Shown here: in pieces, positions 1-24,851 of the stretch
Numbering within the stretch: the first letter of the stretch is position 1
Layout of the letters: each line of letters starts with the position of its first letter
Source of the DNA: a virus
Taxonomy: Duplodnaviria > Heunggongvirae > Uroviricota > Caudoviricetes
Direction: 5' to 3' (one strand)
Virus record (IMG/VR): IMGVR_UViG_2565956714_000001
Coordinates: 1 to 24,851 of that record
Length of the DNA: 24,851 nucleotides
Translations under genes and position numbers: made by a program
Notes under the pieces: generated by a model
Told to the model about the DNA's origin: nothing
The model's database searches: none
Seen by the model: only the letters and a program-made list of their open reading frames with translations

Positions 1-1
1 T

Positions 2-118
2 CAGATGAAAGAATTAATCGGTAACGAAGGAGATATTCATGTCACTTGCAACCACAGTGAAGGAGAGCAAGTTACAGAGACGCATGTACACGCAGAAAGC
101 TCTCTGGTATCGCCATAA
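2..118 (+). CDS. partial ORF open from the window edge (3' end of an upstream early-left gene or a short ORF); function unknown
   Basis: Frame 2 is open from the first base to TAA at 116-118. It sits directly upstream of erf, where P22-type phages carry abc genes (positional analogy only). No RBS is visible inside the window. Confidence 0.3.
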   Translation, partial: QMKELIGNEGDIHVTCNHSEGEQVTETHVHAESSLVSP

Positions 119-219
119 TGGTGACCGCGAAGGAATGCGGGTATGCCTTAATTTGTCCCGAGTCGAAGTATTAAATCAGCGTTATTTCCTTGGGGAATGT
201 CCATTCTGAGAACAAACAT

Positions 220-825
220 ATGAGCAAAGAATTTTACGCAAGGCTGGCAGCTATTCAGGAGAATCTGAACGCGCCAAAGAATCAATACAACTCATTCGGC
301 AAATATAAATACAGAAGCTGCGAAGACATTCTTGAGGGTGTTAAGCCGTTACTGAATGGCCTGTTTTTATCAATCAGCGATGAAGTTGTGTTGATTGGTG
401 ATCGGTATTACGTGAAAGCCACGGCAACTATTACTGATGGCGAAAACAGTCATACAGCAACCGCTCTTGCACGAGAGGAAGAAAGCAAGAAAGGAATGGA
501 TTCTGCACAAGTTACGGGAGCCACAAGCTCTTATGCACGCAAGTATTGCCTCAATGGTTTGTTCGGCATTGATGATGCGAAAGATGCAGATACAGACGAG
601 CATAAACATCAGCAGAACGCAGCAGCAAAGCAATCAAAACCATCACCTACACCTGAACAGGTTCTAAAAGCATTCACTGACGCAGCAATGCAGAAAAACA
701 CCGTGGAAGAGCTTAAACAGGCGTTCGCCAAAGCGTGGAAGATGCTCGAAGGCACACCGGAGCAGCACAAAGCGCAGGACATTTACAACATCAGACGAGA
801 CGAATTAGAAGGAGCGGCTGCTTAA
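220..825 (+). CDS. erf: Erf-family single-strand annealing (essential recombination function) protein
   Basis: The translation from MSKEFYARLAAIQENLNAPKNQYNSFGKYKYRSCEDILEGVKPLL matches P22 Erf as I recall it, including the SSYARKYCLNGLFGIDD segment. I chose the ATG at 220 rather than the ORF-track start at 190 because the remembered Erf N-terminus is MSKEFYARL. Confidence 0.92.
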   Translation: MSKEFYARLAAIQENLNAPKNQYNSFGKYKYRSCEDILEGVKPLLNGLFLSISDEVVLIGDRYYVKATATITDGENSHTATALAREEESKKGMDSAQVTGATSSYARKYCLNGLFGIDDAKDADTDEHKHQQNAAAKQSKPSPTPEQVLKAFTDAAMQKNTVEELKQAFAKAWKMLEGTPEQHKAQDIYNIRRDELEGAAA

Positions 826-1208
826 TGGCACATTCGATTACTGTAAGACTAAACAAGCCCGCAAGAGAGTTTCAGGCTGGGGAAAATATCGGATTCAACA
901 TCCGTGCTGGCGTTCAGTATTACGATCGCCAGACAAAAAAGAAAGAATGGACAAACTACAGCGCCGTTGTATTTGCCAAGCCGGGAGCGCAAGCGGATTA
1001 CTATCGTAGCGTTCTGGTTGAAGGAGGCATTGTAGAAATTACCGGAGAAAACATCAGGGTTGATGTTTATCAGGGGCAAAATGGTCAATCAATCACTCTT
1101 GAATTACTGAATGCAAAGATTGGATTTGCAACCTCAGGAAACAGCCAACAGCAGCAAAGTAGCAATCATCAAAATCATCCTGAATACGACGATTCAATTC
1201 CCTTCTAA
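825..1208 (+). CDS. ssb: phage single-stranded DNA-binding protein (SSB-like, OB-fold) with acidic C-terminal tip
   Basis: ATG at 825-827 overlaps the erf stop (TAATG). The protein ends ...PEYDDSIPF, like the DDDIPF tail of E. coli SSB, after a Gln/Ser-rich linker. The N-terminal ~100 aa are OB-fold-like (RAGVQYYDRQTKKKEWTNYSAVVFAK). The 90-nt upstream extension in the ORF track overlaps erf and is rejected. Confidence 0.8.
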   Translation: MAHSITVRLNKPAREFQAGENIGFNIRAGVQYYDRQTKKKEWTNYSAVVFAKPGAQADYYRSVLVEGGIVEITGENIRVDVYQGQNGQSITLELLNAKIGFATSGNSQQQQSSNHQNHPEYDDSIPF

Positions 1209-1231
1209 AGTAGCAACATAAGGATTCCATT

Positions 1232-1528
1232 ATGCCAGCGCCTCTGTATGGTGCGGATGACCCGCGCCGCTGTTCCGGCAATTCCGTATCGGAGGTGCTG
1301 GATAAATTCAGAAAAAACTACGACCTGATAATGTCTCTACCGCAGGAAACGAAAGAGGAAAAGGAATTTCGCCACTGTATATGGCTTGCAGAGAAAGAAG
1401 AACGCGAGCGAATTTACCAGACATCAATCCGACCATTCCGCAAAGCCACATATACCCACTTCCCTGAATATATCGACCCGCGCCTGCGTAATTACCGCTC
1501 ACGCTATGGCGCTATCAGTAATGACTGA
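1232..1528 (+). CDS. hypothetical early-left protein (98 aa)
   Basis: ORF with an AAGGA RBS about 8 nt upstream (taaggattccattATG). It occupies the position that kil-like genes hold downstream of erf in P22; no motif is recognised. Confidence 0.6.
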
Positions 1529-1548
1529 GGAATTTACCATGAGAGGAC

Positions 1549-1706
1549 TTGCATACAATCCCGGCATTCTTCCGGCAGAAATGATTATTCGCCAACGCGT
1601 AAAGCCAATGCCATCGAGAGAGGAATTGCTTAAGAGAAAGAGTTTCGGTTCTGTTAATGACAACAAATATCTGAATGCGATGTTGCGCAAAGGAGGCAAC
1701 CGGTGA
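1549..1706 (+). CDS. hypothetical small protein (52 aa)
   Basis: GAGGAA RBS 7 nt upstream of the ATG at 1549 (ctgaggaatttaccATG). It sits at the position of c3 in P22-type early-left operons (positional only). The longer ORF-track version from 1386 overlaps the previous gene and lacks an RBS. Confidence 0.5.
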
Positions 1707-1786
1707 CTGGACATGCAGCGATCCTCGACATGTGCTGTGGCAGTCGCATGTTCTGGTTAGATAAGAATGACGAACGGGCGAGATAA
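1703..1786 (+). pseudogene. 27-codon GTG-initiated ORF with a SAM-methyltransferase motif-I-like peptide (ILDMCCGS); possible remnant of a methyltransferase gene
   Basis: Translation [27 protein letters not shown]. The hhDxxxGxG-like pattern resembles methyltransferase motif I, but the frame ends after 27 codons. Very tentative. Confidence 0.15.
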
Positions 1787-1836
1787 GCGATCGGTTAAGT
1801 GCTATAGTAATGCGCTTTTGTATTTATGGAGTGAAT

Positions 1837-2535
1837 ATGAAAAATATCCTACTGGCATCATTGTTAGTGGCATCGCCGGGTGCATTTGCAGCCAGCTTTG
1901 ACTGCCAAAAGGCTTCGACAGCAATCGAACATAAAATCTGCGATAACGAACGTCTGTCAAAATTAGACGAACAGCTTAGCTCTGCCTATTCTAGTGCCCT
2001 CAAAGAAAACCCAGAGAACGCAGACACCATAAAAATGGTTCAACGTCAGTGGGTAAATATGCGTGGAAAACTCACTGATAATAAGGCTCTGGAGCTGGCT
2101 TATCTTATCCAAATTAATGGCCTCAAAGGTTTGGGGAGTTCAGTCAGCGTAACAGCGGCCAATGAGATACCCACGTCGACGCAGAAACATTCTGAAGAGC
2201 AGGAAGAAACAAGTAAGGCAGAAGTTAAGTCGGTCAAGAACGGCAATAAGCTAACCTTAGAGTCATTCCGAGCTAAATATGTAGAAGTAGATGGTGAGTA
2301 TTACAGCACGACATCCATTCCTAGAGGCAGTTCGTTCTTGTTCACTTGCGCCAGTCGTATTGCTGATGACCAAGTGAATGTTTGGAAGAAACATGCAGCC
2401 AAAGAGGGCAAAATCGACCTATTCTTTGAGGTTGAGAATCACTTACACACTGCTATGTTGAACGCCAATTTCCAGAAGTTGAATTCAGACCCTGCCAAAA
2501 GAGGTATTTGTAATCTGATTAACGCAGTGCCGTAA
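1837..2535 (+). CDS. secreted/periplasmic DUF1311-like (lysozyme-inhibitor LprI-like N-terminal domain) protein; phage moron
   Basis: N-terminal signal peptide MKNILLASLLVASPGAFA, then FDCQKASTAIEHKICDNERLSKLDEQLSSAYSSAL, which matches the C..A...E..IC....L..LD..L...Y pattern of DUF1311 as I recall it. GGAG RBS before the ATG at 1837; own terminator downstream. Confidence 0.7.
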   Translation: MKNILLASLLVASPGAFAASFDCQKASTAIEHKICDNERLSKLDEQLSSAYSSALKENPENADTIKMVQRQWVNMRGKLTDNKALELAYLIQINGLKGLGSSVSVTAANEIPTSTQKHSEEQEETSKAEVKSVKNGNKLTLESFRAKYVEVDGEYYSTTSIPRGSSFLFTCASRIADDQVNVWKKHAAKEGKIDLFFEVENHLHTAMLNANFQKLNSDPAKRGICNLINAVP

Positions 2536-2543
2536 GTAAATTT

Positions 2544-2575
2544 AGGGCCACAGTTGTGGCCTTAAATATTTTTTC
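2544..2575 (+). terminator. rho-independent terminator after the DUF1311 gene
   Basis: GGCCAC-agtt-GTGGCC hairpin (2546-2561) followed by a T-rich run (ttaaatattttttc). Confidence 0.6.
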
Positions 2576-2741
2576 AGCCTTTTCTTATTTGTAATAAGCA
2601 GTACTTAGTAGTGCTTATAAAACAGAATAAAAAACATATGACTTTGGCGATTACCCAGTAAAGATATTCGAAATAAATGTAAATATCGGCAATGAATAAC
2701 AATCCTCGCACTCGCGGGGATTTCTTTTATATGGGGATAAT

Positions 2742-3542
2742 ATGACCATCCACTTTCACGGCAGCCCAATATGGGGGGATGAGCATGCCCCTACAGATAT
2801 GCTGATTAAAGCCCTTTACCGTGATGGTGGGGCTTTTGTTTCATTTGCCAGACCAGAGCAGATGAAAAAGATTGCCATGTTCCCTTGTGATATACGCCTT
2901 GATAACGGTGCTTTTAGCGACTGGATGAAAGCATTAAAGAAAGGCACTCCGGTAGACTGGAGTAAGAGACGAGCAAAATTCTACGACTTTGTTGGGAAGT
3001 GGTTCAGCAGAATTGAATGGTTTCTTATACCTGACGTTATCGAAGGGACAGAGGCAGAAAACGACGAGCAGATTGAGTTGGTTCCTGATTGGCTAAAATC
3101 AAAAGCGGTTCCGGTCTGGCATACCGACGAATCAATTGAACGTCTTTTACGCCTTTCTAGCAAATTTGAATGGGTGGCGATTGGATACTGCGGACCACAC
3201 AGGCACATACGCTCTAAATGGTGGGAACAGAGAATGGATGAAGTTTTCACTGAGCTTTATATCAATCGTAATTTGAAAGTGAAAATTCATGGTCTTCGAA
3301 TGCTCGACGTGAGAGTTCTTGGTATGTATCCGTTCGCCAGTGCGGATTCTACTAATGTTGCTGTTAACGTACCGAAGACAGAGAAGCGATTTCCTGAGAT
3401 TACCGACAAACTGGCACGCACAGCTGTACTTCGCGCTGCTATTGAAAAGGTGCACCCGCCATCGATATCAGCATGGGTAGACAGAAAGATGAGAGAGCCG
3501 GCGCAAGCCGGTTTTTTATTTGAATTCACCGACGCCGCTTAA
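2742..3542 (+). CDS. hypothetical 266-aa protein; possible TGT-fold (tRNA-guanine transglycosylase / DpdA-like) enzyme
   Basis: Clean ORF bounded by terminators on both sides. Motifs RLDNGAFS, LIPDVIEG, AIGYCGP and FASADSTNV occur in the order and approximate spacing of TGT-family motifs LTDSGGYQ, AFDEC, LMGVGKP and DMFDCV (from memory). No Cys/His zinc site is present. The functional assignment is speculative; the CDS itself is well supported. Confidence 0.6.
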   Translation: MTIHFHGSPIWGDEHAPTDMLIKALYRDGGAFVSFARPEQMKKIAMFPCDIRLDNGAFSDWMKALKKGTPVDWSKRRAKFYDFVGKWFSRIEWFLIPDVIEGTEAENDEQIELVPDWLKSKAVPVWHTDESIERLLRLSSKFEWVAIGYCGPHRHIRSKWWEQRMDEVFTELYINRNLKVKIHGLRMLDVRVLGMYPFASADSTNVAVNVPKTEKRFPEITDKLARTAVLRAAIEKVHPPSISAWVDRKMREPAQAGFLFEFTDAA

Positions 3543-3561
3543 TGCGGATTTCTTTTATCTG

Positions 3562-3588
3562 AACTCGCTACGGCGAGTTTTGTTTTAT
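3562..3588 (+). terminator. rho-independent terminator after the 266-aa gene
   Basis: AACTCGC-tacg-GCGAGTT hairpin followed by TTTGTTTTAT. Confidence 0.6.
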
Positions 3589-3599
3589 GGAGATGATAA

Positions 3600-3767
3600 A
3601 TGCACTTCCGAGTAACAGGTGAATGGAATGGAGAACCATTCAACAGAGTTATCGAAGCAGAGAACATCAACGACTGCTATGACCACTGGATGCTGTGGGC
3701 GCAGATGGCACATGCAGACGTAACCAATATTCGAATTGAAGAACTGAAAGAACACCAAGCCGCCTGA
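3600..3767 (+). CDS. hypothetical small protein (55 aa)
   Basis: ATG at 3600 preceded by GGAG (3590-3593). The stop codon lies within a GC hairpin followed by a T6 run. Translation MHFRVTGEWNGEPFNRVIEAENINDCYDHWMLWAQMAHADVTNIRIEELKEHQAA. Compact, with its own RBS and terminator. Confidence 0.6.
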   Translation: MHFRVTGEWNGEPFNRVIEAENINDCYDHWMLWAQMAHADVTNIRIEELKEHQAA

Positions 3768-3781
3768 TGGCGGTTTTTTAT
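3758..3781 (+). terminator. rho-independent terminator
   Basis: AGCCGCC-tgat-GGCGGT stem followed by TTTTTTA. Confidence 0.6.
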
Positions 3782-3824
3782 TGCCTGATTTGCAGGTTCG
3801 ATTCCCTATTCGGAGATAGCACTC

Positions 3825-4025
3825 ATGCAACACGAACTACAACCTGATTCACTGGTTGATTTGAAATTCATCATGGCTGATACTGGCTTCGGTAAAACCT
3901 TCATCTACGACCGGATTAAGTCCGGCGACCTGCCAAAAGCCAAAGTTATCCACGGGCGAGCAAGATGGTTATATCGTGACCATTGTGAATTCAAAAATAA
4001 GCTCTTAAGCCGCGCCAATGGGTAA
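3825..4025 (+). CDS. torI: TorI-like excisionase / recombination directionality factor (AlpA/Xis-family winged helix)
   Basis: The 66-aa translation MQHELQPDSLVDLKFIMADTGFGKTFIYDRIKSGDLPKAKVIHGRARWLYRDHCEFKNKLLSRANG matches my recollection of E. coli KplE1 TorI. GGAG RBS 9 nt upstream. Confidence 0.85.
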   Translation: MQHELQPDSLVDLKFIMADTGFGKTFIYDRIKSGDLPKAKVIHGRARWLYRDHCEFKNKLLSRANG

Positions 4026-4086
4026 AATAGCGGGTAAAATATTTCTTACATCTAAAAAACATCATTCCAATCAATCCCCTGCCGAT

Positions 4087-4131
4087 GGTGAGGCTTTATA
4101 GAAAAATACCTCACCATTATTTTGTAATTTT
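4087..4131 (+). terminator. possible terminator downstream of torI
   Basis: GGTGAGG ... CCTCACC stem with a large 15-nt AT loop, followed by attattttgtaatttt. Confidence 0.35.
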
Positions 4132-4140
4132 CGCATAGAT

Positions 4141-4179
4141 AAAAGAAAATAAATCACGAATTGTTTAAATTTGTGATTT
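4141..4179 (-). terminator. probable rho-independent terminator of the tailspike gene
   Basis: On the minus strand: AAATCACAAATT-taaac-AATTCGTGATTT (one mismatch) followed by ATTTTCTTTT. Confidence 0.45.
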
Positions 4180-4226
4180 ATTACACGCAATAATTATCAT
4201 GCTTTATTAAACCCTCCAGCTAATCC

Positions 4227-6293
4227 TTATATACTCCTTGAAATTTCAAACCAAATACCACTCAGTCTTTTTAGTGTTATAATTGTGTTGCCTGATATTG
4301 ACGCTATATCTTTTTCTCCTCTTAACCTTATAAGCTTGTTATTATGAATTAACTTTGATCCTATAGACATTCTTACTTGTATTATTTGCCCATCAATTCC
4401 ATTAGAAAAGTAACTTACAACTTTATTGTCAAGGTATATGCTTGGCCCGACAAATGCACTAGATGTGCCTCCCGGAGCAAAATATTCAATAGATGGGTCC
4501 TCAAGAGCGGTAACGTTATCTATTTTATAGAAAGGAGTCCTTCCCCTAATGCTATAGTACTGTGAGTAATTAGCATTTTTTGCTGAAATATCTATGGCAG
4601 AAATTCCTGTCATTAAACTATCATCTTCAACTAAGTATAATATGTGTCTGAAATTACCAGCCTGATGGATTGTTTCTCCATATATATTTATATTACCAAG
4701 AACAACACCATTTAGCTGGCAAAGATAAATAGCACATGCTGAATCACCGTTAGGTGTATATACGTTTCCAGATATGGAATACTCAGTCGTGCTTCCATTA
4801 ATCATCTTGGTAACACTCCTTCTGGAACTGTATATTGCATTATCAGGTAATTTAAGCGTCTGTGATGATTCTATTCCTATACAAGCTACAGATGCTGTTA
4901 TTGTATTATTTTTTAATGAAACATATCGCGAGTTAAAGCAATGTACTCCGTATCTCCAGTCACCTAGTATCATGTTGCCTATTATGTCTATACTGTATGC
5001 ACCTTGTGCAAACTGGATAGCTGCATCATCAGATATGTAACTAGAAGTAGAGGCTGACTGTATATAGTTGTTTGATATCTGTATATATCTAGATTCTCCA
5101 AAAATAATTGCTGATGATTCTGCATTGATTAGCCTATTTCCCTCTATTTTTACACGCTCGCAACCAGTTCCAAGATTTATATTACGATGCGAACCTCCAA
5201 TTAGTATATTCCCTGTAAATTCAGCATTAAATAACCCGAAAGCTTGCACGTTGTGAGTTCCGTTGATAACGGTGTTGTTTGACACAGTTATGTACTGAAT
5301 GGTTTTGTGTTGCGAATTCCATTTTACACTTCCAGTTTCAGTGTCTATGTTGTTTTGTGCTACTAAATATATACCAGCAATACCAACTGTTCCTGCACCA
5401 CTATCAGGATCTATGGGCATCTCAATTGTATTTCCTTCTATGGTATCGTATAAGTTTAGTGATGTGATATCTGTTGTTCCAATACGTATACCATATCGTT
5501 CAGTTCCATCAACACCGAAACCATATACTCTGTTTCTTAGTATTTTGCACCTAGTTGTTGCGCTAAGAAGAATTCCTCCTCTGGCAACACCATTTGCATT
5601 AATGGAACAATCACTAATTTCAAGGTCTGTGTGACCGGAAGTACCTTGCGAAAACAAGCAGACACCACCCTGTGCTGTGACAATCAGGCTAAGATCACTT
5701 ATTTTTTTTATGCCAACAGGTATTTCTACCTGAGAAACGAGATATGTGCTTCCTTTTTTACCTCTTACCCAACGAATTTTCCCAGAAGAACAGTATTTCA
5801 TAGCAGACACTATAGATTCTGTATCATCATTAACCCCATCACCAACAGCGCCGAATTGTTCCGGTGTAACATACAATGATTGATCATACAAAGTTCCAAT
5901 TGGCTGGACGCCAACCATCCCAGAACCAAGTGAAGATGAAAGCTCATACTTAAATTGGTCTGGGTCGTACTTCAACACATTTGGGAAATAAAATTGCTGT
6001 GCACCATACGCATCATAAACAGCCATAGAATGGCCTTGCACTGTAACGAACTTGGCGATCTGTCCGTTATACACAGGATAACCGGCAGAGTTAATAACAA
6101 TTGGTTGTTCTACCTGAACATGTTTACCATCTTCTCGTTCCAGATATACCGGAATCTGGTTTTCAGGATTTACCGGGTCCGTGTCAATTTTACCGATATA
6201 AATTTTTCCATTGGCTACGGCTTTAAAAGAACGCGCCATAGTGAAGAGTTGCGAAGGCATGCTCACTACAACATTGGCTGTAATGTCTGTCAT
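4227..6293 (-). CDS. tailspike protein: P22 gp9-type N-terminal head-binding domain fused to a divergent right-handed beta-helix receptor-binding domain
   Basis: The N-terminus [50 protein letters not shown]...[14 protein letters not shown] matches the P22 gp9 head-binding domain from memory. The remaining ~570 aa are beta-helix-like (NNT/GN/IxG coil repeats) with no P22 similarity, and the DNA there is visibly AT-rich. GGAG RBS upstream on the minus strand. Confidence 0.9.
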
Positions 6294-6425
6294 TTAATTT
6301 GCTCCAGATACAAGGAATCACCGCAGCGTGGCTACGGTTGGTGTTTGTTGCATACCGAAATGGTACGATTGTTGATTTGTACAGTAGGTTTTACGATGCC
6401 ATTCCACCCATTTGGTGAGGCATTG

Positions 6426-6683
6426 ATGATGTACAGCAAATACGATGAGGCGCAGTTCCACTTGAGGCTTACGCACGAGTTGCACGCTAAGATTAAGCAA
6501 CGTGCAAAAATGAATAACAGGTCTATCAATTCCGAAATTGTGGCTACGATGGAAGAATCACTCTCCAAACCATCACCTGTAAGCGGGTATCGTGATGAAG
6601 AAGAGAGGCTGGCCTCATTAATCTCGGAACGAGTAAAAGAAGTTGTGGCTGATATCCTTAGAAAAGAAAAAACCCGCAATTAA
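6426..6683 (+). CDS. mnt: Mnt-like ribbon-helix-helix repressor
   Basis: MMYSKYDEAQFHLRLTHELHAKIKQRAKMNNRSINSEIVATMEESLSKPSPVSGYRDEEERLA parallels P22 Mnt as recalled (RHH N-terminus and SKPSPVTGYRNDAERLA C-terminal region). GGTGAGG RBS precedes the ATG. The ORF-track frame from 5955 upstream is antisense to the tailspike and is not counted. Confidence 0.85.
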   Translation: MMYSKYDEAQFHLRLTHELHAKIKQRAKMNNRSINSEIVATMEESLSKPSPVSGYRDEEERLASLISERVKEVVADILRKEKTRN

Positions 6684-6697
6684 GCGGGTTTAGTTGG
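6669..6697. terminator. bidirectional terminator shared by convergent mnt and the arc-ant operon
   Basis: AAACCCGC-aattaa-GCGGGTTT hairpin. The minus-strand reading is followed by TTTTTTC (strong); the plus-strand reading by a weaker TTTAGTTGGTT. Confidence 0.65.
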
Positions 6698-6919
6698 TTA
6701 GTTATCAAAAAGTCCGTACGTTTCTTCTTCTTCAGGTGTAAGGGGAAGAATCTCTACTCTATCTATAGATACCTTTTCAATGTACCCATGAGGTCTACTT
6801 AAAATTAAAGCTCTCTCATGCCACAGAACTCCAAGAATGTGATACCTTCCAGCATCTCCTTTTACCCTGGCTCTTCCTTTGATTCTTGGCGGCATAATGC
6901 CATATCTTTTCTTTGCCAT
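6698..6919 (-). CDS. hypothetical 73-aa protein, last gene of the arc-ant operon
   Basis: Start overlaps the upstream stop by 1 nt (translational coupling). Translation MAKKRYGIMPPRIKGRARVKGDAGRYHILGVLWHERALILSRPHGYIEKVSIDRVEILPLTPEEEETYGLFDN. No family recognised. Confidence 0.55.
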   Translation of the reverse strand: MAKKRYGIMPPRIKGRARVKGDAGRYHILGVLWHERALILSRPHGYIEKVSIDRVEILPLTPEEEETYGLFDN

Positions 6920-7644
6920 TATGCAACATTGCTCCCATGAATCAGGTGTTGTAGTGCTTTAACACCCTCCGCATTGTAGCGGAATGCTTCCACCTGTTTG
7001 CTTGAATGCGCAGATTTATCCAAGAAGAACTTCCCGTACTGCTCAGTTTTGAGGTTGTTTGCGTTAGCAATGCGACCAATCTTGTTTGCCGTTACTCCAA
7101 GCTGCTCTGCAACCTCCCCTGCTGAGTAGTAATGCTCTTCTATTGCTGGAAGAGGTATTGCATTAAAACCAACTATCGGGTTGATTATGCTTGCTGCCGC
7201 AGTCTGCTTTGCTTCCGGCGCAAGATTTGGCATCAAATCTAACAGATTGGTAACAGCTTCAACCGTCATTTTCAATGTTCGTGCCTGGCGATACTCAACA
7301 AGTCCACTCGACGATTTACCGCTTTTAATGTGCGCTTCTTGCATACTTTCAAGTTTGTCTACAAGTGTTCGGCGAACTGCTTTAGATTCGCGAGCAGCAA
7401 CACGAAGCGCCTGCTTGATAGTCATGGAGATAACATCAATGTCAGCCCCGTTTTTCCGACCTACACTTTTTGTGTAGGTCTCGCCCTCCAATTCATCCTC
7501 AATTTTCTCGATGAATTTGTTGTTACGTACTGATGGCTCTCCACATAACTTGCGAGCTTCATTAACCATCATCAGAAGACTTTGGCTGTCAATGGTTTTA
7601 TCCGTGACAACGGATCCGATGTTTGCTACATTCTTCAAAGTCAT
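6919..7644 (-). CDS. antirepressor-like protein (Rha/KilA-C/ANT-type C-terminal region)
   Basis: Start at MTLKNVANIG with an AAGGAA RBS. The C-terminal HYYSAGEVAEQLGVTANKIGRIANANNLK resembles the DNA-binding segment of ANT/KilA-C antirepressor domains. Co-oriented with the Bro-N gene upstream. Confidence 0.6.
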   Translation of the reverse strand: MTLKNVANIGSVVTDKTIDSQSLLMMVNEARKLCGEPSVRNNKFIEKIEDELEGETYTKSVGRKNGADIDVISMTIKQALRVAARESKAVRRTLVDKLESMQEAHIKSGKSSSGLVEYRQARTLKMTVEAVTNLLDLMPNLAPEAKQTAAASIINPIVGFNAIPLPAIEEHYYSAGEVAEQLGVTANKIGRIANANNLKTEQYGKFFLDKSAHSSKQVEAFRYNAEGVKALQHLIHGSNVA

Positions 7645-7732
7645 TAGGCATTCCTTATGTGGTAGTAAGGGTGTGACATAGGCCGCCAGCAGCACACTGG
7701 CGGTTTTCTTTTTGCGCCGTCCGGCGCACCAA

Positions 7733-8359
7733 TCAATGAATCCATTCCTCGCCGCGCAGTTTTGTCAGCATTGGCTGAGCGTTCTTTACGACAAAATTGT
7801 TGGTATCAAGATTCTTCATTTCACGAAGAAGTGATTTCTTGGTTTCTTCTGACATATAGCGAGTCTCATATGCAATATCGTAAATTCTTCCTGAAAGCTC
7901 AGAACCAATTTGCTTCATTCCTGGGTAGATGTGTTTGCACATTTGTTGACTCTTCTCCATCCACAATTGTAAGTAGCAGAGATTAACCAGTTCTTCGTCA
8001 GTAAACTGTTTTGCAATCGGTGAGCATTCTGCCTGCCGATCCAAAATATCCAGCACCCAGCGGCGGAACTCTTTGGCTACCGGAGTGCGAGCAAACATCG
8101 CGATTAGGTGGGCACCGCGTAGTGAGAAAACTCGCACTTTTTTGCGATAATTTCCTGAGGTACTCACTTCGAGTACCTGAGTCATTCCGGCGCTAAACTC
8201 ATCGCTATACTTGTTATAAATCATTGTTACTGCACGGCTATTTGCATATTTAAGTGCAGATGCAATATTAGATGATGTAAACCAAACACCATGCATATCA
8301 CGGGTGGGCACCAACTCAACTCCGTGGAAGTTGTAATCTGATTTTGCTACAATATTCAT
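7733..8359 (-). CDS. ant: antirepressor, Bro-N domain protein
   Basis: Start at MNIVAKSDY (AAGGAAAC RBS); the ORF-track start at 8464 has no RBS. FHGVELVPTRDMHGVWFTSSNIASALKYANSRAV is Bro-N-like. It lies downstream of the arc-like gene as in P22 immI. Confidence 0.75.
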   Translation of the reverse strand: MNIVAKSDYNFHGVELVPTRDMHGVWFTSSNIASALKYANSRAVTMIYNKYSDEFSAGMTQVLEVSTSGNYRKKVRVFSLRGAHLIAMFARTPVAKEFRRWVLDILDRQAECSPIAKQFTDEELVNLCYLQLWMEKSQQMCKHIYPGMKQIGSELSGRIYDIAYETRYMSEETKKSLLREMKNLDTNNFVVKNAQPMLTKLRGEEWIH

Positions 8360-8437
8360 GTTAGTTTCCTTGCATACGGTTACTGACATAGAGGCCCGGT
8401 TTGTGTTCGCGCACTGCCGGGCTTCACTATTTTTATT
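8360..8437 (+). ncRNA. candidate sar-like antisense RNA covering the ant RBS
   Basis: On the plus strand, an extended -10 element TGcTACAAT (8345-8353) sits just inside the ant 5' end. A directional hairpin GCCCGG...CCGGGC (8394-8422) followed by TTCACTATTTTTATT lies in the arc-ant spacer. Positional analogy to P22 sar. Confidence 0.3.
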
Positions 8438-8606
8438 GGATGACAACATCGCCCTTTGCCTCAAGTTTCATCAATAACTCCATTCGATAAGCTATCTCTG
8501 CCTGAATTGACCTATGGCATCTTTTTGCTGATTCGCGGATATGTGAATCAACCTTTTCTGTAAAACGAACCTGACGCGGCTTGATGGAAGATATCTTTTC
8601 AGTCAT
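8433..8606 (-). CDS. arc: Arc-like ribbon-helix-helix repressor (57 aa)
   Basis: Not in the ORF track (under 60 aa). Translated by hand: MTEKISSIKPRQVRFTEKVDSHIRESAKRCHRSIQAEIAYRMELLMKLEAKGDVVIQ. GGAG RBS 7 nt upstream. It is the first gene of the antirepressor operon, as in P22. Confidence 0.7.
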   Translation of the reverse strand: MTEKISSIKPRQVRFTEKVDSHIRESAKRCHRSIQAEIAYRMELLMKLEAKGDVVIQ

Positions 8607-8655
8607 TATGCACTCCTGTTTTTGAAAAACTCATAATCTCACTTTTTGTAGTTTG

Positions 8656-8684
8656 ATTATTCACTCACACTCAGTATGAGTCAA
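8656..8684 (-). promoter_or_regulatory. Pant-like sigma70 promoter with an embedded palindrome (candidate Arc operator)
   Basis: Minus strand reads TTGACT-17 nt-AATAAT upstream of arc. The inverted repeat ACTCA-gta-TGAGT (8669-8681) overlaps the -35 and spacer. Confidence 0.4.
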
Positions 8685-8705
8685 TGAATTTTTTATGGTG
8701 AACTA

Positions 8706-9347
8706 ATGAATTTTGACGATCAATTCCCATCAAGAGTATCTCTGGCAAGACAGTCCAGGGGTATGACGCAGGCGCAGTTGTCAAAATTAGCTGGTGTTGT
8801 TCAACGTCAAATAGCTGCATACGAGGGTGGTGAGGCTAAACCACGGCTTCGTGTATTGCAGGCATTAGCCAACGCATTAGGCACTACGGCTGAGTGGTTA
8901 GCTCTGGGTGAAGGTCAGGGGCCTGGAACAAAAAACGTCATGCCTGACGTTCTGGTAAAGCAAATACCAATCCTCAAACTAGATGAAGTTATGCATTACC
9001 TAAACACAGGTGAACATTCATCGTCTAGATTTCATCCGGCAATATACAATGTTGGTGACTCTGCATTTGCATTGACTATTGAAGGTGAAGCTATGACTAC
9101 AAGTTCAGGTATTAGCTTTCCCAGAGGATCAGTTGTCACGTTCAGCCCTCTAGTAAAAGCTAAAAGCAAAGATTATGTAATAGCATCATTGGATAAAGAG
9201 CAAATATTGAGCTTCAAGCAGGTTTACATTGGTGAAATAGAGACAAACTTAGTATCCCTAAACCCAATGTATCCTAATATTCTTGTTAGAAATGAAGATG
9301 TTAGTATTTTGGCAACCGCAGTTTACCTTGAAATCCCGTTGCTTTGA
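8706..9347 (+). CDS. lambda-CI-like regulator: XRE-type HTH plus S24 (LexA-like) C-terminal domain with catalytic Ser replaced by Ala
   Basis: N-terminal HTH MTQAQLSKLAGVVQRQIAAYEGGEAKPRLRVLQALANALGTTAEWLALGE. The C-terminal VGDSAFALTIEGEAMTTSSGISFPRGSVVTF aligns to lambda CI [33 protein letters not shown], with GCT (Ala, 9090-9092) where CI has the nucleophile Ser. The Lys of the dyad is retained (LSFKQVY vs FTFKKLI). No Ala-Gly cleavage motif is seen in the linker. Confidence 0.8.
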   Translation: MNFDDQFPSRVSLARQSRGMTQAQLSKLAGVVQRQIAAYEGGEAKPRLRVLQALANALGTTAEWLALGEGQGPGTKNVMPDVLVKQIPILKLDEVMHYLNTGEHSSSRFHPAIYNVGDSAFALTIEGEAMTTSSGISFPRGSVVTFSPLVKAKSKDYVIASLDKEQILSFKQVYIGEIETNLVSLNPMYPNILVRNEDVSILATAVYLEIPLL

Positions 9348-9411
9348 TATCCTTTAGGAAGCGACACATTATCATCCGGTGTTCTGCTCAAAACTAAGGA
9401 GTGGCTACTCA

Positions 9412-10050
9412 ATGAAAAAAATAGATATATATAGCGATACATCAGCCTATGTCATAGGCTCATTGGGTTTTTTAATTTTTTTTGTTTGGCAGTACCAGTC
9501 ACTATCTCCAGGATGGAGATTTTTGGGGATGTCTTTGATATCACTTGGTGCAGGAATAGCAACGCAGGTGTTGATGTATCTCTTTAATGGATGGATCTCA
9601 AAAAGAGTTGAGAAAAAAAGAGCTACTTCAATATGTAGAAGCCTAGCTATTCCAGAAGACTCTACAGATCAGGATGATATTGCAAAATGTTGGCGGTATA
9701 TGATTGCAAGATACTCAAATGAGTTACTGGCAAACAGACTGTCCGACTTAATCGGGATCGTAGTTACCTCTGTTGGAACAATCATCAGTATAGGGATATC
9801 AATTTGGTATGTCGGGATGATTGTCTATTTTGTTTGGAATAGAGACTTCAATGAACCTTCCCTTCTTTTTATACCTTTATTTTTCAGGGTATTAGCATTC
9901 ATATGTGAGTTATTGCTCTCTTTTTTCTGCAATGTTTTGTTCAACAGATACCCAGGTGAAGCAAGAAAGTTTAATAAAAACTATGATGAGTTAAGGAGAA
10001 CAGATCCTTTTCTATCAAGCAAAGAGTTCCGCGATTCCATTCGCAATTAA
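9412..10050 (+). CDS. inner-membrane protein with four predicted TM helices; possible SieA-like superinfection exclusion protein
   Basis: AGGAG RBS before the ATG at 9412. Four hydrophobic segments are visible in the translation. The DNA is AT-rich. It occupies the slot where P22 has sieA; the function is positional inference only. Confidence 0.55.
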   Translation: MKKIDIYSDTSAYVIGSLGFLIFFVWQYQSLSPGWRFLGMSLISLGAGIATQVLMYLFNGWISKRVEKKRATSICRSLAIPEDSTDQDDIAKCWRYMIARYSNELLANRLSDLIGIVVTSVGTIISIGISIWYVGMIVYFVWNRDFNEPSLLFIPLFFRVLAFICELLLSFFCNVLFNRYPGEARKFNKNYDELRRTDPFLSSKEFRDSIRN

Positions 10051-10097
10051 CAACATCCATGACATCAACCCTTAGCGATCAGTTGCATCATTGGCAA

Positions 10098-10100
10098 GTA
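10098..10100. repeat. IS3 target-site duplication, left copy (GTA)
   Basis: GTA immediately outside the IS3 left inverted repeat; the same trinucleotide is at 11359-11361. Confidence 0.7.
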
Positions 10101-10165
10101 TGATCTTACCCAGCAATAGTGGACACGCGGCTAAGTGAGTAAACTCTCAGTCAGAGGTGACTCAC

Positions 10166-10465
10166 ATGACAAAAACAGTATCAACCAGTAAAAAACCCCG
10201 TAAACAGCATTCGCCTGAATTTCGCAGTGAAGCCCTGAAGCTTGCTGAACGCATCGGTGTTACTGCCGCAGCCCGTGAACTCAGCCTGTATGAATCACAG
10301 CTCTACAACTGGCGCAGTAAACAGCAAAATCAGCAGACGTCTTCTGAACGTGAACTGGAGATGTCTACCGAGATTGCACGTCTCAAACGCCAGCTGGCAG
10401 AACGGGATGAAGAGCTGGCTATCCTCCAAAAGGCCGCGACATACTTCGCGAAGCGCCTGAAATGA
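10166..10465 (+). CDS. insE: IS3 transposase OrfA (InsE, HTH)
   Basis: [54 protein letters not shown]... matches the recalled IS3 InsE. Confidence 0.92.
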
Positions 10466-11328
10466 AGTATGTCTTTATTGAAAAACATCAGGCTGAGTTC
10501 AGCATCAAAGCAATGTGCCGCGTGCTCCGGGTGGCCCGCAGCGGCTGGTATACGTGGTGTCAGCGGCGGACAAGGATAAGCACGCGTCAGCAGTTCCGCC
10601 AACACTGCGACAGCGTTGTCCTCGCGGCTTTTACCCGGTCAAAACAGCGTTACGGTGCCCCACGCCTGACGGATGAACTGCGTGCTCAGGGTTACCCCTT
10701 TAACGTAAAAACCGTGGCGGCAAGCCTGCGCCGTCAGGGACTGAGGGCAAAGGCCTCCCGGAAGTTCAGCCCGGTCAGCTACCGCGCACACGGCCTGCCT
10801 GTGTCAGAAAATCTGTTGGAGCAGGATTTTTACGCCAGTGGCCCGAACCAGAAGTGGGCAGGAGACATCACGTACTTACGTACAGATGAAGGCTGGCTGT
10901 ATCTGGCAGTGGTCATTGACCTGTGGTCACGTGCCGTTATTGGCTGGTCAATGTCGCCACGCATGACGGCGCAACTGGCCTGCGATGCCCTGCAGATGGC
11001 GCTGTGGCGGCGTAAGAGGCCCCGGAACGTTATCGTTCACACGGACCGTGGAGGCCAGTACTGTTCAGCAGATTATCAGGCGCAACTGAAGCGGCATAAT
11101 CTGCGTGGAAGTATGAGCGCAAAAGGTTGCTGCTACGATAATGCCTGCGTGGAAAGCTTCTTTCATTCGCTGAAAGTGGAATGTATCCATGGAGAACACT
11201 TTATCAGCCGGGAAATAATGCGGGCAACGGTGTTTAATTATATCGAATGTGATTACAATCGGTGGCGGCGGCACAGTTGGTGTGGCGGCCTCAGTCCGGA
11301 ACAATTTGAAAACAAGAACCTCGCTTAG
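10462..11328 (+). CDS. insF: IS3 transposase OrfB (InsF, DDE catalytic domain); expressed as an OrfAB fusion by -1 frameshift
   Basis: [36 protein letters not shown]... with DDE-type motifs ([17 protein letters not shown]). It overlaps insE in the -1 frame. Confidence 0.92.
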
Positions 11329-11341
11329 GCCTGTGTCCATA

Positions 11342-13159
11342 TTACGTGGGTAGGATCAGTATTGGTCTGATGGCATTTGCGGCGTTATTCAGCGCTCTTT
11401 CATAGGCTGGCGTTCCAGCTTTAGTGTTTGCCAGACGTAAGAGCGCATTCCTTGCTGCTTTGGACTCATACAAGCGCATCATTGCACCGAAACCAGCCTC
11501 AAGCCCCATTGATACGCCAAGAGTCGCAGTTGCGCCAATCGTCCTTATCCTGTTGGCTTGCGATTGCCCCGTCTGAGTTACTACATTTGCGGTGTCTGAC
11601 CTTGCTGTTTGCTGTAGAACTTCATTAAGAGCATCAAGTTCTTTCATGTGCTTTCCAGAAAAAATAGTGTTGTAAATTTCACCTCCTGACTGAGATTTCA
11701 GCTTATTAACTTCAGTGATGAACTTGGCTGGAGAGTCACCGGCCTTTTCCGCTATTTTGCTGACGTAAGCTGCACGCATAGCATCTTTCCCTTTATCATC
11801 CAGTGCGCTCCAGATTCGTTTCACGTCAGATGGTTTTCTGCTTAATACAACGGTATTTATAAGTTCAGGACTGGCTTCACTGCTTGCCTTGTTGAGCTTG
11901 TTGGCAATGTTTTTATTAAGCACCTTATTATAAACGTTTGCATAATCGGAATTTGCTTTAAGGTATTTTGCTGCGTCTGATGCACCGAGGTTTTTAGCAA
12001 CTGCGTTACGAAGGTCTTTTGACATTGCATTCTCTACCATATTGGTAGCTGCTTTTGCCTGGTTGGGGAAGACCATAGCATCTCCCTGAACATTAGATCT
12101 AAATGCTGTTCTGTGCTGACGCAAGAGATCAAACGTAACATCCAAATCAGTTGCAGGGTTTGCTAATTCTTCACGTAGGTTACGCAAGGATGTAAGCAGG
12201 CTTTGATTGGCTGAAGTCCCAAGCCGTTCCTGTCTTGCGATCGCTGTATTCAGAGCATTCATGGTATTTGTGGTATCAACTGCGGCATTACCCATTTTAT
12301 TGGTGACGTCATTGATAACAGCGCCAGCAGCATCCTTCCGCCCCCTTAACGTGGTGGTCAGAGATTTCACCACATCATCAGGGTTGTACTCACCAAAACG
12401 GTCAAAATAATTGCTTACCAGCTTACTACGCGTTGCATATTGCTCCGCTCGCTTTGAGCCTGTCCCGAGCAAAGCCCCCTCGGCATCCTGAGTAAGGCCG
12501 CGAGTGAAAGCATTTTTCGGCGGGATAACATCAGATGTCATTGGTGTCACGCCCATCGATTCTGATGTGGCAATTTTCTTCGCCACTTCTGGCGCAATAT
12601 CACCTTTTATAGCCGTTATTCCACGCCCTATTCCCTTTGCTGCTGCGGAAAGAACACCCTGAGCGGCAAGGTTAACTCCGGCATTTTTAGCTGCATTTTG
12701 TGCGAAATCGCCTTTCTGATTTGCGGCCTCTGCCAGTGATCCAATAGCCATGCTTCCTGCCGTTCCAACTCCTGGAACTAAATACCCGCCAATTGTTTCT
12801 CCAGCTTGCGCATAAGGGTCTGTTGGTCGATCTACTGGACGATAGACATCGTCCAAAACCTTGGGGCCACCAAGCCCCTGGCTGATTGCATTAATCAGAC
12901 TTGCGCCACCCTGCAATACGTCAAATGGTATATTTACCAGACCACGACCAGCCTGCTCTGCAATTTGCCCTGCACTTTGACCACCAGTGAGCAAGTCAGT
13001 AGCTTTTTCTACCAGAGATTGTTCTTCTGGCTGCGATTGGTTTTGAGTGGATTGATCACCAGAAGACAGCATCTGAGCAATGCGACGTGCTCCCTCAGTA
13101 TCACCAGCAGCATCAGCATTCCTTAACGCCGTCATCAATTGTTCACGACTATAGGCCAT
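11342..13159 (-). CDS. ejection (pilot/internal) protein, P22 gp16-like; C-terminus altered by the IS3 insertion
   Basis: 605-aa ORF at the gene 16 position, co-oriented and coupled to the gp20-like gene. Its last codons and stop (11342-11358) lie inside the IS3 right end. Confidence 0.8.
11359..11361. repeat. IS3 target-site duplication, right copy (GTA)
   Basis: GTA immediately after the IS3 right end, identical to 10098-10100. Confidence 0.7.
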
Positions 13160-14535
13160 TACTGCCCTCCGAGATATTTGCTAATTAATTCGTCATCGGA
13201 CAATTGCTGTTGAGGTTGGCTATCTCCATAACTTGAGGAAAGAAAACGTTTTGCCGCAGAGTTCAATGATTCACCCTTCTTAACATCCATCCCCATGATG
13301 TTTCGGTTGCGATCAGATTGTCCTGGGCTGCCGTTTGCACTCATCCACTCTGACCTAAACTCGTTGAACTTCGCGTTATTACTTTCCATTTTTGCCATAC
13401 CCCTTAACCATCGAGCCATGACCATTGGATTATCCGTTTCGCTTGGAATGCCTTTCCTTGCAAACTCAATATCCTTATCTGATGCAGGGCCGGGAGGGAG
13501 AAGCTTGGTTGCCTGCGCATTGGCTAGTTGGTTGAATCTAATCCGCATATCTCGGAGGTAGTTATCTTGCCCCGTAAGCTTAGTGAACATATTTTCAGCG
13601 TTACCGAACAAACCAGGAGTTGGCTTCTCCTTCTCAAGCGTGTCAGCAAGCGTTGTCATTGAATCGGCAGCATTACGACTAGCTGCCGCATCACCTGCTG
13701 ATTTTTCTATAGCCTTTTCCATGTTCACGGATAGTTTTGGCGCAGCATTAATAAGTTCATCGGCCTTCTTTTGTGCCTGTTGTACTTCAAAACCGAATTT
13801 CTGCTTATCAAGTGCCAGTCTTTCTGCTGCAAGTCCGTGTCCAGTCATTGCTGACTGATAGGAAAGGTTTTGCCCTCTAGCCTGAAGTGCCTCGCCAGCC
13901 TGATTGCTGCGGATTGTCTCTGCCAGCCTGCCTCGGTCAATCTCACGACCAGCCATCTTGTCCTGAACATTGAAGTAGTCAATCGGACCAAGTGCAGCCA
14001 TCCCAAGGTGATCAACAAACTCACCAAATCCTGAAGGATTCTGCTGATACATCTGAGCAACGTTATTAGGGTCAACACCGACGCGAGTCAGTTCCTTGGC
14101 GTTGTTTTGCAGCCATGATTGCATTGCTTCTGGAGACGAGGCCGCAAGGCGTGCGCCAGCCGCTAAGGTGCCGATAGAATTGCGCTGGTCTTCATCAATG
14201 AATCCCATGCCTTTACGAACGGATTCAATCTGGTCTGGATATTGAGTAGCCAACTGACGCAAAGCACCGCGATCACCAGACGCATAAGCATTAGCGTACG
14301 CCTGCTGAAATTCTTTCTGCCGCTGAGCCTGCTTTTCCTGCTGAAACACCCCTGCAATACCTGAAAGGCCTTGCAAAGCAGTCAGCCCAACATTGTTAGC
14401 GCCTGAACGCTCAATATCATTGTTCTGCCTGATAAGCTGAAGCGTATTGCCGATGTCATTTACGCTCGGAGCGTTTGAGTTGACACCACCGATACCAGCC
14501 AACAATCCGCCGTTTGTTCCTTGCCAAGTAGCCAT
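13159..14535 (-). CDS. ejection protein, P22 gp20-like
   Basis: 458-aa Gly/Ala/Gln-rich ORF in the conserved 7-20-16 order; start overlaps neighbouring genes. Confidence 0.8.
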
Positions 14536-14544
14536 GATTACCCC

Positions 14545-15240
14545 TTAAAACAACGAGCCAAGCAGGCCAAGTCCGCCACCGATTGCGGCGCCTAATCCAG
14601 TACCAAGACCGGGAACAATAGAACCAAGAGCGGCACCAGTCATAGCTCCTGAAGCTCCTCCGCTAATTGCTGTCTGAAGACCGGATGGCTTATTGGCATT
14701 AGCAGCGGCGAGAGCTGCGCTTTGCTGTGCAATGCTGCTCATGTTGTTGGCGTATGTCTGCCCGGCGTTCGCCTGACCTTGCAACGCACCAAGGCCAATG
14801 TTTGCCAGATTGTTGTAGTTGCTCATCTGGTTTGATAGCCACGACTGACCGAGAGTCGGCGCAATCGTAGCCAGTTGATTGCTTGTGGCTGTCGATCCAA
14901 GTCCACCCGTTGCCTCCGCAGCAGCAAGACTCTGGTAACGCGCCTGACCTGCAAGGTCTTTATACTGCTGAGAGTTGTAATACTGATTAAGTGCCTGCCC
15001 CTGTCCTTCTAAACTGGAAAGATTCTGAAGCTGGTTAACATACTGCTCCGCAAGCGGCGTGAACGGAGCAAGGTTTTTCATGATCGTCTGCCACTGCTGA
15101 TTTTGCAGGTCTGCGGCATACTTCTGAGCTTCTGCTGCATACTTTGTGCTTTTATCAGAACTGCCACCTTTCCCGCCTTTTTCAGGGTAATAAGGTTCCT
15201 CGCCGCGCAGTTTTCTGCCCAGCGTAAATGCATATAACAT
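14545..15240 (-). CDS. ejection protein, P22 gp7-like
   Basis: 231 aa, N-terminus MLYAFTLGRKLRGEEPYYPEKGGKGG, with a Gly-rich hydrophobic C-terminal segment. Synteny with gp14 and gp20. Confidence 0.8.
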   Translation of the reverse strand: MLYAFTLGRKLRGEEPYYPEKGGKGGSSDKSTKYAAEAQKYAADLQNQQWQTIMKNLAPFTPLAEQYVNQLQNLSSLEGQGQALNQYYNSQQYKDLAGQARYQSLAAAEATGGLGSTATSNQLATIAPTLGQSWLSNQMSNYNNLANIGLGALQGQANAGQTYANNMSSIAQQSAALAAANANKPSGLQTAISGGASGAMTGAALGSIVPGLGTGLGAAIGGGLGLLGSLF

Positions 15241-15242
15241 GG

Positions 15243-15698
15243 CTATCTCCCGTGATTCAGGAAGTCGATTAGTTCTTCGCGTGTGGCGCTGTAAAACGTC
15301 ACGTCATCCACGCCTTTGAAGTATTTCTTGATGGTTCCTACACGCTTAAGGCCAATCATTGCGCAGTACATCTGCCCGTGACGGAATTTGCGTGCAGCAA
15401 ATGATGTGACGCACTGAACGGTGGTGTTGGTCAGAATGTATCGCCAGAACGCCAGCCCTATTTCCTTGCTGAAGCCGCGAATCTCTGGCAGGTACATGGC
15501 GTGGCAATCGAATGTAAGCGGCTGAATCTCCTGATAGTAAACAATGCCGCCAAACTGCCCGTGCACGTTAACTTCAAAGTAACGGCAATCAGGTTTGTAG
15601 CCGTATTCATCACCGTTATTGCTCCCGGCGATAATGTCAGGGTGATTTCCGACTGCTTCTATCAGGTCGATGTTTCGCGTTGGTTTGAATGTAATCAT
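15243..15698 (-). CDS. P22 gp14-like virion assembly/ejection-associated protein
   Basis: 151-aa ORF between the needle gene and the gp7-like gene, as in the P22 order 26-14-7. Confidence 0.75.
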   Translation of the reverse strand: MITFKPTRNIDLIEAVGNHPDIIAGSNNGDEYGYKPDCRYFEVNVHGQFGGIVYYQEIQPLTFDCHAMYLPEIRGFSKEIGLAFWRYILTNTTVQCVTSFAARKFRHGQMYCAMIGLKRVGTIKKYFKGVDDVTFYSATREELIDFLNHGR

Positions 15699-16399
15699 CA
15701 GTCAATCAGCCCATGTAATCTAAGTGCTGTTTCAAGCGCCAGAATACGCTGCCGCGCCTGCTGCAAACCTGTAGCGAGAGCCGCGACTTCGGATTGTGTG
15801 TACGTAGTGCCGACCGTGTATGACTGGTTAGCGTTGAATGAGCCAAGAAGAGGTGTACCTGTGGCTGCAGTCCATCCGGTATTTCTTGCTCCAACAACCT
15901 GAATTCCATCAACTGAATATGATGTTTTTACATCCAGCGGTGACGCAAGAGACTGCGATTCTGTTACGGTTTTCGATACGTAATCACTCTTAATGCCAGA
16001 GACATCGTTTTCTACGTCATCCAGTCTTTGGTCAACAGTGACCAGATGCCCCTGAATATCGATAACCTCATCCAGCAAGTAATCAACATCGCTACGCAGT
16101 ACGACTATCTTCCCTTCGGCGGTTGTTAACCTGACCTCAAGGAGATTTATCGCTTTTGTGTTTGCGGTGATTCTTGCGTCGTGATCAGCCAGTTCTACGT
16201 CCTGTTCATCGTTTTTTACCTGGGCATCGTAAGCGCCCTGACCAGCCTGATTTGCCTTCCCAGCAATTGCACCGACATCAGCTCCCTGATTTATGACATA
16301 CAGCAGGTAAGACTGGCTGAATATATTGCGTGGCAAAATTGAAGCATCAAGGCGCGTAGCCTGAACCACGACAGGATCATTCAGTGATGAATCAACCAT
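15698..16399 (-). CDS. tail needle protein, P22 gp26-like (trimeric coiled coil)
   Basis: 233 aa. N-terminus ...[17 protein letters not shown] and C-terminus [24 protein letters not shown] match recalled P22 gp26; central heptad-rich region. Confidence 0.88.
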
Positions 16400-17817
16400 T
16401 ACTCAATCCTTATCTGGCAGCCAGACAGAGTGACAGGTGACTTCGTGATAACGCGCAATTTGAAGCCGACATTTTTCCTGATGCGCCCAACTCGCTTCCA
16501 CAAAACGCGTTTGTCGTAAACGAACGGTTCATTCAGCTCAATCATCTGCTCACGACCGTAATTTATGCCGTCAGTGGTTGCAGAGAGGAACAGGCGGTCG
16601 GCGTACTGAGCTACGCCAGTGGATGATTCCACCTCCAGATCGAAGCATCTGGCGTTATCCGCTTTGAACAGTGGAGTAAACAGCAGGTGTTCCTGTTGAA
16701 GCCCATACTGGCTGCTGATATCGAACTGCAATTTGCCAGTAACCGATTCCAGCTTATCGCCGCACGTTATCTGATTGCCTTCGTAAATGAAGTCGATAGC
16801 GCGGTACACATCGTCATACAGACCTGTTTTCAGTACACACCATTGCGGAGCATTGGCGCTTGAAGATGCGTCGTATACGAGGACATGGCGCGGAAGATGG
16901 ATAATCAGCAACTCATGAGCATCAAACCGCAGCGATTCCATCACACCATCAGCCAGTTCATCAGCAGTGTAGGAGCGGAGGATTTTCTCAATGCTCGCGC
17001 TGGCGATTGGTGACACCTGACCGGATCCGATGATGTATACAGACGGCGCACCTGTTGCCGGATTGCTGATGAACGCATACGAATCAGCGAACTGCGTTTT
17101 GCAGTAGGTTCCAGCGATACCTTTCTGCACCATTAACGATGGCTGGGCGACATACAAAGCAGCACCAACGGTGGTTGCACCAGTCAGGGAGAAATATTCA
17201 ATCGTTGATGAACCAAAGCAGACGATGAAGTCTCGCCATGTTCCTATGCCGATGATGCCGTCCGGCTGCGATTCTGCGCGATATTGTGCGCTGTAACGGT
17301 CAGGATGCGATTCGTCTTCAAGGTCAGTGATAAACCATGAATCCGTGCCGTCTTTTGACCACGCATAACGCCCACGTAAGCGAGTAATGTCACGAACCGA
17401 ACCTAACTCATACTGCGTGAACCCGCTGTCTGCAGGCCAGTTTGAGACGGTTTTAACCGTGCCATCATAGCGGTATTCGACCAGTTGCCCGTTAACGCCT
17501 ACCGCCTGTGATGTTCGACCATGCGCCATTGATACGCGACCACTTCCGGCAACATCACCGACCTCACTTTCGCCCTTATACAGTTTGCCACCACACACGC
17601 GATAAACAGCATTCTGCGCCATGTTGTACTCAACTCCGCGCGATACGCCGTTTACATCAGAGCGTTTGGCAATGCCCGGGAATGAGCGAAGATATCCGCT
17701 GCTGTTCAGGATTTCTTTGGGTGTAGCCAACATATTCACTGGCAGATAGTCGATATAGTCGGCGTTTCTAAAGTCTTTGCCGACACCTTTCATAAGCGGA
17801 AGTTGCTGAATAGGCAT
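16399..17817 (-). CDS. head-to-tail connector/tail hub protein, P22 gp10-like
   Basis: 472 aa. [49 protein letters not shown]... is near-identical to recalled P22 gp10. Confidence 0.9.
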
Positions 17818-17825
17818 TTATTCAC

Positions 17826-18308
17826 CTATGCGTTTGGGATATCGCCATCAATCAGAGGGAGATCGCCTGGATAATATCGGTCAGATGTAAACACGTCATA
17901 TTTATTACCCTGTCCTACAGGAAAATCTCCACGTCGTCGCATTGAAGGAACAACCAGAGTGTCGGTCATCAAGGCATCATATGAGCGTTGGGCGTTACTG
18001 AGAACTTGCGGAGTTGGCTCAAGGCTGTAATCAGATAGCATTCTCAGCAATAACTGATAGCCTACTGCGTGTTTGTATTTTCTTGGAAGACCTGACTCAT
18101 CATCTGGTAATGGCTGCTCATCTCCAGTTGCGAAAGCGTAACCAATGTCGCCGGGGTTAATCATCCACTCGGACATCATATCTTCCAGATCATTTACACC
18201 ATCTTCAATTGATTGCGGCTCAACATCAGTCAGCGATGCATTAGAAGCAATAGCAAACTTACGAAGCGCAAAAAGGACGATCTCACCCTTTGTCAGTACT
18301 GTTGCCAT
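17826..18308 (-). CDS. head completion/tail adaptor protein, P22 gp4-like
   Basis: 160 aa. ...[29 protein letters not shown] resembles P22 gp4 ([29 protein letters not shown]). Confidence 0.85.
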   Translation of the reverse strand: [160 protein letters not shown]

Positions 18309-18468
18309 TGTCTGCCGCCTTGCGAACTCGCTTACTGGTCGGTTTCAATTCATCAACTGAGGCAACAAAGCCCAACTTTTCGAAAAACTGGAAGTCTTTT
18401 TCTGCGATAACGGCCTGTACATGCCCGGATTCGTTATCTGCGGCAAGGAATACACTCATGCGATCCAT
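18283..18468 (-). CDS. hypothetical small protein (61 aa) between the coat and gp4-like genes
   Basis: AAGGAA RBS 6 nt before the ATG at 18468. Its 3' end overlaps the gp4-like start by 26 nt. Real coding status is uncertain. Confidence 0.4.
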   Translation of the reverse strand: MDRMSVFLAADNESGHVQAVIAEKDFQFFEKLGFVASVDELKPTSKRVRKAADNGNSTDKG

Positions 18469-18510
18469 ATTGTTTCCTTAAAACATAAAAGGGGCGTAAG
18501 CCCCTTGTTA

Positions 18511-19782
18511 TTACGGATTACCGAAGAACTGACCGCCCATGTGAGGGTTAAAGCACACATATGCAGGCAGTAAGTCAAAGCGCATTTTTTGCACGTTGGC
18601 ATCGCCATCTGCGTATTTATGTACGCGGATGGAGAAACCTTCATATGTTGCAACAGCAGAATCAATACTGTGCAGTTTCGGCAGTGGGATAGAGCCAAGT
18701 CCACAGAAGAACTTGTTATAGAACAGGTTTGGCTTCATTGTCTGGCTAGCAGTGCCTACTACAGATACGGCATCTCCTGCCGCTACCTGACGACTTACAG
18801 AGTTGTACTGCGGGTTTGTAGTGTCATAAATCGGAACACCAGAAAGCGTAACCGTCACATCGCCACTGCCGTCTGAATCAGCATCAGCAGTAACCGTTGC
18901 AGTGAAGCTAATTGGTGTGGCTCCGTTATACAAAGCCTGTTTGGTCTGCTGTTGCAGCCAGTAGGTATTGGTGAATTTAACCTGATCACCAGCTTTCAGG
19001 AAACCTGTAACGCTGGTTGTCGCCCCAGTCAATGTTACAGTGAACTGGTATGAGTCTTTAACTGCGTTATAGGTAACAGTTGGCTGTGTTTTGACTGTCA
19101 GTGTTCCGCCAAATGCCCCCTGCGTACGAGAGGCAAGCCCATTAGACATCAGTGCGCGAATGCCGCCAAAATTGGTTGGAATCTGCGCATTCTCCCATGC
19201 AGTACGAACCAATTGATCTGAAGCGTGCAAACCAGTCTGCGCATCAGCAAGTCGCTGTGCAGACCATGGATCCATTACAGCATAGTTTTCACCTTCATTA
19301 ACGCCGAGGTCTTTCAGGAAAGATGCCGTCTGCGCAACATCAGACCATTTGGTGATTGGAGTATTGGGGCTACCAAGTGACAACGCACCGTTATTCATCA
19401 TGAAGTGAGCAAGCTCTGTTTCAAGGTCGGTAACGATTCGCTGGCGAACCGGCGCGAGAATTTCTTCCAGTTGGTTAAGCTTGATCGCTTCCTCCAGTTG
19501 CTGATATTCAACAGCAACAGTGATGTAGTTACCTACACGCCCCGTAGCTTTACCTGAGATCAGGTTGTTTTTATTTTGCCCTGAAATATCACCAGTGGGA
19601 GTACGGAGGGATGAGAATTGATGCGGACGTTTAAAGCTAACGCTATCGCCAGTGCTGGAGTTGATTTCACCTGCCAGCAACTGACGGTCTACGGTTTTCG
19701 CCAGAACTAAATCTGACATAAAACCCGGAAGGAATTTTTTCAGAACGATTTGACTGACGTTACTGTCGAGATTGTTAGGCAT
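18511..19782 (-). CDS. major capsid (coat) protein, P22/Sf6 gp5 family (HK97 fold with inserted I-domain)
   Basis: 423 aa, in conserved order after the scaffold gene; the length matches the Sf6-type coat from memory. Confidence 0.9.
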   Translation of the reverse strand: MPNNLDSNVSQIVLKKFLPGFMSDLVLAKTVDRQLLAGEINSSTGDSVSFKRPHQFSSLRTPTGDISGQNKNNLISGKATGRVGNYITVAVEYQQLEEAIKLNQLEEILAPVRQRIVTDLETELAHFMMNNGALSLGSPNTPITKWSDVAQTASFLKDLGVNEGENYAVMDPWSAQRLADAQTGLHASDQLVRTAWENAQIPTNFGGIRALMSNGLASRTQGAFGGTLTVKTQPTVTYNAVKDSYQFTVTLTGATTSVTGFLKAGDQVKFTNTYWLQQQTKQALYNGATPISFTATVTADADSDGSGDVTVTLSGVPIYDTTNPQYNSVSRQVAAGDAVSVVGTASQTMKPNLFYNKFFCGLGSIPLPKLHSIDSAVATYEGFSIRVHKYADGDANVQKMRFDLLPAYVCFNPHMGGQFFGNP

Positions 19783-19793
19783 TTATCTTTTCC

Positions 19794-20678
19794 TTATTCG
19801 ATTTTTGCGCCGGGGCATAATTTGTTGAATTCGTCTTGTTTCGCATCAGCACCGCCACCACGTACTTCCGGCTCTGGCTTGATGGCTTTCTTTGGTTTTG
19901 GAGCAAGGCTTACCTGTTTGCTAATCTGCCCCAAGAGGAATGCTGCGCGAATTGGATCTGTCTCAGCGGCTACACGCTGGCGTAATTGCTGGCTCTTACC
20001 TAAGCCATAGGCGAGTAGTTCAGAGCCTTCGTCTGCACAGTGAATGATGATTTCCTGCTGAATTGGTGGTAGCTCACTAAGAACAATGGCCTCCATTTCC
20101 TGATAATCTTTCACAGGAAGTTTGGCTGCCCGTTGTTTATGCGCTTCTACCCTTTGCTGGAAACGCTGTTGGTATTCCTGTTGCTGACGTAGTTTTTGTT
20201 GCTGCTGCTGTTCGACACGGCCTTTTTTCTCATGCCAATCAGTCAATGCCTGTTCAAACGCCTGTTCGTCATAATCACACGACTCAAGAGTCGGTTTTGG
20301 TGGAATAGCGTCTGGTTGTGGTTGCTGATGTTCCGCAGGCTTGGCTAATGCTTCCTCAAGCTGGCGGCGCAACTCACGGTTTTCTTTCTGTGTTTCTTTG
20401 AAGCCTTTGCGAAGATCTTTCACCCATTGCGGTGCAGGTTGCCCGTCAATGTGATCATCATCGTCAGCGTTAAGCTGAATTTCTTCATCACCAATACGCA
20501 AGGCGTAATCTTCTGGTGTCTCTTCGGTTTTTTCAGGCTCAGTTGCCACCTCTTTACCGTTGTCATCCTGACTTTCATTCTCAGGCTGTGACTCTGTTTG
20601 GATGATGGTTTCTTCTGCATTTTCCTGTGTTTCAGACAGGCCAATAACCTGACCGTCGATGATCAGTTCGTTTTCCAT
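19794..20678 (-). CDS. scaffolding protein
   Basis: 294 aa, acidic N-terminus, Gln-rich coiled-coil middle (QQQQQKLRQQQEYQQRFQQR) and a basic helix-turn-helix-like C-terminus. Lies between the portal and coat genes. Confidence 0.88.
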   Translation of the reverse strand: MENELIIDGQVIGLSETQENAEETIIQTESQPENESQDDNGKEVATEPEKTEETPEDYALRIGDEEIQLNADDDDHIDGQPAPQWVKDLRKGFKETQKENRELRRQLEEALAKPAEHQQPQPDAIPPKPTLESCDYDEQAFEQALTDWHEKKGRVEQQQQQKLRQQQEYQQRFQQRVEAHKQRAAKLPVKDYQEMEAIVLSELPPIQQEIIIHCADEGSELLAYGLGKSQQLRQRVAAETDPIRAAFLLGQISKQVSLAPKPKKAIKPEPEVRGGGADAKQDEFNKLCPGAKIE

Positions 20679-20691
20679 TGATTACTCCTGG

Positions 20692-22818
20692 TTAACTCGG
20701 CATTAAGTCTGCCGGAGACTGTGGTGGAGACTGGAATTGCTGTTGTTGTGACTCGGCGACATCTTTCAGAAGGCGTATTGCCTCCATCACTGCTTTGTCA
20801 TCGATGTTTCTGGCTTGGGCCAGTTTATAGACAGTGTTTGCCTGACTCTCCATCGCATCCTGCTGGGCAGTAAATGCTTTGATTTGAGTTTGAGCAGTTT
20901 CGTTAGTTGCTTTTTGCGCTTCTGCCTGCGCTGCTACCATTTGCGCCTGAGCGAGAACCATTTCAGGATTTGGCTGGCTTTGTGCTGCCATTTGCGCCTG
21001 TTGAACAATCTGCTGCTCTTTCTCATTGCGTGGTTTTGCAATACCAGATATCAGCAGTTGGTTTCGGTTGTACTCTTTGAAGTCATCAAGGCCTTCGCCA
21101 TCGATATTGTCCAGAATAATACCCTGAATTGCCGGGCGCATTGGGTCTGTTGGAAGCATAGAGCTAAGGACATTTGTCAGTACAGAAACCGTTGCATCAC
21201 GTCGTGCTGTGTAGCTTGGTCCAACATCAACCGTCACATCGTATCGACCGACAGAAAGGTCATTTAAAGCAACAACAGCCCCTGTTTGCCTGTCAACAAC
21301 CTGTGCGCTCAGGACAGCGATATCATCACTTCCATCTTCGTTAACGATGCGCACTTCACGCTCTGAACCGTACACTTCACGCGCCATTGACAGCCATACT
21401 TCACCAGCGCGTTTAAGACTTTTCGCCATATTGTCCAGATAGATAAACGAAGCCATATCTGCTCTGTTCATCAAGTTGTTAACCGTTTCCTGAGCAATAT
21501 TACTTGGCATCTGCTGCATGGCCTGACTGCCGCCTGTAACCTCCTGAATATCAGCACTGGTTTGCTGTAGTAATGCAGCCAATGCCTGATTCATAACCGC
21601 AGGCTGTGTATATCCTGCGGGGGTAGCTCCAGCGATAATGTTGCCAGATTTATCTCTCACTTCGCGCAACGGCAAGAACGCTGGGCGTTTCTTGTTGCGA
21701 GCCTCCCAGTGCTTCTCAAGTCCACGAATTTGCTCCATGCCAACTATAGGGATCTGACCGGGGTCTTGCGCGGCAGTATCAGCCAGCATTGATACCTGAA
21801 GGTTATACAAACGCTGTGGATCCATTGCTTTTGCAATATGTCCTTCGACACGCTCAATGTCATCAATGAACCAGCGTTTTCCATAAACCGGGATGAGGGG
21901 GATATGCTCACCAGGAATACGTCGGGGTTTCTCAAGGAAACCATCACCATCCACTACGGATACATACACACGACGGCGCTTCACTGAGCGCCTTGCCACT
22001 TCCTGAAATCCAGCTATTGCCAGTTCATCTTCAATATCTTCAACCTGATCACTGTCGTATGTTGCAATCTCTCCAGTGATTGGATGTCTATAACTGATGA
22101 CGTCAACAGACTCTTTACGAACTTCGTAATACTTCGCTATGTAAATAACATCTGCATCAAACCAGTCATATTCCCAACTGGTCATAGACGTTACATCCAG
22201 AGAAGCAGGAGGTTTCTTTCCGTATTCAGCCTCATATTTTTCAGGTGACAACGAATACATGCAGAACGCCCACAACGCGTCAGATTTGTCGTACTTCTTA
22301 GCGTCAGGGTCAAACCACACAGAGCGCGACGGGTCGTATATTGGTTCAATAGCAATACGCTGACGATCGTCCATGGGGTCGTATTCATTGACCAGCATCG
22401 ACGTCAAACGGAAGCAACCGAAACCACCAGTAGCAGCGTCGTCAAATGCATTATCGCAAGCCTCACCGCCATCAGTTTCTTCGTAGTCAGCACGGAACAG
22501 ACCATTTAATTTATTGGCTAACTCTTCGCTTGCCTCTCTGTCACCAGGACGAAACTTAACTGTGATTCTGTTATTGCGGTATTCTGCAATGATGCGGTTA
22601 AGTTCAGTTGCTACCTTGTTGATTTCAAACTTAGGATACTTCTCGAACTGCTCATCAAGCTTAGTTCCAGCCGCCGTTGCTCCTTCCCATTGACCTCCGG
22701 GGACACGAGCAAACCTCGTAGCTTCAATGCACTTTTCGCGCACTTCCTGCTGTGGAGAATAGGCGCGGTCAAACCTGAGCATGATCCGCTCATGTTTTTT
22801 CTCTAATGTCTCTGCCAT
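20692..22818 (-). CDS. portal protein (P22 gp1 / Sf6 gp3 family)
   Basis: 708 aa from MAETLEKK. The core ...VKRRRVYVSVVDGDGFLEKPRRIPGEHIPLIPVYG resembles the P22 portal ([35 protein letters not shown]). The start overlaps the terminase stop region; the ORF-track extension to 22890 overlaps the terminase gene and is rejected. Confidence 0.9.
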   Translation of the reverse strand: MAETLEKKHERIMLRFDRAYSPQQEVREKCIEATRFARVPGGQWEGATAAGTKLDEQFEKYPKFEINKVATELNRIIAEYRNNRITVKFRPGDREASEELANKLNGLFRADYEETDGGEACDNAFDDAATGGFGCFRLTSMLVNEYDPMDDRQRIAIEPIYDPSRSVWFDPDAKKYDKSDALWAFCMYSLSPEKYEAEYGKKPPASLDVTSMTSWEYDWFDADVIYIAKYYEVRKESVDVISYRHPITGEIATYDSDQVEDIEDELAIAGFQEVARRSVKRRRVYVSVVDGDGFLEKPRRIPGEHIPLIPVYGKRWFIDDIERVEGHIAKAMDPQRLYNLQVSMLADTAAQDPGQIPIVGMEQIRGLEKHWEARNKKRPAFLPLREVRDKSGNIIAGATPAGYTQPAVMNQALAALLQQTSADIQEVTGGSQAMQQMPSNIAQETVNNLMNRADMASFIYLDNMAKSLKRAGEVWLSMAREVYGSEREVRIVNEDGSDDIAVLSAQVVDRQTGAVVALNDLSVGRYDVTVDVGPSYTARRDATVSVLTNVLSSMLPTDPMRPAIQGIILDNIDGEGLDDFKEYNRNQLLISGIAKPRNEKEQQIVQQAQMAAQSQPNPEMVLAQAQMVAAQAEAQKATNETAQTQIKAFTAQQDAMESQANTVYKLAQARNIDDKAVMEAIRLLKDVAESQQQQFQSPPQSPADLMPS

Positions 22819-22820
22819 GT

Positions 22821-24233
22821 TTACCAACCGGAGGATGAGGGAACGTATATTTCTGTTTCTTCGCGGACCAATGCCGGGCAATGCATGCACATCATCAGCG
22901 CATCAGCCAGGTTAGGAGATGGAATACCGAGCTTCTGCTTCATTTCGACCTTAGTCATAAGCTCCAGCTTCCCGTTGTTATTGAATTTGCGCTGAATCTG
23001 CGTCAGTTCTGCAAACAGCTTCTCCAGCATCTTCTCGCCTATCGCTTCTTTGTCGAAACTCAGCATGTCGTCTGGGTCTGCATACTCACCGTGAACAACC
23101 GCCCGATATGTCAGATACAGCCTGTCAGCCAGCGCGTAATAGAATTGCGCTCGCTTATTGCGGAACACATCGCCAATAGTGCGAACGTTGTCGCCCTGTA
23201 CGACTTCATCAGCCCATGCTCCGGCCTGATATGGCGCATCTTCATCGAATGGCGATTCGCTGCCCTTGAACATCGTGGCGGTGATTTTCTTGCCGGAGAA
23301 CGCTTCCGTTGTCTGTCTGCGTAGCCCTGCACCGACACCATCGCCATCCCACAGGTAATGGTCAGCGCCGTCTTCAATCGCCAGCGAAATAGCCCAGTCA
23401 GCACCCTCGTTGATGTCCATCAGCAGACCTTCGGCAATGCGCTTAACTACCGAACCGTGACGCGATGCATAACCTTTAGCATCTGGCCCTGTATCTGATG
23501 GGTCATGCGCAGAAACAACAGCGCCTTTCGCTTTCCATCCGAGTTTCTTGTGCGCATCGGTTGCGGCTTCAAGCCATTCACGTTTGATGATTGCCATATC
23601 ACTTGCGCTTACCGGCTCACCCAGCCAGATGTGACGATACAGTGTCGGATTTCTGCGTTTACACTCTTCCATCTCCAGACGGAGAACTTCAGGAAAATGC
23701 GGGTTGTCGGTGTAGTTCACCGTCAGCAGACAGATATCATCGGGAGGGTTTACTACGAATCGCTGATAGGTATCGTCGAGGATGTTTTTCGGGTTGAAGC
23801 TCACCCATATTTCGGAAAATGGCTTGCGGATGGTTGGTATCAGGATATCCCATGATTCCTTCGTTACCGCTTCCGCTTCTTCCACCCAGCAGATATCAAT
23901 GCCTTCGAGCGATTTAATCTTCGTCGGGTTGTTTTTGATGCCGTAGAACATGAACTCAGCATTCGTTCCGAGATGACGAATCATTGAACGCTGAATTTCA
24001 AACTCAGCCGAATACCCTTCACGCTCGATGGTATCTTCAAGCAACCGGATTACCGAATCGCTGATACTGTTTTGCAGTTCACGAGCGCAGAGAATACGCA
24101 CAGGCTGCCGACGCGCCGCCTCAACAAGCAGCCTCGCTATTGCCCATGATTTACCGCTACCTCGACCGCCTTTGGCAACTTTGTAGCGATGCGCCTCAAT
24201 GAACGGTTCAAAGATAGGATTAATCGAGGTCAT
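22821..24233 (-). CDS. terminase large subunit (Sf6 gp2-type)
   Basis: 470 aa, Walker A VAKGGRGSGKSW near the N-terminus and a C-terminal nuclease region. ATGA overlap with the small subunit gene. Confidence 0.92.
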   Translation of the reverse strand: MTSINPIFEPFIEAHRYKVAKGGRGSGKSWAIARLLVEAARRQPVRILCARELQNSISDSVIRLLEDTIEREGYSAEFEIQRSMIRHLGTNAEFMFYGIKNNPTKIKSLEGIDICWVEEAEAVTKESWDILIPTIRKPFSEIWVSFNPKNILDDTYQRFVVNPPDDICLLTVNYTDNPHFPEVLRLEMEECKRRNPTLYRHIWLGEPVSASDMAIIKREWLEAATDAHKKLGWKAKGAVVSAHDPSDTGPDAKGYASRHGSVVKRIAEGLLMDINEGADWAISLAIEDGADHYLWDGDGVGAGLRRQTTEAFSGKKITATMFKGSESPFDEDAPYQAGAWADEVVQGDNVRTIGDVFRNKRAQFYYALADRLYLTYRAVVHGEYADPDDMLSFDKEAIGEKMLEKLFAELTQIQRKFNNNGKLELMTKVEMKQKLGIPSPNLADALMMCMHCPALVREETEIYVPSSSGW

Positions 24234-24655
24234 TTTACGAATAGAGTGCTCATCGGTGATGTTTCAATCTGGATTGCGCCGCCGTCTTTGCCGACAAGCT
24301 CGTTAGTTACCTTGTCGCCATACTTACGGGGATTCATTCGGGCCAGCGCCCATTTGCGGGTATCAACGCGAAGTCTTGCCTTTGCCACCTCAGCAGCATC
24401 TGGAATCGCAGTGTCAGCAATTTCGAATATCTCTTCGAAAATAGAATCAGCTCGCGCCTCAGTTGCCTTCGCGTACTTGTCTCTAAAGTCGTCATGCTCT
24501 GACAGCCAGCGAAATACAGTAGCCTTTGCTGGCATGCCGGGGCGCTTGCAAACCTTAACCAGACTTTCCCCGGAGGCAAGCAGCGCACAGATATCATCAG
24601 CCACCTCCGGCAGGTAATCCGAAGGGCGACCGACATTCTTTTTCTCAGTCGCCAT
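24230..24655 (-). CDS. terminase small subunit (Sf6 gp1-type)
   Basis: 141 aa, MATEKKNVGRPSDYLPEVADDICALLASGESLVKVCKRPGMPAKATVFRWL (HTH-like N-terminus), immediately upstream of the large subunit. AAGGGA RBS. Confidence 0.88.
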   Translation of the reverse strand: MATEKKNVGRPSDYLPEVADDICALLASGESLVKVCKRPGMPAKATVFRWLSEHDDFRDKYAKATEARADSIFEEIFEIADTAIPDAAEVAKARLRVDTRKWALARMNPRKYGDKVTNELVGKDGGAIQIETSPMSTLFVK

Positions 24656-24660
24656 ATTGA

Positions 24661-24732
24661 TTATTTCCCTTCTGCTTGCTTATCCCATTCATCGCGGAAT
24701 TTGGATGGGTTGTCGAAACCTTGAGTTGCCAT
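24661..24732 (-). CDS. very small ORF (23 aa) upstream of the terminase small subunit
   Basis: MATQGFDNPSKFRDEWDKQAEGK. Its 3' end contains the TerS RBS. Too short to support confidently. Confidence 0.2.
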   Translation of the reverse strand: MATQGFDNPSKFRDEWDKQAEGK

Positions 24733-24734
24733 GT

Positions 24735-24851
24735 TTATGCTCCGGTAGTGAACAGGTCTAACGCTTCCTTAGATTTACGCACCGCTTCAAGTGTGCGGAT
24801 CGTGATATCTGAATTAGCGCCGCCTGACTGGAAGTGAATTTTGAATAGCTC
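24735..24851 (-). CDS. partial CDS (C-terminal 38 codons) of a gene upstream of the packaging module, possibly from the lysis/late region
   Basis: Minus-strand frame open from the window edge to TAA at 24735-24737: ELFKIHFQSGGANSDITIRTLEAVRKSKEALDLFTTGA. Identity unknown. Confidence 0.4.
   Translation of the reverse strand, partial: ELFKIHFQSGGANSDITIRTLEAVRKSKEALDLFTTGA

Follow-up and report, generated by a model that had tools for sequence, protein, structure and literature searches.

The window analyzed here, a single stretch of DNA of 24,851 nucleotides, is a P22-like phage genome of the Sf6/HK620/HF4s type. On its plus strand, an open reading frame (ORF) at 2742..3542, with an ATG start and a TAA stop, encodes a protein of 266 amino acids (aa) that we assign to the "singleton" phage DpdA clade as a putative zinc-free, minimal DNA-guanine transglycosylase of the TGT fold. 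Upstream of this dpdA-like gene, on the same strand, are erf, a 127-aa ORF, abc2, and a gene for an LprI-family lipoprotein, and downstream are a small ORF resembling lambda orf35 and then xis/TorI; given these flanking genes, the dpdA-like gene lies in the leftward early operon. Megablast showed the flanks to be common to many lambdoid phages without the gene. A preliminary description, made from the nucleotide sequence alone, had placed the ORF exactly, and all four motifs that it named were found in the translation, i.e., RLDNGAFS (residues 52-59), LIPDVIEG (95-102), AIGYCGP (146-152), and FASADSTNV (198-206). It had also claimed that a Cys/His zinc site is absent, and the 266-aa protein indeed contains only two cysteines, C49 and C150, and therefore no CxCxxC...H zinc cluster; the zinc ligands of Escherichia coli TGT are C302, C304, C307, and H333.

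The boundaries of the gene are evident by comparison with phage HF4s, in whose empty site the upstream terminator leads to the downstream one via a single copy of GGATTTCTTTTAT. A repeat search of the window revealed two such copies, a left 16-nt direct repeat, GGATTTCTTTTATATG, at 2718..2733 (+), overlapping the T-tail of the upstream terminator, and a right copy, GGATTTCTTTTATCTG, at 3546..3561 (+), 4 nt past the stop codon. With one 16-nt copy in HF4s and two in the window, the gene can be delimited as a cassette of 828 bp that has a direct repeat at its borders. Base composition did not mark this cassette as foreign. The dpdA-like gene was present in 69 of 5426 complete E. coli genomes, and the copy in phage HK106 occupies the equivalent position, in the leftward early operon beside xis.

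The gene had been described as lying between two terminators, which agrees with the terminator-like hairpins detected at 2701..2722 (+) upstream and 3561..3580 (+) downstream; both belong to the phage backbone, and the former also occurs in phages without the dpdA-like gene. Further terminator-like hairpins were located by the hairpin scan at 2540-2567 and 3757-3776, with a total of 9 such sites in 1.5 kb compared to 1.4 ± 1.1 in shuffled sequences, while an Rfam scan of positions 1-12000 returned no RNA family. Another hairpin from the same scan, at 3492..3517 (+), which the preliminary description did not mention, lies inside the ORF, in its final ~17 codons; it is strong, consists of GAGCCGGCGCAAGCCGG followed by a T-run, and precedes the stop codon at 3540. 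The protein tail encoded across it (EPAQAGFLFEF...) is conserved in relatives of 76-87% identity and is predicted to be disordered. If this hairpin terminates transcription, only antitermination would yield transcripts that include the stop codon. No sigma-70-like promoter was found directly upstream of the dpdA-like gene. Consequently, the gene looks more like a cassette of the leftward early operon than like a moron complete in itself.

Several other features of the window were noted. The LprI-family (lysozyme inhibitor) gene just upstream of the dpdA-like gene, at 1810-2535 (+) and followed by the hairpin at 2540-2567, encodes a secreted or lipoprotein-like product, and of the 79 IMG/VR loci with homologues that made up our locus survey, 7 have an LprI gene next to the DpdA gene, an arrangement that also occurs in an E. 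coli prophage (L005). At about 2641-2700, a leftover 3' end of an ASCH-domain gene shows that replacement has taken place at this site. Between xis (3825-4025) and the tailspike gene (4227-6293, minus strand), homology to HK620-type xis/attP stops at 4084, and from 4085 onward the sequence is homologous to the tailspike 3' flank; this 4084/4085 junction was absent from phage and E. coli records. Missing from the window are the integrase and gtr genes, whose usual place is between attP and the tailspike gene; without an integrase, this genome may be unable to integrate. A repressor-like gene with HTH and S24-peptidase (LexA/CI-type) domains at 8706-9347 (+) is followed by a 223-aa ORF without a Pfam match at 9379-10050 (+); both oppose the strand of the surrounding antirepressor-like and structural genes, and together they may form an accessory or defense cassette. 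At 10157-11328 (+), a two-ORF IS3-family transposase (HTH_Tnp_1, then an rve integrase core) is inserted between an immunity-I-like region and the DNA-injection genes.

Searches with the 266-aa protein yielded 2227 homologues (E ≤ 1e-3), with 1707 cluster representatives among its relatives. The dN/dS ratio against orthologues was 0.04-0.15, i.e., 0.15 compared to HK106 and 0.04-0.07 compared to relatives of 83-87% identity. Together with the number of homologues, these values demonstrate that the ORF is a real conserved gene and not a chance reading frame, and that strong purifying selection maintains it. No close copy has a disrupted frame, and the protein is 100% identical in several IMG/VR prophage loci. 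Minus-strand ORFs within the gene were rejected as unsupported, and selection acts on the plus-strand frame. At codon 149 (3186-3188), the window copy encodes Tyr (AIGYCGP), compared to Cys in HK106 and most relatives (AIGCCGP); this residue is naturally variable across the family (C, L, S, M).

The protein matched PHROG 887, "queuine tRNA-ribosyltransferase," with an E value of 1.4e-101, and the same family was matched by DpdA of phage CAjan (E 8e-96), an enzyme that has been validated genetically in that its deletion abolishes dPreQ0 in phage DNA. When a 67-sequence profile of the family was compared to CAjan DpdA by hhalign, the two aligned over 161 columns with a probability of 98.7% (E 4.4e-16), in a register that pairs LDNGAFS with LDSGAFS, PVWH with PCFH, and ADST with CDSS and matches the glycine loops of the two. 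The HK106 orthologue, YP_007151699, is 98% identical to the 266-aa protein and has been listed as a "DpdA-only" phage protein (Hutinet et al. 2019, Supplementary Data 1), along with the proteins of phages 7-11, PEAT2, SE131, SEN1, SPN3UB, BTP1, and SfI, in all of which DpdA is the sole pathway gene; tblastn with the 266-aa protein recovered the same phages. RefSeq annotates the HK106 orthologue as a queuine tRNA-ribosyltransferase, and the PGAP label in the E. coli chromosomes listed by the search is "hypothetical protein."

Standard domain models did not detect this relationship. The 266-aa protein gave no match in a Pfam scan at E ≤ 10, PF01702 included, nor with NCBIfam (NF041059 included) or PADLOC (DpdA model included), and phmmer and profile HMM searches of PDB chain sequences produced only noise, with no TGT or DpdA match. 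Similarly, the family profile could not be aligned by hhalign to E. coli TGT taken as a single sequence (0.5% probability), none of 67 distant family members matched Pfam TGT, and one of the 67 relatives matched NF041059 at a non-significant E value of 0.11. As a control, the validated CAjan DpdA was found to be likewise devoid of a Pfam match and of a PDB sequence match; therefore, the PF01702 comparison that had been suggested for this protein does not discriminate, and these negative results carry little weight.

An AlphaFold2 model built from 33 homologues (pLDDT 89, pTM 0.86) shows alternating strands and helices, with residues 255-266 as its only disordered part. A Foldseek search of the PDB with this model was non-specific, returning generic TIM barrels first, Cap10 with the best TM-score, and DpdA at rank 46. 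Against viral predicted structures, 28 matches were obtained at E ≤ 1e-3, and those with a name are without exception phage "queuine tRNA-ribosyltransferase" proteins; below these matches, the scores fall sharply to unrelated barrels. The model forms a (beta/alpha)8 barrel most similar to TGT/DpdA structures, as would be predicted for a member of the TGT superfamily. With PHROG 887, the alignment to CAjan DpdA, the viral structure matches, and the HK106 listing all in agreement, the initial TGT/DpdA-family reading was borne out, and the 266-aa protein very probably belongs to the phage DpdA family. Since the family has been published and the HK106 orthologue was catalogued as DpdA in 2019, this finding is already known; a reading of motifs in sequence had recovered a DpdA that Pfam, NCBIfam, and PADLOC miss. 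What our analysis adds is small, namely the cassette boundaries, the linkage to a Vut transporter and its loss in the E. coli clade, gene fusions, and the estimate of selection.

Conservation of the putative active site was read from 33- and 67-sequence alignments. At identities as low as 23%, D54, F58, D98, H127, G148, and D202 are still invariant or almost invariant. In the model, these residues are placed at C-terminal strand ends, one strand after another, and their order is that of bacterial DpdA (bDpdA). In bDpdA, Asp95 is the general acid/base, Phe99 a stacking gate, and Asp256 the nucleophile, with Asp130 and His181 recognizing the base and Gly206/Gly207 forming the substituent loop; D95A and D256A mutants are dead, and the structural Zn site is conserved (PMC10164549). 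E. coli TGT follows the same motif order, with D89 (LTDSGGFQ), D143 (VMIFDEC), the GGL loop, and D264 (MFDCV).

The proposed general acid/base, Asp54 (codon 2901..2903, +), is invariant, closes strand 50-54, belongs to the motif D-N-G-A-F, which also contains Phe58, and aligns to the Asp of LDSGAFS in CAjan DpdA; we propose Asp54 and Phe58 as counterparts of bDpdA Asp95 and Phe99, and Asp54 as that of E. coli TGT Asp89. Asp98 (codon 3033..3035, +; motif IPDV), the candidate base-recognition residue, directly follows strand 91-95 and is invariant to 23% identity. Its suggested equivalence to bDpdA Asp130 and E. coli TGT Asp143 is the least certain of these assignments because CAjan DpdA has a Ser at the aligned position and an Asp three residues later. 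His127 (codon 3120..3122, +; motif PVWH), the likely counterpart of bDpdA His181, is invariant, ends strand 125-127, and aligns to the His of PCFH in CAjan DpdA. Gly148-Tyr149-Cys150-Gly151 (codons 3183..3194, +) would form the glycine loop after strand 144-148, corresponding to bDpdA Gly206/Gly207 and the TGT GGL loop; G148 and G151 are invariant in alignment A1, and G148 aligns to CAjan G153. Finally, Asp202 (codon 3345..3347, +; motif ADST), the proposed nucleophile, is invariant or nearly so, lies in strand 200-203, aligns to Asp206 (CDSS) of CAjan DpdA, and is the presumed counterpart of bDpdA Asp256 and E. coli TGT Asp264. Because the PADLOC DpdA model, over its positions 200-259, matches CAjan residues 147-209, G148 and D202, through CAjan G153 and D206, fall at about positions 206 and 256 of that model. 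Judged from these alignments, the equivalence of the Asp residues with the catalytic residues of TGT/DpdA appears well supported, although not proven.

Among known systems, the closest are the gammaproteobacterial singleton phage DpdA proteins (group 3 of Hutinet et al. 2019), i.e., HK106 YP_007151699, 7-11 YP_004782407, and those of PEAT2, SE131, BTP1, SPN3UB, and SfI, with 98% identity to HK106, 64% to PEAT2, and 57% to Salmonella phage 7-11. Like the window, these phages carry DpdA and no preQ0 or G+ synthesis genes. Essentially no feature distinguishes the 266-aa protein from that of HK106, whereas the backbones differ, the window being a P22-like (Sf6/HK620-type) podovirus and HK106 a lambda-like siphovirus; compared to PEAT2 and most relatives of 57-87% identity, the window gene lacks an adjacent Vut/YhhQ gene. 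DpdA1 of the Queuovirinae (Escherichia phage CAjan gp35; phage 9g) has PHROG 887 in common with it, and both CAjan DpdA and the 266-aa protein are short, lack the bacterial zinc-bearing insertion, and do not match PF01702. However, they share only about 16-24% identity, their second Asp is placed three residues differently, and the CAjan gene resides in a FolE-QueD-QueC-QueE-YhhQ cluster and converts ~32% of G to dPreQ0, whereas the window gene stands alone.

More distant enzymes were considered and set aside. Bacterial DpdA (Salmonella Montevideo, PDB 7UI4) has 413 aa compared to 266 aa, with Ins8 and the structural Zn site missing from the phage protein, and the window contains neither a DpdB ATPase partner nor dpdC-K genes; with no model match, no zinc-bearing insertion, and no DpdB partner, assignment to a bacterial Dpd-system DpdA was rejected. 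A DGQHR-domain (DndB/DpdB-like ParB-fold) gene was observed ~2 kb upstream of the homologue in a lambda-Red-type prophage of E. coli 2024CK-00188 (L005, 6183-7247), with L036 and L061 noted alongside. A regular DGQHR/ParB-like (DpdB-like) partner was nevertheless rejected, as such a gene occurs in 2 of 79 loci and is absent from the window, and at this frequency, it is probably an independent cassette. Canonical TGT was also rejected: the 266-aa protein has no detectable sequence-profile similarity to TGT/ArcTGT (PF01702), no CxCxxC...H zinc site, no N-terminal lid, and no C-terminal RNA-binding parts, and its presumed substrate is DNA rather than tRNA. Cap10 of type IV CBASS (PDB 9NTN, titled as Cap10 in complex with CdnD carrying an NDG modification) is 10% identical and sits in a defense operon, whereas no CBASS genes are present in the window.

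The preliminary description had noted that no 7-deazaguanine synthesis genes are nearby, and we found no Que or FolE homologue across the 24.9-kb window. Specifically, tblastn for Que, FolE, Vut/YhhQ, and Dam homologues in the window gave no match (all E ≥ 0.1), a Pfam scan of the neighboring ORFs revealed no preQ0-synthesis or transporter gene, and amidotransferase, FolE, QueD, QueE, and QueC were all absent from the window, which is less than the whole genome. Members of the Vut/YhhQ family are preQ0 transporters. In the locus survey, a Vut/YhhQ gene lies directly upstream of the homologue, abutting or overlapping its start, in 20 of 25 loci at 57-87% identity and in none of 30 loci at ≥97% identity; QueC, QueD, QueE, and FolE were found within 10 kb of the homologue in 0 of the 79 loci. 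The Vut-DpdA pair also occurs in PEAT2 and in three further loci (L009-L011). This E. coli clade has therefore lost the linked transporter. E. coli has its own preQ0 pathway, and a phage-borne transporter is therefore dispensable. Host supply is also feasible because, when DpdA2 enzymes are expressed by themselves in E. coli, preQ0 or preQ1 of host origin appears in the DNA, which does not happen in a queD mutant.

Fused forms of the gene were seen as well. A relative of 76% identity is a DpdA-Dam fusion with Vut upstream (L009-L011, 6001-7383), and more distant relatives include fusions to QueD (P0193) or to a D12 adenine methyltransferase; P0006 and P0125 are family members fused to DNA adenine methyltransferases. 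Additional fusion loci noted were L046 and L008 (2840-3847). Some of these fusions may be read-through gene calls.

We favor, with a probability of roughly 0.6, the interpretation that the gene encodes a singleton phage DpdA, expressed with the early left genes, that would exchange guanine in DNA for a host-supplied 7-deazaguanine. In this account, a trimmed, zinc-free TIM-barrel enzyme of the TGT superfamily would act on DNA. If it works as bacterial DpdA and TGT do, Asp202 would attack C1' of the target deoxyguanosine, with Asp54 as the general acid/base; guanine would leave, and a free 7-deazaguanine base would be joined in its place. This base would most likely be preQ0, or possibly preQ1; Asp98, His127, and the Gly148 loop would bind it, and Phe58 would stack against it. 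With no synthesis or uptake genes in the phage, the base would have to come from the host, supplied by the E. coli queuosine pathway or by host YhhQ-mediated salvage. As the gene has no promoter of its own and is flanked by terminators on both sides, the cassette, situated between the recombination genes and xis, would depend for its expression on the antiterminated early transcript and be silent except in lytic growth or after induction, at the time of phage DNA replication. Replacement of G is then expected to be sparse and probably motif-specific, and it would blunt restriction when the phage enters its next host; the preliminary description had likewise envisaged that a host-made preQ0-type base might be inserted to counter restriction.

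Some observations count against this interpretation. Phage 7-11, 57% identical and the only member of the clade in which modification has been measured, contains 50 dADG per 10^6 nt (0.02% of G) and no dPreQ0, and in Mycobacteriophage Orion, which is also DpdA-only, no modified base was found (Hutinet et al. 2019). The same authors ask whether singleton DpdAs, which form their own clusters, have diverged in function, and our search of the literature after Hutinet 2019 and Cui 2023 returned nothing on the function of singleton or prophage DpdA. The trace of dADG in 7-11 weighs against our reading, as do the Ser of CAjan DpdA opposite Asp98, the loss of the transporter, the ORF-internal hairpin, the lack of Pfam, NCBIfam, PADLOC, and PDB matches, and the failed profile alignment to E. 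coli TGT.

These observations led us to weigh other explanations. Although unlikely, it is conceivable that a genuine DpdA-family protein has shifted in function away from bulk anti-restriction modification of phage DNA and instead marks a few specific sites, acts on host DNA or tRNA to influence queuosine-dependent translation, or exchanges deazaguanine out of the DNA of competing modified phages. Such a shift would agree with the mere trace of dADG in 7-11 and the divergence flagged by Hutinet et al., with the absence from this clade of the Zn-bearing insertion (30% of bacterial DpdA), and with the fact that the carriers are temperate phages and prophages, while strong purifying selection indicates that some function is retained. 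However, all catalytic and base-binding residues are invariant, a DNA-modifying role that uses a salvaged base is indicated by the fusions to DNA methyltransferases and by the tight linkage to a preQ0-type transporter, a promoter that could drive expression in the lysogen was not found, and no data support an alternative substrate. A more specific version, which we regard as rather doubtful, is that the zinc-free stand-alone DpdA of temperate enterobacterial phages places a rare, sequence-specific deazaguanine mark or performs the reverse exchange on incoming deazaguanine-modified (Queuovirinae-type) DNA; either activity would explain why 7-11 shows only trace modification despite strong purifying selection, and reverse exchange, if true, would imply a role in phage-phage competition.

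It is improbable that the gene is a decaying, inactive remnant of a cassette that has lost its transporter partner and now drifts. Vut is absent from all 30 loci at ≥97% identity and present in sister clades, residue 149 of the window copy is Tyr and not the Cys of most relatives, and a hairpin lies within the ORF end, all of which would fit decay, but the frame is intact in every close copy, dN/dS is as low as described above against both HK106 and the 83-87% relatives, and prophages at several IMG/VR loci encode the identical protein; moreover, position 149 is naturally variable, and the E. coli preQ0 pathway makes a phage transporter dispensable. Least probable by far is a TIM-barrel enzyme functionally unrelated to TGT/DpdA whose motif likeness is coincidental, a reading that is already largely refuted. 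Altogether, the preferred reading of the gene is that of a stand-alone phage DpdA that would draw on the base pool of its host.

Among 7-deazaguanine-related phages, no group is larger or less well understood than the DpdA-only phages. The presence of a Vut-DpdA module in sister clades and of DpdA alone here yields a testable prediction about the source of the precursor, and the E. coli/HK106 clade offers a convenient system for asking whether DpdA-only phages modify DNA with host precursors, with a small cassette, tractable lambdoid and P22-like phages, and a host queuosine pathway that is well mapped.

Follow-up and report, generated by a model that had tools for sequence, protein, structure and literature searches.

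The locus raises a simple question: why does phage DNA carry an intact excisionase gene directly facing a tailspike gene, with no integrase gene beside it? The DNA analyzed, called the window below, is a stretch of 24,851 nucleotides. In it the torI ORF (3825-4025, plus strand, 66 aa) is intact and is followed by a spacer of 201 bp (4026-4226), which has a GC content of 30% versus 46% for the window, and then by the 3' end of the tailspike gene on the opposite strand. This order, including the AT-rich spacer, was described in an earlier note made from the sequence and is confirmed here, as is the statement that the window encodes no tyrosine or serine recombinase. The best hit in a tblastn search of the window with the HK620 integrase had E=1.7, and the Pfam families recorded for the called genes of the window include no Phage_integrase (PF00589), Resolvase or Recombinase. 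The sole recombinase-type gene in the window is the DDE (rve) transposase of an IS3 element. As both sides of the torI-tailspike junction lie within the window, an integrase gene placed next to it by circular permutation is impossible. We are confident that the region is an argW-type site-specific recombination module of a P22-like (Lederbergvirus) prophage that has been cut by one blunt deletion of 2,857 bp.

The identity of the excisionase is straightforward. The encoded protein is 100% identical to E. coli TorI, to HkaC of phage HK620 and to the H2 product WP_001163428.1, and all 66 of its 66 residues matched PDB 1Z4H, the NMR structure of the "Tor inhibition protein" (E=6.6e-43), together with a weak match to Pfam HTH_17. 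The gene therefore encodes the 66-aa winged-helix recombination directionality factor TorI/HkaC. What should follow such a gene was read from the relatives that we opened, which were HK620, Sf6, HF4s, N7, Bas106 and the prophages of E. coli strains H2, S88, and no107. The layout 3' of torI is a P arm with two GGGTAAAAT repeats, which overlap the torI stop codon, the core CTGCAGGGGACACCAT, the P' arm, the integrase gene (1158 bp), in some cases a cargo gene (oac, gtrABC or a small ORF), and a convergent tailspike gene. The spacing of the module is constant in nine loci: the torI ATG begins 35 nt, and the core 309 nt, after the first base of a 16-mer upstream of torI (discussed below). In KplE1 the 16-nt core CTGCAGGGGACACCAT, which is the argW 3' end, was defined experimentally, and five TorI sites (GTTCG/GATCG/GTCCG) plus IntS arm-type sites lie on attL, at the integrase side of the core, and overlap the intS promoter (PMC2951348). 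The core identity and the attL placement of the five TorI sites are given in PMC2951348 and PMC3509656. In the circular form of KplE1-type phages torI and intS flank attP (PMC2951348), and the earlier note had this background right. Read from the upstream side, the order of an intact module is terminator, predicted pI promoter with the 16-mer, torI, P arm, core CTGCAGGGGACACCAT, P' arm, intS, cargo gene and convergent tailspike gene.

The window has only the left part of this module (Table 1). The GGGTAAAAT repeats are present at the torI stop codon and the 16-mer is present 35 nt ahead of the torI ATG. The upstream region (16-mer, predicted pI/cII site and terminator) and the P-arm repeats have 97-98% DNA identity to the KplE1/HK620/Sf6 module, with the same spacing. 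The core 3' of torI, the P' arm with its five TorI sites and the IntS gene are absent. No copy of CTGCAGGGGACACCAT was found in the window when up to three mismatches were allowed (its expected start is 4099), and when the HK620 attP-int region was compared with the window by blastn only the first 64 nt, which are P arm, aligned and no P' arm with TorI/IntS sites was detected.

Table 1 Features of the torI-tailspike region and other elements of the window
Feature	Position	Strand	Basis or remark
2,853-bp segment	1232..4084	+	100.000% identical, no gaps, to L016 7633-10485 (KE705264.1)
55-aa ORF, final early-left gene ahead of torI	3600..3767	+	common to lambda and HK97-type phages
Intrinsic terminator-like hairpin GCCGCC-TGAT-GGCGGC, then T run	3757..3784	+	kept in lambda too
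TTGC-N5-TTGC	3781..3793	+	HK620 record AF335538: cII-binding site, predicted "phage integration" promoter pI
TTGCAGGTTCGATTCC	3790..3805	+	argW variable-loop end, 5' T-stem, T-loop, 2 nt of 3' T-stem
Shine-Dalgarno GGAG of torI	3812-3815	+	sequence
torI (hkaC / Sf6 gene 18)	3825..4025	+	recombination directionality factor (excisionase)
Retained P arm of attP	4018..4084	+	HK620 "attP" annotation, alignment; ends 14 bp short of expected core
GGGTAAAAT arm-type-like repeats	4020-4028, 4032-4040	+	motif positions
Deletion junction, CCCCTGCCG joined to ATGGTGAGG	4084..4085	.	blunt; no microhomology, no filler
Hairpin ATGGTGAGG-N15-CCTCACCAT, T-rich tail	4085..4131	+	fold; 99.8% identical to H2/A23 downstream of EpsG-family CDS
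Hairpin, T-rich tail	4149..4181	-	fold; probably tailspike terminator
Tailspike gene, 688 aa	4227..6293	-	PF09008; P22-like N-terminal head-binding domain
IS3 copy, 1258 bp	10101-11358		orfA, orfB with rve domain; TGATC...GATCA ends; 3-bp GTA duplication both sides

The end of the P arm and the start of the tailspike side meet at a single point. Homology on the left, to HK620, Sf6, S88, and L016 (a second locus of the same strain, on scaffold KE705264.1), ends at 4084, which is 14 bp ahead of the expected core. Homology on the right, to E. coli strains H2 and A23 (99.8% identity), begins at 4085, 5 bp past the stop codon of an EpsG-family gene. The dinucleotide CG at 4083-4084 was considered as filler and rejected, as S88 and the attR copy of the same strain have it too, which makes it an allele of the left parent. 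The tailspike of the window, the C-terminal receptor-binding part of which has a GC content of 37%, was found among complete genomes only in H2 and A23 (2/5,426), where the gene order is argW, intS, EpsG-family gene, tailspike. From these two other strains we infer an EpsG-bearing parent, and relative to that composite parent the computed deletion is 14 + 2843 = 2,857 bp. It removed the final 14 bp of the P arm together with the core, the P' arm, intS and the EpsG-family gene. The truncated P arm was thereby joined to the terminator of the EpsG-family gene, such that torI now faces the tailspike gene. Judged by its sequence, the hairpin at the junction looks like the former terminator of the deleted EpsG-family gene, now directly 3' of torI. 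The suggestion that the integrase had been deleted is thus supported and extended, since the attP core, the P' arm and the cargo gene are also gone. The companion suggestion that the element uses a host or helper integrase is not supported, because no core is left at the junction on which such an enzyme could act. With the partner integrase, the crossover site and the mapped TorI sites gone, no integration or excision by site-specific recombination can take place at this junction.

A junction of this type could be produced by assembly, if a contig ending in a repeat had been fused chimerically to the one with the tailspike gene. In the draft E. coli assembly GCA_000457305.1 the window corresponds to scaffold KE705262.1 (25,740 bp) from base 890 onward, which is the stretch free of Ns. 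Within this assembly the 2.85 kb to the left of the junction form an exact repeat, and the left end of the scaffold has a small duplicated-sequence gap artefact, both of which would suit a misjoin. However, an independent Logan contig from run SRR785531 covers window positions 4055-10127 and hence spans the junction, so the join is present in the reads. On the P-arm side it extends over exactly 30 nt and then stops, which is what the start of a repeat would lead one to expect. Moreover, 4085-10127 is one unbranched contig, the tailspike end has a single left neighbor in the reads, and the two joined sides share no sequence able to cause a misjoin in the assembly graph. We consider an artefact highly improbable. 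The exact 33-nt junction sequence had no match in the IMG/VR viral contigs, the GTDB species-representative genomes or the JGI metagenome contigs, and BLAST searches of 50,697 phage records plus 5,426 complete E. coli genomes gave no record that runs across the junction. Within the databases searched, only this strain and its read set have the junction sequence.

The 16-mer upstream of torI is the second peculiarity of the locus. The earlier note had pointed to a tRNA T-arm-like motif and to a similar stretch in argW. The similarity is confirmed, although the position given (3793-3806) was off by one base, as GCAGGTTCGATTCC occupies 3792-3805. The match to argW extends to the 16-mer TTGCAGGTTCGATTCC (3790-3805), which occurs as a single copy in the window with 0 mismatches and is identical at 16/16 positions to nt 46-61 of the tRNA-Arg(CCU) gene argW as annotated in E. 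coli H2, which reads ...GGGCTAATTGCAGGTTCGATTCCTGCAGGGGACACCA. The resemblance does not extend to structure. Only 2 of 5 T-stem pairs are possible in a T-arm fold of the 16-mer (local z=-0.24), ARAGORN reported no tRNA over the window, and the 16-mer is neither a tRNA gene nor a tRNA-like structure (cloverleaf or T-arm hairpin). It holds one GTTCG pentamer, which is a TorI site type, but a single such pentamer proves nothing. Note that nt 46-61 and 61-76 of argW are contiguous in the tRNA gene, yet flank a 293-bp segment of torI plus P arm in every member of the module.

The proposal that the T-arm motif is an att remnant was right in part: the motif is identical to argW and forms part of the module, whereas the real core is a different sequence that lies 309 bp downstream in the relatives. 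The strongest form of the proposal would make the 16-mer a functional att core and have the element integrate at the T-loop of argW with IntS supplied by a resident prophage. In its favor are the identity to argW and the CUS-3 record CP000711, which labels TTGCAGGTTCGATTCC as the attL and attR core. However, the KplE1 core was shown experimentally to be CTGCAGGGGACACCAT (PMC2951348), argW would not be restored by the sequence that follows the 16-mer on its 3' side, and the sites of the P' arm are missing. In S88, in H2 and in the second copy of this strain torI and the P arm come after the 16-mer, and then CTGCAGGGGACACCA at the true host junction. Because the 16-mer thus stands unchanged inside integrated prophages (H2, S88 and the other copy of the same strain), 309 bp ahead of the real host junction, it is not the crossover site, and we give integration through it almost no credence. 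The CUS-3 label has a simple source. In strain S88, which carries a CUS-3-like prophage, the 16-mer is followed by torI, then CTGCAGGGGACACCA and then dsdC, so the CUS-3 record ends at the first direct repeat and omits torI.

The 16-mer lies between the intrinsic terminator (3757-3784) and the torI Shine-Dalgarno sequence, within the stretch annotated in HK620 as the cII-activated promoter pI. This pI promoter at 3781-3793 is a prediction at the level of annotation, and a sigma-70 consensus scan across the T-arm motif and the TTGC stretch found no promoter. Phage lambda has a counterpart, TTGC-N6-TTGC, at the same position ahead of xis. The ORF of 55 aa farther upstream likewise stands ahead of xis in lambda, and ahead of torI in HF4s, N7, Bas106, S88, and H2. 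The 16-mer is therefore best described as a fixed argW-identical part of the module that lies in the spacer of the HK620-predicted promoter, and is neither a tRNA-like fold nor a crossover site.

The remainder of the window is that of a P22-like phage. Positions 1-4025 are the end of an early-left operon, which includes an ERF-type recombinase gene, abc2 and a number of small ORFs. Between 4227 and about 24655 lies the structural block, which has 92-96% DNA identity to HF4s, Sf6, HK620, and N7, in the order tailspike, immI-like region, gp16, gp20, gp7, gp14, gp26, gp10, gp4, coat, scaffold, portal, TerL and TerS. As judged from Pfam families, these are P22-type structural genes and a tailspike gene in the P22 order, which places the phage with Lederbergvirus. 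The insertion within the block is an IS3 copy (NF033516, 339 bits). It is 99.1-99.6% identical to the best-matching E. coli IS3 copies, and matches were found in 4,726 of the 5,426 genomes. The element entered eight codons ahead of the stop codon of the gene 16 homologue, which changes the end of the product from ...PILANDATDR (608 aa) to ...PILILPT (605 aa).

How a deleted attP region came to stand between early-left genes and a tailspike is suggested by a second copy in the same assembly. Both ends of scaffold KE705262.1 are in phage DNA. Another scaffold, KE705264.1 (1.48 Mb), begins inside a prophage and reads repO, cII, cro, cI, N, cIII, kil, Rad52-type recombinase, SSB, abc2, 55-aa ORF, torI, core, dsdC, dsdXA, emrYK and evgAS, an order that is canonical for the right end of E. 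coli argW prophages. The segment of 2,853 bp that it shares base for base with the window contains abc2 from its ATG, a DUF2737 ORF, an LprI-like ORF, a 266-aa ORF, the 55-aa ORF, torI and the truncated P arm. Past this segment KE705264.1 continues with CGCCAAGTAGATGT, CTGCAGGGGACACCA and host DNA, and so runs into an intact attR next to dsdC. The identity breaks off upstream of 1232, where the window has an ERF-type recombinase gene, KE705264.1 has a Rad52-type gene, and only short patches are identical. Given the identical segment and the divergence upstream of it, the strain holds two distinct early-left regions, one of which ends in attR and the other in the deletion joint.

Contiguous torI-attP-intS sequences, the arrangement that could have served as precursor of the junction, were found in 17 of the 5,426 complete E. 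coli genomes. Twelve of those 17 are chromosomes, each of which has matches at three or four places. The one array inspected, that of no107 (NZ_CP075374.1), has the order early-left genes, torI, intS, gtrABC, tailspike. We therefore favor, with moderate confidence, an origin of the junction as an internal joint between prophages that form a tandem or composite array at argW. In this view a second phage would have entered at the attR of an argW prophage already in place, and the hybrid att site inside the array would later have been deleted along with its intS and the cargo gene. The early-left genes and torI to the left of 4084 would derive from the upstream element and the tailspike-to-terminase block from the downstream element, the own torI and attR of which would adjoin dsdC on the other scaffold. 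An intS gene at the outer attL is assumed. The array also needs an extra assumption to accommodate the 100% identical copies, as independently acquired phages are expected to differ by 2-4% in the 1232-4084 segment, as relatives do. Gene conversion, sibling phages or a recent recombinant could each fill this role.

Two other routes were considered and rejected. Tandem duplication of a single prophage conflicts with the Logan contig, which is unbranched at the tailspike side, and with the early-left regions, which differ upstream of 1232. The unbranched contig indicates that the strain lacks a copy with the EpsG-terminator-tailspike arrangement. Campbell-type integration of an int-less circle via the shared 2.85-kb segment predicts a linkage of the flanks opposite to that observed. 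A search of the same assembly for an identical second ejection-protein gene (gp20 homologue) found none.

The earlier note had read the adjacency of early and tail genes as the mark of a circular or phage-form genome. In its fullest form this view takes the window to be the free circular or virion-form DNA of a P22-like phage lacking int and attP, held in a pseudolysogenic or carrier state beside a resident argW prophage that has the second torI. Across the junction the genes do stand in the order of the circular form, every structural ORF is intact and the scaffold ends on both sides in phage DNA. Contiguous torI-attP-intS also occurs in five small records that complete E. coli assemblies list as plasmids, two of them 39,448 bp long. 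However, these small plasmid-type records all retain attP and int, and a phage without int and the att core cannot form stable lysogens, yet this DNA was sequenced from a bacterial isolate. The free circle must also accommodate a chromosomal-type IS3 insertion with target duplication and a 2,853-bp torI segment that is base-for-base identical to the chromosomal attR copy. We regard such a circle as unlikely. The circular reading of the adjacency is probably wrong, given that the sequence comes from a draft chromosome assembly, that a second torI copy sits at attR and that tandem arrays are present in 12 complete genomes.

The locus is an ordinary rearrangement of the well-studied IntS/TorI/argW module. 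The excisionase without an integrase seen here is the result of a simple deletion rather than a new integration strategy, and it documents decay of the module. Two practical points follow from the comparisons. The 16-mer labeled "att core" in CUS-3 is an internal repeat of the module and can mislead the calling of prophage boundaries at argW. Moreover, a gene order like that of a circular phage can arise inside tandem prophage arrays and is no evidence of a free phage genome.

A more speculative role, which we think quite improbable, is that the downstream prophage, locked in the chromosome, is an obligate platform for lateral transduction, with the orphan TorI acting in trans. This prophage has intact pac-type packaging and structural genes, with its immunity and replication region apparently on the neighboring scaffold, and would be locked in through the loss of its own left att site and integrase. 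Induction would then lead to in situ replication and to headfuls packaged from pac through the tailspike and the torI/early-left block towards argW and host genes, which would be lateral transduction of the kind described for late-excising P22. The orphan TorI could in that event serve as TorR inhibitor, as repressor of the intS promoter and as excision factor for co-resident argW elements.

Among the closest known systems is the argW module of KplE1 (CPS-53), HK620, and Sf6, with which the window shares an identical TorI and identical spacing. The window differs in the cut P arm and in the lack of the core, of the P' arm (with the five TorI sites and the intS promoter) and of intS. CUS-3 (CP000711) also has the 16-mer TTGCAGGTTCGATTCC just beyond the 55-aa ORF, but its att label is a boundary call, and S88 has torI and the CTGCAGGGGACACCA core past the 16-mer. 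The argW prophages of H2 and A23 share with the window, at 99.8% identity, both the tailspike and the 142-bp intergenic terminator region. They have kept intS and the EpsG-family gene by argW and lost most of the phage, whereas the window has kept the whole structural block without intS and the EpsG-family gene. The tandem argW arrays, as in no107, likewise have an internal joint between two elements, with early-left genes and torI on one side and a tailspike end on the other, but there the internal attP, intS and the cargo genes gtrABC are retained. In lambda and P22 the 55-aa ORF, the terminator and the TTGC-repeat element also lie directly 5' of the excisionase gene, and the early-left and late operons also converge on the att region. 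In contrast to the TorI module, in which attP lies between the recombination directionality factor gene and the integrase gene (PMC2951348), xis and int of these phages are adjacent on one side of attP.

The GenBank record of phage CUS-3 (CP000711) terminates at the T-arm 16-mer (identical to argW nt 46-61), which is annotated there as the att core (L003 2731-2746 and L004 1-16, both CUS-3 loci). In E. coli S88, host to a CUS-3-like prophage, the 16-mer is followed by torI and by the CTGCAGGGGACACCA core, the latter 309 bp further on and ahead of dsdC (L011 1672-1995). Therefore, the CUS-3 record is apparently short, and ~325 bp of prophage, the excisionase included, appears to have been left out of it. 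In the tRNA gene itself, nt 46-61 of argW adjoin nt 61-76, but in every one of the HK620/Sf6/KplE1-type modules the two stretches are separated by a 293-bp segment that contains torI and the P arm. The module looks as if it were a 3' segment of argW with torI inserted.

Contiguous torI-attP-intS was also found on NZ_CP081786.1 and NZ_CP081778.1 (39,448 bp), NZ_CP081694.1 (29,741 bp) and NZ_CP146940.1 (12,756 bp). These small records, which complete assemblies of E. coli list as plasmids, may be P22-like phage genomes, whole or partial, that were assembled as separate replicons. Another E. coli genome, OZ040950.1, has an integrase gene and a P4-like satellite directly after torI (L020 10226-20168), and therefore attR of argW prophages also takes stacked satellites.

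The receptor-binding part of the tailspike is 37% GC and, among 5,426 complete genomes of E. coli, is present in only two, those of strains H2 and A23. In both it sits at argW, beside intS and a Wzy-like gene of the EpsG family (L008 and L009 7940-11209, the loci of the two strains). The EpsG-family gene and the tailspike look like a linked pair, in which an O-antigen-modifying gene accompanies the tailspike.

Coordinates of the features discussed (window positions; the last row concerns OZ040950.1)
Feature	Position	Strand	Remarks
Early-left ORF	1810-2535		241 aa
Tailspike receptor-binding part	4227-5950		
immI-like region	6426-10050		Tailspike on one side, gene 16 on the other
Arc/Mnt-like ORF	6426-6683	+	
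73-aa ORF and 258-aa ORF	6698-7695	-	
Bro-N/P22_AR_C antirepressor	7733-8464	-	
CI/LexA-like repressor	8706-9347	+	HTH and S24-peptidase
SieA-family protein	9412-10050	+	
IS3	10101-11358		Complete, 1258 bp; target duplication GTA at 10098-10100 and 11359-11361
IS3 orfA	10166-10465		
IS3 orfB	10462-11328		
P4-like satellite genes (OZ040950.1)			P4 cII, Ogr/Delta, primase and a gene with PF05125 (P2 capsid-scaffold Pfam family)

Several smaller features were seen in the window and its source assembly. Scaffold KE705262.1 has, immediately left of the window start (L014 16294-16350), a 10-N gap between copies of a ~45-bp duplicated stretch, tcagatgaaagaattaatcgg...cttgcaacca; the two early-left regions have this patch in common, and the gap with its duplication is an artefact of assembly there. 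The early-left ORF product starts with a stretch resembling a signal peptide, matches the LprI (lysozyme inhibitor) domain weakly (E=8.5e-5), and may be a secreted moron. In the host DNA of scaffold KE705264.1 (L016 17671-19083), the gene at the evgA position is called as a response-regulator fragment of 140 aa, where other strains have 204 aa, and a gene for a DDE_Tnp_1 transposase comes after it; evgA, an acid-resistance regulator, appears to be broken by an IS in the source strain.

IS3 is inserted eight codons upstream of the stop codon of the P22 gene 16 homologue, which is 608 aa ending in ...ANDATDR when free of the element and 605 aa ending in ...ILPT when carrying it. The ejection protein with the altered end may or may not retain function. 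Logan contigs L015 and L013 end 27 nt inside IS3 at either side (window 10101-10127 and 11332-11358), whereas at the torI repeat, the 2,853-bp segment present twice in the source strain, the contig reaches 30 nt in; the 3-nt difference is the length of the target duplication.

The immI-like region includes a CI/LexA-like repressor, and an extra CI-type repressor away from the main immunity region is unusual among P22-like phages. Phage JEP4 matches window 6290-9401 at 97%.

Follow-up and report, generated by a model that had tools for sequence, protein, structure and literature searches.

Tailspike modules set the O-serogroup that a phage can infect. They also have direct uses, both in typing and as antibacterial proteins aimed at chosen targets. 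The P22-type tailspikes that have been characterised are trimers, attached to the virion by their N-terminus, in which a beta-helix binds and cleaves the O-antigen. In the P22-like phages the exchange of the receptor-binding domain at the boundary of the head-binding domain is textbook knowledge, and in the endorhamnosidase of P22, gp9, the catalytic residues are E359, D392 and D395. The gene studied here was found in a stretch of viral DNA of 24,851 nucleotides, referred to below as the window. It encodes an ordinary modular phage tailspike, in which a conserved P22-type anchor is followed by a swapped-in, AT-rich module. Taking this mosaic reading as a whole, we consider it highly probable that 4227..6293 encodes the tailspike, the protein that binds and destroys the receptor, of a prophage in E. 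coli HVH 91 that is a P22-like podovirus.

The window corresponds to positions 890-25740 of the E. coli HVH 91 scaffold KE705262.1 (GCA_000457305.1), in reverse orientation, and the minus-strand frame 4227..6293 is intact, with an ATG start and 688 codons for amino acids. The identical 688-aa protein has already been deposited for the same strain (EQQ12399.1 / WP_021823755.1); it carries the database names 'bifunctional tail protein' and 'phage tailspike protein', and WP_021823755.1 represents a cluster of 40 members (90% identity), all from E. coli. The gene is situated at the end of a P22-type virion block, 3' of gp7/gp20/gp16 and the immI region. Upstream of it are found the ejection genes gp7/gp20/gp16 and the genes for SieA, a repressor-like protein, an antirepressor and an Arc-family protein, and on its other side lie the converging early-left genes for Erf, Abc2 and a TorI-type excisionase. 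The gene order of the source contig (Inj_translocase, Phage_P22_gp16, SieA, antirepressor, Arc, tailspike) is matched in the relatives.

An IS3-family element (HTH_Tnp_1 and rve ORFs, GC about 0.60) is present between the gp16 gene and sieA, at approximately 10157-11328 of the window. Insertion sequences are also located just upstream of related tailspike genes, namely in locus L011 (IS3-family) and in E. coli A23 (IS1), and in locus L026 an IS3-family element is found downstream of the tailspike gene and the EpsG-family gene that follows it. The 242-aa plus-strand ORF 5955-6683, which overlaps the tailspike start, is an artefactual upstream extension of the Arc-family gene; the real Arc-family repressor (85 aa, Pfam Arc) is encoded at about 6426-6683, divergently from the tailspike. 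The prophage copy in the window looks integrase-less and is possibly defective or episomal. Being without an integrase and bearing an IS element, it may not build virions now.

The features of the gene and its 3' flank are collected in Table 1.

Table 1. Features of the tailspike gene and its flank (positions in the window; codons counted from the ATG)
Feature	Position	Strand	Basis
P22-type head-binding (tail-attachment) domain, codons 1-114	5952..6293	-	PF09008, PDB matches, DNA identity
Recombination junction zone, codons ~112-121	5932..5958	.	Homology to other P22-like tailspike genes stops
Linker and N-terminal beta-helix cap, widely shared motif, codons 115-200	5694..5951	-	Phi92 gp150 match
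Right-handed parallel beta-helix body, codons 201-575	4569..5693	-	
Candidate substrate groove/active site (inferred), codons 347-475	4869..5255	-	Invariant polar residues
C-terminal beta-rich domain, codons 576-688 and stop	4227..4568	-	Model strands 579-687
AU-rich hairpin and U-rich run, probable tailspike terminator (tentative)	4148..4182	-	RNA fold of 4060-4235
Inverted repeat ATGGTGAGG...CCTCACCAT, left edge of AT-rich cassette	4085..4117	.	Sequence read and fold

The Pfam family Head_binding (PF09008) is matched by aa 1-113 over the full profile (1-113 of 113, E=3.4e-64), and the same part of the protein matches the solved structures of P22 gp9 and Sf6 gp14 with E-values of 1e-51 to 1e-62. 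Identity over aa 1-113 amounts to 85/113 residues (75%) for P22 gp9 and 99/113 (88%) for Sf6 gp14, in line with an earlier note on this DNA, in which the N-terminal ~110 residues had been described as close to the P22 head-binding domain. At the DNA level, megablast matches to HK620, Sf6, CUS-3, epsilon34 and others display 83-87% identity, limited to nt 1-332/345 of the gene. The likeness to P22 ends there in the protein as well: phmmer against full-length gp9 aligned only aa 1-120, and a second stretch scored 0.5 bits. Neither a beta-helix homologous to that of the endorhamnosidase nor equivalents of its three catalytic residues were found, which agrees with the earlier view that the beta-helix part is no kin of the P22 enzyme.

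The break in homology is sharp. Matches to E. coli prophage DNA, followed from the right, end at window positions 5949-5958, and the closest head-binding DNA, that of locus L015, is 95% identical over 6308..5932 with nothing beyond. In the record of CUS-3, the annotations of the segment that matches gene nt 1-341 include a feature 'bsq1; boundary sequence'. The same boundary is visible in the proteins. The tailspikes of other P22-type prophages are 90-97% identical in aa 1-113 and 41-68% after aa 114. Proteins homologous to aa 115-688 (33-70% identity) enter the alignment at query aa 112-117 and stay in it to the last residue, irrespective of the anchor in front. These anchors comprise Tail_spike_N (PF18668, 11 proteins), Head_binding (5), the T7 tail-fibre N-domain (3) and others; the module stands behind at least four other anchor types, that of the Ackermannviridae TSP4 included. 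The module family is small, with about 20 clusters (50% identity) at E<=1e-30 in a search of 1.84 billion representatives.

In phage genomes the module is found in TSP4 (1019 aa), where it accounts for the last 570 aa, in Shigella phage Ag3, the Salmonella phages SKML-39 and P46FS4 and the Dickeya phages RC-2014 and phiDP10.3, with 40.0-40.2% identity over 97% of aa 115-688; PHROG 24578 matches it with E=1e-108. The TSP4 match corresponds to subtype TSP4-14 of Sorensen et al. (PMC8432352), a subtype without an assigned host (PMC8432352, PMC10791037). Receptor-binding subtypes have been delimited by at least 30% amino acid identity across the domain (PMC10408124), and with 40% the present module falls within TSP4-14, although at this level of identity the glycan specificity of the two may well differ.

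The receptor-binding part is poor in G and C. The GC content of the head-binding part is 0.421 (GC3 0.386), that of the remainder of the gene 0.368 (GC3 0.256) and that of the rest of the window 0.471, with GC3 values of 0.39-0.55 in eight neighbouring genes. No other stretch of 1724 nt in the window has a GC content below 0.393. In composition the tailspike remainder departs from the rest of the window with high significance (chi-square p=1.6e-16); against the head-binding part only, p=0.07 was obtained, and the step in GC within the gene is no more than suggestive. The AT-richness that had been noticed from about position 5960 onwards is thus real relative to the rest of the window and weaker within the gene. 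The GC profile is not uniform, yet its change point is poorly defined: when only GC was considered, the best position within the gene was 5547, weakly supported and away from the domain boundary. For this reason the junction, put earlier at about 5960, was placed by homology, which ends at 5932-5958, and not by GC.

The modest size of this intragenic gap and the off-boundary change point would also be expected if the gene had diverged in place, its AT-richness stemming from the Asn/Ile-rich make-up of a beta-helix or from codon choice, and Asn, Ile and Gly are indeed abundant in beta-helices. However, the drop in GC is steepest at the third codon positions and GC2 even rises. Moreover, the 40%-identical module of the Dickeya phage RC-2014 is encoded at a GC content of 0.51, which argues that the AT-richness here reflects history and not a constraint on the protein. 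Divergence in place would also have to account for the loss, over just a few bases, of all detectable DNA identity to the closest relative, which is 95% up to that point, for the presence of the module behind unrelated anchors, and for the EpsG-family gene that neighbours it in other hosts, with an equal GC3 (0.253). We regard it as most improbable. The sharp breaks at 4085 and about 5950, the GC3 of 0.256 and the occurrence of the module on several anchors instead support horizontal acquisition, and the claims of the earlier note that the gene is mosaic and that its receptor-binding domain was acquired horizontally both stand. Full-length homology to a single known tailspike was not observed either: the full-length relatives (P0002, PHROG 8280) are uncharacterised prophage proteins with the same mosaic pattern.

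The other edge of the acquired DNA lies beyond the stop codon. Homology to prophage right ends (locus L003) spans 1..4084 of the window and the match to E. coli A23 covers 6237..4085 at 99.95%, which places the foreign cassette at about 4085-5950, the 3' untranslated region with its two hairpins included. The AU-rich hairpin starts 45 nt past the tailspike stop codon. Since a consensus scan did not list it, its assignment as the tailspike terminator is tentative. At 4084|4085, within the interval 4026-4226, the cassette directly adjoins the torI/att arm: the TorI-type excisionase gene (3825-4025) and its att arm are joined without a gap to the DNA 3' of the tailspike gene. The att core CTGCAGGGGACACCA, the integrase and the EpsG-family gene are missing at this point; in L003 the att core is located 16 nt past the end of the homology, and the EpsG-family gene comes next after the same tailspike in A23, in E. 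coli H2 and in loci L025 and L026. The junction is not a scaffold artefact, as the same 4084|4085 junction is contained in an independent Logan assembly (L005).

In an AlphaFold2 model of the monomer, with pLDDT values mostly above 90 for aa 141-688, the chain forms a three-stranded beta-helix of right-handed sense and then a C-terminal domain rich in beta-strands. The three-stranded rungs superpose on known members of the pectin-lyase-like right-handed beta-helix superfamily, and the beta-helix-type motifs quoted in the earlier note are present in the translation. The structure search suggested at that time returned one close relative from BFVD, a tail spike from Pseudomonas phage PPpW-4 (TM 0.72), which is likewise uncharacterised. 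Sequence and profile searches of the PDB yielded no solved relative of the helix body, and a profile of 33 family members matched solved structures in the N-terminal cap only. The Pfam family End_N_terminal was matched by aa 149-189 below its cutoff, and among the NCBIfam models no specific one matches the tailspike protein. The strands of the C-terminal domain were modelled with a pLDDT of about 90. With an identity to relatives of 25-55%, versus 37-71% for the helix body, this domain is the least conserved part of the module; it is predicted to be a probable trimer-stabilising domain.

Within the module family 35 positions are invariant, mostly between aa 265 and 475. Among 33 homologues with 32-100% identity the residues H347, H369, R370, R380, R402, D422, D423, W446 and E475 are invariant, E265 is nearly so, and R270 also belongs to the invariant positions. 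In the model, H347, H369, R370, D422, D423, W446 and E475 occupy the third strands of successive rungs or the residues immediately ahead of them, and R380 and R402 lie in first strands. Judged from this strand pattern, the invariant residues may line one continuous groove, and conservation and strand pattern together point to D422/D423, along with E475 or H369/R370, as the candidate catalytic centre.

By analogy with all characterised P22-type tailspikes, the protein would form a trimer, and its module most likely binds and cleaves the host's O-antigen. In the mechanism that we propose, aa 1-114 would be the conserved adaptor that plugs the putative trimer into the tail hub. The self-contained, exchangeable module, comprising the linker, the N-cap, the right-handed beta-helix and the C-terminal domain, would start at about aa 115, recombined in at the conserved YDPDQF boundary. 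It would bind the O-antigen in the groove that runs along one side of the beta-helix, and would cut it as an endoglycosidase, with D422/D423, E475 and H369/R370 forming the presumed catalytic centre, by which the virion could reach the outer membrane. The most likely substrate would be the O-antigen of E. coli O133 (see below).

The O-antigen could also be recognised by a protein whose chemistry is not hydrolysis, i.e. a lyase, an O-acetyl esterase or a binding protein that does not cleave. Lyases need uronic acids, and the candidate O-antigen cluster encodes dTDP-rhamnose synthesis and two glycosyltransferases, with no uronic-acid-specific genes; in the known tailspike esterases the active domain is of the SGNH type and not a beta-helix; and an invariant pair of aspartates with a glutamate is typical of beta-helix glycosidases (P22, HK620, GH28, GH87). 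Such a non-hydrolytic function thus appears unlikely.

A different target is suggested by the database labels. The best full-length match, PHROG 8280, bears the label 'tail spike protein with colonic acid degradation activity', and aa 116-181 match the colanidase Phi92 gp150 (its aa 28-92, E=5.6e-11) as well as many proteins annotated as 'colanidase tailspike', which would make the module a depolymerase of capsule or colanic acid that strips exopolysaccharide, not an O-antigen enzyme. However, the similarity does not go beyond the N-terminal cap, where it extends over some 65 residues, and for many of the 'colanidase' tailspikes it consists of 45% identity over only ~55 aa. The profile of the whole family matches nothing more in the colanidase structure 6E0V (chain residues 21-101 only, E=1e-14), so that no homology across the catalytic beta-helix was found, and dozens of other beta-helices match the fold at least as well. 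Furthermore, colanic acid is near-universal in E. coli, whereas the module is confined to rare strains with an O133 cluster. We therefore consider a colanidase or capsule depolymerase quite improbable. The 'colanic acid degradation' label of PHROG 8280 was rejected as an N-cap artefact, the shared similarity being that of the N-cap only.

The case for O133 as the target of the presumed O-antigen glycosidase comes from co-occurrence. The DNA of the module is present in 2 of 5426 complete E. coli genomes, those of strains A23 and H2, and both possess the same rmlBDAC-wzx-GT2-GT4-wzy cluster, annotated as 'O133 family'. The O133 wzy gene itself was detected in only three of the 5426 genomes, the third being without the module. 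As A23 and H2 have many identical proteins and decayed prophage versions, possibly from one ancestor, they are not independent observations; the two strains are probably relatives in which one and the same prophage has decayed. A further assembly, GCA_027275455.1, encodes the tailspike variant P0043 on a contig of 4,141,800 nt, and the longest listed contig for the O133 Wzy variant P0070 is likewise 4,141,800 nt, so it appears that both are encoded on one contig. In at least seven draft assemblies the tailspike and the O133 Wzx/Wzy proteins have closely spaced GenBank accession numbers (e.g. EHV4448674/...459, CAD5662029/...717, EPC8483858/EPC8480841, HCP8552868/...241 and MBI0836143/MBI0834243). 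A run of accessions, WP_0218237xx-0218238xx, is common to the tailspike, its phage neighbours and O133 rfb/wzx proteins, which is only suggestive of HVH 91 carrying O133. The O133 flippase occurs in hundreds of assemblies, in contrast to the small tailspike cluster, and hence most O133 strains lack this tailspike.

In A23 (locus L007) two O-antigen clusters are present (8825-17028 and 23646-30201): the O133-family Wzx/Wzy cluster lies between galF and gnd, and the interval from wzzB to his contains a mannan cluster of the O8 family with an ABC transporter (wzm/wzt).

The prediction of tailspike specificity from the serogroup of the prophage host is published practice, and O133 is outside the serogroups covered so far (PMC10408124). 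In the published literature that we searched, no paper tied O133 to a tailspike and none dealt with strains A23 or H2. Given the co-occurrence with O133 gene clusters, we place the chance that the O133 O-antigen is the receptor of the module at somewhat better than even. The glycan specificity, left unknown by the earlier note, has in this way been narrowed to one candidate, found in two of the two complete genomes that contain the module. The structure of the O133 polysaccharide was reportedly described by Shashkov et al. in 2016.

In other hosts the tailspike gene is followed by a gene of the EpsG family, encoding a Wzy-like O-antigen polymerase (L001, 21872-22927; L008, 7872-8927; L025/L026, 6214-7269). 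Its GC content is 0.311, and its GC3 of 0.253 is as in the receptor-binding module. Among the 5426 complete genomes, the 2 with the module are precisely those that have this gene, and two prophages that have otherwise decayed heavily still contain it intact; H2 has a frameshift in its chromosomal O133 wzy gene. This suggests that the EpsG-family gene is an epsilon15-style seroconversion gene that travels with the tailspike module and is possibly kept by selection. Other genes are found after related tailspikes. In loci L015-L018 (protein P0012, module 41% identical) the tailspike gene is followed by gtrA-gtrB-Glucos_trans_II, and in loci L011-L014 (P0002, module 63% identical) by a gene of 382-399 aa without a Pfam match and a gene of 87 aa. 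That the downstream seroconversion genes of P0002 and P0012 differ from the EpsG-family gene suggests different O-antigen targets, and it fits a co-variation of tailspike modules and seroconversion genes.

In phage epsilon15 a phage polymerase re-links the repeat units of the O-antigen, which renders the lysogens immune. One might speculate that the module and the EpsG-family gene constitute a mobile 'recognise-and-convert' cassette for O133, the beta-helix in addition founding an unsolved glycosidase family; we hold this to be possible, if doubtful. If it were true, the tailspike would cleave the native O133 antigen and the phage polymerase would re-link the repeat units, lysogens would be immune as in epsilon15, hosts would retain the cassette even after decay of the prophage, and the beta-helix would found a family of glycosidases without a solved structure.

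What is new is limited: a module subtype without structural or biochemical characterisation gains a candidate serogroup. No principle is changed, and the protein had already been deposited under a correct name. The analysis adds a module family without a solved relative, and with O133 a candidate substrate that is absent from the published serogroup-to-tailspike maps.

In comparison with the described systems, the tailspike has most in common with those of P22, Sf6 and HK620. It shares the head-binding domain with P22 gp9 (75%), Sf6 gp14 (88%) and HK620 gp9, it occupies the same place after gp16 and the immI genes, and it follows the same plan of adaptor, linker, right-handed beta-helix and C-terminal domain, with an exchange point likewise at the conserved YDPDQF boundary. 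The uncharacterised prophage tailspikes P0002-P0009 of E. coli and Enterobacter have modules that are 50-68% identical by BLASTP (47-68% in global alignment); of these, P0002 also possesses the P22 head-binding domain (92%) and is located at the same argW-linked prophage end. In the TSP4-14 proteins (Ag3 orf213, SKML-39, P46FS4, RC-2014, phiDP10.3) the counterpart of aa 129-687 is a module of the same family (40% identity), but it is carried by a different anchor, ~440 aa of TSP4-type domains instead of the head-binding domain, and is encoded at a GC content of 0.51 versus 0.37 here. With the colanidase Phi92 gp150 (6E0V), finally, the ~65-residue motif of the N-terminal beta-helix cap is held in common, whereas no sequence similarity is seen in the remainder of the helix, which houses the active site of the colanidase.

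Follow-up and report, generated by a model that had tools for sequence, protein, structure and literature searches.

The immI region of phage P22 is the textbook case of layered control, combining two repressors with an antisense RNA. The locus analyzed here raises the question of whether such a region has been rearranged, because an mnt-like gene converges on an operon of arc-like and antirepressor genes. The window, that is, the whole stretch of DNA that was analyzed, comprises 24,851 nucleotides of a viral genome (IMGVR_UViG_2565956714_000001). The original prediction read the locus as an immI-type region with an unusual gene order. All of its open reading frames, strands, and coordinates are real, and its assignment to the immI type is supported. 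The genes concerned are as follows.

4227–6293, minus strand: tailspike, homologue of P22 gene 9 (Pfam Head_binding, E = 3e-64)
6426–6683, plus strand: mnt homologue (Pfam Arc, E = 1e-14), N-terminal ribbon-helix-helix (RHH) and C-terminal tail of the tetramerization type
6698–6919, minus strand: orf73, 73 aa (PHROG 4977, unknown function, E = 1e-53)
6919–7644, minus strand: ant2, 241 aa (PHROG 1726 'anti-repressor', E = 2e-100)
7733–8359, minus strand: ant1, Bro-N and P22_AR_C (Pfam; PHROG 245 'anti-repressor Ant')
8433–8606, minus strand: RHH57, 57-aa ribbon-helix-helix protein, first gene of the operon (hhalign against the Arc/Mnt profile)
8706–9347, plus strand: CI-like repressor (Pfam HTH_3, E = 9e-13; Peptidase_S24, E = 1e-12)
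9379–10050, plus strand: SieA-like membrane protein (PHROG 7745 'superinfection exclusion SieA-like', E = 7.5e-21)
10102–11357, plus strand: IS3 copy inserted at the 3' end of the gene 16 homologue (breakpoints by comparison with L022)

We consider it probable that the DNA separating the gene 16 homologue from the tailspike gene is the variable "ant moron", or second immunity region, of a P22-like (Lederbergvirus) E. coli prophage of the JEP4/HS-1 type, and that it contains two independent regulatory units. A variable, non-morphogenetic gene set is flanked by the gene 16 homologue (11342–13159) and the tailspike gene (4227–6293), with homologues of genes 16, 7, and 20 on one side and the tailspike on the other. 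The same gene 16 homologue is annotated as P22-gp16 family in L002. The 5' leader of the tailspike gene (approximately 6294–6343) is a conserved 'boundary' sequence, which is also found upstream of P22 gene 9 and aligns with the P22 ant-9 intergenic region. The IS3 copy, whose open reading frames we take to match IS3 InsE/InsF, is outside the regulatory system. The SieA-like gene lies 3' of the CI-like gene in the same orientation.

The gene order of the window recurs in phage JEP4 (MT740315; 97% identity to the region), in the E. coli HS prophage (98.8% identity), in at least 28 complete E. coli genomes, and in approximately 25 IMG/VR contigs; the regulatory part is 97–100% identical between the window and the HS-1 type/JEP4. 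The HS version was drawn as the "HS-1" ant moron by Villafane et al. 2008 (PMC2629481). By the standard set in the original prediction, the order is not novel, being the usual arrangement among the closest relatives (JEP4, E. coli HS, and others). No complete E. coli genome matched the window over its whole length at a coverage of 80% or more. In the accessible part of that paper, the genes are shown in a diagram only, HS-1 has ant genes and no arc, and it is concluded from the missing arc that control must differ from that of P22. The same part contains no description of a CI-like repressor, of a relationship between RHH57 and Arc, of a sar homologue, or of a second antisense unit. Within the accessible literature on this variant, on the "ant moron", and on sar homologues, we found only that study and a paper on phage L. 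The region is an immI-type variant of an already known system, and the only fresh points concern the probable regulation of the variant. What appears to be undescribed is a CI-like repressor lacking both the catalytic Ser and Ala-Gly, an "arc" that is only a distant relative of Arc/Mnt, a sar homologue missed by Rfam (8360–8433), a predicted second sar-like unit over the ant2 start, and an orphan Mnt with its own operator-like palindrome and strong purifying selection.

The CI-like gene is divergent from the 57-aa open reading frame. As originally predicted, it is this gene and not mnt that is the divergent partner of the arc-like gene: the pairing did not vary in 35 of 35 related loci, each time with an Ant-type gene downstream. 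Tail regions of siphoviruses contain the ant cassette as well, with either a CI-like/RHH pair or an Mnt-like/Arc pair as regulators. The CI-like protein aligns to the C-terminal domain of lambda CI and is 26% identical to the canonical C2 of JEP4. The nucleophile motif of the S24 family (G-[DN]-S-M) is lost through replacement of the residue corresponding to lambda CI Ser149 by Ala (IEGEAMT), while Lys192 is kept; most relatives retain the Ser residue. The Ala-Gly (or Cys-Gly) cleavage site in the linker is absent as well (LKLDEVMHYL versus VSAGCWMEA in JEP4 C2). The repressor is therefore predicted to lack self-cleavage and, with nucleophile and cleavage site both missing, to be insensitive to RecA. 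The control elements of the operon that faces it are listed below.

8656–8684, minus strand: promoter of the RHH57-ant1-ant2-orf73 operon, TTGACT-17-AATAAT (10 of 12 positions, the best match in the region)
8669–8681, no strand: palindrome ACTCA-GTA-TGAGT, located in the spacer and −35 region of the operon promoter; candidate operator for the CI-like protein
8625–8647, no strand: imperfect inverted repeat AAAAACTCAT-AAT-CTCACTTTTT, candidate RHH57 operator (inverted-repeat scan)
8324–8433, plus strand: sar homologue, sar-1 (alignment to P22 and eps34 sar)
7604–7716, plus strand: predicted second antisense unit, sar-2 (promoter and terminator scans)
6670–6691, minus strand: intrinsic terminator of the antirepressor operon (terminator scan), its hairpin overlapping the mnt stop codon

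The operon promoter is conserved in related loci; all promoters given here are consensus matches only, and the region had 3 promoter-like sites versus 5.1 in shuffled sequence. At this promoter, neither a LexA box nor another external signal site was found. Where identity of the CI-like protein falls to only 46%, the loci carry a different palindrome, ATATGAATAATTCATAT, at the position of 8669–8681, and their RHH57 is still approximately 88% identical. The block ATGAGTTTT inside the 8625–8647 repeat, which spans approximately +2 to +25 of the operon transcript, is conserved wherever RHH57 is. These assignments of proteins to repeats come from co-variation among only three intergenic types.

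RHH57 was called arc in the original prediction. The open reading frame and a remote RHH kinship stand, since hhalign against the Arc/Mnt profile gave a probability of 88.7% (E = 2.6e-6), with AmrZ as the best PDB match and an AmrZ-like pattern. It is, however, neither a member of Pfam Arc, which it did not match, nor an Arc orthologue, and BLAST gave no similarity to P22 Arc. Position and fold make RHH57 an analogue of Arc. Its family is tight, with every member at least 81% identical.

The sar-1 promoter, GTGGAA-18-TGcTACAAT (8324–8353), lies inside the first codons of ant1, and the predicted RNA (approximately 8360–8433) is antisense to the ant1 ribosome-binding site. It folds into the same two hairpins as P22 sar (z = −5.7), with compensatory changes in seven terminator pairs, and its promoter, 5' hairpin, and terminator are homologous to those of P22-type sar, with covariation. 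The Rfam model of sar (RF00262; gathering threshold 43 bits) found no match at E ≤ 1 in 5900–9400, while P22 itself scores 97.8 bits; the only Rfam match in the region was a sub-threshold symR-like one (E = 0.63) at the sar-1 site. The sar-2 promoter, GTGACA-17-TGcTACATT (7604–7632), lies likewise inside the first codons of ant2, and the predicted RNA (approximately 7639–7716), which ends in a terminator hairpin (7680–7706) with a T-run, is complementary to the ant2 ribosome-binding site and start codon. This layout is kept in relatives from E. coli, Salmonella, Klebsiella, Serratia, and Morganella, with compensatory stem changes. The compensatory pairs number 2 in one comparison, the fold of the whole RNA has a z of −1.8, and the conservation could partly reflect coding constraint.

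At the distal end of the operon, the start of orf73 overlaps the ant2 stop as TAATG, coupling its translation to that of ant2; orf73 is found 3' of ant2 in most related loci. The terminator beyond it coincides in place with one annotated in eps34. It had been proposed to be bidirectional. It is a clear intrinsic terminator for the minus-strand operon, whereas the mnt strand has only TTTAGTT after the hairpin.

The ORF map confirmed that mnt is divergent from the tailspike gene and convergent with the ant operon. We call it an orphan because arc-ant is absent between mnt and the tailspike gene. Its start is likely the second ATG (6429), which is the start conserved in relatives. The protein shares 48% identity with P22 Mnt across 86% of its length, a stretch that takes in the C-terminal SKPSPV.GYR..ERLA region, and 96% with the 'regulatory protein mnt' of JEP4. 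Two elements lie upstream of it.

6351–6367, no strand: candidate Mnt operator, CATACCGAAATGGTACG, with a TACC-N5-GGTA core (aligned to the position of P22 Omnt)
6369–6397, plus strand: predicted Pmnt, TTGTTG-17-TACGAT (position homologous to P22 Pmnt, TTGAGA-17-TATCAT)

The candidate operator is directly upstream of the Pmnt −35 hexamer, and its palindrome co-varies with the β-strand residues of Mnt across P22/eps34, Gally/ST160, and the clade of the window. The predicted Pmnt scores below the threshold of the consensus promoter scan; all mnt relatives that were compared share the TTGnnn-17-TAnnAT pattern. The P22 Mnt operator, whose half-sites the original prediction proposed to look for, is absent from the window at up to 3 mismatches, as is P22 Oarc, and 8607–8705 contains no Omnt-like site. 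Another TACC-N5-GGTA inside gene 16 has unrelated flanks and was treated as a chance occurrence. A LexA-like match with one mismatch in the Pmnt spacer (6369–6384) is within chance and is not conserved in Sf101 or P22.

How mnt came to stand beside the tailspike gene can be judged from the relatives. According to the original prediction, mnt was relocated from beside arc to the site between ant and the tailspike, where it would control a tailspike promoter or act at a distance on the ant operon. The divergent arrangement with an operator-like palindrome in between would fit such a role, and, according to PMC2629481, the P22 ant region is believed to affect how much transcription reaches gene 9. 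However, L018, L028, and L030 carry, in this order, the CI-like gene, RHH-ant1-ant2-orf73, mnt, a P22-type arc-ant, and the tailspike gene, and in L028 the segment running from orf73 into the 3' half of mnt, as well as the tailspike leader, matches the window at 99% identity. It follows that mnt is in its canonical place, that arc-ant is simply absent, and that nothing has moved. The same orphan mnt follows mnt2/Arc-family, ant1, ant2, and orf73 genes in L008, and it is common for mnt to face the tailspike directly (VSe13, Sf101, Gally, ST160, and L/ST64T, from our comparison and from PMC2629481 and PMC8022706). Distant action is opposed by the search for a second copy of the palindrome near the ant promoter, which found none. 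Toward the tailspike, no promoter reached the scan threshold; by eye there are only degenerate hexamers, and the sites corresponding to the Pant hexamers of P22 are degenerate too. We regard this model as a whole as quite improbable. That degeneracy, together with the missing arc, sar, and ant, would suit a decaying, functionless remnant of a lost immI region, a possibility raised for the mnt-like gene of phage L (PMC8022706). Such decay is very unlikely given a dN/dS of 0.02 at a dS of 1.2 between the window (E. coli) and Salmonella phage VSe13, an intact gene in at least 64 E. coli genomes, and a 57-nt block from the operator to the mnt ribosome-binding site that is almost invariant against VSe13 while the adjacent spacer has diverged. 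The evidence points to a functional Mnt that most likely regulates its own expression; the analyses gave no support for a role of the orphan Mnt beyond that.

The original prediction saw the antirepressor function as split over two open reading frames, and such a split is not supported. The antirepressor genes invite two other readings. One is that ant1 and ant2, which are adjacent, co-oriented, and both labeled antirepressor, are one gene broken by a frameshift or sequencing error. We find this scarcely credible, because the 208-aa ant1 product already has Bro-N (residues 23–105) and P22_AR_C (residues 117–184) in one polypeptide, the genes are separated by an 88-nt gap with a conserved hairpin and have a ribosome-binding site each, ant2 occurs without ant1 in phiKp_30 and ant1 without ant2 in SPN3UB, and the two-gene layout is found in five genera. 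The C-terminal domain of ant1 is 29% identical to that of P22 Ant (E = 1e-9); by domain homology, ant1 is a complete antirepressor-type protein. The ant2 product, which has approximately 1970 full-length homologues, belongs to a separate widespread family and is not an ant1 fragment. It has no Pfam match, and PDB sequence and profile searches gave nothing meaningful. Its predicted model contains a winged-helix domain of the DNA-binding type, and ant2 may be a regulator rather than an antirepressor, a label that comes from PHROG only. This resemblance to a DNA binder also lends itself to the other reading, in which unit 1 is cargo acting on other elements, for example as trans-acting antirepressors that induce or counteract resident prophages, or through a regulatory or defence role of ant2/orf73. 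The cassette moves among unrelated phage types, in some beside Fic/Phd-type cargo, L028-type phages have it in addition to a full P22-type immI, and Gifsy phages have trans-acting antirepressors (Lemire 2011, cited in PMC7067206). The promoter nevertheless lacks an external signal site such as a LexA box, and the layout of repressor, small RHH, and sar copies that of P22 immI, a system that acts on the C2 of the phage itself. We consider the cargo reading unlikely.

The preferred reading of an ant moron with two units could work as follows. In unit 1 (6698–10050), the CI-like and SieA-like genes on the plus strand would presumably be expressed from the prophage. The strong sigma-70 promoter at 8656–8684, divergent from the CI-like gene, would drive RHH57, ant1, ant2, and orf73. 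The CI-like protein may take the role of Mnt, keeping the operon shut in the lysogen through the palindrome in the promoter spacer, and RHH57 that of Arc, switching the operon off once the burst upon infection is over. The sar-1 RNA, supported by homology and covariation, and the predicted sar-2 would pair with the ribosome-binding sites of ant1 and ant2 and block translation as P22 sar does. Ant1, and possibly Ant2, would inactivate a C2-type prophage repressor. The putative target repressor (immC) is outside the window. Unit 2 (6351–6683) would consist of a canonically placed mnt together with an operator and a Pmnt of its own, the downstream arc-sar-ant being absent. We think this explanation as a whole likely to hold. 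A more far-reaching version is possible, although we lean against it: a distinct, widely mobile immI-type circuit with a catalytically dead CI/LexA-fold repressor for Mnt, a very conserved remote RHH for Arc, and two cis-antisense RNAs (a divergent sar and an undescribed second one), each gating one of two genes, whose antisense −10 boxes impose N-(I/V)-A on the N-termini of unrelated proteins, together with an orphan Mnt clade of new operator specificity selected for a non-ant role, such as modulating transcription into the tailspike gene.

The general understanding of such regions is unchanged by these findings. They suggest that the control layers of P22 immI are exchangeable modules in this variant: a CI-fold protein that lacks protease activity can serve as the maintenance repressor, a remote RHH protein can act as the autoregulator, and the antisense layer has been kept and, it appears, doubled to cover a second gene. 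Mnt DNA-binding strands and operators of three specificities form a natural set that would be useful for studies of RHH recognition. Strong selection on orphan mnt genes beside tailspikes also bears on the question posed for phage L, namely another function or a remnant.

Among known systems, HS-1 and JEP4 have essentially the same DNA and gene order as the window; HS-1 also has an IS3 inserted in the region, but at a different site. P1 likewise has an antisense RNA that controls two Ant products. The LexA-controlled antirepressors of Gifsy (PMC7067206), Tum of 186, and c4-ant1/ant2 of P1 immI resemble the window, by description, in that a dedicated repressor holds the antirepressor off; they differ in that the window has no LexA box and its dedicated repressor is a CI-fold protein without the catalytic Ser. 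The phages with mnt only (L/ST64T/ST104, ST160/SE1, Sf101, VSe13, and Gally) share an mnt divergent from the tailspike with no arc-ant, convergent cargo 3' of mnt, and a terminator overlapping the end of mnt, whereas the cargo in the window is a full regulated antirepressor operon. With its DNA-binding strand QFHLRL and the palindrome TACC-N5-GGTA, the Mnt of the window is of a specificity type unlike those of P22 and ST160.

Compared with P22 immI, the ant operon of the window has a CI-like HTH/S24 protein and not Mnt as its divergent partner, so that the arrangement of mnt divergent from arc-ant with Omnt at the Pant start is missing. The first gene is an RHH remote from Arc and not an Arc-family gene with an Arc operator between −35 and −10, and the Omnt and Oarc sequences are absent. 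The N-terminus of Ant is Bro-N in the window and P22_AR_N in P22; ant2, orf73, and a second predicted antisense RNA are added, and arc-sar-ant is missing between mnt and the tailspike. The likeness is nevertheless extensive. Both regions occupy the same slot between gene 16 and gene 9, both have a true Mnt homologue with an operator and Pmnt at homologous positions, and in both a small RHH gene comes first in the ant operon, a two-hairpin sar is antisense to the ant ribosome-binding site, the C-terminal domain of Ant is homologous, and a terminator precedes the tailspike leader.

The window comes from a P22-like (Lederbergvirus) prophage whose late genes are encoded on the minus strand; gp10-, gp7- and gp20-type proteins were recognized with Pfam, and the tailspike carries the P22 head-binding domain. 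The positions of the open reading frames in the original prediction between the gene 16 homologue and the tailspike, which flank the antirepressor interval, all proved exact. It had also proposed a bidirectional terminator; the hairpin at 6670-6691 is a clear terminator for the minus-strand operon and not for the mnt strand.

Features of the window
190-825: erf, early-left gene
1232-1528: abc2, early-left gene
1810-2535: LprI-like gene, early-left gene
3825-4025: TorI/AlpA-type excisionase, early-left gene
4227-6293: tailspike, one flank of the antirepressor interval
6426-6683, plus strand: Mnt homologue (Pfam Arc, E 1e-14; 48% identity to P22 Mnt)
6698-6919, minus strand: 73-aa ORF (orf73), TAATG-coupled to the 241-aa gene
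6919-7644, minus strand: 241-aa ORF (ant2), PHROG 1726 'anti-repressor', no Pfam match
7604-7632, plus strand: predicted promoter of sar-2, GTGACA-17-TGcTACATT
7733-8359, minus strand: Bro-N and P22_AR_C protein (ant1)
8433-8606, minus strand: 57-aa ORF (RHH57)
8706-9347, plus strand: HTH_3 and Peptidase_S24 protein (CI-like)
9379-10050, plus strand: SieA-like membrane protein (PHROG 7745)
about 10102-11357, plus strand: IS3 copy
11342-13159: gene 16 homologue, other flank of the antirepressor interval

This arrangement is already documented. Phage JEP4 shares both gene content and gene order, with 97% identity over 90% of the length of the 2.7-kb region, at least 80% of which is present in 40 complete E. 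coli genomes. The CI-like/RHH57 segment was found in 28 of 5426 complete genomes (the E. coli HS copy is 100% identical), and the region in about 25 IMG/VR contigs, one of them at 99.7% across 6200-10060. The gene 16-to-tailspike interval was described as the 'ant moron', with ten types among sixteen genomes, and the E. coli HS prophage was drawn as HS-1, IS3 included (Villafane et al. 2008, PMC2629481). HS-1 is credited there with putative antirepressor genes and apparently no arc, so that its control must differ from that of P22 (PMC2629481). Because the closest relatives (JEP4, HS and others) share the order, and the HS-1 version was drawn in 2008, the gene order is common rather than novel, an outcome for which the original prediction had itself allowed.

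In the window, IS3 (10102-11357) has inserted at the extreme 3' end of the gene 16 homologue: the match to an uninterrupted related locus (L022) ends at 11358, and the gene 16 frame continues to 11342 within the IS3 end; the last few gene 16 codons are therefore IS-derived. In E. coli HS, this moron has independently acquired an IS3, which lies within ant2 instead. At the other side, the early-left genes directly adjoin the 3' end of the tailspike (3825-4226), with no integrase or att site between them, and homology to other prophages ends near 4084. This junction suggests an int-att deletion, or a vegetative-order genome without int.

The proposal that mnt had moved to a place beside the tailspike did not hold. 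Three IMG/VR prophages (L018, L028 and L030) have the order CI-like / RHH57-ant1-ant2-orf73 / mnt / P22-type arc / P22-type ant / tailspike, and thus carry arc and ant between this same mnt position and the tailspike. Identity between L028 and the window is 99% from orf73 across the terminator into the 3' half of mnt; the homology ends inside mnt and returns at 92% in the tailspike leader. The intervening part of L028 encodes an N-terminal Mnt domain of P22 type and holds Omnt, Oarc and Pant of P22 type, followed by arc and ant. Judged from this break and return, the difference is an exchange of an mnt N-terminus with its operator and the arc-sar-ant cassette for another mnt N-terminus and another operator only. 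An mnt facing the tailspike with convergent cargo at its 3' side is common (VSe13, Sf101, Gally, ST160, Brookers), and the canonical mnt of eps34 shares its 3' end with a convergent gene and a terminator. In L, ST64T and ST104, mnt likewise faces the tailspike directly (PMC2629481, PMC8022706). The Mnt of L028 (5927-6175; IMGVR_UViG_2751185969_000015) is itself a chimera, with a P22-type DNA-binding N-terminal half adjoining a P22-type operator and a C-terminal half identical to the window Mnt; the recombination joint lies within mnt, at the domain boundary.

When the window was aligned with P22, CATACCGAAATGGTACG at 6351-6367 was found to occupy the position of P22 Omnt, directly followed by a Pmnt-like TTGTTG-17-TACGAT. 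Across relatives, the palindrome varies together with the Mnt beta-strand.

Mnt beta-strands and the accompanying palindromes
P22, eps34: PHFNFRMP; GGTCCACCGTGGACC
Gally, ST160: PQFNLRLP; AGACCAC-N-GTGGTCT
Window, JEP4, VSe13, Sf101, HS: AQFHLRLT; ATACC-N5-GGTAC

A comparison of mnt in the window and in Salmonella phage VSe13 gives a dN/dS of 0.02 at a dS of 1.2, and the 57-nt block running from palindrome to ribosome-binding site holds one difference, next to a diverged spacer. Judged by such sequence comparisons, the orphan mnt, which lacks arc-ant between itself and the tailspike, is functional. Autoregulation is its best-supported role, because the candidate palindrome has no second copy near the ant promoter, the P22 Mnt and Arc operators were not found in the window, and a promoter scan gave no credible promoter reading into the tailspike. 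In every phage compared that lacks arc-ant, the sites corresponding to the Pant hexamers are degenerate. An effect of Mnt on tailspike transcription, which the original prediction had raised, is possible but unsupported. The Pmnt spacer contains TTGTTGATTTGTACAG (6369-6384), which differs at one position from the LexA-box core CTGT-N8-ACAG; such near-matches are as numerous across the window as chance predicts, and this one is absent from Sf101 and P22. A second TACC-N5-GGTA, TACCATATTGGTA, within the gene 16 coding sequence (12035-12047), has flanks unlike the candidate operator, is conserved only together with the gene 16 allele and is probably due to chance.

The suspected split of the antirepressor function over two ORFs is not supported; ant1 and ant2 are separate genes. 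Both Bro-N and P22_AR_C are present in ant1, whose C-terminus shares 29% identity with the P22 Ant C-terminus (E 1e-9). The ant2 protein showed no relationship to P22 Ant on comparison and belongs to a separate family lacking a Pfam domain, with about 1970 homologues of equal length. Each gene occurs without the other: in phiKp_30, ant2 adjoins mnt and ant1 is absent, and SPN3UB has ant1 and lacks ant2. The cassette also occurs in siphoviruses of Salmonella (SPN3UB), Morganella, Klebsiella and Serratia, where tail genes flank it on one side and the tape-measure gene on the other, with either a CI-like/small-protein pair or an Mnt-like/Arc pair as regulators. In Morganella and Klebsiella siphoviruses (L090, 839-1327; L092, 4383-5122), it adjoins Fic-domain and Phd/YefM-type genes, which suggests that this tail-region slot collects toxin-antitoxin or defence-type cargo.

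Plus-strand antisense RNAs are predicted over the starts of ant1 (sar-1) and ant2 (sar-2). The Rfam sar model has no match in the window (97.8 bits for P22), and the RHH57-ant1 spacer aligns with the sar of P22 and eps34. The extended -10 of sar-1, TGCTACAAT against TGCTATACT, lies within the first ant codons; an anti-Shine-Dalgarno sequence is located in the 5' hairpin, and a GC-rich terminator precedes a T-run. The fold computed for this predicted RNA (8360-8433) resembles that of P22 sar (z of -5.7, against -5.6 for P22), with compensatory changes in seven terminator pairs among 17 aligned sequences. The predicted sar-2 has the same layout, complementary to the ribosome-binding site and ATG of ant2, with a hairpin at 7680-7706 and a T-run on the plus strand only. 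Relatives from five genera keep this layout and show some compensatory changes; two pairs covary among eight aligned sequences, and the fold z-score is -1.8. The evidence for sar-2 is thus thinner than that for sar-1, and a second sar-like RNA over the ant2 start is probable. The antisense -10 boxes (TGCTACAAT and TGCTACATT) are the complement of N-(I/V)-A codons (8345-8359 and 7624-7644 in the window; about 3472-3500 in the related locus L010), found near the N-termini of three unrelated proteins: ant1 (MNIVAK), ant2 (MTLKNVAN) and SPN3UB gp22 (..AVNVAP). The N-terminus of P22 Ant, MNSIAI, has a similar N-S-I-A. The opposite-strand promoter seems to constrain these N-termini.

The CI-like/RHH57 pair is divergent in all 35 loci compared. 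In each of them an Ant-type gene, of either the Bro-N or the P22 Ant-like kind, comes next, and often ant2 and orf73 after it. The operon promoter, TTGACT-17-AATAAT (8684-8656), is the best sigma-70 match of the region, and its spacer contains the palindrome ACTCA-GTA-TGAGT (8669-8681). Loci whose CI-like protein has only 46% identity carry another palindrome at this place, with RHH57 still about 88% identical; the ATGAGTTTT block further downstream is conserved in all intergenic types. Because the palindrome changes with the CI-like type and the block stays constant, we infer that the palindrome is the candidate site of CI-like and the 8625-8647 repeat that of RHH57. The designation of RHH57 as 'arc' stands as a remote relationship: there is no Pfam Arc match or BLAST similarity to P22 Arc, but its profile aligned with that of Arc/Mnt by hhalign over the strand and both helices (probability 88.7%, E 2.6e-6), and the best PDB match is the Arc-like AmrZ. 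The family appears unusually tight: all 30 clusters found, which come from Escherichia, Salmonella, Klebsiella, Serratia, Hafnia and Yersinia, are at least 81% identical, and the CI-like partner falls to 41-46%, a tightness to which the limited sensitivity of the word-indexed search may contribute.

The CI-like protein aligns with the C-terminal domain of lambda CI, with Lys192 kept and Ser149 replaced by Ala (GEAM); the Ser is kept in most of its relatives. The JEP4 immC repressor, 26% identical to it, is canonical (VSAG, GDSM, FKK). As the CI-like protein lacks Ser149 and an Ala-Gly at the cleavage position, and the operon promoter has no LexA box, it seems to be a non-inducible maintenance repressor. 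Novelty may lie in the mechanistic detail, each step of which we infer from sequence and comparison: an immI variant whose CI-fold repressor is catalytically dead, whose Arc analogue is remote and whose sar is divergent, together with a probable second sar-like RNA and an orphan Mnt that is under selection and of new specificity. In P22, the role of maintenance repressor belongs to Mnt, whereas in the window it would fall to the CI-like protein.

Follow-up and report, generated by a model that had tools for sequence, protein, structure and literature searches.

The window, i.e., the whole stretch of 24,851 nucleotides that was analysed, very probably encodes a cis-antisense RNA that is a divergent homologue of sar from phage P22 and is located in the ant moron of a P22-like prophage of Escherichia coli. 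The original prediction had proposed a sar-like antisense RNA covering the ribosome binding site (RBS) of the antirepressor gene ant, and this proposal is supported by homology with P22 sar, by the geometry of the locus and by two covarying stem-loops. The predicted RNA (about 72–75 nt, 8360..8434, plus strand) is delineated from its fold, from the geometry of P22 sar and from covariance-model matches. The production of the RNA, the positions of its ends and the repression of Ant are inferred from P22.

Structure of the putative antisense gene

A TGn-extended −10 element (TGCTACAAT) is found on the plus strand at 8345-8353, with the hexamer TACAAT at 8348-8353. This Psar-like extended −10, TGcTACAAT (8345..8353), lies within codons 3–5 of ant and precedes the CAT triplet (8357-8359) that is the complement of the ATG opening the 208-aa minus-strand ORF 7733-8359. 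The start of ant is annotated at the same ATG in an identical RefSeq copy. A weak −35-like hexamer, TGGAAG (8325..8330, plus strand, 3/6 positions identical to TTGACA), is located 17 nt upstream of the −10 and is probably dispensable. The start of the RNA at G8360 is inferred from a geometry identical to that of the annotated P22 sar. The 5′ G of the predicted RNA adjoins the ant AUG and its 3′ end falls within the U-tract.

The 5′ stem-loop SL1 (8360..8387, plus strand) is formed by the pairing of 8360-8365 with 8382-8387 and bears the anti-Shine-Dalgarno (anti-SD) sequence TTTCCTT (8365..8371, plus strand). This sequence is complementary to AAGGAAA, the ant SD, whose GGA core is located 7 nt before the AUG. 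The 3′ stem-loop SL2 (8391..8425, plus strand), an intrinsic terminator hairpin according to the predicted fold, consists of a 10-bp lower stem (8391-8400/8416-8425), a small internal loop and a 4-bp apical stem (8403-8406/8411-8414) with a UCGC loop; the letters of its apex are GUGUUCGCGCAC. The hairpin begins 35 nt past the ant start codon, and its lower stem includes GCCCGG (8394-8399) and CCGGGC (8417-8422). On its 3′ side, it is followed by ACTA, then TTTTT (8430-8434), then ATT. The terminator U-tract TTTTTATT (8430..8437, plus strand) is interrupted, begins 4 nt past the SL2 stem and extends over the stop codon (8433-8435) of the 57-aa minus-strand ORF located upstream, which occupies the position of arc. 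In the minus orientation, the sequence that follows the hairpin, TATGTCAGTAACC, is not T-rich; since the T-run is on the plus side only, the terminator reading is valid for the plus strand only.

The extended −10, the complement of the ant start codon, the GCCCGG...CCGGGC hairpin about 35 nt further on and the plus-only orientation of the terminator had all been described in the original prediction and are indeed present at these positions. The transcript had been drawn from about 8360 to 8437: this start agrees with the geometry of P22 sar, but the 3′ end is more likely located at about 8431–8434.

Consensus scans are uninformative for this locus. The promoter scan does not list the Psar-like promoter because it lacks a good −35, and the terminator scan does not list SL2 on account of its interrupted stem and of a nominal loop longer than 8 nt.

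Genetic context

The target gene ant (7733..8359, minus strand) encodes a 208-aa antirepressor that carries Bro-N and P22_AR_C domains (Pfam, 1.9e-10 and 2.8e-14, respectively) and matches the PHROG class anti-repressor Ant (4e-54). Only the C-terminal domain is common to this protein and P22 Ant (29% identity, E 1e-9); the N-terminal domain is Bro-N in the window and P22_AR_N in P22. The gene at the position of arc (8433..8606, minus strand, from the ORF list) encodes a 57-aa protein belonging to phrog_10182, a group of unknown function. Unlike its P22 counterpart, it is not recognisable as Arc: a Pfam search gave no match to Arc (PF03869), and the only hit is a weak ParD_like ribbon-helix-helix (RHH) match (19.8 bits, below the cut-off). 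The product is probably an RHH protein whose gene is co-transcribed with ant, this assignment being by position only. Of the two labels used in the original prediction, ant holds for an antirepressor with P22_AR_C, the likeness to P22 being confined to the C-terminal part, whereas arc corresponds to a weak RHH match.

A Pant-like sigma-70 promoter (TTGACT, 17 nt, AATAAT; 8656..8684, minus strand), identified by consensus match only (10/12), would drive the arc-like gene and ant. It is convergent with Psar, about 290 nt apart. A divergent gene (8706..9347, plus strand) located in the position of P22 mnt encodes a C2/LexA-like repressor with HTH and peptidase S24 domains (HTH_3 9e-13, Peptidase_S24 1e-12), where P22 has Mnt; its homologue in phage JEP4 is annotated as 'repressor protein C2'. 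A gene of the Arc/Mnt family (PF03869, 9.5e-15) is found beyond the ant operon, at 6429-6683; alignment of the region upstream of this Mnt-like gene with Pant/Omnt of P22 revealed no convincing homology.

Relationship with sar of P22

By pairing with the ant mRNA, the sar RNA of P22 (68/69 nt) blocks translation of this mRNA (PMC12197685). P22 sar was detected by small-RNA sequencing (PMC13397905), and a Sar RNA was annotated in another P22-like phage (PMC2629481). In the P22 record, sar extends from 15021 to 15090, ant starts at 15091 and arc ends at 15022; Psar and the sar terminator are annotated as well, Psar is inside ant and the 3′ end of sar is in the arc stop codon, 2 nt inside arc. 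P22 sar is opposite the arc-ant intercistronic region with its 5′ end at the ant AUG, and the predicted window RNA is arranged alike, to the base. Both elements belong to an 'ant moron' located between the ejection-protein and tailspike genes of a P22-like genome.

The relationship extends to the sequence. From the −10 to the +1, the latter predicted in the window, the window reads TGcTACAAT-ATTCAT-G and P22 reads TGcTATACT-ATTCAT-G, the −10 ending 6 nt before the +1 in both cases. Alignment of the two regions (alignment A1) reveals the conserved blocks TTGCTAyAmTATTCATGTTrGTTT, TTACTGAC and GCCC...GGGCTTCA, and 42 of the 72 aligned bases of the RNAs are identical (58%). The position of the −35 of P22 Psar (GTGTTA) is not conserved, and this alignment includes a 6-nt gap in the spacer. 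Two stem-loops are predicted in both RNAs, and the second one, a terminator, comprises 14 pairs and has a loop of 4 nt. SL2 of the window differs from that of P22 sar by a 3-nt internal loop and by the closing pair of its apex (G:C instead of C:G), and the window has the better U-tract.

A search of the whole window against Rfam at gathering thresholds found nothing, and the sar model RF00262 (gathering threshold 43 bits) gave no match in 8250-8720, even at E ≤ 10. The same model scores P22 sar at 97.8 bits. The silence of Rfam was considered as evidence against kinship with sar, but this argument is overturned by the alignment with P22 and by the narrowness of RF00262. The element is a divergent relative of sar that is not a member of RF00262 by the Rfam criterion. 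A sar-type antisense mechanism is expected for such a phage, and current databases miss the present version.

Folding and conservation of the two stem-loops

The RNA 8360-8437 folds into the two stem-loops with a free energy of −33.3 kcal/mol (z = −6.2), and none of 200 shuffled sequences is as stable. P22 sar gives the same two stem-loops (−29.5 kcal/mol, z −5.3). The opposite (ant-sense) strand reaches only −19.5 kcal/mol (z = −1.95). The predicted fold has 22 pairs, including four G·U that become A·C mismatches on the other strand; three pairs of SL2 are G·U and are formed in the plus-strand RNA only, while the minus strand is still able to form a weaker version of the hairpin.

Both helices are kept in the relatives through compensatory changes. 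Among 28 distinct sar-type RNAs, 97.9% of the alignment cells are paired, versus 33–49% when the partners are slid. For SL2, the figures are 98% and 33–55%, respectively. Compensatory changes were found in 11 of 19 pairs among 68 distinct RNAs, which is reached by 0/500 shuffles, in 4 of the 6 pairs of SL1 and in 5 of the 10 pairs of the SL2 lower stem; alignment A6, from which the SL1 count was drawn, was fitted to the model structure and this biases pair counts toward that structure. For example, pair 4 of SL1 is A:U, G:U or G:C among relatives.

The covariance model R1, whose construction involved no P22-type sequence, matches P22 sar exactly at its annotated position (29.9 bits, E 3e-5). 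Over 726 kb, all sar sites score at least 21.9 bits with this model and the best apparently unrelated match scores 18. R1 gives the window RNA 76 bits and a second model (R2) gives it 82 bits, these scores being partly due to construction as window-type sequences are included in both models.

Conservation of the promoter and of its position

The conservation of the promoter was assessed on 90 unique loci found via the hairpin alone, a set that is independent of the promoter pattern; the loci of another alignment (A2) were picked by a pattern that includes the promoter, so that promoter conservation is not independent there. TAnnnT is present in all of the 90 loci and TGnTAnnnT in 57 of them, versus a background of 1.6% of 25-nt windows of related loci for the latter. 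In these 90 loci, the −10 sits 3–4 nt before the CAT that opens an opposite-strand ORF. This distance is fixed across targets as unrelated as Bro-N Ant, P22_AR_N Ant and Icd-like proteins. The listed family sequences have an anti-SD (CCTC, CTCC or TTCC) at the equivalent place.

Proposed mechanism and alternative explanations

By analogy with P22, the regulation would operate as follows. The TG-extended −10 located in codons 3–5 of ant would start transcription at G8360, heading away from ant. The resulting transcript of about 72–75 nt would display the anti-SD UUUCCUU in its small 5′ stem-loop and would stop at the strong hairpin and U-tract that lie over the stop codon of the arc-like gene. 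The complementarity of this RNA to the arc-like/ant mRNA initiated at the Pant-like promoter would be perfect over the entire intercistronic segment. Pairing of the RNA over the ant SD up to the AUG would block ribosome loading, so that the synthesis of the antirepressor would drop and the upstream cistron would be spared. In addition, RNase III may cleave the duplex, and interference may arise from convergent transcription.

Being located between two cistrons of an operon, the hairpin could instead work in the sense arc-like/ant mRNA, through processing, stability or translational coupling; no antisense RNA would then be made and TGcTACAAT would be a by-product of the codons. The ability of the minus strand to form a weaker version of the hairpin is consistent with such a role, as is the location of the promoter in conserved N-terminal codons (MNIVA), whose conservation could be partly protein-driven. 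However, the ant-sense strand is far less stable than the plus strand (−19.5 kcal/mol and z −1.95 versus −33.3 kcal/mol and z −6.2), the G·U pairs seen throughout the family would give A·C mismatches in the mRNA and only the plus strand has a T-run after the hairpin. Furthermore, the spacing of the −10 is fixed across unrelated targets (Bro-N Ant, P22_AR_N Ant and Icd-like) and the homologous element of P22 is a demonstrated RNA (PMC13397905), making a role restricted to the mRNA very unlikely. The plus strand might also code for a small protein, as a 39-aa ORF (8358-8477, ATG at 8358) is present in the mechanical ORF list. This ATG is not preceded by any SD and lies upstream of the predicted transcription start (8360), and the terminator (8391-8434) would cut the ORF. 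The equivalent frame of P22 stops after nine codons, and in the relatives unrelated arc-type genes are found downstream of the hairpin. The ORF was rejected as a coding gene on these grounds, and the chance that it is one appears negligible.

The RNA could also be made and have a main role other than the masking of ant, such as an action in trans on mRNAs of the host or of other phage genes, transcriptional interference with Pant or the titration, as a decoy, of an RNA-binding protein recognising the near-invariant hairpin. SL2 is conserved far beyond the needs of a terminator, CCCGG...GUGUUnnCGCAC...CCGGG recurs beside unrelated flanks, the SL2 hairpin is 85% identical in P4-like elements, and Psar and the Pant-like promoter, about 290 nt apart, face each other. 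Nevertheless, all subtypes keep an anti-SD opposite the target RBS within the variable 5′ part and an RNA start at or beside the start codon, which suggests that RBS masking is the function under selection; in P22 too, the precedent is translational repression (PMC12197685). A main role other than the masking of the ant RBS is very unlikely.

Comparison with other antisense RNAs and a possible wider family

The terminator hairpin also marks a wider, uncurated family found across Enterobacterales, including at the starts of Icd-like genes of P4-like satellites. Among known RNAs, SymR of E. coli K-12 (RF01809) has a two-hairpin architecture and carries in its 3′ hairpin the same apical GUGUUnGCGCAC as the window RNA. 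This cis-antisense RNA of 77 nt covers the RBS of its target and has its promoter within the target coding sequence (PMC1891008). With the symR model, the window reaches 21.8 bits (E 0.084), the only notable Rfam match around the site at E ≤ 10, and an Icd-type relative reaches 34.8 bits (E 3e-5); conversely, symR is matched by R1 at its annotated position with 24.7 bits. All these cross-scores are below the gathering threshold of RF01809 (61) and the window RNA is not a member of SymR. Moreover, the target of SymR, symE, is a chromosomal locus encoding an AbrB-fold toxin-like protein, whereas that of the window RNA is a prophage antirepressor, and a domain search detected no SymE_toxin domain in the window Ant. 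As a hypothesis drawn from these sequence comparisons, window-type RNAs and SymR might be distantly homologous.

Two other phage RNAs resemble the window RNA in function or in organisation. In phages P1 and P7, the c4 RNA pairs around the RBS of the icd-ant mRNA and thereby keeps the antirepressor from being made (PMC12197685). The window RNA would likewise act by pairing in the RBS region; the C4 family of Rfam has no match in the window. Instead of being encoded on the opposite strand, c4 is released by processing of the transcript that carries its target, upstream of the latter, and it acts via short loops of complementarity. OOP of lambdoid phages is a cis-antisense RNA of about 77 nt that has its own promoter and intrinsic terminator and tunes a regulator of the lysis-lysogeny decision (PMC12197685). 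Unlike the window RNA, it overlaps the 3′ end of cII; the two RNAs display no sequence relationship and the OOP family of Rfam has no match in the window. OOP acts via RNase III-dependent decay rather than by RBS masking.

There is about an even chance that P22 sar, the window-type RNAs, the Icd-type RNAs of P4-like satellites and SymR form a single superfamily of RBS-masking cis-antisense RNAs of about 72–83 nt that would be distributed throughout Enterobacterales. Its members would have a promoter located in the first codons of the target and a variable 5′ hairpin carrying the anti-SD. They would also have in common a terminator hairpin whose apex, GUGUUnnCGCAC, is near-invariant, a conservation exceeding what termination needs. 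Such conservation suggests either a common protein partner (speculatively, a binder of 3′ hairpins of the ProQ type) or a portable 'antisense cassette' that recombination places before different toxic or regulatory genes. The wider hairpin family is absent from Rfam 15 and no report of it was found in the literature searched, which lies largely outside subscription journals. Three hairpin matches found outside Enterobacterales (in Anaerolineae, Planctomycetota and Streptomyces) do not show the CAT-plus-ORF arrangement and were set aside as due to chance.

Distribution and significance

Among deposited phages, BLAST found the window-type RNA in JEP4 only, and the sequence diversity used here was taken from pattern scans of IMG/VR. 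About 58 of 5,426 complete E. coli genomes carry the window RNA with at least 95% identity, apparently unannotated, and the copy of E. coli STEC299 is 100% identical; neither the JEP4 record (GenBank) nor the RefSeq E. coli records have an RNA feature at this site. The conserved block is bounded by a point about 15 nt within ant and by the stop codon of the gene located upstream, and the flanking genes are exchanged, which indicates that the antisense gene is a mosaic module in its own right.

Judging from the sequences, the classical sar circuit would operate, or at least be conserved, well outside P22, and pipelines that rely on Rfam miss the window-type sar. If the wider family including the Icd-type RNAs and SymR proves true, a chromosomal RNA resembling type I antitoxins would be connected with a textbook regulator of phages, and many unannotated regulatory RNAs of prophages and satellites could be sought with a simple handle.

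Genetic context of the element

The window corresponds to the late region of an E. coli P22-like prophage. Several complete E. coli chromosomes are 100% identical to segment 8320-8620, and Escherichia phage JEP4 (genus Lederbergvirus) is 96% identical to segment 7700-8720. PHROG searches identified genes for the portal, the major head protein, two ejection ('DNA transfer') proteins and the tailspike on the minus strand, as well as an IS transposase. A regulatory insert separates the ejection-protein genes from the tailspike gene, in the position occupied in P22 by the immI region or 'ant moron' (PMC2629481).

On its minus strand, this insert carries a promoter-like site found by consensus scan (TTGACT-17-AATAAT, 8684..8656), a 57-aa ORF in the arc position (8606..8433) and a 208-aa antirepressor gene, ant (8359..7733; Bro-N and P22_AR_C domains; PHROG Ant, 4e-54). 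Downstream of ant, the same operon includes another antirepressor-like gene (7695..6919; phrog_1726, 2e-100; no Pfam match), outside the region covered by the predicted antisense RNA, and a 73-aa ORF is also found downstream on this strand. The plus strand encodes, divergently from the ant operon, an HTH and peptidase-S24 repressor (8706-9347). A 13-bp palindrome, ACTCAgtaTGAGT (8669-8681), is a candidate operator overlapping the -35 of the Pant-like promoter. The repressor is C2/LexA-like, a type that suggests possible direct induction of the ant operon by DNA damage.

This context differs from that of P22. The P22_AR_C domain is all that the two Ant proteins share (29% over 69 aa), the match of the arc-position protein to RHH is weak at best, a C2/LexA-like repressor is encoded divergently, and the Mnt/Arc-family gene (6429-6683, plus strand; PF03869, 9.5e-15) lies elsewhere. 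The latter is located beyond the ant operon and faces the tailspike gene, whereas mnt is divergent from arc-ant in P22; its upstream region (6294-6428) gave no alignment with Pant/Omnt of P22. A two-ORF insertion element with overlapping orfA and orfB (10157-11328, plus strand; transposase phrog_157, 1e-130) separates a SieA-like gene (9379-10050) from an ejection-protein gene (11342-13159) and may be missing from relatives, JEP4 among them.

Homology with the sar RNA of P22

The sequence elements of the original prediction are all present on the plus strand: an extended -10 TGcTACAAT (8345-8353), the CAT complementary to the ant start codon (8357-8359), and a hairpin made of GCCCGG (8394-8399) and CCGGGC (8417-8422) followed by TTTTT (8430-8434) then ATT. 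The stop codon of the 57-aa gene, TAA (8433-8435), is partly covered by the T-run. As proposed, the hairpin resembles an intrinsic terminator only when read on the plus strand, the minus-strand sequence 3' of it being TATGTCAGTAACC.

This arrangement is that of sar, arc and ant in the P22 reference record, where sar is a misc_RNA (15021..15090) on the strand opposite arc-ant, with its promoter within ant (15097..15125), its terminator at 15021..15058, the arc end at 15022 and the ant start at 15091. Sar of P22, 68/69 nt in length, base-pairs with ant mRNA and prevents its translation (PMC12197685); it was recovered from infected cells by small-RNA sequencing (PMC13397905). In both phages, the -10 hexamer is followed by ATTCAT and then by G, the +1 of P22. 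Direct alignment of the two regions revealed the conserved blocks TTGCTAyAmTATTCATGTTrGTTT, TTACTGAC and GCCC...GGGCTTCA, with 42 of 72 aligned RNA positions identical. The folds are also alike: P22 sar has an outer 5' stem-loop (SL1) of 6 bp, then a 3' terminator stem-loop (SL2) with 14 pairs and a 4-nt loop. The SL2 of the window matches it in pair number and loop length but, unlike it, contains a small internal loop (UU/U) and has the apical closing pair swapped (C:G to G:C).

The Rfam sar model RF00262 did not match the window at the gathering threshold, nor around the site at E<=10, whereas it gave 97.8 bits on P22 sar. By Rfam's criterion, the element is thus not a member of RF00262. No RNA feature is annotated at the site in the JEP4 record or in RefSeq. 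Taken as a whole, the element belongs to a known kind of regulator, as a divergent member that lacks annotation, and the window very probably encodes a sar homologue.

Conservation of structure and promoter

A scan of IMG/VR with the shared promoter/5' motif retrieved at least 119 loci; P22-type, window-type and intermediate sequences occur among the matches listed. The RNAalifold consensus of 28 distinct RNAs consists of SL1 and SL2, with 97.9% of cells paired, as opposed to 33–49% when the 3' partners were slid. Pair 4:26 is seen as A:U, G:U or G:C and pair 42:63 in five types. A covariance model derived from this alignment, R2, collected 74 matches (68 distinct), with 91.4% of cells paired versus 26–51% when slid and both-sided changes in 11 of 19 pairs (4/6 in SL1, 5/10 in the lower SL2 stem), values reached by 0/500 shuffles, the alignment being fitted to the model's own structure. 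Another model, R1, rests on 41 sequences selected by the hairpin, none of them of the P22 type or from SymR. Its score on the window (76 bits) is in part by construction; on P22 sar, it gave 29.9 bits (E 3e-5), exactly on the annotated gene. Over 726 kb, no sar site fell below 21.9 bits, while apparently unrelated sequence reached 18 at most.

Rescanning IMG/VR with a pattern derived from the hairpin alone gave 144 matches, in 141 of which a CAT 33–40 nt upstream of the hairpin begins an opposite-strand ORF of 50 aa or more. TAnnnT is present in all 90 unique loci and the full TGnTAnnnT, found in 1.6% of 25-nt background windows, in 57; it ends 3–4 nt before CAT in 55 of these 57. The predicted RNAs are 72–83 nt long. 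These data indicate that the spacing of promoter, anti-SD and terminator is fixed even when the target proteins are unrelated.

Proposed mechanism and alternatives

The following model can be drawn from the sequence and, from the synthesis of the RNA onward, by analogy with P22. The sar-like promoter within ant codons 3-5 would drive transcription from G8360 to about 8431-8434. The predicted start, the complementarity to the ant RBS and the homology agree with the ~75-nt sar analogue originally proposed, but its 3' end would lie upstream of the 8437 put forward. The 5' hairpin would carry UUUCCUU (8365-8371), complementary to the Shine-Dalgarno sequence of ant (AAGGAAA), and the predicted RNA is perfectly complementary to the entire arc-like/ant intercistronic leader. 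Such pairing is expected to mask the RBS of ant and decrease Ant synthesis, leaving the upstream cistron unaffected.

The hairpin could instead act within the sense-strand mRNA. Two stem-loops are predicted for RNA 8360-8437, with a folding energy of -33.3 kcal/mol (z = -6.2) as opposed to just -19.5 kcal/mol (z = -1.95) for the ant-sense strand. Among the 22 pairs predicted for the plus strand, 4 are G·U and unable to form on the opposite strand. This asymmetry, the T-run on the plus strand only and the conserved promoter argue against a sense-strand element, which appears very unlikely. That the RNA has a role other than RBS masking is also unlikely. A 39-aa plus-strand ORF was rejected as an extremely improbable reading of the locus, because its ATG precedes the predicted transcription start and its frame is cut short by the terminator.

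Distribution and mobility of the cassette

Among 50,697 deposited phage genomes, the window RNA type was found only in JEP4; among 5,426 complete E. coli genomes, 58 carry it at >=95% identity. The conserved block is a module. In Salmonella phage SPN3UB, the 5' end of ant is shared just up to the start codon, and the sar-like RNA (locus L281, 1540-1621; R1 30.7 bits) has a different SL1/SL2 combination. The annotated 'anti-repressor Ant' CDS of this phage (L281 901-1623) runs 84 nt upstream, over the sar-like RNA into an Arc-like gene; its start codon is probably mis-annotated, as the CAT at L281 1537-1539 matches the family start. In IMG/VR loci, the same terminator is followed by many different arc-type genes.

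An identical cassette (repressor, 57-aa gene, sar-like RNA and ant), with no RNA annotated, is carried by E. coli STEC299 (L123 8414-10028) within a prophage that has baseplate and tail-fiber genes (baseplate J, DUF3383) and is not a P22-like podovirus, which indicates that the cassette moves between phage types. Some viral contigs harbor a pair of sar-type cassettes, as in L019 (1229-1306, 4268-4349) and L191 (5805-5886, 8365-8443). In L019, a window-type cassette adjoins a canonical mnt/arc/P22-type-ant cassette, and the second sar combines a P22-type SL2 with a different SL1.

A wider family of antisense RNAs

The hairpin core CCNGTTNGTGTNNNCRCACTKCNGGG is the hallmark of a larger family. 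Relative to the Psar/ant-start pattern scan, the hairpin scan added about 100 new loci among the 120 listed from IMG/VR, and a genome scan found 57 loci, nearly all from Enterobacterales, including Erwinia, Serratia, Pectobacterium, Yersinia, Budvicia, Pantoea and Klebsiella. Beside antirepressors, the second major class of targets consists of small Icd-like proteins (NCBIfam NF033153, 1e-19). Icd-like genes of P4-like integrative elements carry at their 5' end a hairpin with 85% identity to the window terminator; in the one locus examined (L122 2452-2562, E. coli MLI106K2 chromosome), annotation places the Icd-like gene within a P4-like integrative element. In Icd-type loci, TGgTATGAT precedes the start-codon complement and is followed by a different covarying SL1 with CCUC, an arrangement seen in L122, L126, L127, L161, L173 and many loci from the hairpin and genome scans. 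Unannotated antisense RNAs of ~80 nt are thus predicted over the Icd-like RBS. No Rfam family was detected at the gathering threshold in eight Icd-type loci.

The promoter of SymR, an antisense RNA of 77 nt, lies inside the symE coding sequence (PMC1891008). The Rfam symR model aligns over its full length with the Icd-type RNA (34.8 bits, E 3e-5) and gives 21.8 bits (E 0.084) on the window RNA; conversely, R1 detects symR of E. coli K-12 at its annotated position (L223 3836-3912, 24.7 bits). Apical GUGUUGGCGCAC and the two-hairpin layout are common to SymR and the window RNA family, to which SymR looks distantly related. A common origin of sar, the hairpin-family RNAs and SymR, of which no description was found in the literature searched, is plausible, with roughly even chances of being correct. 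If true, such a superfamily would raise the interest of the element beyond the modest level of a sar-like RNA itself.

Follow-up and report, generated by a model that had tools for sequence, protein, structure and literature searches.

A CI-like regulator lacking the S24 nucleophile occupies the place of mnt beside the ant operon of a P22-like phage locus

The immI region of phage P22 carries its genes in the order 16, sieA, (orf59a), mnt, a 90-bp control region, arc, ant, and 9. Of the HS-1 ant moron, Villafane et al. (2008) noted that arc was apparently absent and that the control of ant must differ from that in P22 (PMC2629481). When its gene was cloned by itself, preceded by 106 bp of native sequence, the type B SieA of prophage HS1 excluded P22, L, MG40, MG178, and LP7 (PMC10883804). 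The DNA analyzed here, hereafter the window, is a whole stretch of 24,851 nucleotides (IMG/VR record IMGVR_UViG_2565956714_000001, Caudoviricetes). An earlier note on it, made from the letters alone, had proposed that a naturally non-cleavable CI paralogue lies where P22 has mnt and forms, together with a neighboring membrane protein, an exclusion or immunity module.

Like P22 immI, the window contains, between its homologues of genes 16 and 9, the same order and orientations of genes, including an ant gene, a divergent control region of approximately 90–100 bp, a small RHH gene heading the ant operon with antirepressor genes downstream, and sieA beyond the divergent repressor (Table 1). The regulator was therefore correctly placed by the earlier note at the position of mnt, divergent from arc-ant and between genes 16 and 9. 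The two regions differ in that the divergent repressor of P22 is the 82-aa RHH protein Mnt, whereas that of the window is a 213-aa protein with an HTH and an S24 fold; no RHH Mnt is divergent from the arc-like gene of the window, whose Mnt homologue sits elsewhere. Furthermore, the divergence of the Arc analogue is such that HS-1 was reported without arc (PMC2629481), there are two antirepressor-type genes, and the candidate operators bear no relation to Omnt and Oarc.

Table 1. Positions of genes and control elements in the window (coordinates of the whole stretch).
Feature	Position	Strand	Basis or remark
Mnt homologue, 95 aa	6396-6683	+	48% identical to P22 Mnt; adjoins tailspike gene
73-aa ORF	6698-6919		after second antirepressor-type gene
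Second antirepressor-type gene	6919-7695	-	phrog_1726
Antirepressor, 208 aa from ATG 8359	7733-8359	-	Bro-N and P22AR_C domains
RHH protein, 57 aa	8433-8606	-	distant Arc analogue; first gene of leftward ant operon
Divergent control region, 99 bp	8607-8705	.	between regulator and RHH gene
ACTCA-type elements	8629-8633, 8637-8641, 8669-8673		
Leftward sigma-70-like promoter	-35 TTGACT 8684-8679; -10 AATAAT 8661-8656	-	promoter scan; 17-nt spacer
Inverted TGAGT	8677-8681		overlaps -35 of leftward promoter
Shine-Dalgarno-like GGTGA	8695-8699		
CI-like regulator gene	8706-9347	+	213 aa; XRE-type HTH and S24/LexA-fold C-terminal domain
Promoter-like site for sieA	9344-9372		
sieA type B, 212 aa	9412-10050	+	inner-membrane superinfection exclusion protein; phrog_7745, P22 SieA homology

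Both domains of the regulator scored above the curated Pfam cut-offs, with HTH_3 (PF01381) at residues 14–65 (E = 9e-13) and Peptidase_S24 (PF00717) at residues 108–206 (E = 1.3e-12). Using phmmer against PDB sequences, the HTH matched the N-terminal domain of the 434 repressor (E = 4e-6) and residues 108–206 matched the C-terminal domain of lambda CI (E = 1e-7), where EGEAMTT and SFKQV of the regulator were paired with EGNSMTA and TFKKL of lambda CI, respectively. Ala129 (GCT, 9090–9092) thereby aligns with lambda CI Ser149, the column of LexA Ser119, so that the nucleophile Ser is missing, while the general-base Lys is kept as Lys171 (AAG, 9216–9218; Lys192 in lambda CI and Lys156 in LexA). 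A MAFFT alignment of the regulator, lambda CI, and E. coli LexA placed both residues identically. In that alignment, V-M stands at the column of the scissile Ala111-Gly112 of lambda CI, with the linker aligned less surely than the domain; no AG or CG dipeptide is present in the linker (residues 66–107), and the sole Ala-Gly of the protein (A29-G30) lies within the HTH. Because the identical protein recurs in phage JEP4, E. coli HS, and 24 IMG/VR contigs, Ala129 is not an error.

The AlphaFold2 model of the regulator (pLDDT 86.5) has five helices in residues 7–67 and best matched lambda repressor 3bdn (E = 2e-11), with LexA and UmuD' ranking after the lambda repressor structures. Against the lambda CI C-terminal domain 1f39, the TM score was 0.84, with an rmsd of 1.8 Å and 32% identity, and a helix was modeled at residues 92–101, where LexA and CI show the cleavage-site strand-loop. 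Profile alignment and structure prediction thus agree with what the earlier note had read from the letters, namely an XRE HTH with a lambda CI-like C-terminal domain, Ala in the EGEAM context at the catalytic column of an S24 fold, a retained dyad Lys, and no Ala-Gly site in the linker. The S119A substitution in LexA and S149A in lambda CI abolish cleavage. Lacking Ser nucleophile and Ala-Gly site alike, the regulator is not expected to undergo canonical RecA-stimulated self-cleavage, and the description as a naturally non-cleavable CI paralogue holds as a prediction. Annotations such as ‘repressor protein C2’ and ‘LexA family’ are misleading, as they wrongly suggest that the protein is the SOS-inducible immunity repressor. 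NCBIfam gave no match above cut-off, PADLOC gave no defence-system match for the regulator and the membrane protein (generic HTH matches only), and no published description of the regulator was found in a search of largely open-access papers.

The regulator gene and its JEP4 counterpart differ by 10 synonymous and no nonsynonymous changes, and comparison with an Ala-bearing relative (L006) gave a C-terminal-domain pN of 0.21 and a pS of 0.74 (saturated). Judged from these substitution patterns, the S24 domain is under purifying selection without catalysis and is still functional, most likely retained for oligomerisation. Within the family, the nucleophile was lost at least two times independently, several lineages have Arg, Met, or Val in place of Lys, and nearly all members lack the cleavage site. 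Most relatives, however, retain both Ser and Lys, so that inactivity may not extend to the whole of the wider family. Ser is present, for instance, in a relative 81% identical to the regulator, and a single relative combines Ser and Lys with Met-Ala-Gly. The HTH recognition helix RQIAAYEG is invariant throughout the family, unlike the beta-strand of the RHH protein, which varies by subgroup. The only isolated phages with a relative of the regulator were JEP4 and Providencia phage PSTNGR2lys. The members of the family represent natural stages in the decay of an S24 protease domain towards one that only oligomerises.

Among 42 distinct relatives of the regulator (33–100% identity), all were divergent from a small ORF, which was a recognisable 56–57-aa RHH gene in 41 and unclear in one, across an intergenic region of 95–112 bp (mostly 97–101 bp). 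The gene following the RHH gene, scanned in 37 cases, encoded Bro-N (21), P22_AR_N (11), P22_AR_C (11), ANT (3), KilA-N (2), or pRha (2) domains. P22-like podoviruses carry these cassettes, and so do lambda-like siphoviruses, within their clusters of tail genes. The RHH protein of the window alone matched Pfam Arc below threshold (E = 0.011), and a PDB search with the profile of its family matched Arc, AmrZ, CopG, and Mnt (E = 9e-5 to 0.013). The antirepressor ORF delimited mechanically starts at TTG 8464 and is 243 aa long. We considered the Mnt homologue as a further member of the cassette and rejected it, as such a homologue lies within approximately 3.5 kb in only three of the 42. The real partners of the regulator are the genes on the RHH-ant side and not those on the sieA side.

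In E. coli NC22, the equivalent of window positions ~8437–9362, comprising the RHH gene, the intergenic region, and the regulator gene, is exchanged for P22-type arc (63 aa) and mnt (83 aa), while the flanks are unchanged, with the same ant gene at one end and, at the other, the junction followed by sieA. The intergenic region was swapped along with both regulator genes. Two unrelated cassettes, RHH/RHH and HTH-S24/RHH, exchanged before the same ant gene represent a non-orthologous replacement of a genetic switch.

Indels of 1–3 bp blurred the intergenic profiles when these were anchored at one end or the other, which was resolved by re-anchoring on GTCAA, a motif located 25–28 nt 5' of the regulator ATG in 33/33 distinct cassettes. 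The −35/−10 pair of the ant promoter was likewise found in all 33, which come from the two main subgroups, and the promoter and the ACTCA elements are conserved together with the HTH of the regulator. Inverted ACTCA copies in the cassette intergenic regions showed gap peaks at 3 and 33–43 nt. ACTCA-N3-TGAGT was considered as a simple dimer operator and is not claimed: it is perfect in the window, yet it occurs in only 9/33 cassettes. Operator assignment is ambiguous because of this restricted occurrence and because the −35 hexamer is also where the most conserved element falls, whose conservation may thus reflect the promoter alone; the assignment of proteins to elements is putative. For the regulator gene itself, the promoter scan gave no convincing candidate in the rightward direction. 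On the + strand at 8358–8440, the arc-ant junction corresponding to the position of sar, two hairpins are followed by a U-rich tail (z = −4.8); Rfam returned no sar family for this stretch, only a chance-level symR match (21.8 bits versus a gathering score of 61).

We favor, with a probability of roughly two in three, the reading in which the regulator, insensitive to RecA, acts on the ant promoter as a maintenance repressor and so as a functional analogue of Mnt, encoded in a swapped-in cassette. This assessment draws on sequence and gene order, from which we infer DNA binding, the operators, and the direction of regulation. The locus from gene 16 to the tailspike gene represents the ant moron (immI) of an HS1-type P22-like prophage, in which the P22 mnt-Omnt/Pant-arc cassette is replaced by a non-homologous cassette of CI-like regulator, 99-bp promoter region, and diverged 57-aa RHH protein. 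In a lysogen, the regulator would be made from a weak rightward promoter and, as a dimer or higher oligomer, would bind ACTCA/TGAGT-type sites bracketing and overlapping the −35 of the leftward ant promoter, thereby, like Mnt in P22, silencing the antirepressor genes. Its S24-fold domain would serve only dimerisation and cooperativity. With the Ser nucleophile and the Ala-Gly site both missing, RecA would not remove it, and SOS induction would therefore proceed through the canonical C2-type repressor of the prophage and not through Ant. The RHH protein, made together with Ant, would limit the operon after derepression in the manner of Arc, and sieA, possibly co-transcribed with the regulator gene, is independent of the regulator. 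The ambiguous operator assignment, the failure to find a convincing rightward promoter, the true Mnt homologue in the window, and the retention of Ser and Lys in most relatives count against this reading.

The regulator could also activate rather than repress. Its divergent arrangement with an induction-promoting operon, the purifying selection on a C-terminal domain without catalysis, and the precedent of divergent regulator-antirepressor modules (PMC10432266) would all suit a sensor that turns on the ant operon once its inactive protease domain has bound a signal, be it a protein or a small molecule. Such a protein would provide an SOS-independent induction route with a logic akin to modules of a transcription factor and a small protein (Silpe et al. 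2023). We regard this as unlikely, since the ant promoter, with its near-consensus −35 and good −10, should need no activator, the conserved TGAGT over the −35 is in a repressor-like position, and the cassette is swapped for mnt-arc, Mnt being a repressor. Quite improbable is an orphan heteroimmunity repressor directed not at the neighboring operon but at incoming phages or other prophages with matching operators. Strict linkage to the RHH-ant operon at a fixed spacing of approximately 100 bp in 42/42 cassettes, the joint swapping of the intergenic region, and a recognition helix that is invariant where immunity specificities would be expected to diversify all argue against such a role, even though the CI-like architecture, the location in a moron region expressed in lysogens, and a non-inducibility befitting standing defence would agree with it. 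Little weight indeed is given to a regulator that still responds to RecA, by non-canonical cleavage or by binding RecA* without cleavage, which would render Ant SOS-inducible. Lys171 and the overall fold are retained, most relatives keep both Ser and Lys, and the copy number of HS1 rises after mitomycin C (bioRxiv 10.64898/2026.05.19.726188); however, this rise is explained by the canonical C2-type repressor alone. The Ala at the nucleophile position, the linker without Ala-Gly or Cys-Gly, the established non-cleaving phenotype of the corresponding LexA and lambda CI mutants, and the modeled helix in place of the cleavage-site strand-loop all speak against it.

The last alternative, in which the two genes together form a novel exclusion or immunity module in this group of phages, as suggested in the earlier note, depends on the nature of the downstream membrane protein. 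The note had described a four-helix protein in the sieA slot; the AT-rich ORF (GC 0.36–0.38) and the four hydrophobic segments, giving 4–5 TM helices, were found as described, but the protein is more than an occupant of that slot, being a SieA homologue itself. It matched phrog_7745 (E = 6.5e-21) and P22 SieA (27.7% identity, tblastn E = 1e-11), and it carries the SieA motif FxRYPxEAxxFNK at residues 177–189, as FNRYPGEARKFNK. Window positions 8400–10101 are 100% identical in DNA to prophage HS1 of E. coli HS; because of this identity, and because it is the sole sieA homologue in the slot, we take the published HS1 sieA locus tag to be the ORF in Table 1. An IS3 element lies just downstream of sieA, inside the 3' end of gene 16. 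A link between regulator and SieA could be argued from their adjacency on the same strand, sieA starting 64 bp past the regulator gene with no terminator-like site found between them. Nevertheless, HS1 SieA, which is reported to block the entry of DNA from P22-like phages, excludes fully when cloned alone, and of the regulator gene no more than the final 14 codons lie in the published 106-bp upstream fragment (PMC10883804). The regulator was present in 28 of 5,426 complete E. coli genomes and the window sieA allele in 21, and the two were adjacent in only 4 of the 45 genomes with either, three of these four being strain HS. No complete E. coli genome contained the whole window intact, the best covering 66% of it. 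Phage JEP4 has the regulator and no sieA, while NC22 has sieA with mnt-arc in place of the regulator, and a conserved downstream membrane gene was found in 0/42 cassettes, as opposed to an upstream small ORF and ant-type operon in 42/42. The module proposed earlier is contradicted by these results and is hardly credible: the regulator and sieA are independent mosaic units, and sieA is an already characterised module that works without the regulator; this part offers nothing new.

As a putative repressor of ant, the regulator is a concrete candidate answer to the question raised in 2008 of how ant is controlled in HS-1-type ant morons without recognisable arc and mnt. A broader and rather doubtful idea is that HTH/dead-S24/57-aa RHH cassettes represent a class of antirepressor switch that is widespread among phages of Enterobacterales and has yet to be described, in which the decayed protease acts as the receiver of a non-RecA signal, for example Ant, another partner protein, or a metabolite. 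If so, prophages with the cassette would possess an SOS-independent induction pathway, and the repeated decay of catalytic residues and cleavage site in a domain under purifying selection would be explained.

Compared with lambda CI, P22 C2, and LexA, the regulator has the same layout of an N-terminal DNA-binding domain, a linker, and a C-terminal domain with the S24 beta-fold, and its likeness to lambda CI extends to approximately 32% identity in that domain (rmsd 1.8 Å) and the retained general-base Lys. It differs from these repressors in the replacement of Ser by Ala and the lack of an Ala-Gly site, in that it is not the primary immunity repressor, and in that its divergent partner is the RHH-ant operon, not cro; in prophage HS1, the primary repressor is canonical, as it contains Ala-Gly, GDSM, and FKK. 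The sieA gene is identical in DNA, motif, and gene 16–9 position to that of the HS1 type B SieA described by Leavitt et al. (2024; PMC10883804), which differs from P22 SieA by its N-terminal extension and an identity of ~25–28%. At the circuit level, a parallel is found in Gifsy-1 and Gifsy-3, where a RecA-noncleavable repressor of the lambdoid type also operates amid antirepressors (Lemire et al. 2011, PMC3121763). In the Gifsy prophages, however, the noncleavable protein is the primary repressor and the target of Ant, with ant under the control of host LexA (PMC3121763), whereas here the noncleavable regulator would itself control ant and the primary repressor is canonical.

The C-terminal half of the CI-like regulator was aligned with the lambda CI C-terminal domain by phmmer against the PDB (E 1e-7), with EGEAMTT opposite EGNSMTA and SFKQV opposite TFKKL, and Pfam assigned HTH_3 (residues 14–65, E 9e-13) and Peptidase_S24 (residues 108–206, E 1.3e-12) domains. 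A MAFFT alignment with lambda CI and LexA placed Ala129 (codon GCT, 9090–9092) in the Ser149/Ser119 column, Lys171 in the Lys192/Lys156 column, and V-M at CI Ala111-Gly112. The AlphaFold2 model (23 homologues as input; pLDDT 86.5) matched full-length lambda repressor (E 2e-11) and the C-terminal domain of lambda CI (1f39; TM 0.84, rmsd 1.8 Å, 32% identity), with LexA and UmuD' next. The cleavage-site strand-loop of LexA and CI has a helix in its place in the model (residues 92–101). These results show an S24-like fold with the Lys retained but neither the nucleophile nor a canonical scissile bond. Profile alignment and structure prediction of the C-terminal domain thus confirmed what the earlier note had read from the sequence, namely an S24 fold with Ala at the nucleophile position, a retained dyad Lys, and no obvious Ala-Gly linker site; sequence and modelled structure also support its proposal that the protein would be non-cleavable.

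Replacement of Ser by Ala is recent and recurrent in this family: TCT, a Ser codon, stands in L004/P0003, a relative of 81% identity, against GCT in the window, and a separate clade (loci L051 and L053) has Ala as GCA beside relatives with TCA. Distant members carry Ala or Gly at the nucleophile column and Arg, Met, or Val replacing the Lys, and Ala-Gly at the aligned cleavage position was found in a single aligned member (P0016/L009); taken as a whole, the family appears to be on its way to losing self-cleavage. Many relatives (260–290 aa; P0012–P0021, loci L044–L068) have an extra C-terminal tail of ~50–60 residues with a conserved heptad-like segment (e.g., RLxxLEEKLDxLL), which is absent from the window's clade. 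The S24 domain itself is kept, presumably to serve dimerisation and cooperativity as it does in CI: 10 codons differ synonymously and none nonsynonymously from the gene of phage JEP4, and the C-terminal domain showed a pN of 0.21 and a saturated pS of 0.74 against relative L006, which also has Ala.

The regulator is distinct from the immunity repressor. Prophage HS1 of E. coli HS, which is 100% identical to the window over 8400–10101, has a separate canonical C2-type repressor (VSAG, KGDSM, FKK) adjoining cro and cII, and thus the regulator in immI (the P22 stretch lying between genes 16 and 9) is an extra, probably non-inducible CI-like protein, for which the JEP4 annotation 'repressor protein C2' is misleading. 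The copy number of HS1 is reported to rise after mitomycin C (2026 preprint, bioRxiv 10.64898/2026.05.19.726188).

Relatives were gathered from the protein database, from the contigs of these proteins, and from IMG/VR, and comprised 42 distinct cassettes (33–100% identity). The regulator gene was divergent from a small ORF in all 42, at an intergenic distance of 95–112 bp (mostly 97–101), and in 41 this ORF was recognisable as a 56–57-aa protein with a ribbon-helix-helix (RHH) pattern. A profile built from these RHH proteins matched Arc, AmrZ, CopG, and Mnt in the PDB; the window's 57-aa protein alone was under the Pfam Arc cut-off. The following gene encoded Bro-N, P22_AR_N, P22_AR_C, ANT, KilA-N, or pRha domains (37 scanned). 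The cassette occurred in P22-like podoviruses and lambda-like siphoviruses, and just two isolated phages carried it, JEP4 (98.5% identical to window 8400–9401) and Providencia phage PSTNGR2lys. In siphovirus contigs L004 and L010 its insertion site is in the tail gene cluster, close to the genes for tape measure, minor tail, and tail tip, so that it behaves like a moron able to move between phage morphotypes.

A leftward promoter-like site (TTGACT, 17 nt, AATAAT) is present at 8684–8656. When the 33 distinct cassettes of the two main subgroups were aligned on GTCAA, the -35 lay 25–28 nt from the regulator ATG in every one, with a correctly spaced TAT-rich -10. ACTCA-type elements are inverted relative to TGAGT, which overlaps this -35; the gap is 3 nt in 9 of the 33, among them the window, whose copy is perfect (ACTCAgtaTGAGT at 8669–8681). 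Further inverted ACTCA elements occur 33–43 nt from TGAGT, downstream of the likely start site. The conserved ACTCA elements are predicted to belong to the HTH protein, because its recognition helix (RQIAAYEG) is invariant in the whole family while the RHH beta-strand varies between subgroups. Their conservation may be partly due to the promoter itself.

Features of the window, listed by descending position
Feature	Coordinates	Strand	Remark
IS3 element	10101–11358		1,258 bp; in 3' end of gene 16 homologue
Gene 16 homologue (ejection protein)		-	
sieA-like gene		+	
CI-like regulator	8706–9347	+	ORF, 213 aa
Gap			99 bp
57-aa gene	8433–8606	-	
Two-hairpin element	8358–8440	+	antisense to 57-aa gene/ant junction
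ant		-	
Second antirepressor-type gene	6919–7695	-	phrog_1726; extends ant operon
73-aa ORF	6698–6919	-	extends ant operon
Mnt homologue	6396–6683	+	true homologue of 95 aa; 48% identity with P22 Mnt
Tailspike gene		-	
ORF	2742–3542		between abc2 and tailspike
ORF	1810–2535		weak LprI-like match
abc2	1232–1528		recombination
erf	190–825		recombination

The window is a P22-like (Lederbergvirus-type) prophage, intact as a whole in none of the complete E. coli genomes searched. At 1–4226, erf and abc2 lie near the tailspike gene with just two ORFs of unclear function between; in HS, JEP4, and E. coli strain NC22, integrase or other genes come after the tailspike, and this layout suggests that the window's prophage has undergone a deletion or been rearranged. 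The IS3 element, flanked by 10072–10100 and 11359–13159 with a 3-bp GTA target duplication, changes the last 7 residues of the gene 16 product (ANDATDR in HS) to ILPT, and is absent at this site from HS, JEP4, and NC22. P22 SieA-escape mutations map to the gp16 C-terminal region (PMC10883804). The HS equivalent of the second antirepressor-type gene is a pseudogene adjoining a different IS3 copy. The Mnt homologue, found nearby in only 3 of the 42 cassettes, adjoins the tailspike gene, converging on the end of the ant operon; a small palindrome (TACCgaaatGGTA, 6353–6365) lies in the 102 bp that separate it from the tailspike start.

The membrane protein that the earlier note placed in the sieA slot has the position and four hydrophobic segments, but is known SieA itself: it matched phrog_7745 'SieA-like' (E 6.5e-21) and P22 SieA (27.7% identity over residues 44–202, E 1e-11), and carries the motif FxRYPxEAxxFNK as FNRYPGEARKFNK. 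Leavitt et al. 2024 (PMC10883804) defined SieA types A, B, and C, and found that the HS1 type B gene, cloned into Salmonella together with the 106 bp upstream of it, fully excluded P22, L, MG40, MG178, and LP7. SieA-B works alone, because that upstream fragment (window 9306–9411) includes no more of the CI-like gene than its final 14 codons. The suggested two-gene exclusion or immunity module was accordingly rejected. Among 5,426 complete E. coli genomes, 28 had the CI-like gene and 21 the sieA allele, and just 4 had their junction (3 of them strain HS); JEP4 carries the regulator with different DNA downstream, and NC22 the same sieA with another gene upstream in the regulator's place.

In NC22, the stretch equivalent to window ~8437–9362 (57-aa gene, intergenic region, and CI-like gene) is replaced by DNA with genes for P22-type Arc (63 aa) and for an intact protein of the Mnt type (83 aa), with orientations unchanged and flanks ~99% identical (ant on one side, junction ACATTATCATCCGG... 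and sieA on the other). What is exchanged before the same ant is thus a single unit, made up of two regulators and the control region that goes with them, and among the comparative evidence this swap speaks most strongly for the view that the CI-like protein would do the job of Mnt and the 57-aa protein that of Arc. The swap leaves the two-hairpin element with ant. This element, near an extended -10-like TGCTACAAT (8343–8351), forms a pair of hairpins (-35.1 kcal/mol, z -4.8) with a U-rich tail after them, and the ant start codon falls in the first of the pair; its position is that of the P22 sar antisense RNA, but it matched no Rfam family.

Once flipped, the window order is that of P22 (16, sieA, orf59a, mnt, 90-bp Pant/Pmnt region, arc, sar, ant, 9), in agreement with the earlier placement of the regulator divergent from arc-ant at the mnt position. 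According to Villafane et al. 2008 (PMC2629481), the 'ant moron' of HS-1 is apparently without arc, and its ant control must differ from that of P22. The best explanation, which we consider fairly likely (probability about 0.65), is that the regulator acts as a repressor analogous to Mnt, within an alternative immI cassette that is conserved. Such a Mnt-analogue HTH-S24 cassette is a novel version of a familiar kind of system.

Follow-up and report, generated by a model that had tools for sequence, protein, structure and literature searches.

How did a transposable element come to lie in the last codons of an ejection-protein gene of a P22-like phage, and what does it do to that gene and to its neighbours? 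The question is raised by a stretch of 24,851 nt (the window), which is the late region of a P22-like temperate phage (Lederbergvirus) in E. coli HVH 91. The best phage matches of the window are HF4s, Sf6, and HK620. Its minus strand encodes terminase, portal, scaffold, coat, gp4, gp10, gp26, gp14, gp7, gp20, and gp16; past gp16, the tailspike gene (4227-6293) follows an immI-like region. P22 shows the same order of gene 20, gene 16, convergent sieA, immI (ant, arc), and tailspike, but it carries a type A SieA, mnt, and no insertion sequence (IS), whereas the window carries a type B SieA, a gene resembling HTH+S24 repressors, and an IS at the end of gene 16. Very probably, a canonical and intact IS3 from the E. 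coli genome has inserted into gene 16 of this phage, recently, in this one strain, and with small effect.

The far side of the tailspike gene has a peculiarity of its own. The torI-like excisionase end of the phage abuts the 3' flank of the tailspike gene at 4083-4085, without any of three things that relatives have in between: the attP core, an integrase gene, and a gene for O-antigen modification. No genome or phage record was colinear across this joint. The contig has the form of a circularly permuted phage without int and attP, which bears on normal temperate status.

A complete IS3 between two copies of GTA

Positions 10101-11358 hold a complete IS3 of exactly 1258 bp, enclosed by two copies of GTA and made up as follows.

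10101-11358, plus strand: IS3, complete 1258-bp copy, recognized by identity to E. coli copies and to K-12 IS3A
10101-10139: IRL, the left terminal inverted repeat (repeat search; 39 nt, a 72% complementary pair with IRR)
10166-10465, plus strand: orfA (insE), 99 aa, HTH_Tnp_1 (Pfam PF01527), of the same size as K-12 insE1; an existing gene call
10428-10432, plus strand: A-AAA-G motif (AAAAG), orfA/orfB overlap, the predicted -1 frameshift site
10462-11328, plus strand: orfB (insF), 288 aa, DDE/rve catalytic domain (Pfam rve; NCBIfam transpos_IS3)
11320-11358: IRR, the right terminal inverted repeat (39 nt, 72% complementary), whose minus strand supplies I-L-P-T-stop to gene 16

The element is 100% identical to full-length IS3 copies in many complete E. 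coli genomes, where it is annotated as "IS3-like element IS3 family transposase", and shares 99.92% identity over 1255 nt with IS3A of K-12 MG1655 (annotated insE1/insF1). The preliminary description of this DNA, which had recognized a 1258-bp IS3-type element with insE and insF, was thus correct. The termini read TGATCTTACC at the 10101 side and GGTAGGATCA ending at 11358; as TGATC.../...GATCA they are imperfect terminal inverted repeats of the 5'-TG...CA-3' form. Both ORFs are intact and they overlap, with orfB in the -1 frame relative to orfA. The orfB product scores 339 bits on the NCBIfam model transpos_IS3 (NF033516, cut-off 160) and carries the Pfam domains HTH_21, rve (5e-28), and rve_2 of a DDE transposase. 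Model positions 1-87 of NF033516 are covered by orfA and 90-369 by orfB, the coverage expected of a frameshift-fused OrfAB. From what is generally known of IS3, we take the A-AAA-G at 10428-10432 to be the expected -1 frameshift site for this transposase. On all sequence-level marks of membership the element is an IS3, and its intact ORFs and ends suggest a copy competent for transposition, with a putative frameshift. The K-12 copies (IS3A-E, insE/insF; IS3 family, IS3 group) resemble it in their 1258-bp length, termini, orfA/orfB layout, and 3-bp duplication. Location is the sole difference, save that the window copy has a complete TGATC end and K-12 IS3A departs from it in the first 3 nt.

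The empty site and the age of the insertion

The flanking repeats are the following, each identified in the sequence and matched by a single GTA in the empty site of E. coli HS.

10098-10100: left copy of the GTA target-site duplication
11359-11361: right copy of the GTA target-site duplication

A 3-bp match between two flanks has, taken alone, a chance of 1/64. Both flanks were joined with a single GTA into an 800-nt empty-site query, which was searched in complete genomes. The E. coli HS chromosome matched it at 99.9% over the full 800 nt, with one GTA, and 9 further complete genomes, likewise with a single GTA, matched it at 97.6-99.5%. The empty site of E. coli HS reads ...CATTGGCAA-GTA-TTGGTCTGATGG...; in the alignment, the window agrees with it as far as the GTA at the left junction, and again from the GTA on at the right one. 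The existence in nature of the site reconstructed from the flanks is the decisive evidence for an insertion. The target duplications made by IS3 elements are 3-5 bp long (PMC10379815), and the short duplication seen here, with GTA on both sides of the element and once in the empty site, is of this kind. The preliminary description had proposed a 3-bp GTA duplication, to be abandoned if the repeat were absent from an empty site; the two copies stand at 10098-10100 and 11359-11361, and the empty site has exactly one.

The empty site of E. coli HS lies in HS1, a P22-like prophage that is also the source of a tested type B SieA. Gene 16 of HS1 is 98.9% identical to that of the window. HS1 differs in having no IS at the gene 16 site, and in having another IS3-family element in its anti-repressor gene, approximately 3 kb off; the tailspike and other modules are mosaic between the two.

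IS3-family elements transpose by a copy-out-paste-in route, via the OrfAB DDE transposase. We infer that an intact IS3 moved in this way from the E. coli genome into the resident Lederbergvirus of HVH 91, where its OrfAB would have targeted the GTA at codons 600/601 of gene 16 and left it duplicated.

The interrupted gene encodes a 605-aa protein identical to EQQ12408.1, from contig KE705262.1 of GCA_000457305.1 (E. coli HVH 91), which contains the window. Outside HVH 91, this exact protein turned up solely in Logan contigs that end within the right terminus of the IS. One such contig, from SRR785531 and present identically in 4 samples, holds the junction between gene 16 and IRR and ends 27 nt into the IS; a break inside a repeated IS is the usual behaviour of assemblies. 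A search of 5,426 complete E. coli genomes and 50,697 phage records found the junction in none of them, and no complete E. coli genome covered even 80% of a 240-nt probe of the left junction. The phage record phi467, considered as a possible case of a shared junction, ends in 247 nt of IS3, but beside unrelated genes, and was rejected.

On the left, the window differs from the IS-free HS1 by 1 nt in 3047; on the right, the two are 98.9% identical over 2608 nt. Since the junction is unseen elsewhere and the left flank has diverged so little, the insertion is both private to HVH 91 and recent. Recency and an Escherichia-type host had both been proposed beforehand. The former is supported by the 100% identity of the IS to E. 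coli copies, the perfect duplication, the absence of the junction elsewhere, and the left flank, and the latter by the source of the contig, E. coli HVH 91, and by the presence of IS3 in 4686 of the 5426 E. coli genomes.

The abundance of IS3, which occupies a median of 3 places per E. coli genome, together with the origin of the contig in a draft short-read assembly, also lends itself to a different explanation: two unrelated contigs flanking IS3 copies might have been misjoined through the repeated element, with no IS in gene 16 at all. A misjoin, however, would not rebuild a natural empty site to the base with a 3-bp duplication, and the contigs assembled from reads in Logan (SRR785531) hold the gene 16-IRR junction. 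On these two grounds misassembly is ruled out, its probability being negligible.

The rewritten C-terminus of gp16

Two features describe what the insertion has done to gene 16.

11342-13159, minus strand: gene 16 in its current form, encoding the 605-aa ejection protein gp16 (75% identical to P22 gp16; phrog_770; PF26808)
10072-10097, minus strand: native end of gene 16, now orphaned (the ANDATDR codons and the stop, preceded by the final two bases of the L601 codon), located by in-silico excision and identical in HS1

The encoded protein is a true orthologue of P22 gp16, as judged by similarity and synteny. It is 75% identical to P22 gp16 over 554 aa (P22 L602 aligning with L601 of the window), matches phrog_770 at 4e-261, and has a precomputed assignment to PF26808 (Phage_P22_gp16); the Pfam and NCBIfam profile searches run here gave no match. 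Gene 16 is the last of three E-protein genes (7, 20, 16) and is followed by sieA/immI and the tailspike gene, so that the series P22_gp7, Inj_translocase (gp20), gp16, SIEA, Bro-N/P22_AR_C, Arc, Head_binding tailspike runs as in P22.

Read from gene 16, on the opposite strand, the GTA target falls across codons 600/601. Residues 1-601 of the current protein are native, Leu601 being retained through a change from CTT to CTG; the frame then enters the right end of the IS for 14 coding nt and meets a TAA, residues 602-605 (ILPT) and the stop coming from the IS, to give the new ending ...RPILILPT. Removal in silico of the IS and one GTA yields a 608-aa ORF ending NAIRPILANDATDR (...RPILANDATDR), and the gene 16 product of E. 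coli HS ends LANDATDR*. A tail of 7 aa (ANDATDR) has thus been exchanged for one of 4 aa (ILPT), shortening the protein from 608 to 605 aa. The preliminary description had put forward both an extension of 14 nt into the IS and ANDATDR as the native end, and both held, the first in the sequence and the second upon excision and in HS1. In the steps that we envisage, translation of gene 16 would run into the right inverted repeat and stop there, ILPT would replace ANDATDR, and the native last codons would be stranded beside sieA; the 26 nt in question (10072-10097) do stay on the sieA side of the IS. The window gene is, in short, a mutant allele of a family member, its native C-terminus no longer intact.

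How much the exchange matters can be gauged from relatives at two distances. Among the 120 best gp16 homologues the tail ANDATDR occurs in 16 and ILPT in none, which answers the comparison with IS-free relatives that had been called for: none shares the ending of the window protein. The pattern RP[IL][LF]-x-x-[EDQ]-x-T-x-x, on the other hand, is present in all 120 of these close homologues and in P22 gp16, whose RPLLANEATRQ stands against the native RPILANDATDR of the window; its retention in the subfamily with a P22-type C-terminus hints at some constraint. We also aligned 61 representatives of the wider gp16 family, with 24-80% identity to the native protein. There the conserved core stops near residue 590, around ...RNALLRL..P.GS..F..A, and past the L601 column follows an unconserved, mostly polar tail of 4-25 aa (median 9). 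An AlphaFold2 model of gp16 (mean pLDDT 75.6) places the last helix at 584-607, with the tail at the helix end; pLDDT is 84 over 591-600 and 62 over 601-608. The new ILPT tail has the minimum length seen in the family (4 aa), is more hydrophobic, and puts a proline inside the predicted last helix. No sequence relative of gp16 was found in the PDB, which left modelling as the approach to the role of the tail, and our literature search found no mutant or study concerning the last residues of P22 gp16. The C-terminal requirement of T7 gp16 was set aside as a guide, that protein being non-homologous.

Because the replaced tail is hydrophilic, fast-evolving, and beyond the conserved core of gp16, a small consequence is the most likely one, and the alignments and the model suggest that the altered tail is probably tolerated. 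The preliminary description had raised a possible effect on gp16 function; on this evidence such an effect would more likely be mild. We think it unlikely that the new tail is disabling. Changes that allow P22 to escape SieA, G532W and P546S, show the C-terminal region of P22 gp16 to be functionally sensitive (PMC10883804), and these known sites sit 55-70 residues upstream of the altered tail.

The consequence could be greater than this if the insertion disabled the phage as a whole, either because gp16 failed in virion assembly or in the inner-membrane conduit, or because the IS was polar on the ant and tailspike genes; what remained would be a defective prophage that still gave its host SieA. 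Gp16 is essential, its C-terminal region contains the SieA-escape sites, the tail pattern is conserved in the P22-type subfamily, and the new tail, minimal in length, also brings a proline into the helix predicted at the end of the protein. The same genome lacks int and the attP core, and IS damage is seen in relatives, in the anti-repressor gene of HS1 and the tailspike gene of A23, which together make decay plausible. Against this, neither the sequence nor the length of the tail is conserved in the wider gp16 family, every other late gene in the window is an intact ORF, and, as set out below, the IS is devoid of an intrinsic terminator motif and late transcription of the P22 type is known in general to be antiterminated. 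We consider a disabled phage possible, if rather doubtful.

sieA, late transcription, and the meaning of the insertion

On its left side the IS adjoins the following gene.

9412-10050, plus strand: type B sieA (superinfection exclusion), convergent with gene 16 (PF26849; phrog_7745; 212/212 identical to the SieA of HS1)

This is the convergent membrane-protein gene from which, according to the preliminary description, the IS separates gene 16; the separation is confirmed, and the gene can now be named. Type B SieA is defined in part by the motif FxRYPxEAxxFNK (PMC10883804), which is present here as FNRYPGEARKFNK. Experiments have shown that the HS1 protein excludes P22-like phages when they inject their DNA, and the mutations that escape SieA map to gp16 (G532W, P546S) and gp20 (PMC10883804). 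In the empty site the stop codons of sieA and gene 16 are 21 bp apart. The sieA coding sequence is intact in the window, but its 3' flank now enters the left end of IS3, in the same orientation as insE and insF; transcripts of sieA in the prophage may accordingly run on into these genes.

This arrangement invites the thought that the insertion is adaptive, in that it alters the exclusion exerted by SieA through gp16, or the 3' processing of sieA mRNA, or couples read-through from sieA to expression of the transposase. SieA acts on gp16 and gp20, and changes that escape it fall in the C-terminal part of gp16. The IS sits precisely between sieA and gene 16, its insE/insF pointing the same way as sieA, and a promoter scan picked out a promoter-like hybrid, TTGGCA-18-AATAGT, that spans the left junction. 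The insertion occurs in one strain only, however, and thus gives no sign of spread or recurrence, and the escape sites are well upstream of the altered tail. The hybrid promoter itself was rejected as a candidate, promoter-like sites being no more frequent than expected by chance (9 found against 11.7 expected). An adaptive role is very improbable. The RNA fold at the sieA-IS junction was no better than those of shuffled sequences (z = -0.26), so we make no structural claim for it, and an Rfam search of positions 8500-12000 gave no match.

On the minus strand, the effect to be weighed is polarity. The late transcript of P22-like phages reaches the tailspike gene after gene 16, and here 1.26 kb of untranslated antisense IS3 now separates gene 16 from ant and the tailspike gene. 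A terminator scan revealed no terminator-like motif within the IS on either strand. A strong terminator-like site does occur on the minus strand at 6691-6670, just ahead of the tailspike gene, and terminators are annotated between genes 16 and 9 of HK620. Because of this site, late transcripts must be antiterminated anyway if they are to reach the tailspike gene. Late transcription of the P22 type is antiterminated (by gp23 in P22), so any polarity of the IS on the tailspike gene is probably masked. Late transcripts would probably read through the antisense IS, under a putative antitermination whose regulator (gene 23 region) lies beyond the window.

More far-reaching than the reading that we prefer, a recent IS3 insertion of small effect, would be one that takes the rewritten gp16 tail, and the fact that int and the attP core have been lost, as marks of a P22-like element heading to domestication or to a non-integrating life, with SieA kept and with infectivity or sensitivity to SieA altered. 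We regard it as improbable; if it were true, the extreme C-terminus of gp16 would matter for the function of the conduit or for targeting by SieA.

The element and its mechanism are already known, and what is new is this particular site in one strain, so that beyond annotation the importance of the insertion is small. For annotation the consequence is direct: EQQ12408.1 (605 aa) is a chimeric gp16, its last four residues derived from the end of an IS, and should not pass as a natural variant of gp16. The locus also provides a clean and fully resolved case, known empty site included, of an IS hop into a resident phage. For the biology of P22-like phages, it offers a natural allele with which to ask whether the last residues of gp16 are dispensable, a question relevant to work on the P22 ejection conduit and on exclusion by SieA.

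The immI-like region and neighbouring insertions

Beside the convergent superinfection-exclusion gene sieA, the window carries an immI-like region in which a repressor-like gene is followed by a ParD/Arc-like ORF and then by two anti-repressor-type genes (Bro-N/P22_AR_C and phrog_1726):

8706-9347 (+), HTH + Peptidase_S24 (LexA/CI-type) repressor-like gene, 213 aa
8433-8606 (-), ParD/Arc-like ORF, 57 aa
7733-8464 (-), anti-repressor-type gene
6919-7695 (-), anti-repressor-type gene

This differs from P22, where mnt occupies the place next to sieA, and matches the arrangement in HS1, the P22-like prophage of E. coli HS that serves as the reference without an IS in gene 16. The anti-repressor-like gene that is intact in the window (6919-7695) is interrupted in HS1 by a different IS3-family element (L001, the E. 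coli HS locus, NC_009800.1, 2144-3291 and 3355-3945), and in E. coli A23 an IS1 adjoins the related tailspike gene (locus L008, 6169-6866). Independent IS insertions are thus concentrated between gene 16 and the tailspike gene in these prophages.

Gene 16 and the left IS junction

By alignment, Gly531 of the window's ejection protein gp16 (11345-13159, -) occupies the column of P22 G532, a SieA-escape position (PMC10883804), and this column is invariant among 61 family representatives. At the other escape site, P22 P546, the aligned residue 545 is a natural Ala. A promoter-like pair at 10091-10120 (+), TTGGCA in the phage flank and, 18 nt on, AATAGT inside the left inverted repeat (IRL), straddles the left junction of the IS3 copy and is directed into insE; promoter-like sites in the whole scan were not above chance (9 found versus 11.7 expected).

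The xis/tailspike joint and stand-alone relatives

Two genes lie toward the left of the window:

2742-3542 (+), ORF of 266 aa closing the early-left operon, phrog_887 match
3825-4025 (+), torI/xis-like gene

The match of the first to phrog_887 ("queuine tRNA-ribosyltransferase") extends only from the start to about position 317 of the 509-position profile, and this ORF may be a moron gene that is either truncated or distinct. The second abuts the 3' flank of the tailspike gene at 4083-4085 (context 3825-4226), with no attP core, integrase or O-antigen-modification gene between them. The left side of the joint, up to ...CAATCAATCCCCTGC, is common to Sf6, HF4s and E. coli prophages, in all of which, unlike the window, the att core comes next. 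The right side, from GGTGAGGCTTTATAG on, is shared with E. coli A23, where an EpsG-family gene, intS and argW stand before it. No colinearity across the joint was found among complete E. coli genomes or phage records. The joint suggests that int/attP was deleted from a phage genome that is circularly permuted and perhaps not integrated.

The sieA/gene 16 region has a 99.4% match in NZ_CP146561.1 and NZ_CP146567.1 (39.9 kb; about 40 kb each), stand-alone records within complete E. coli assemblies. This match suggests that these two records are P22-like genomes assembled as separate replicons, whether episomal or induced phage.
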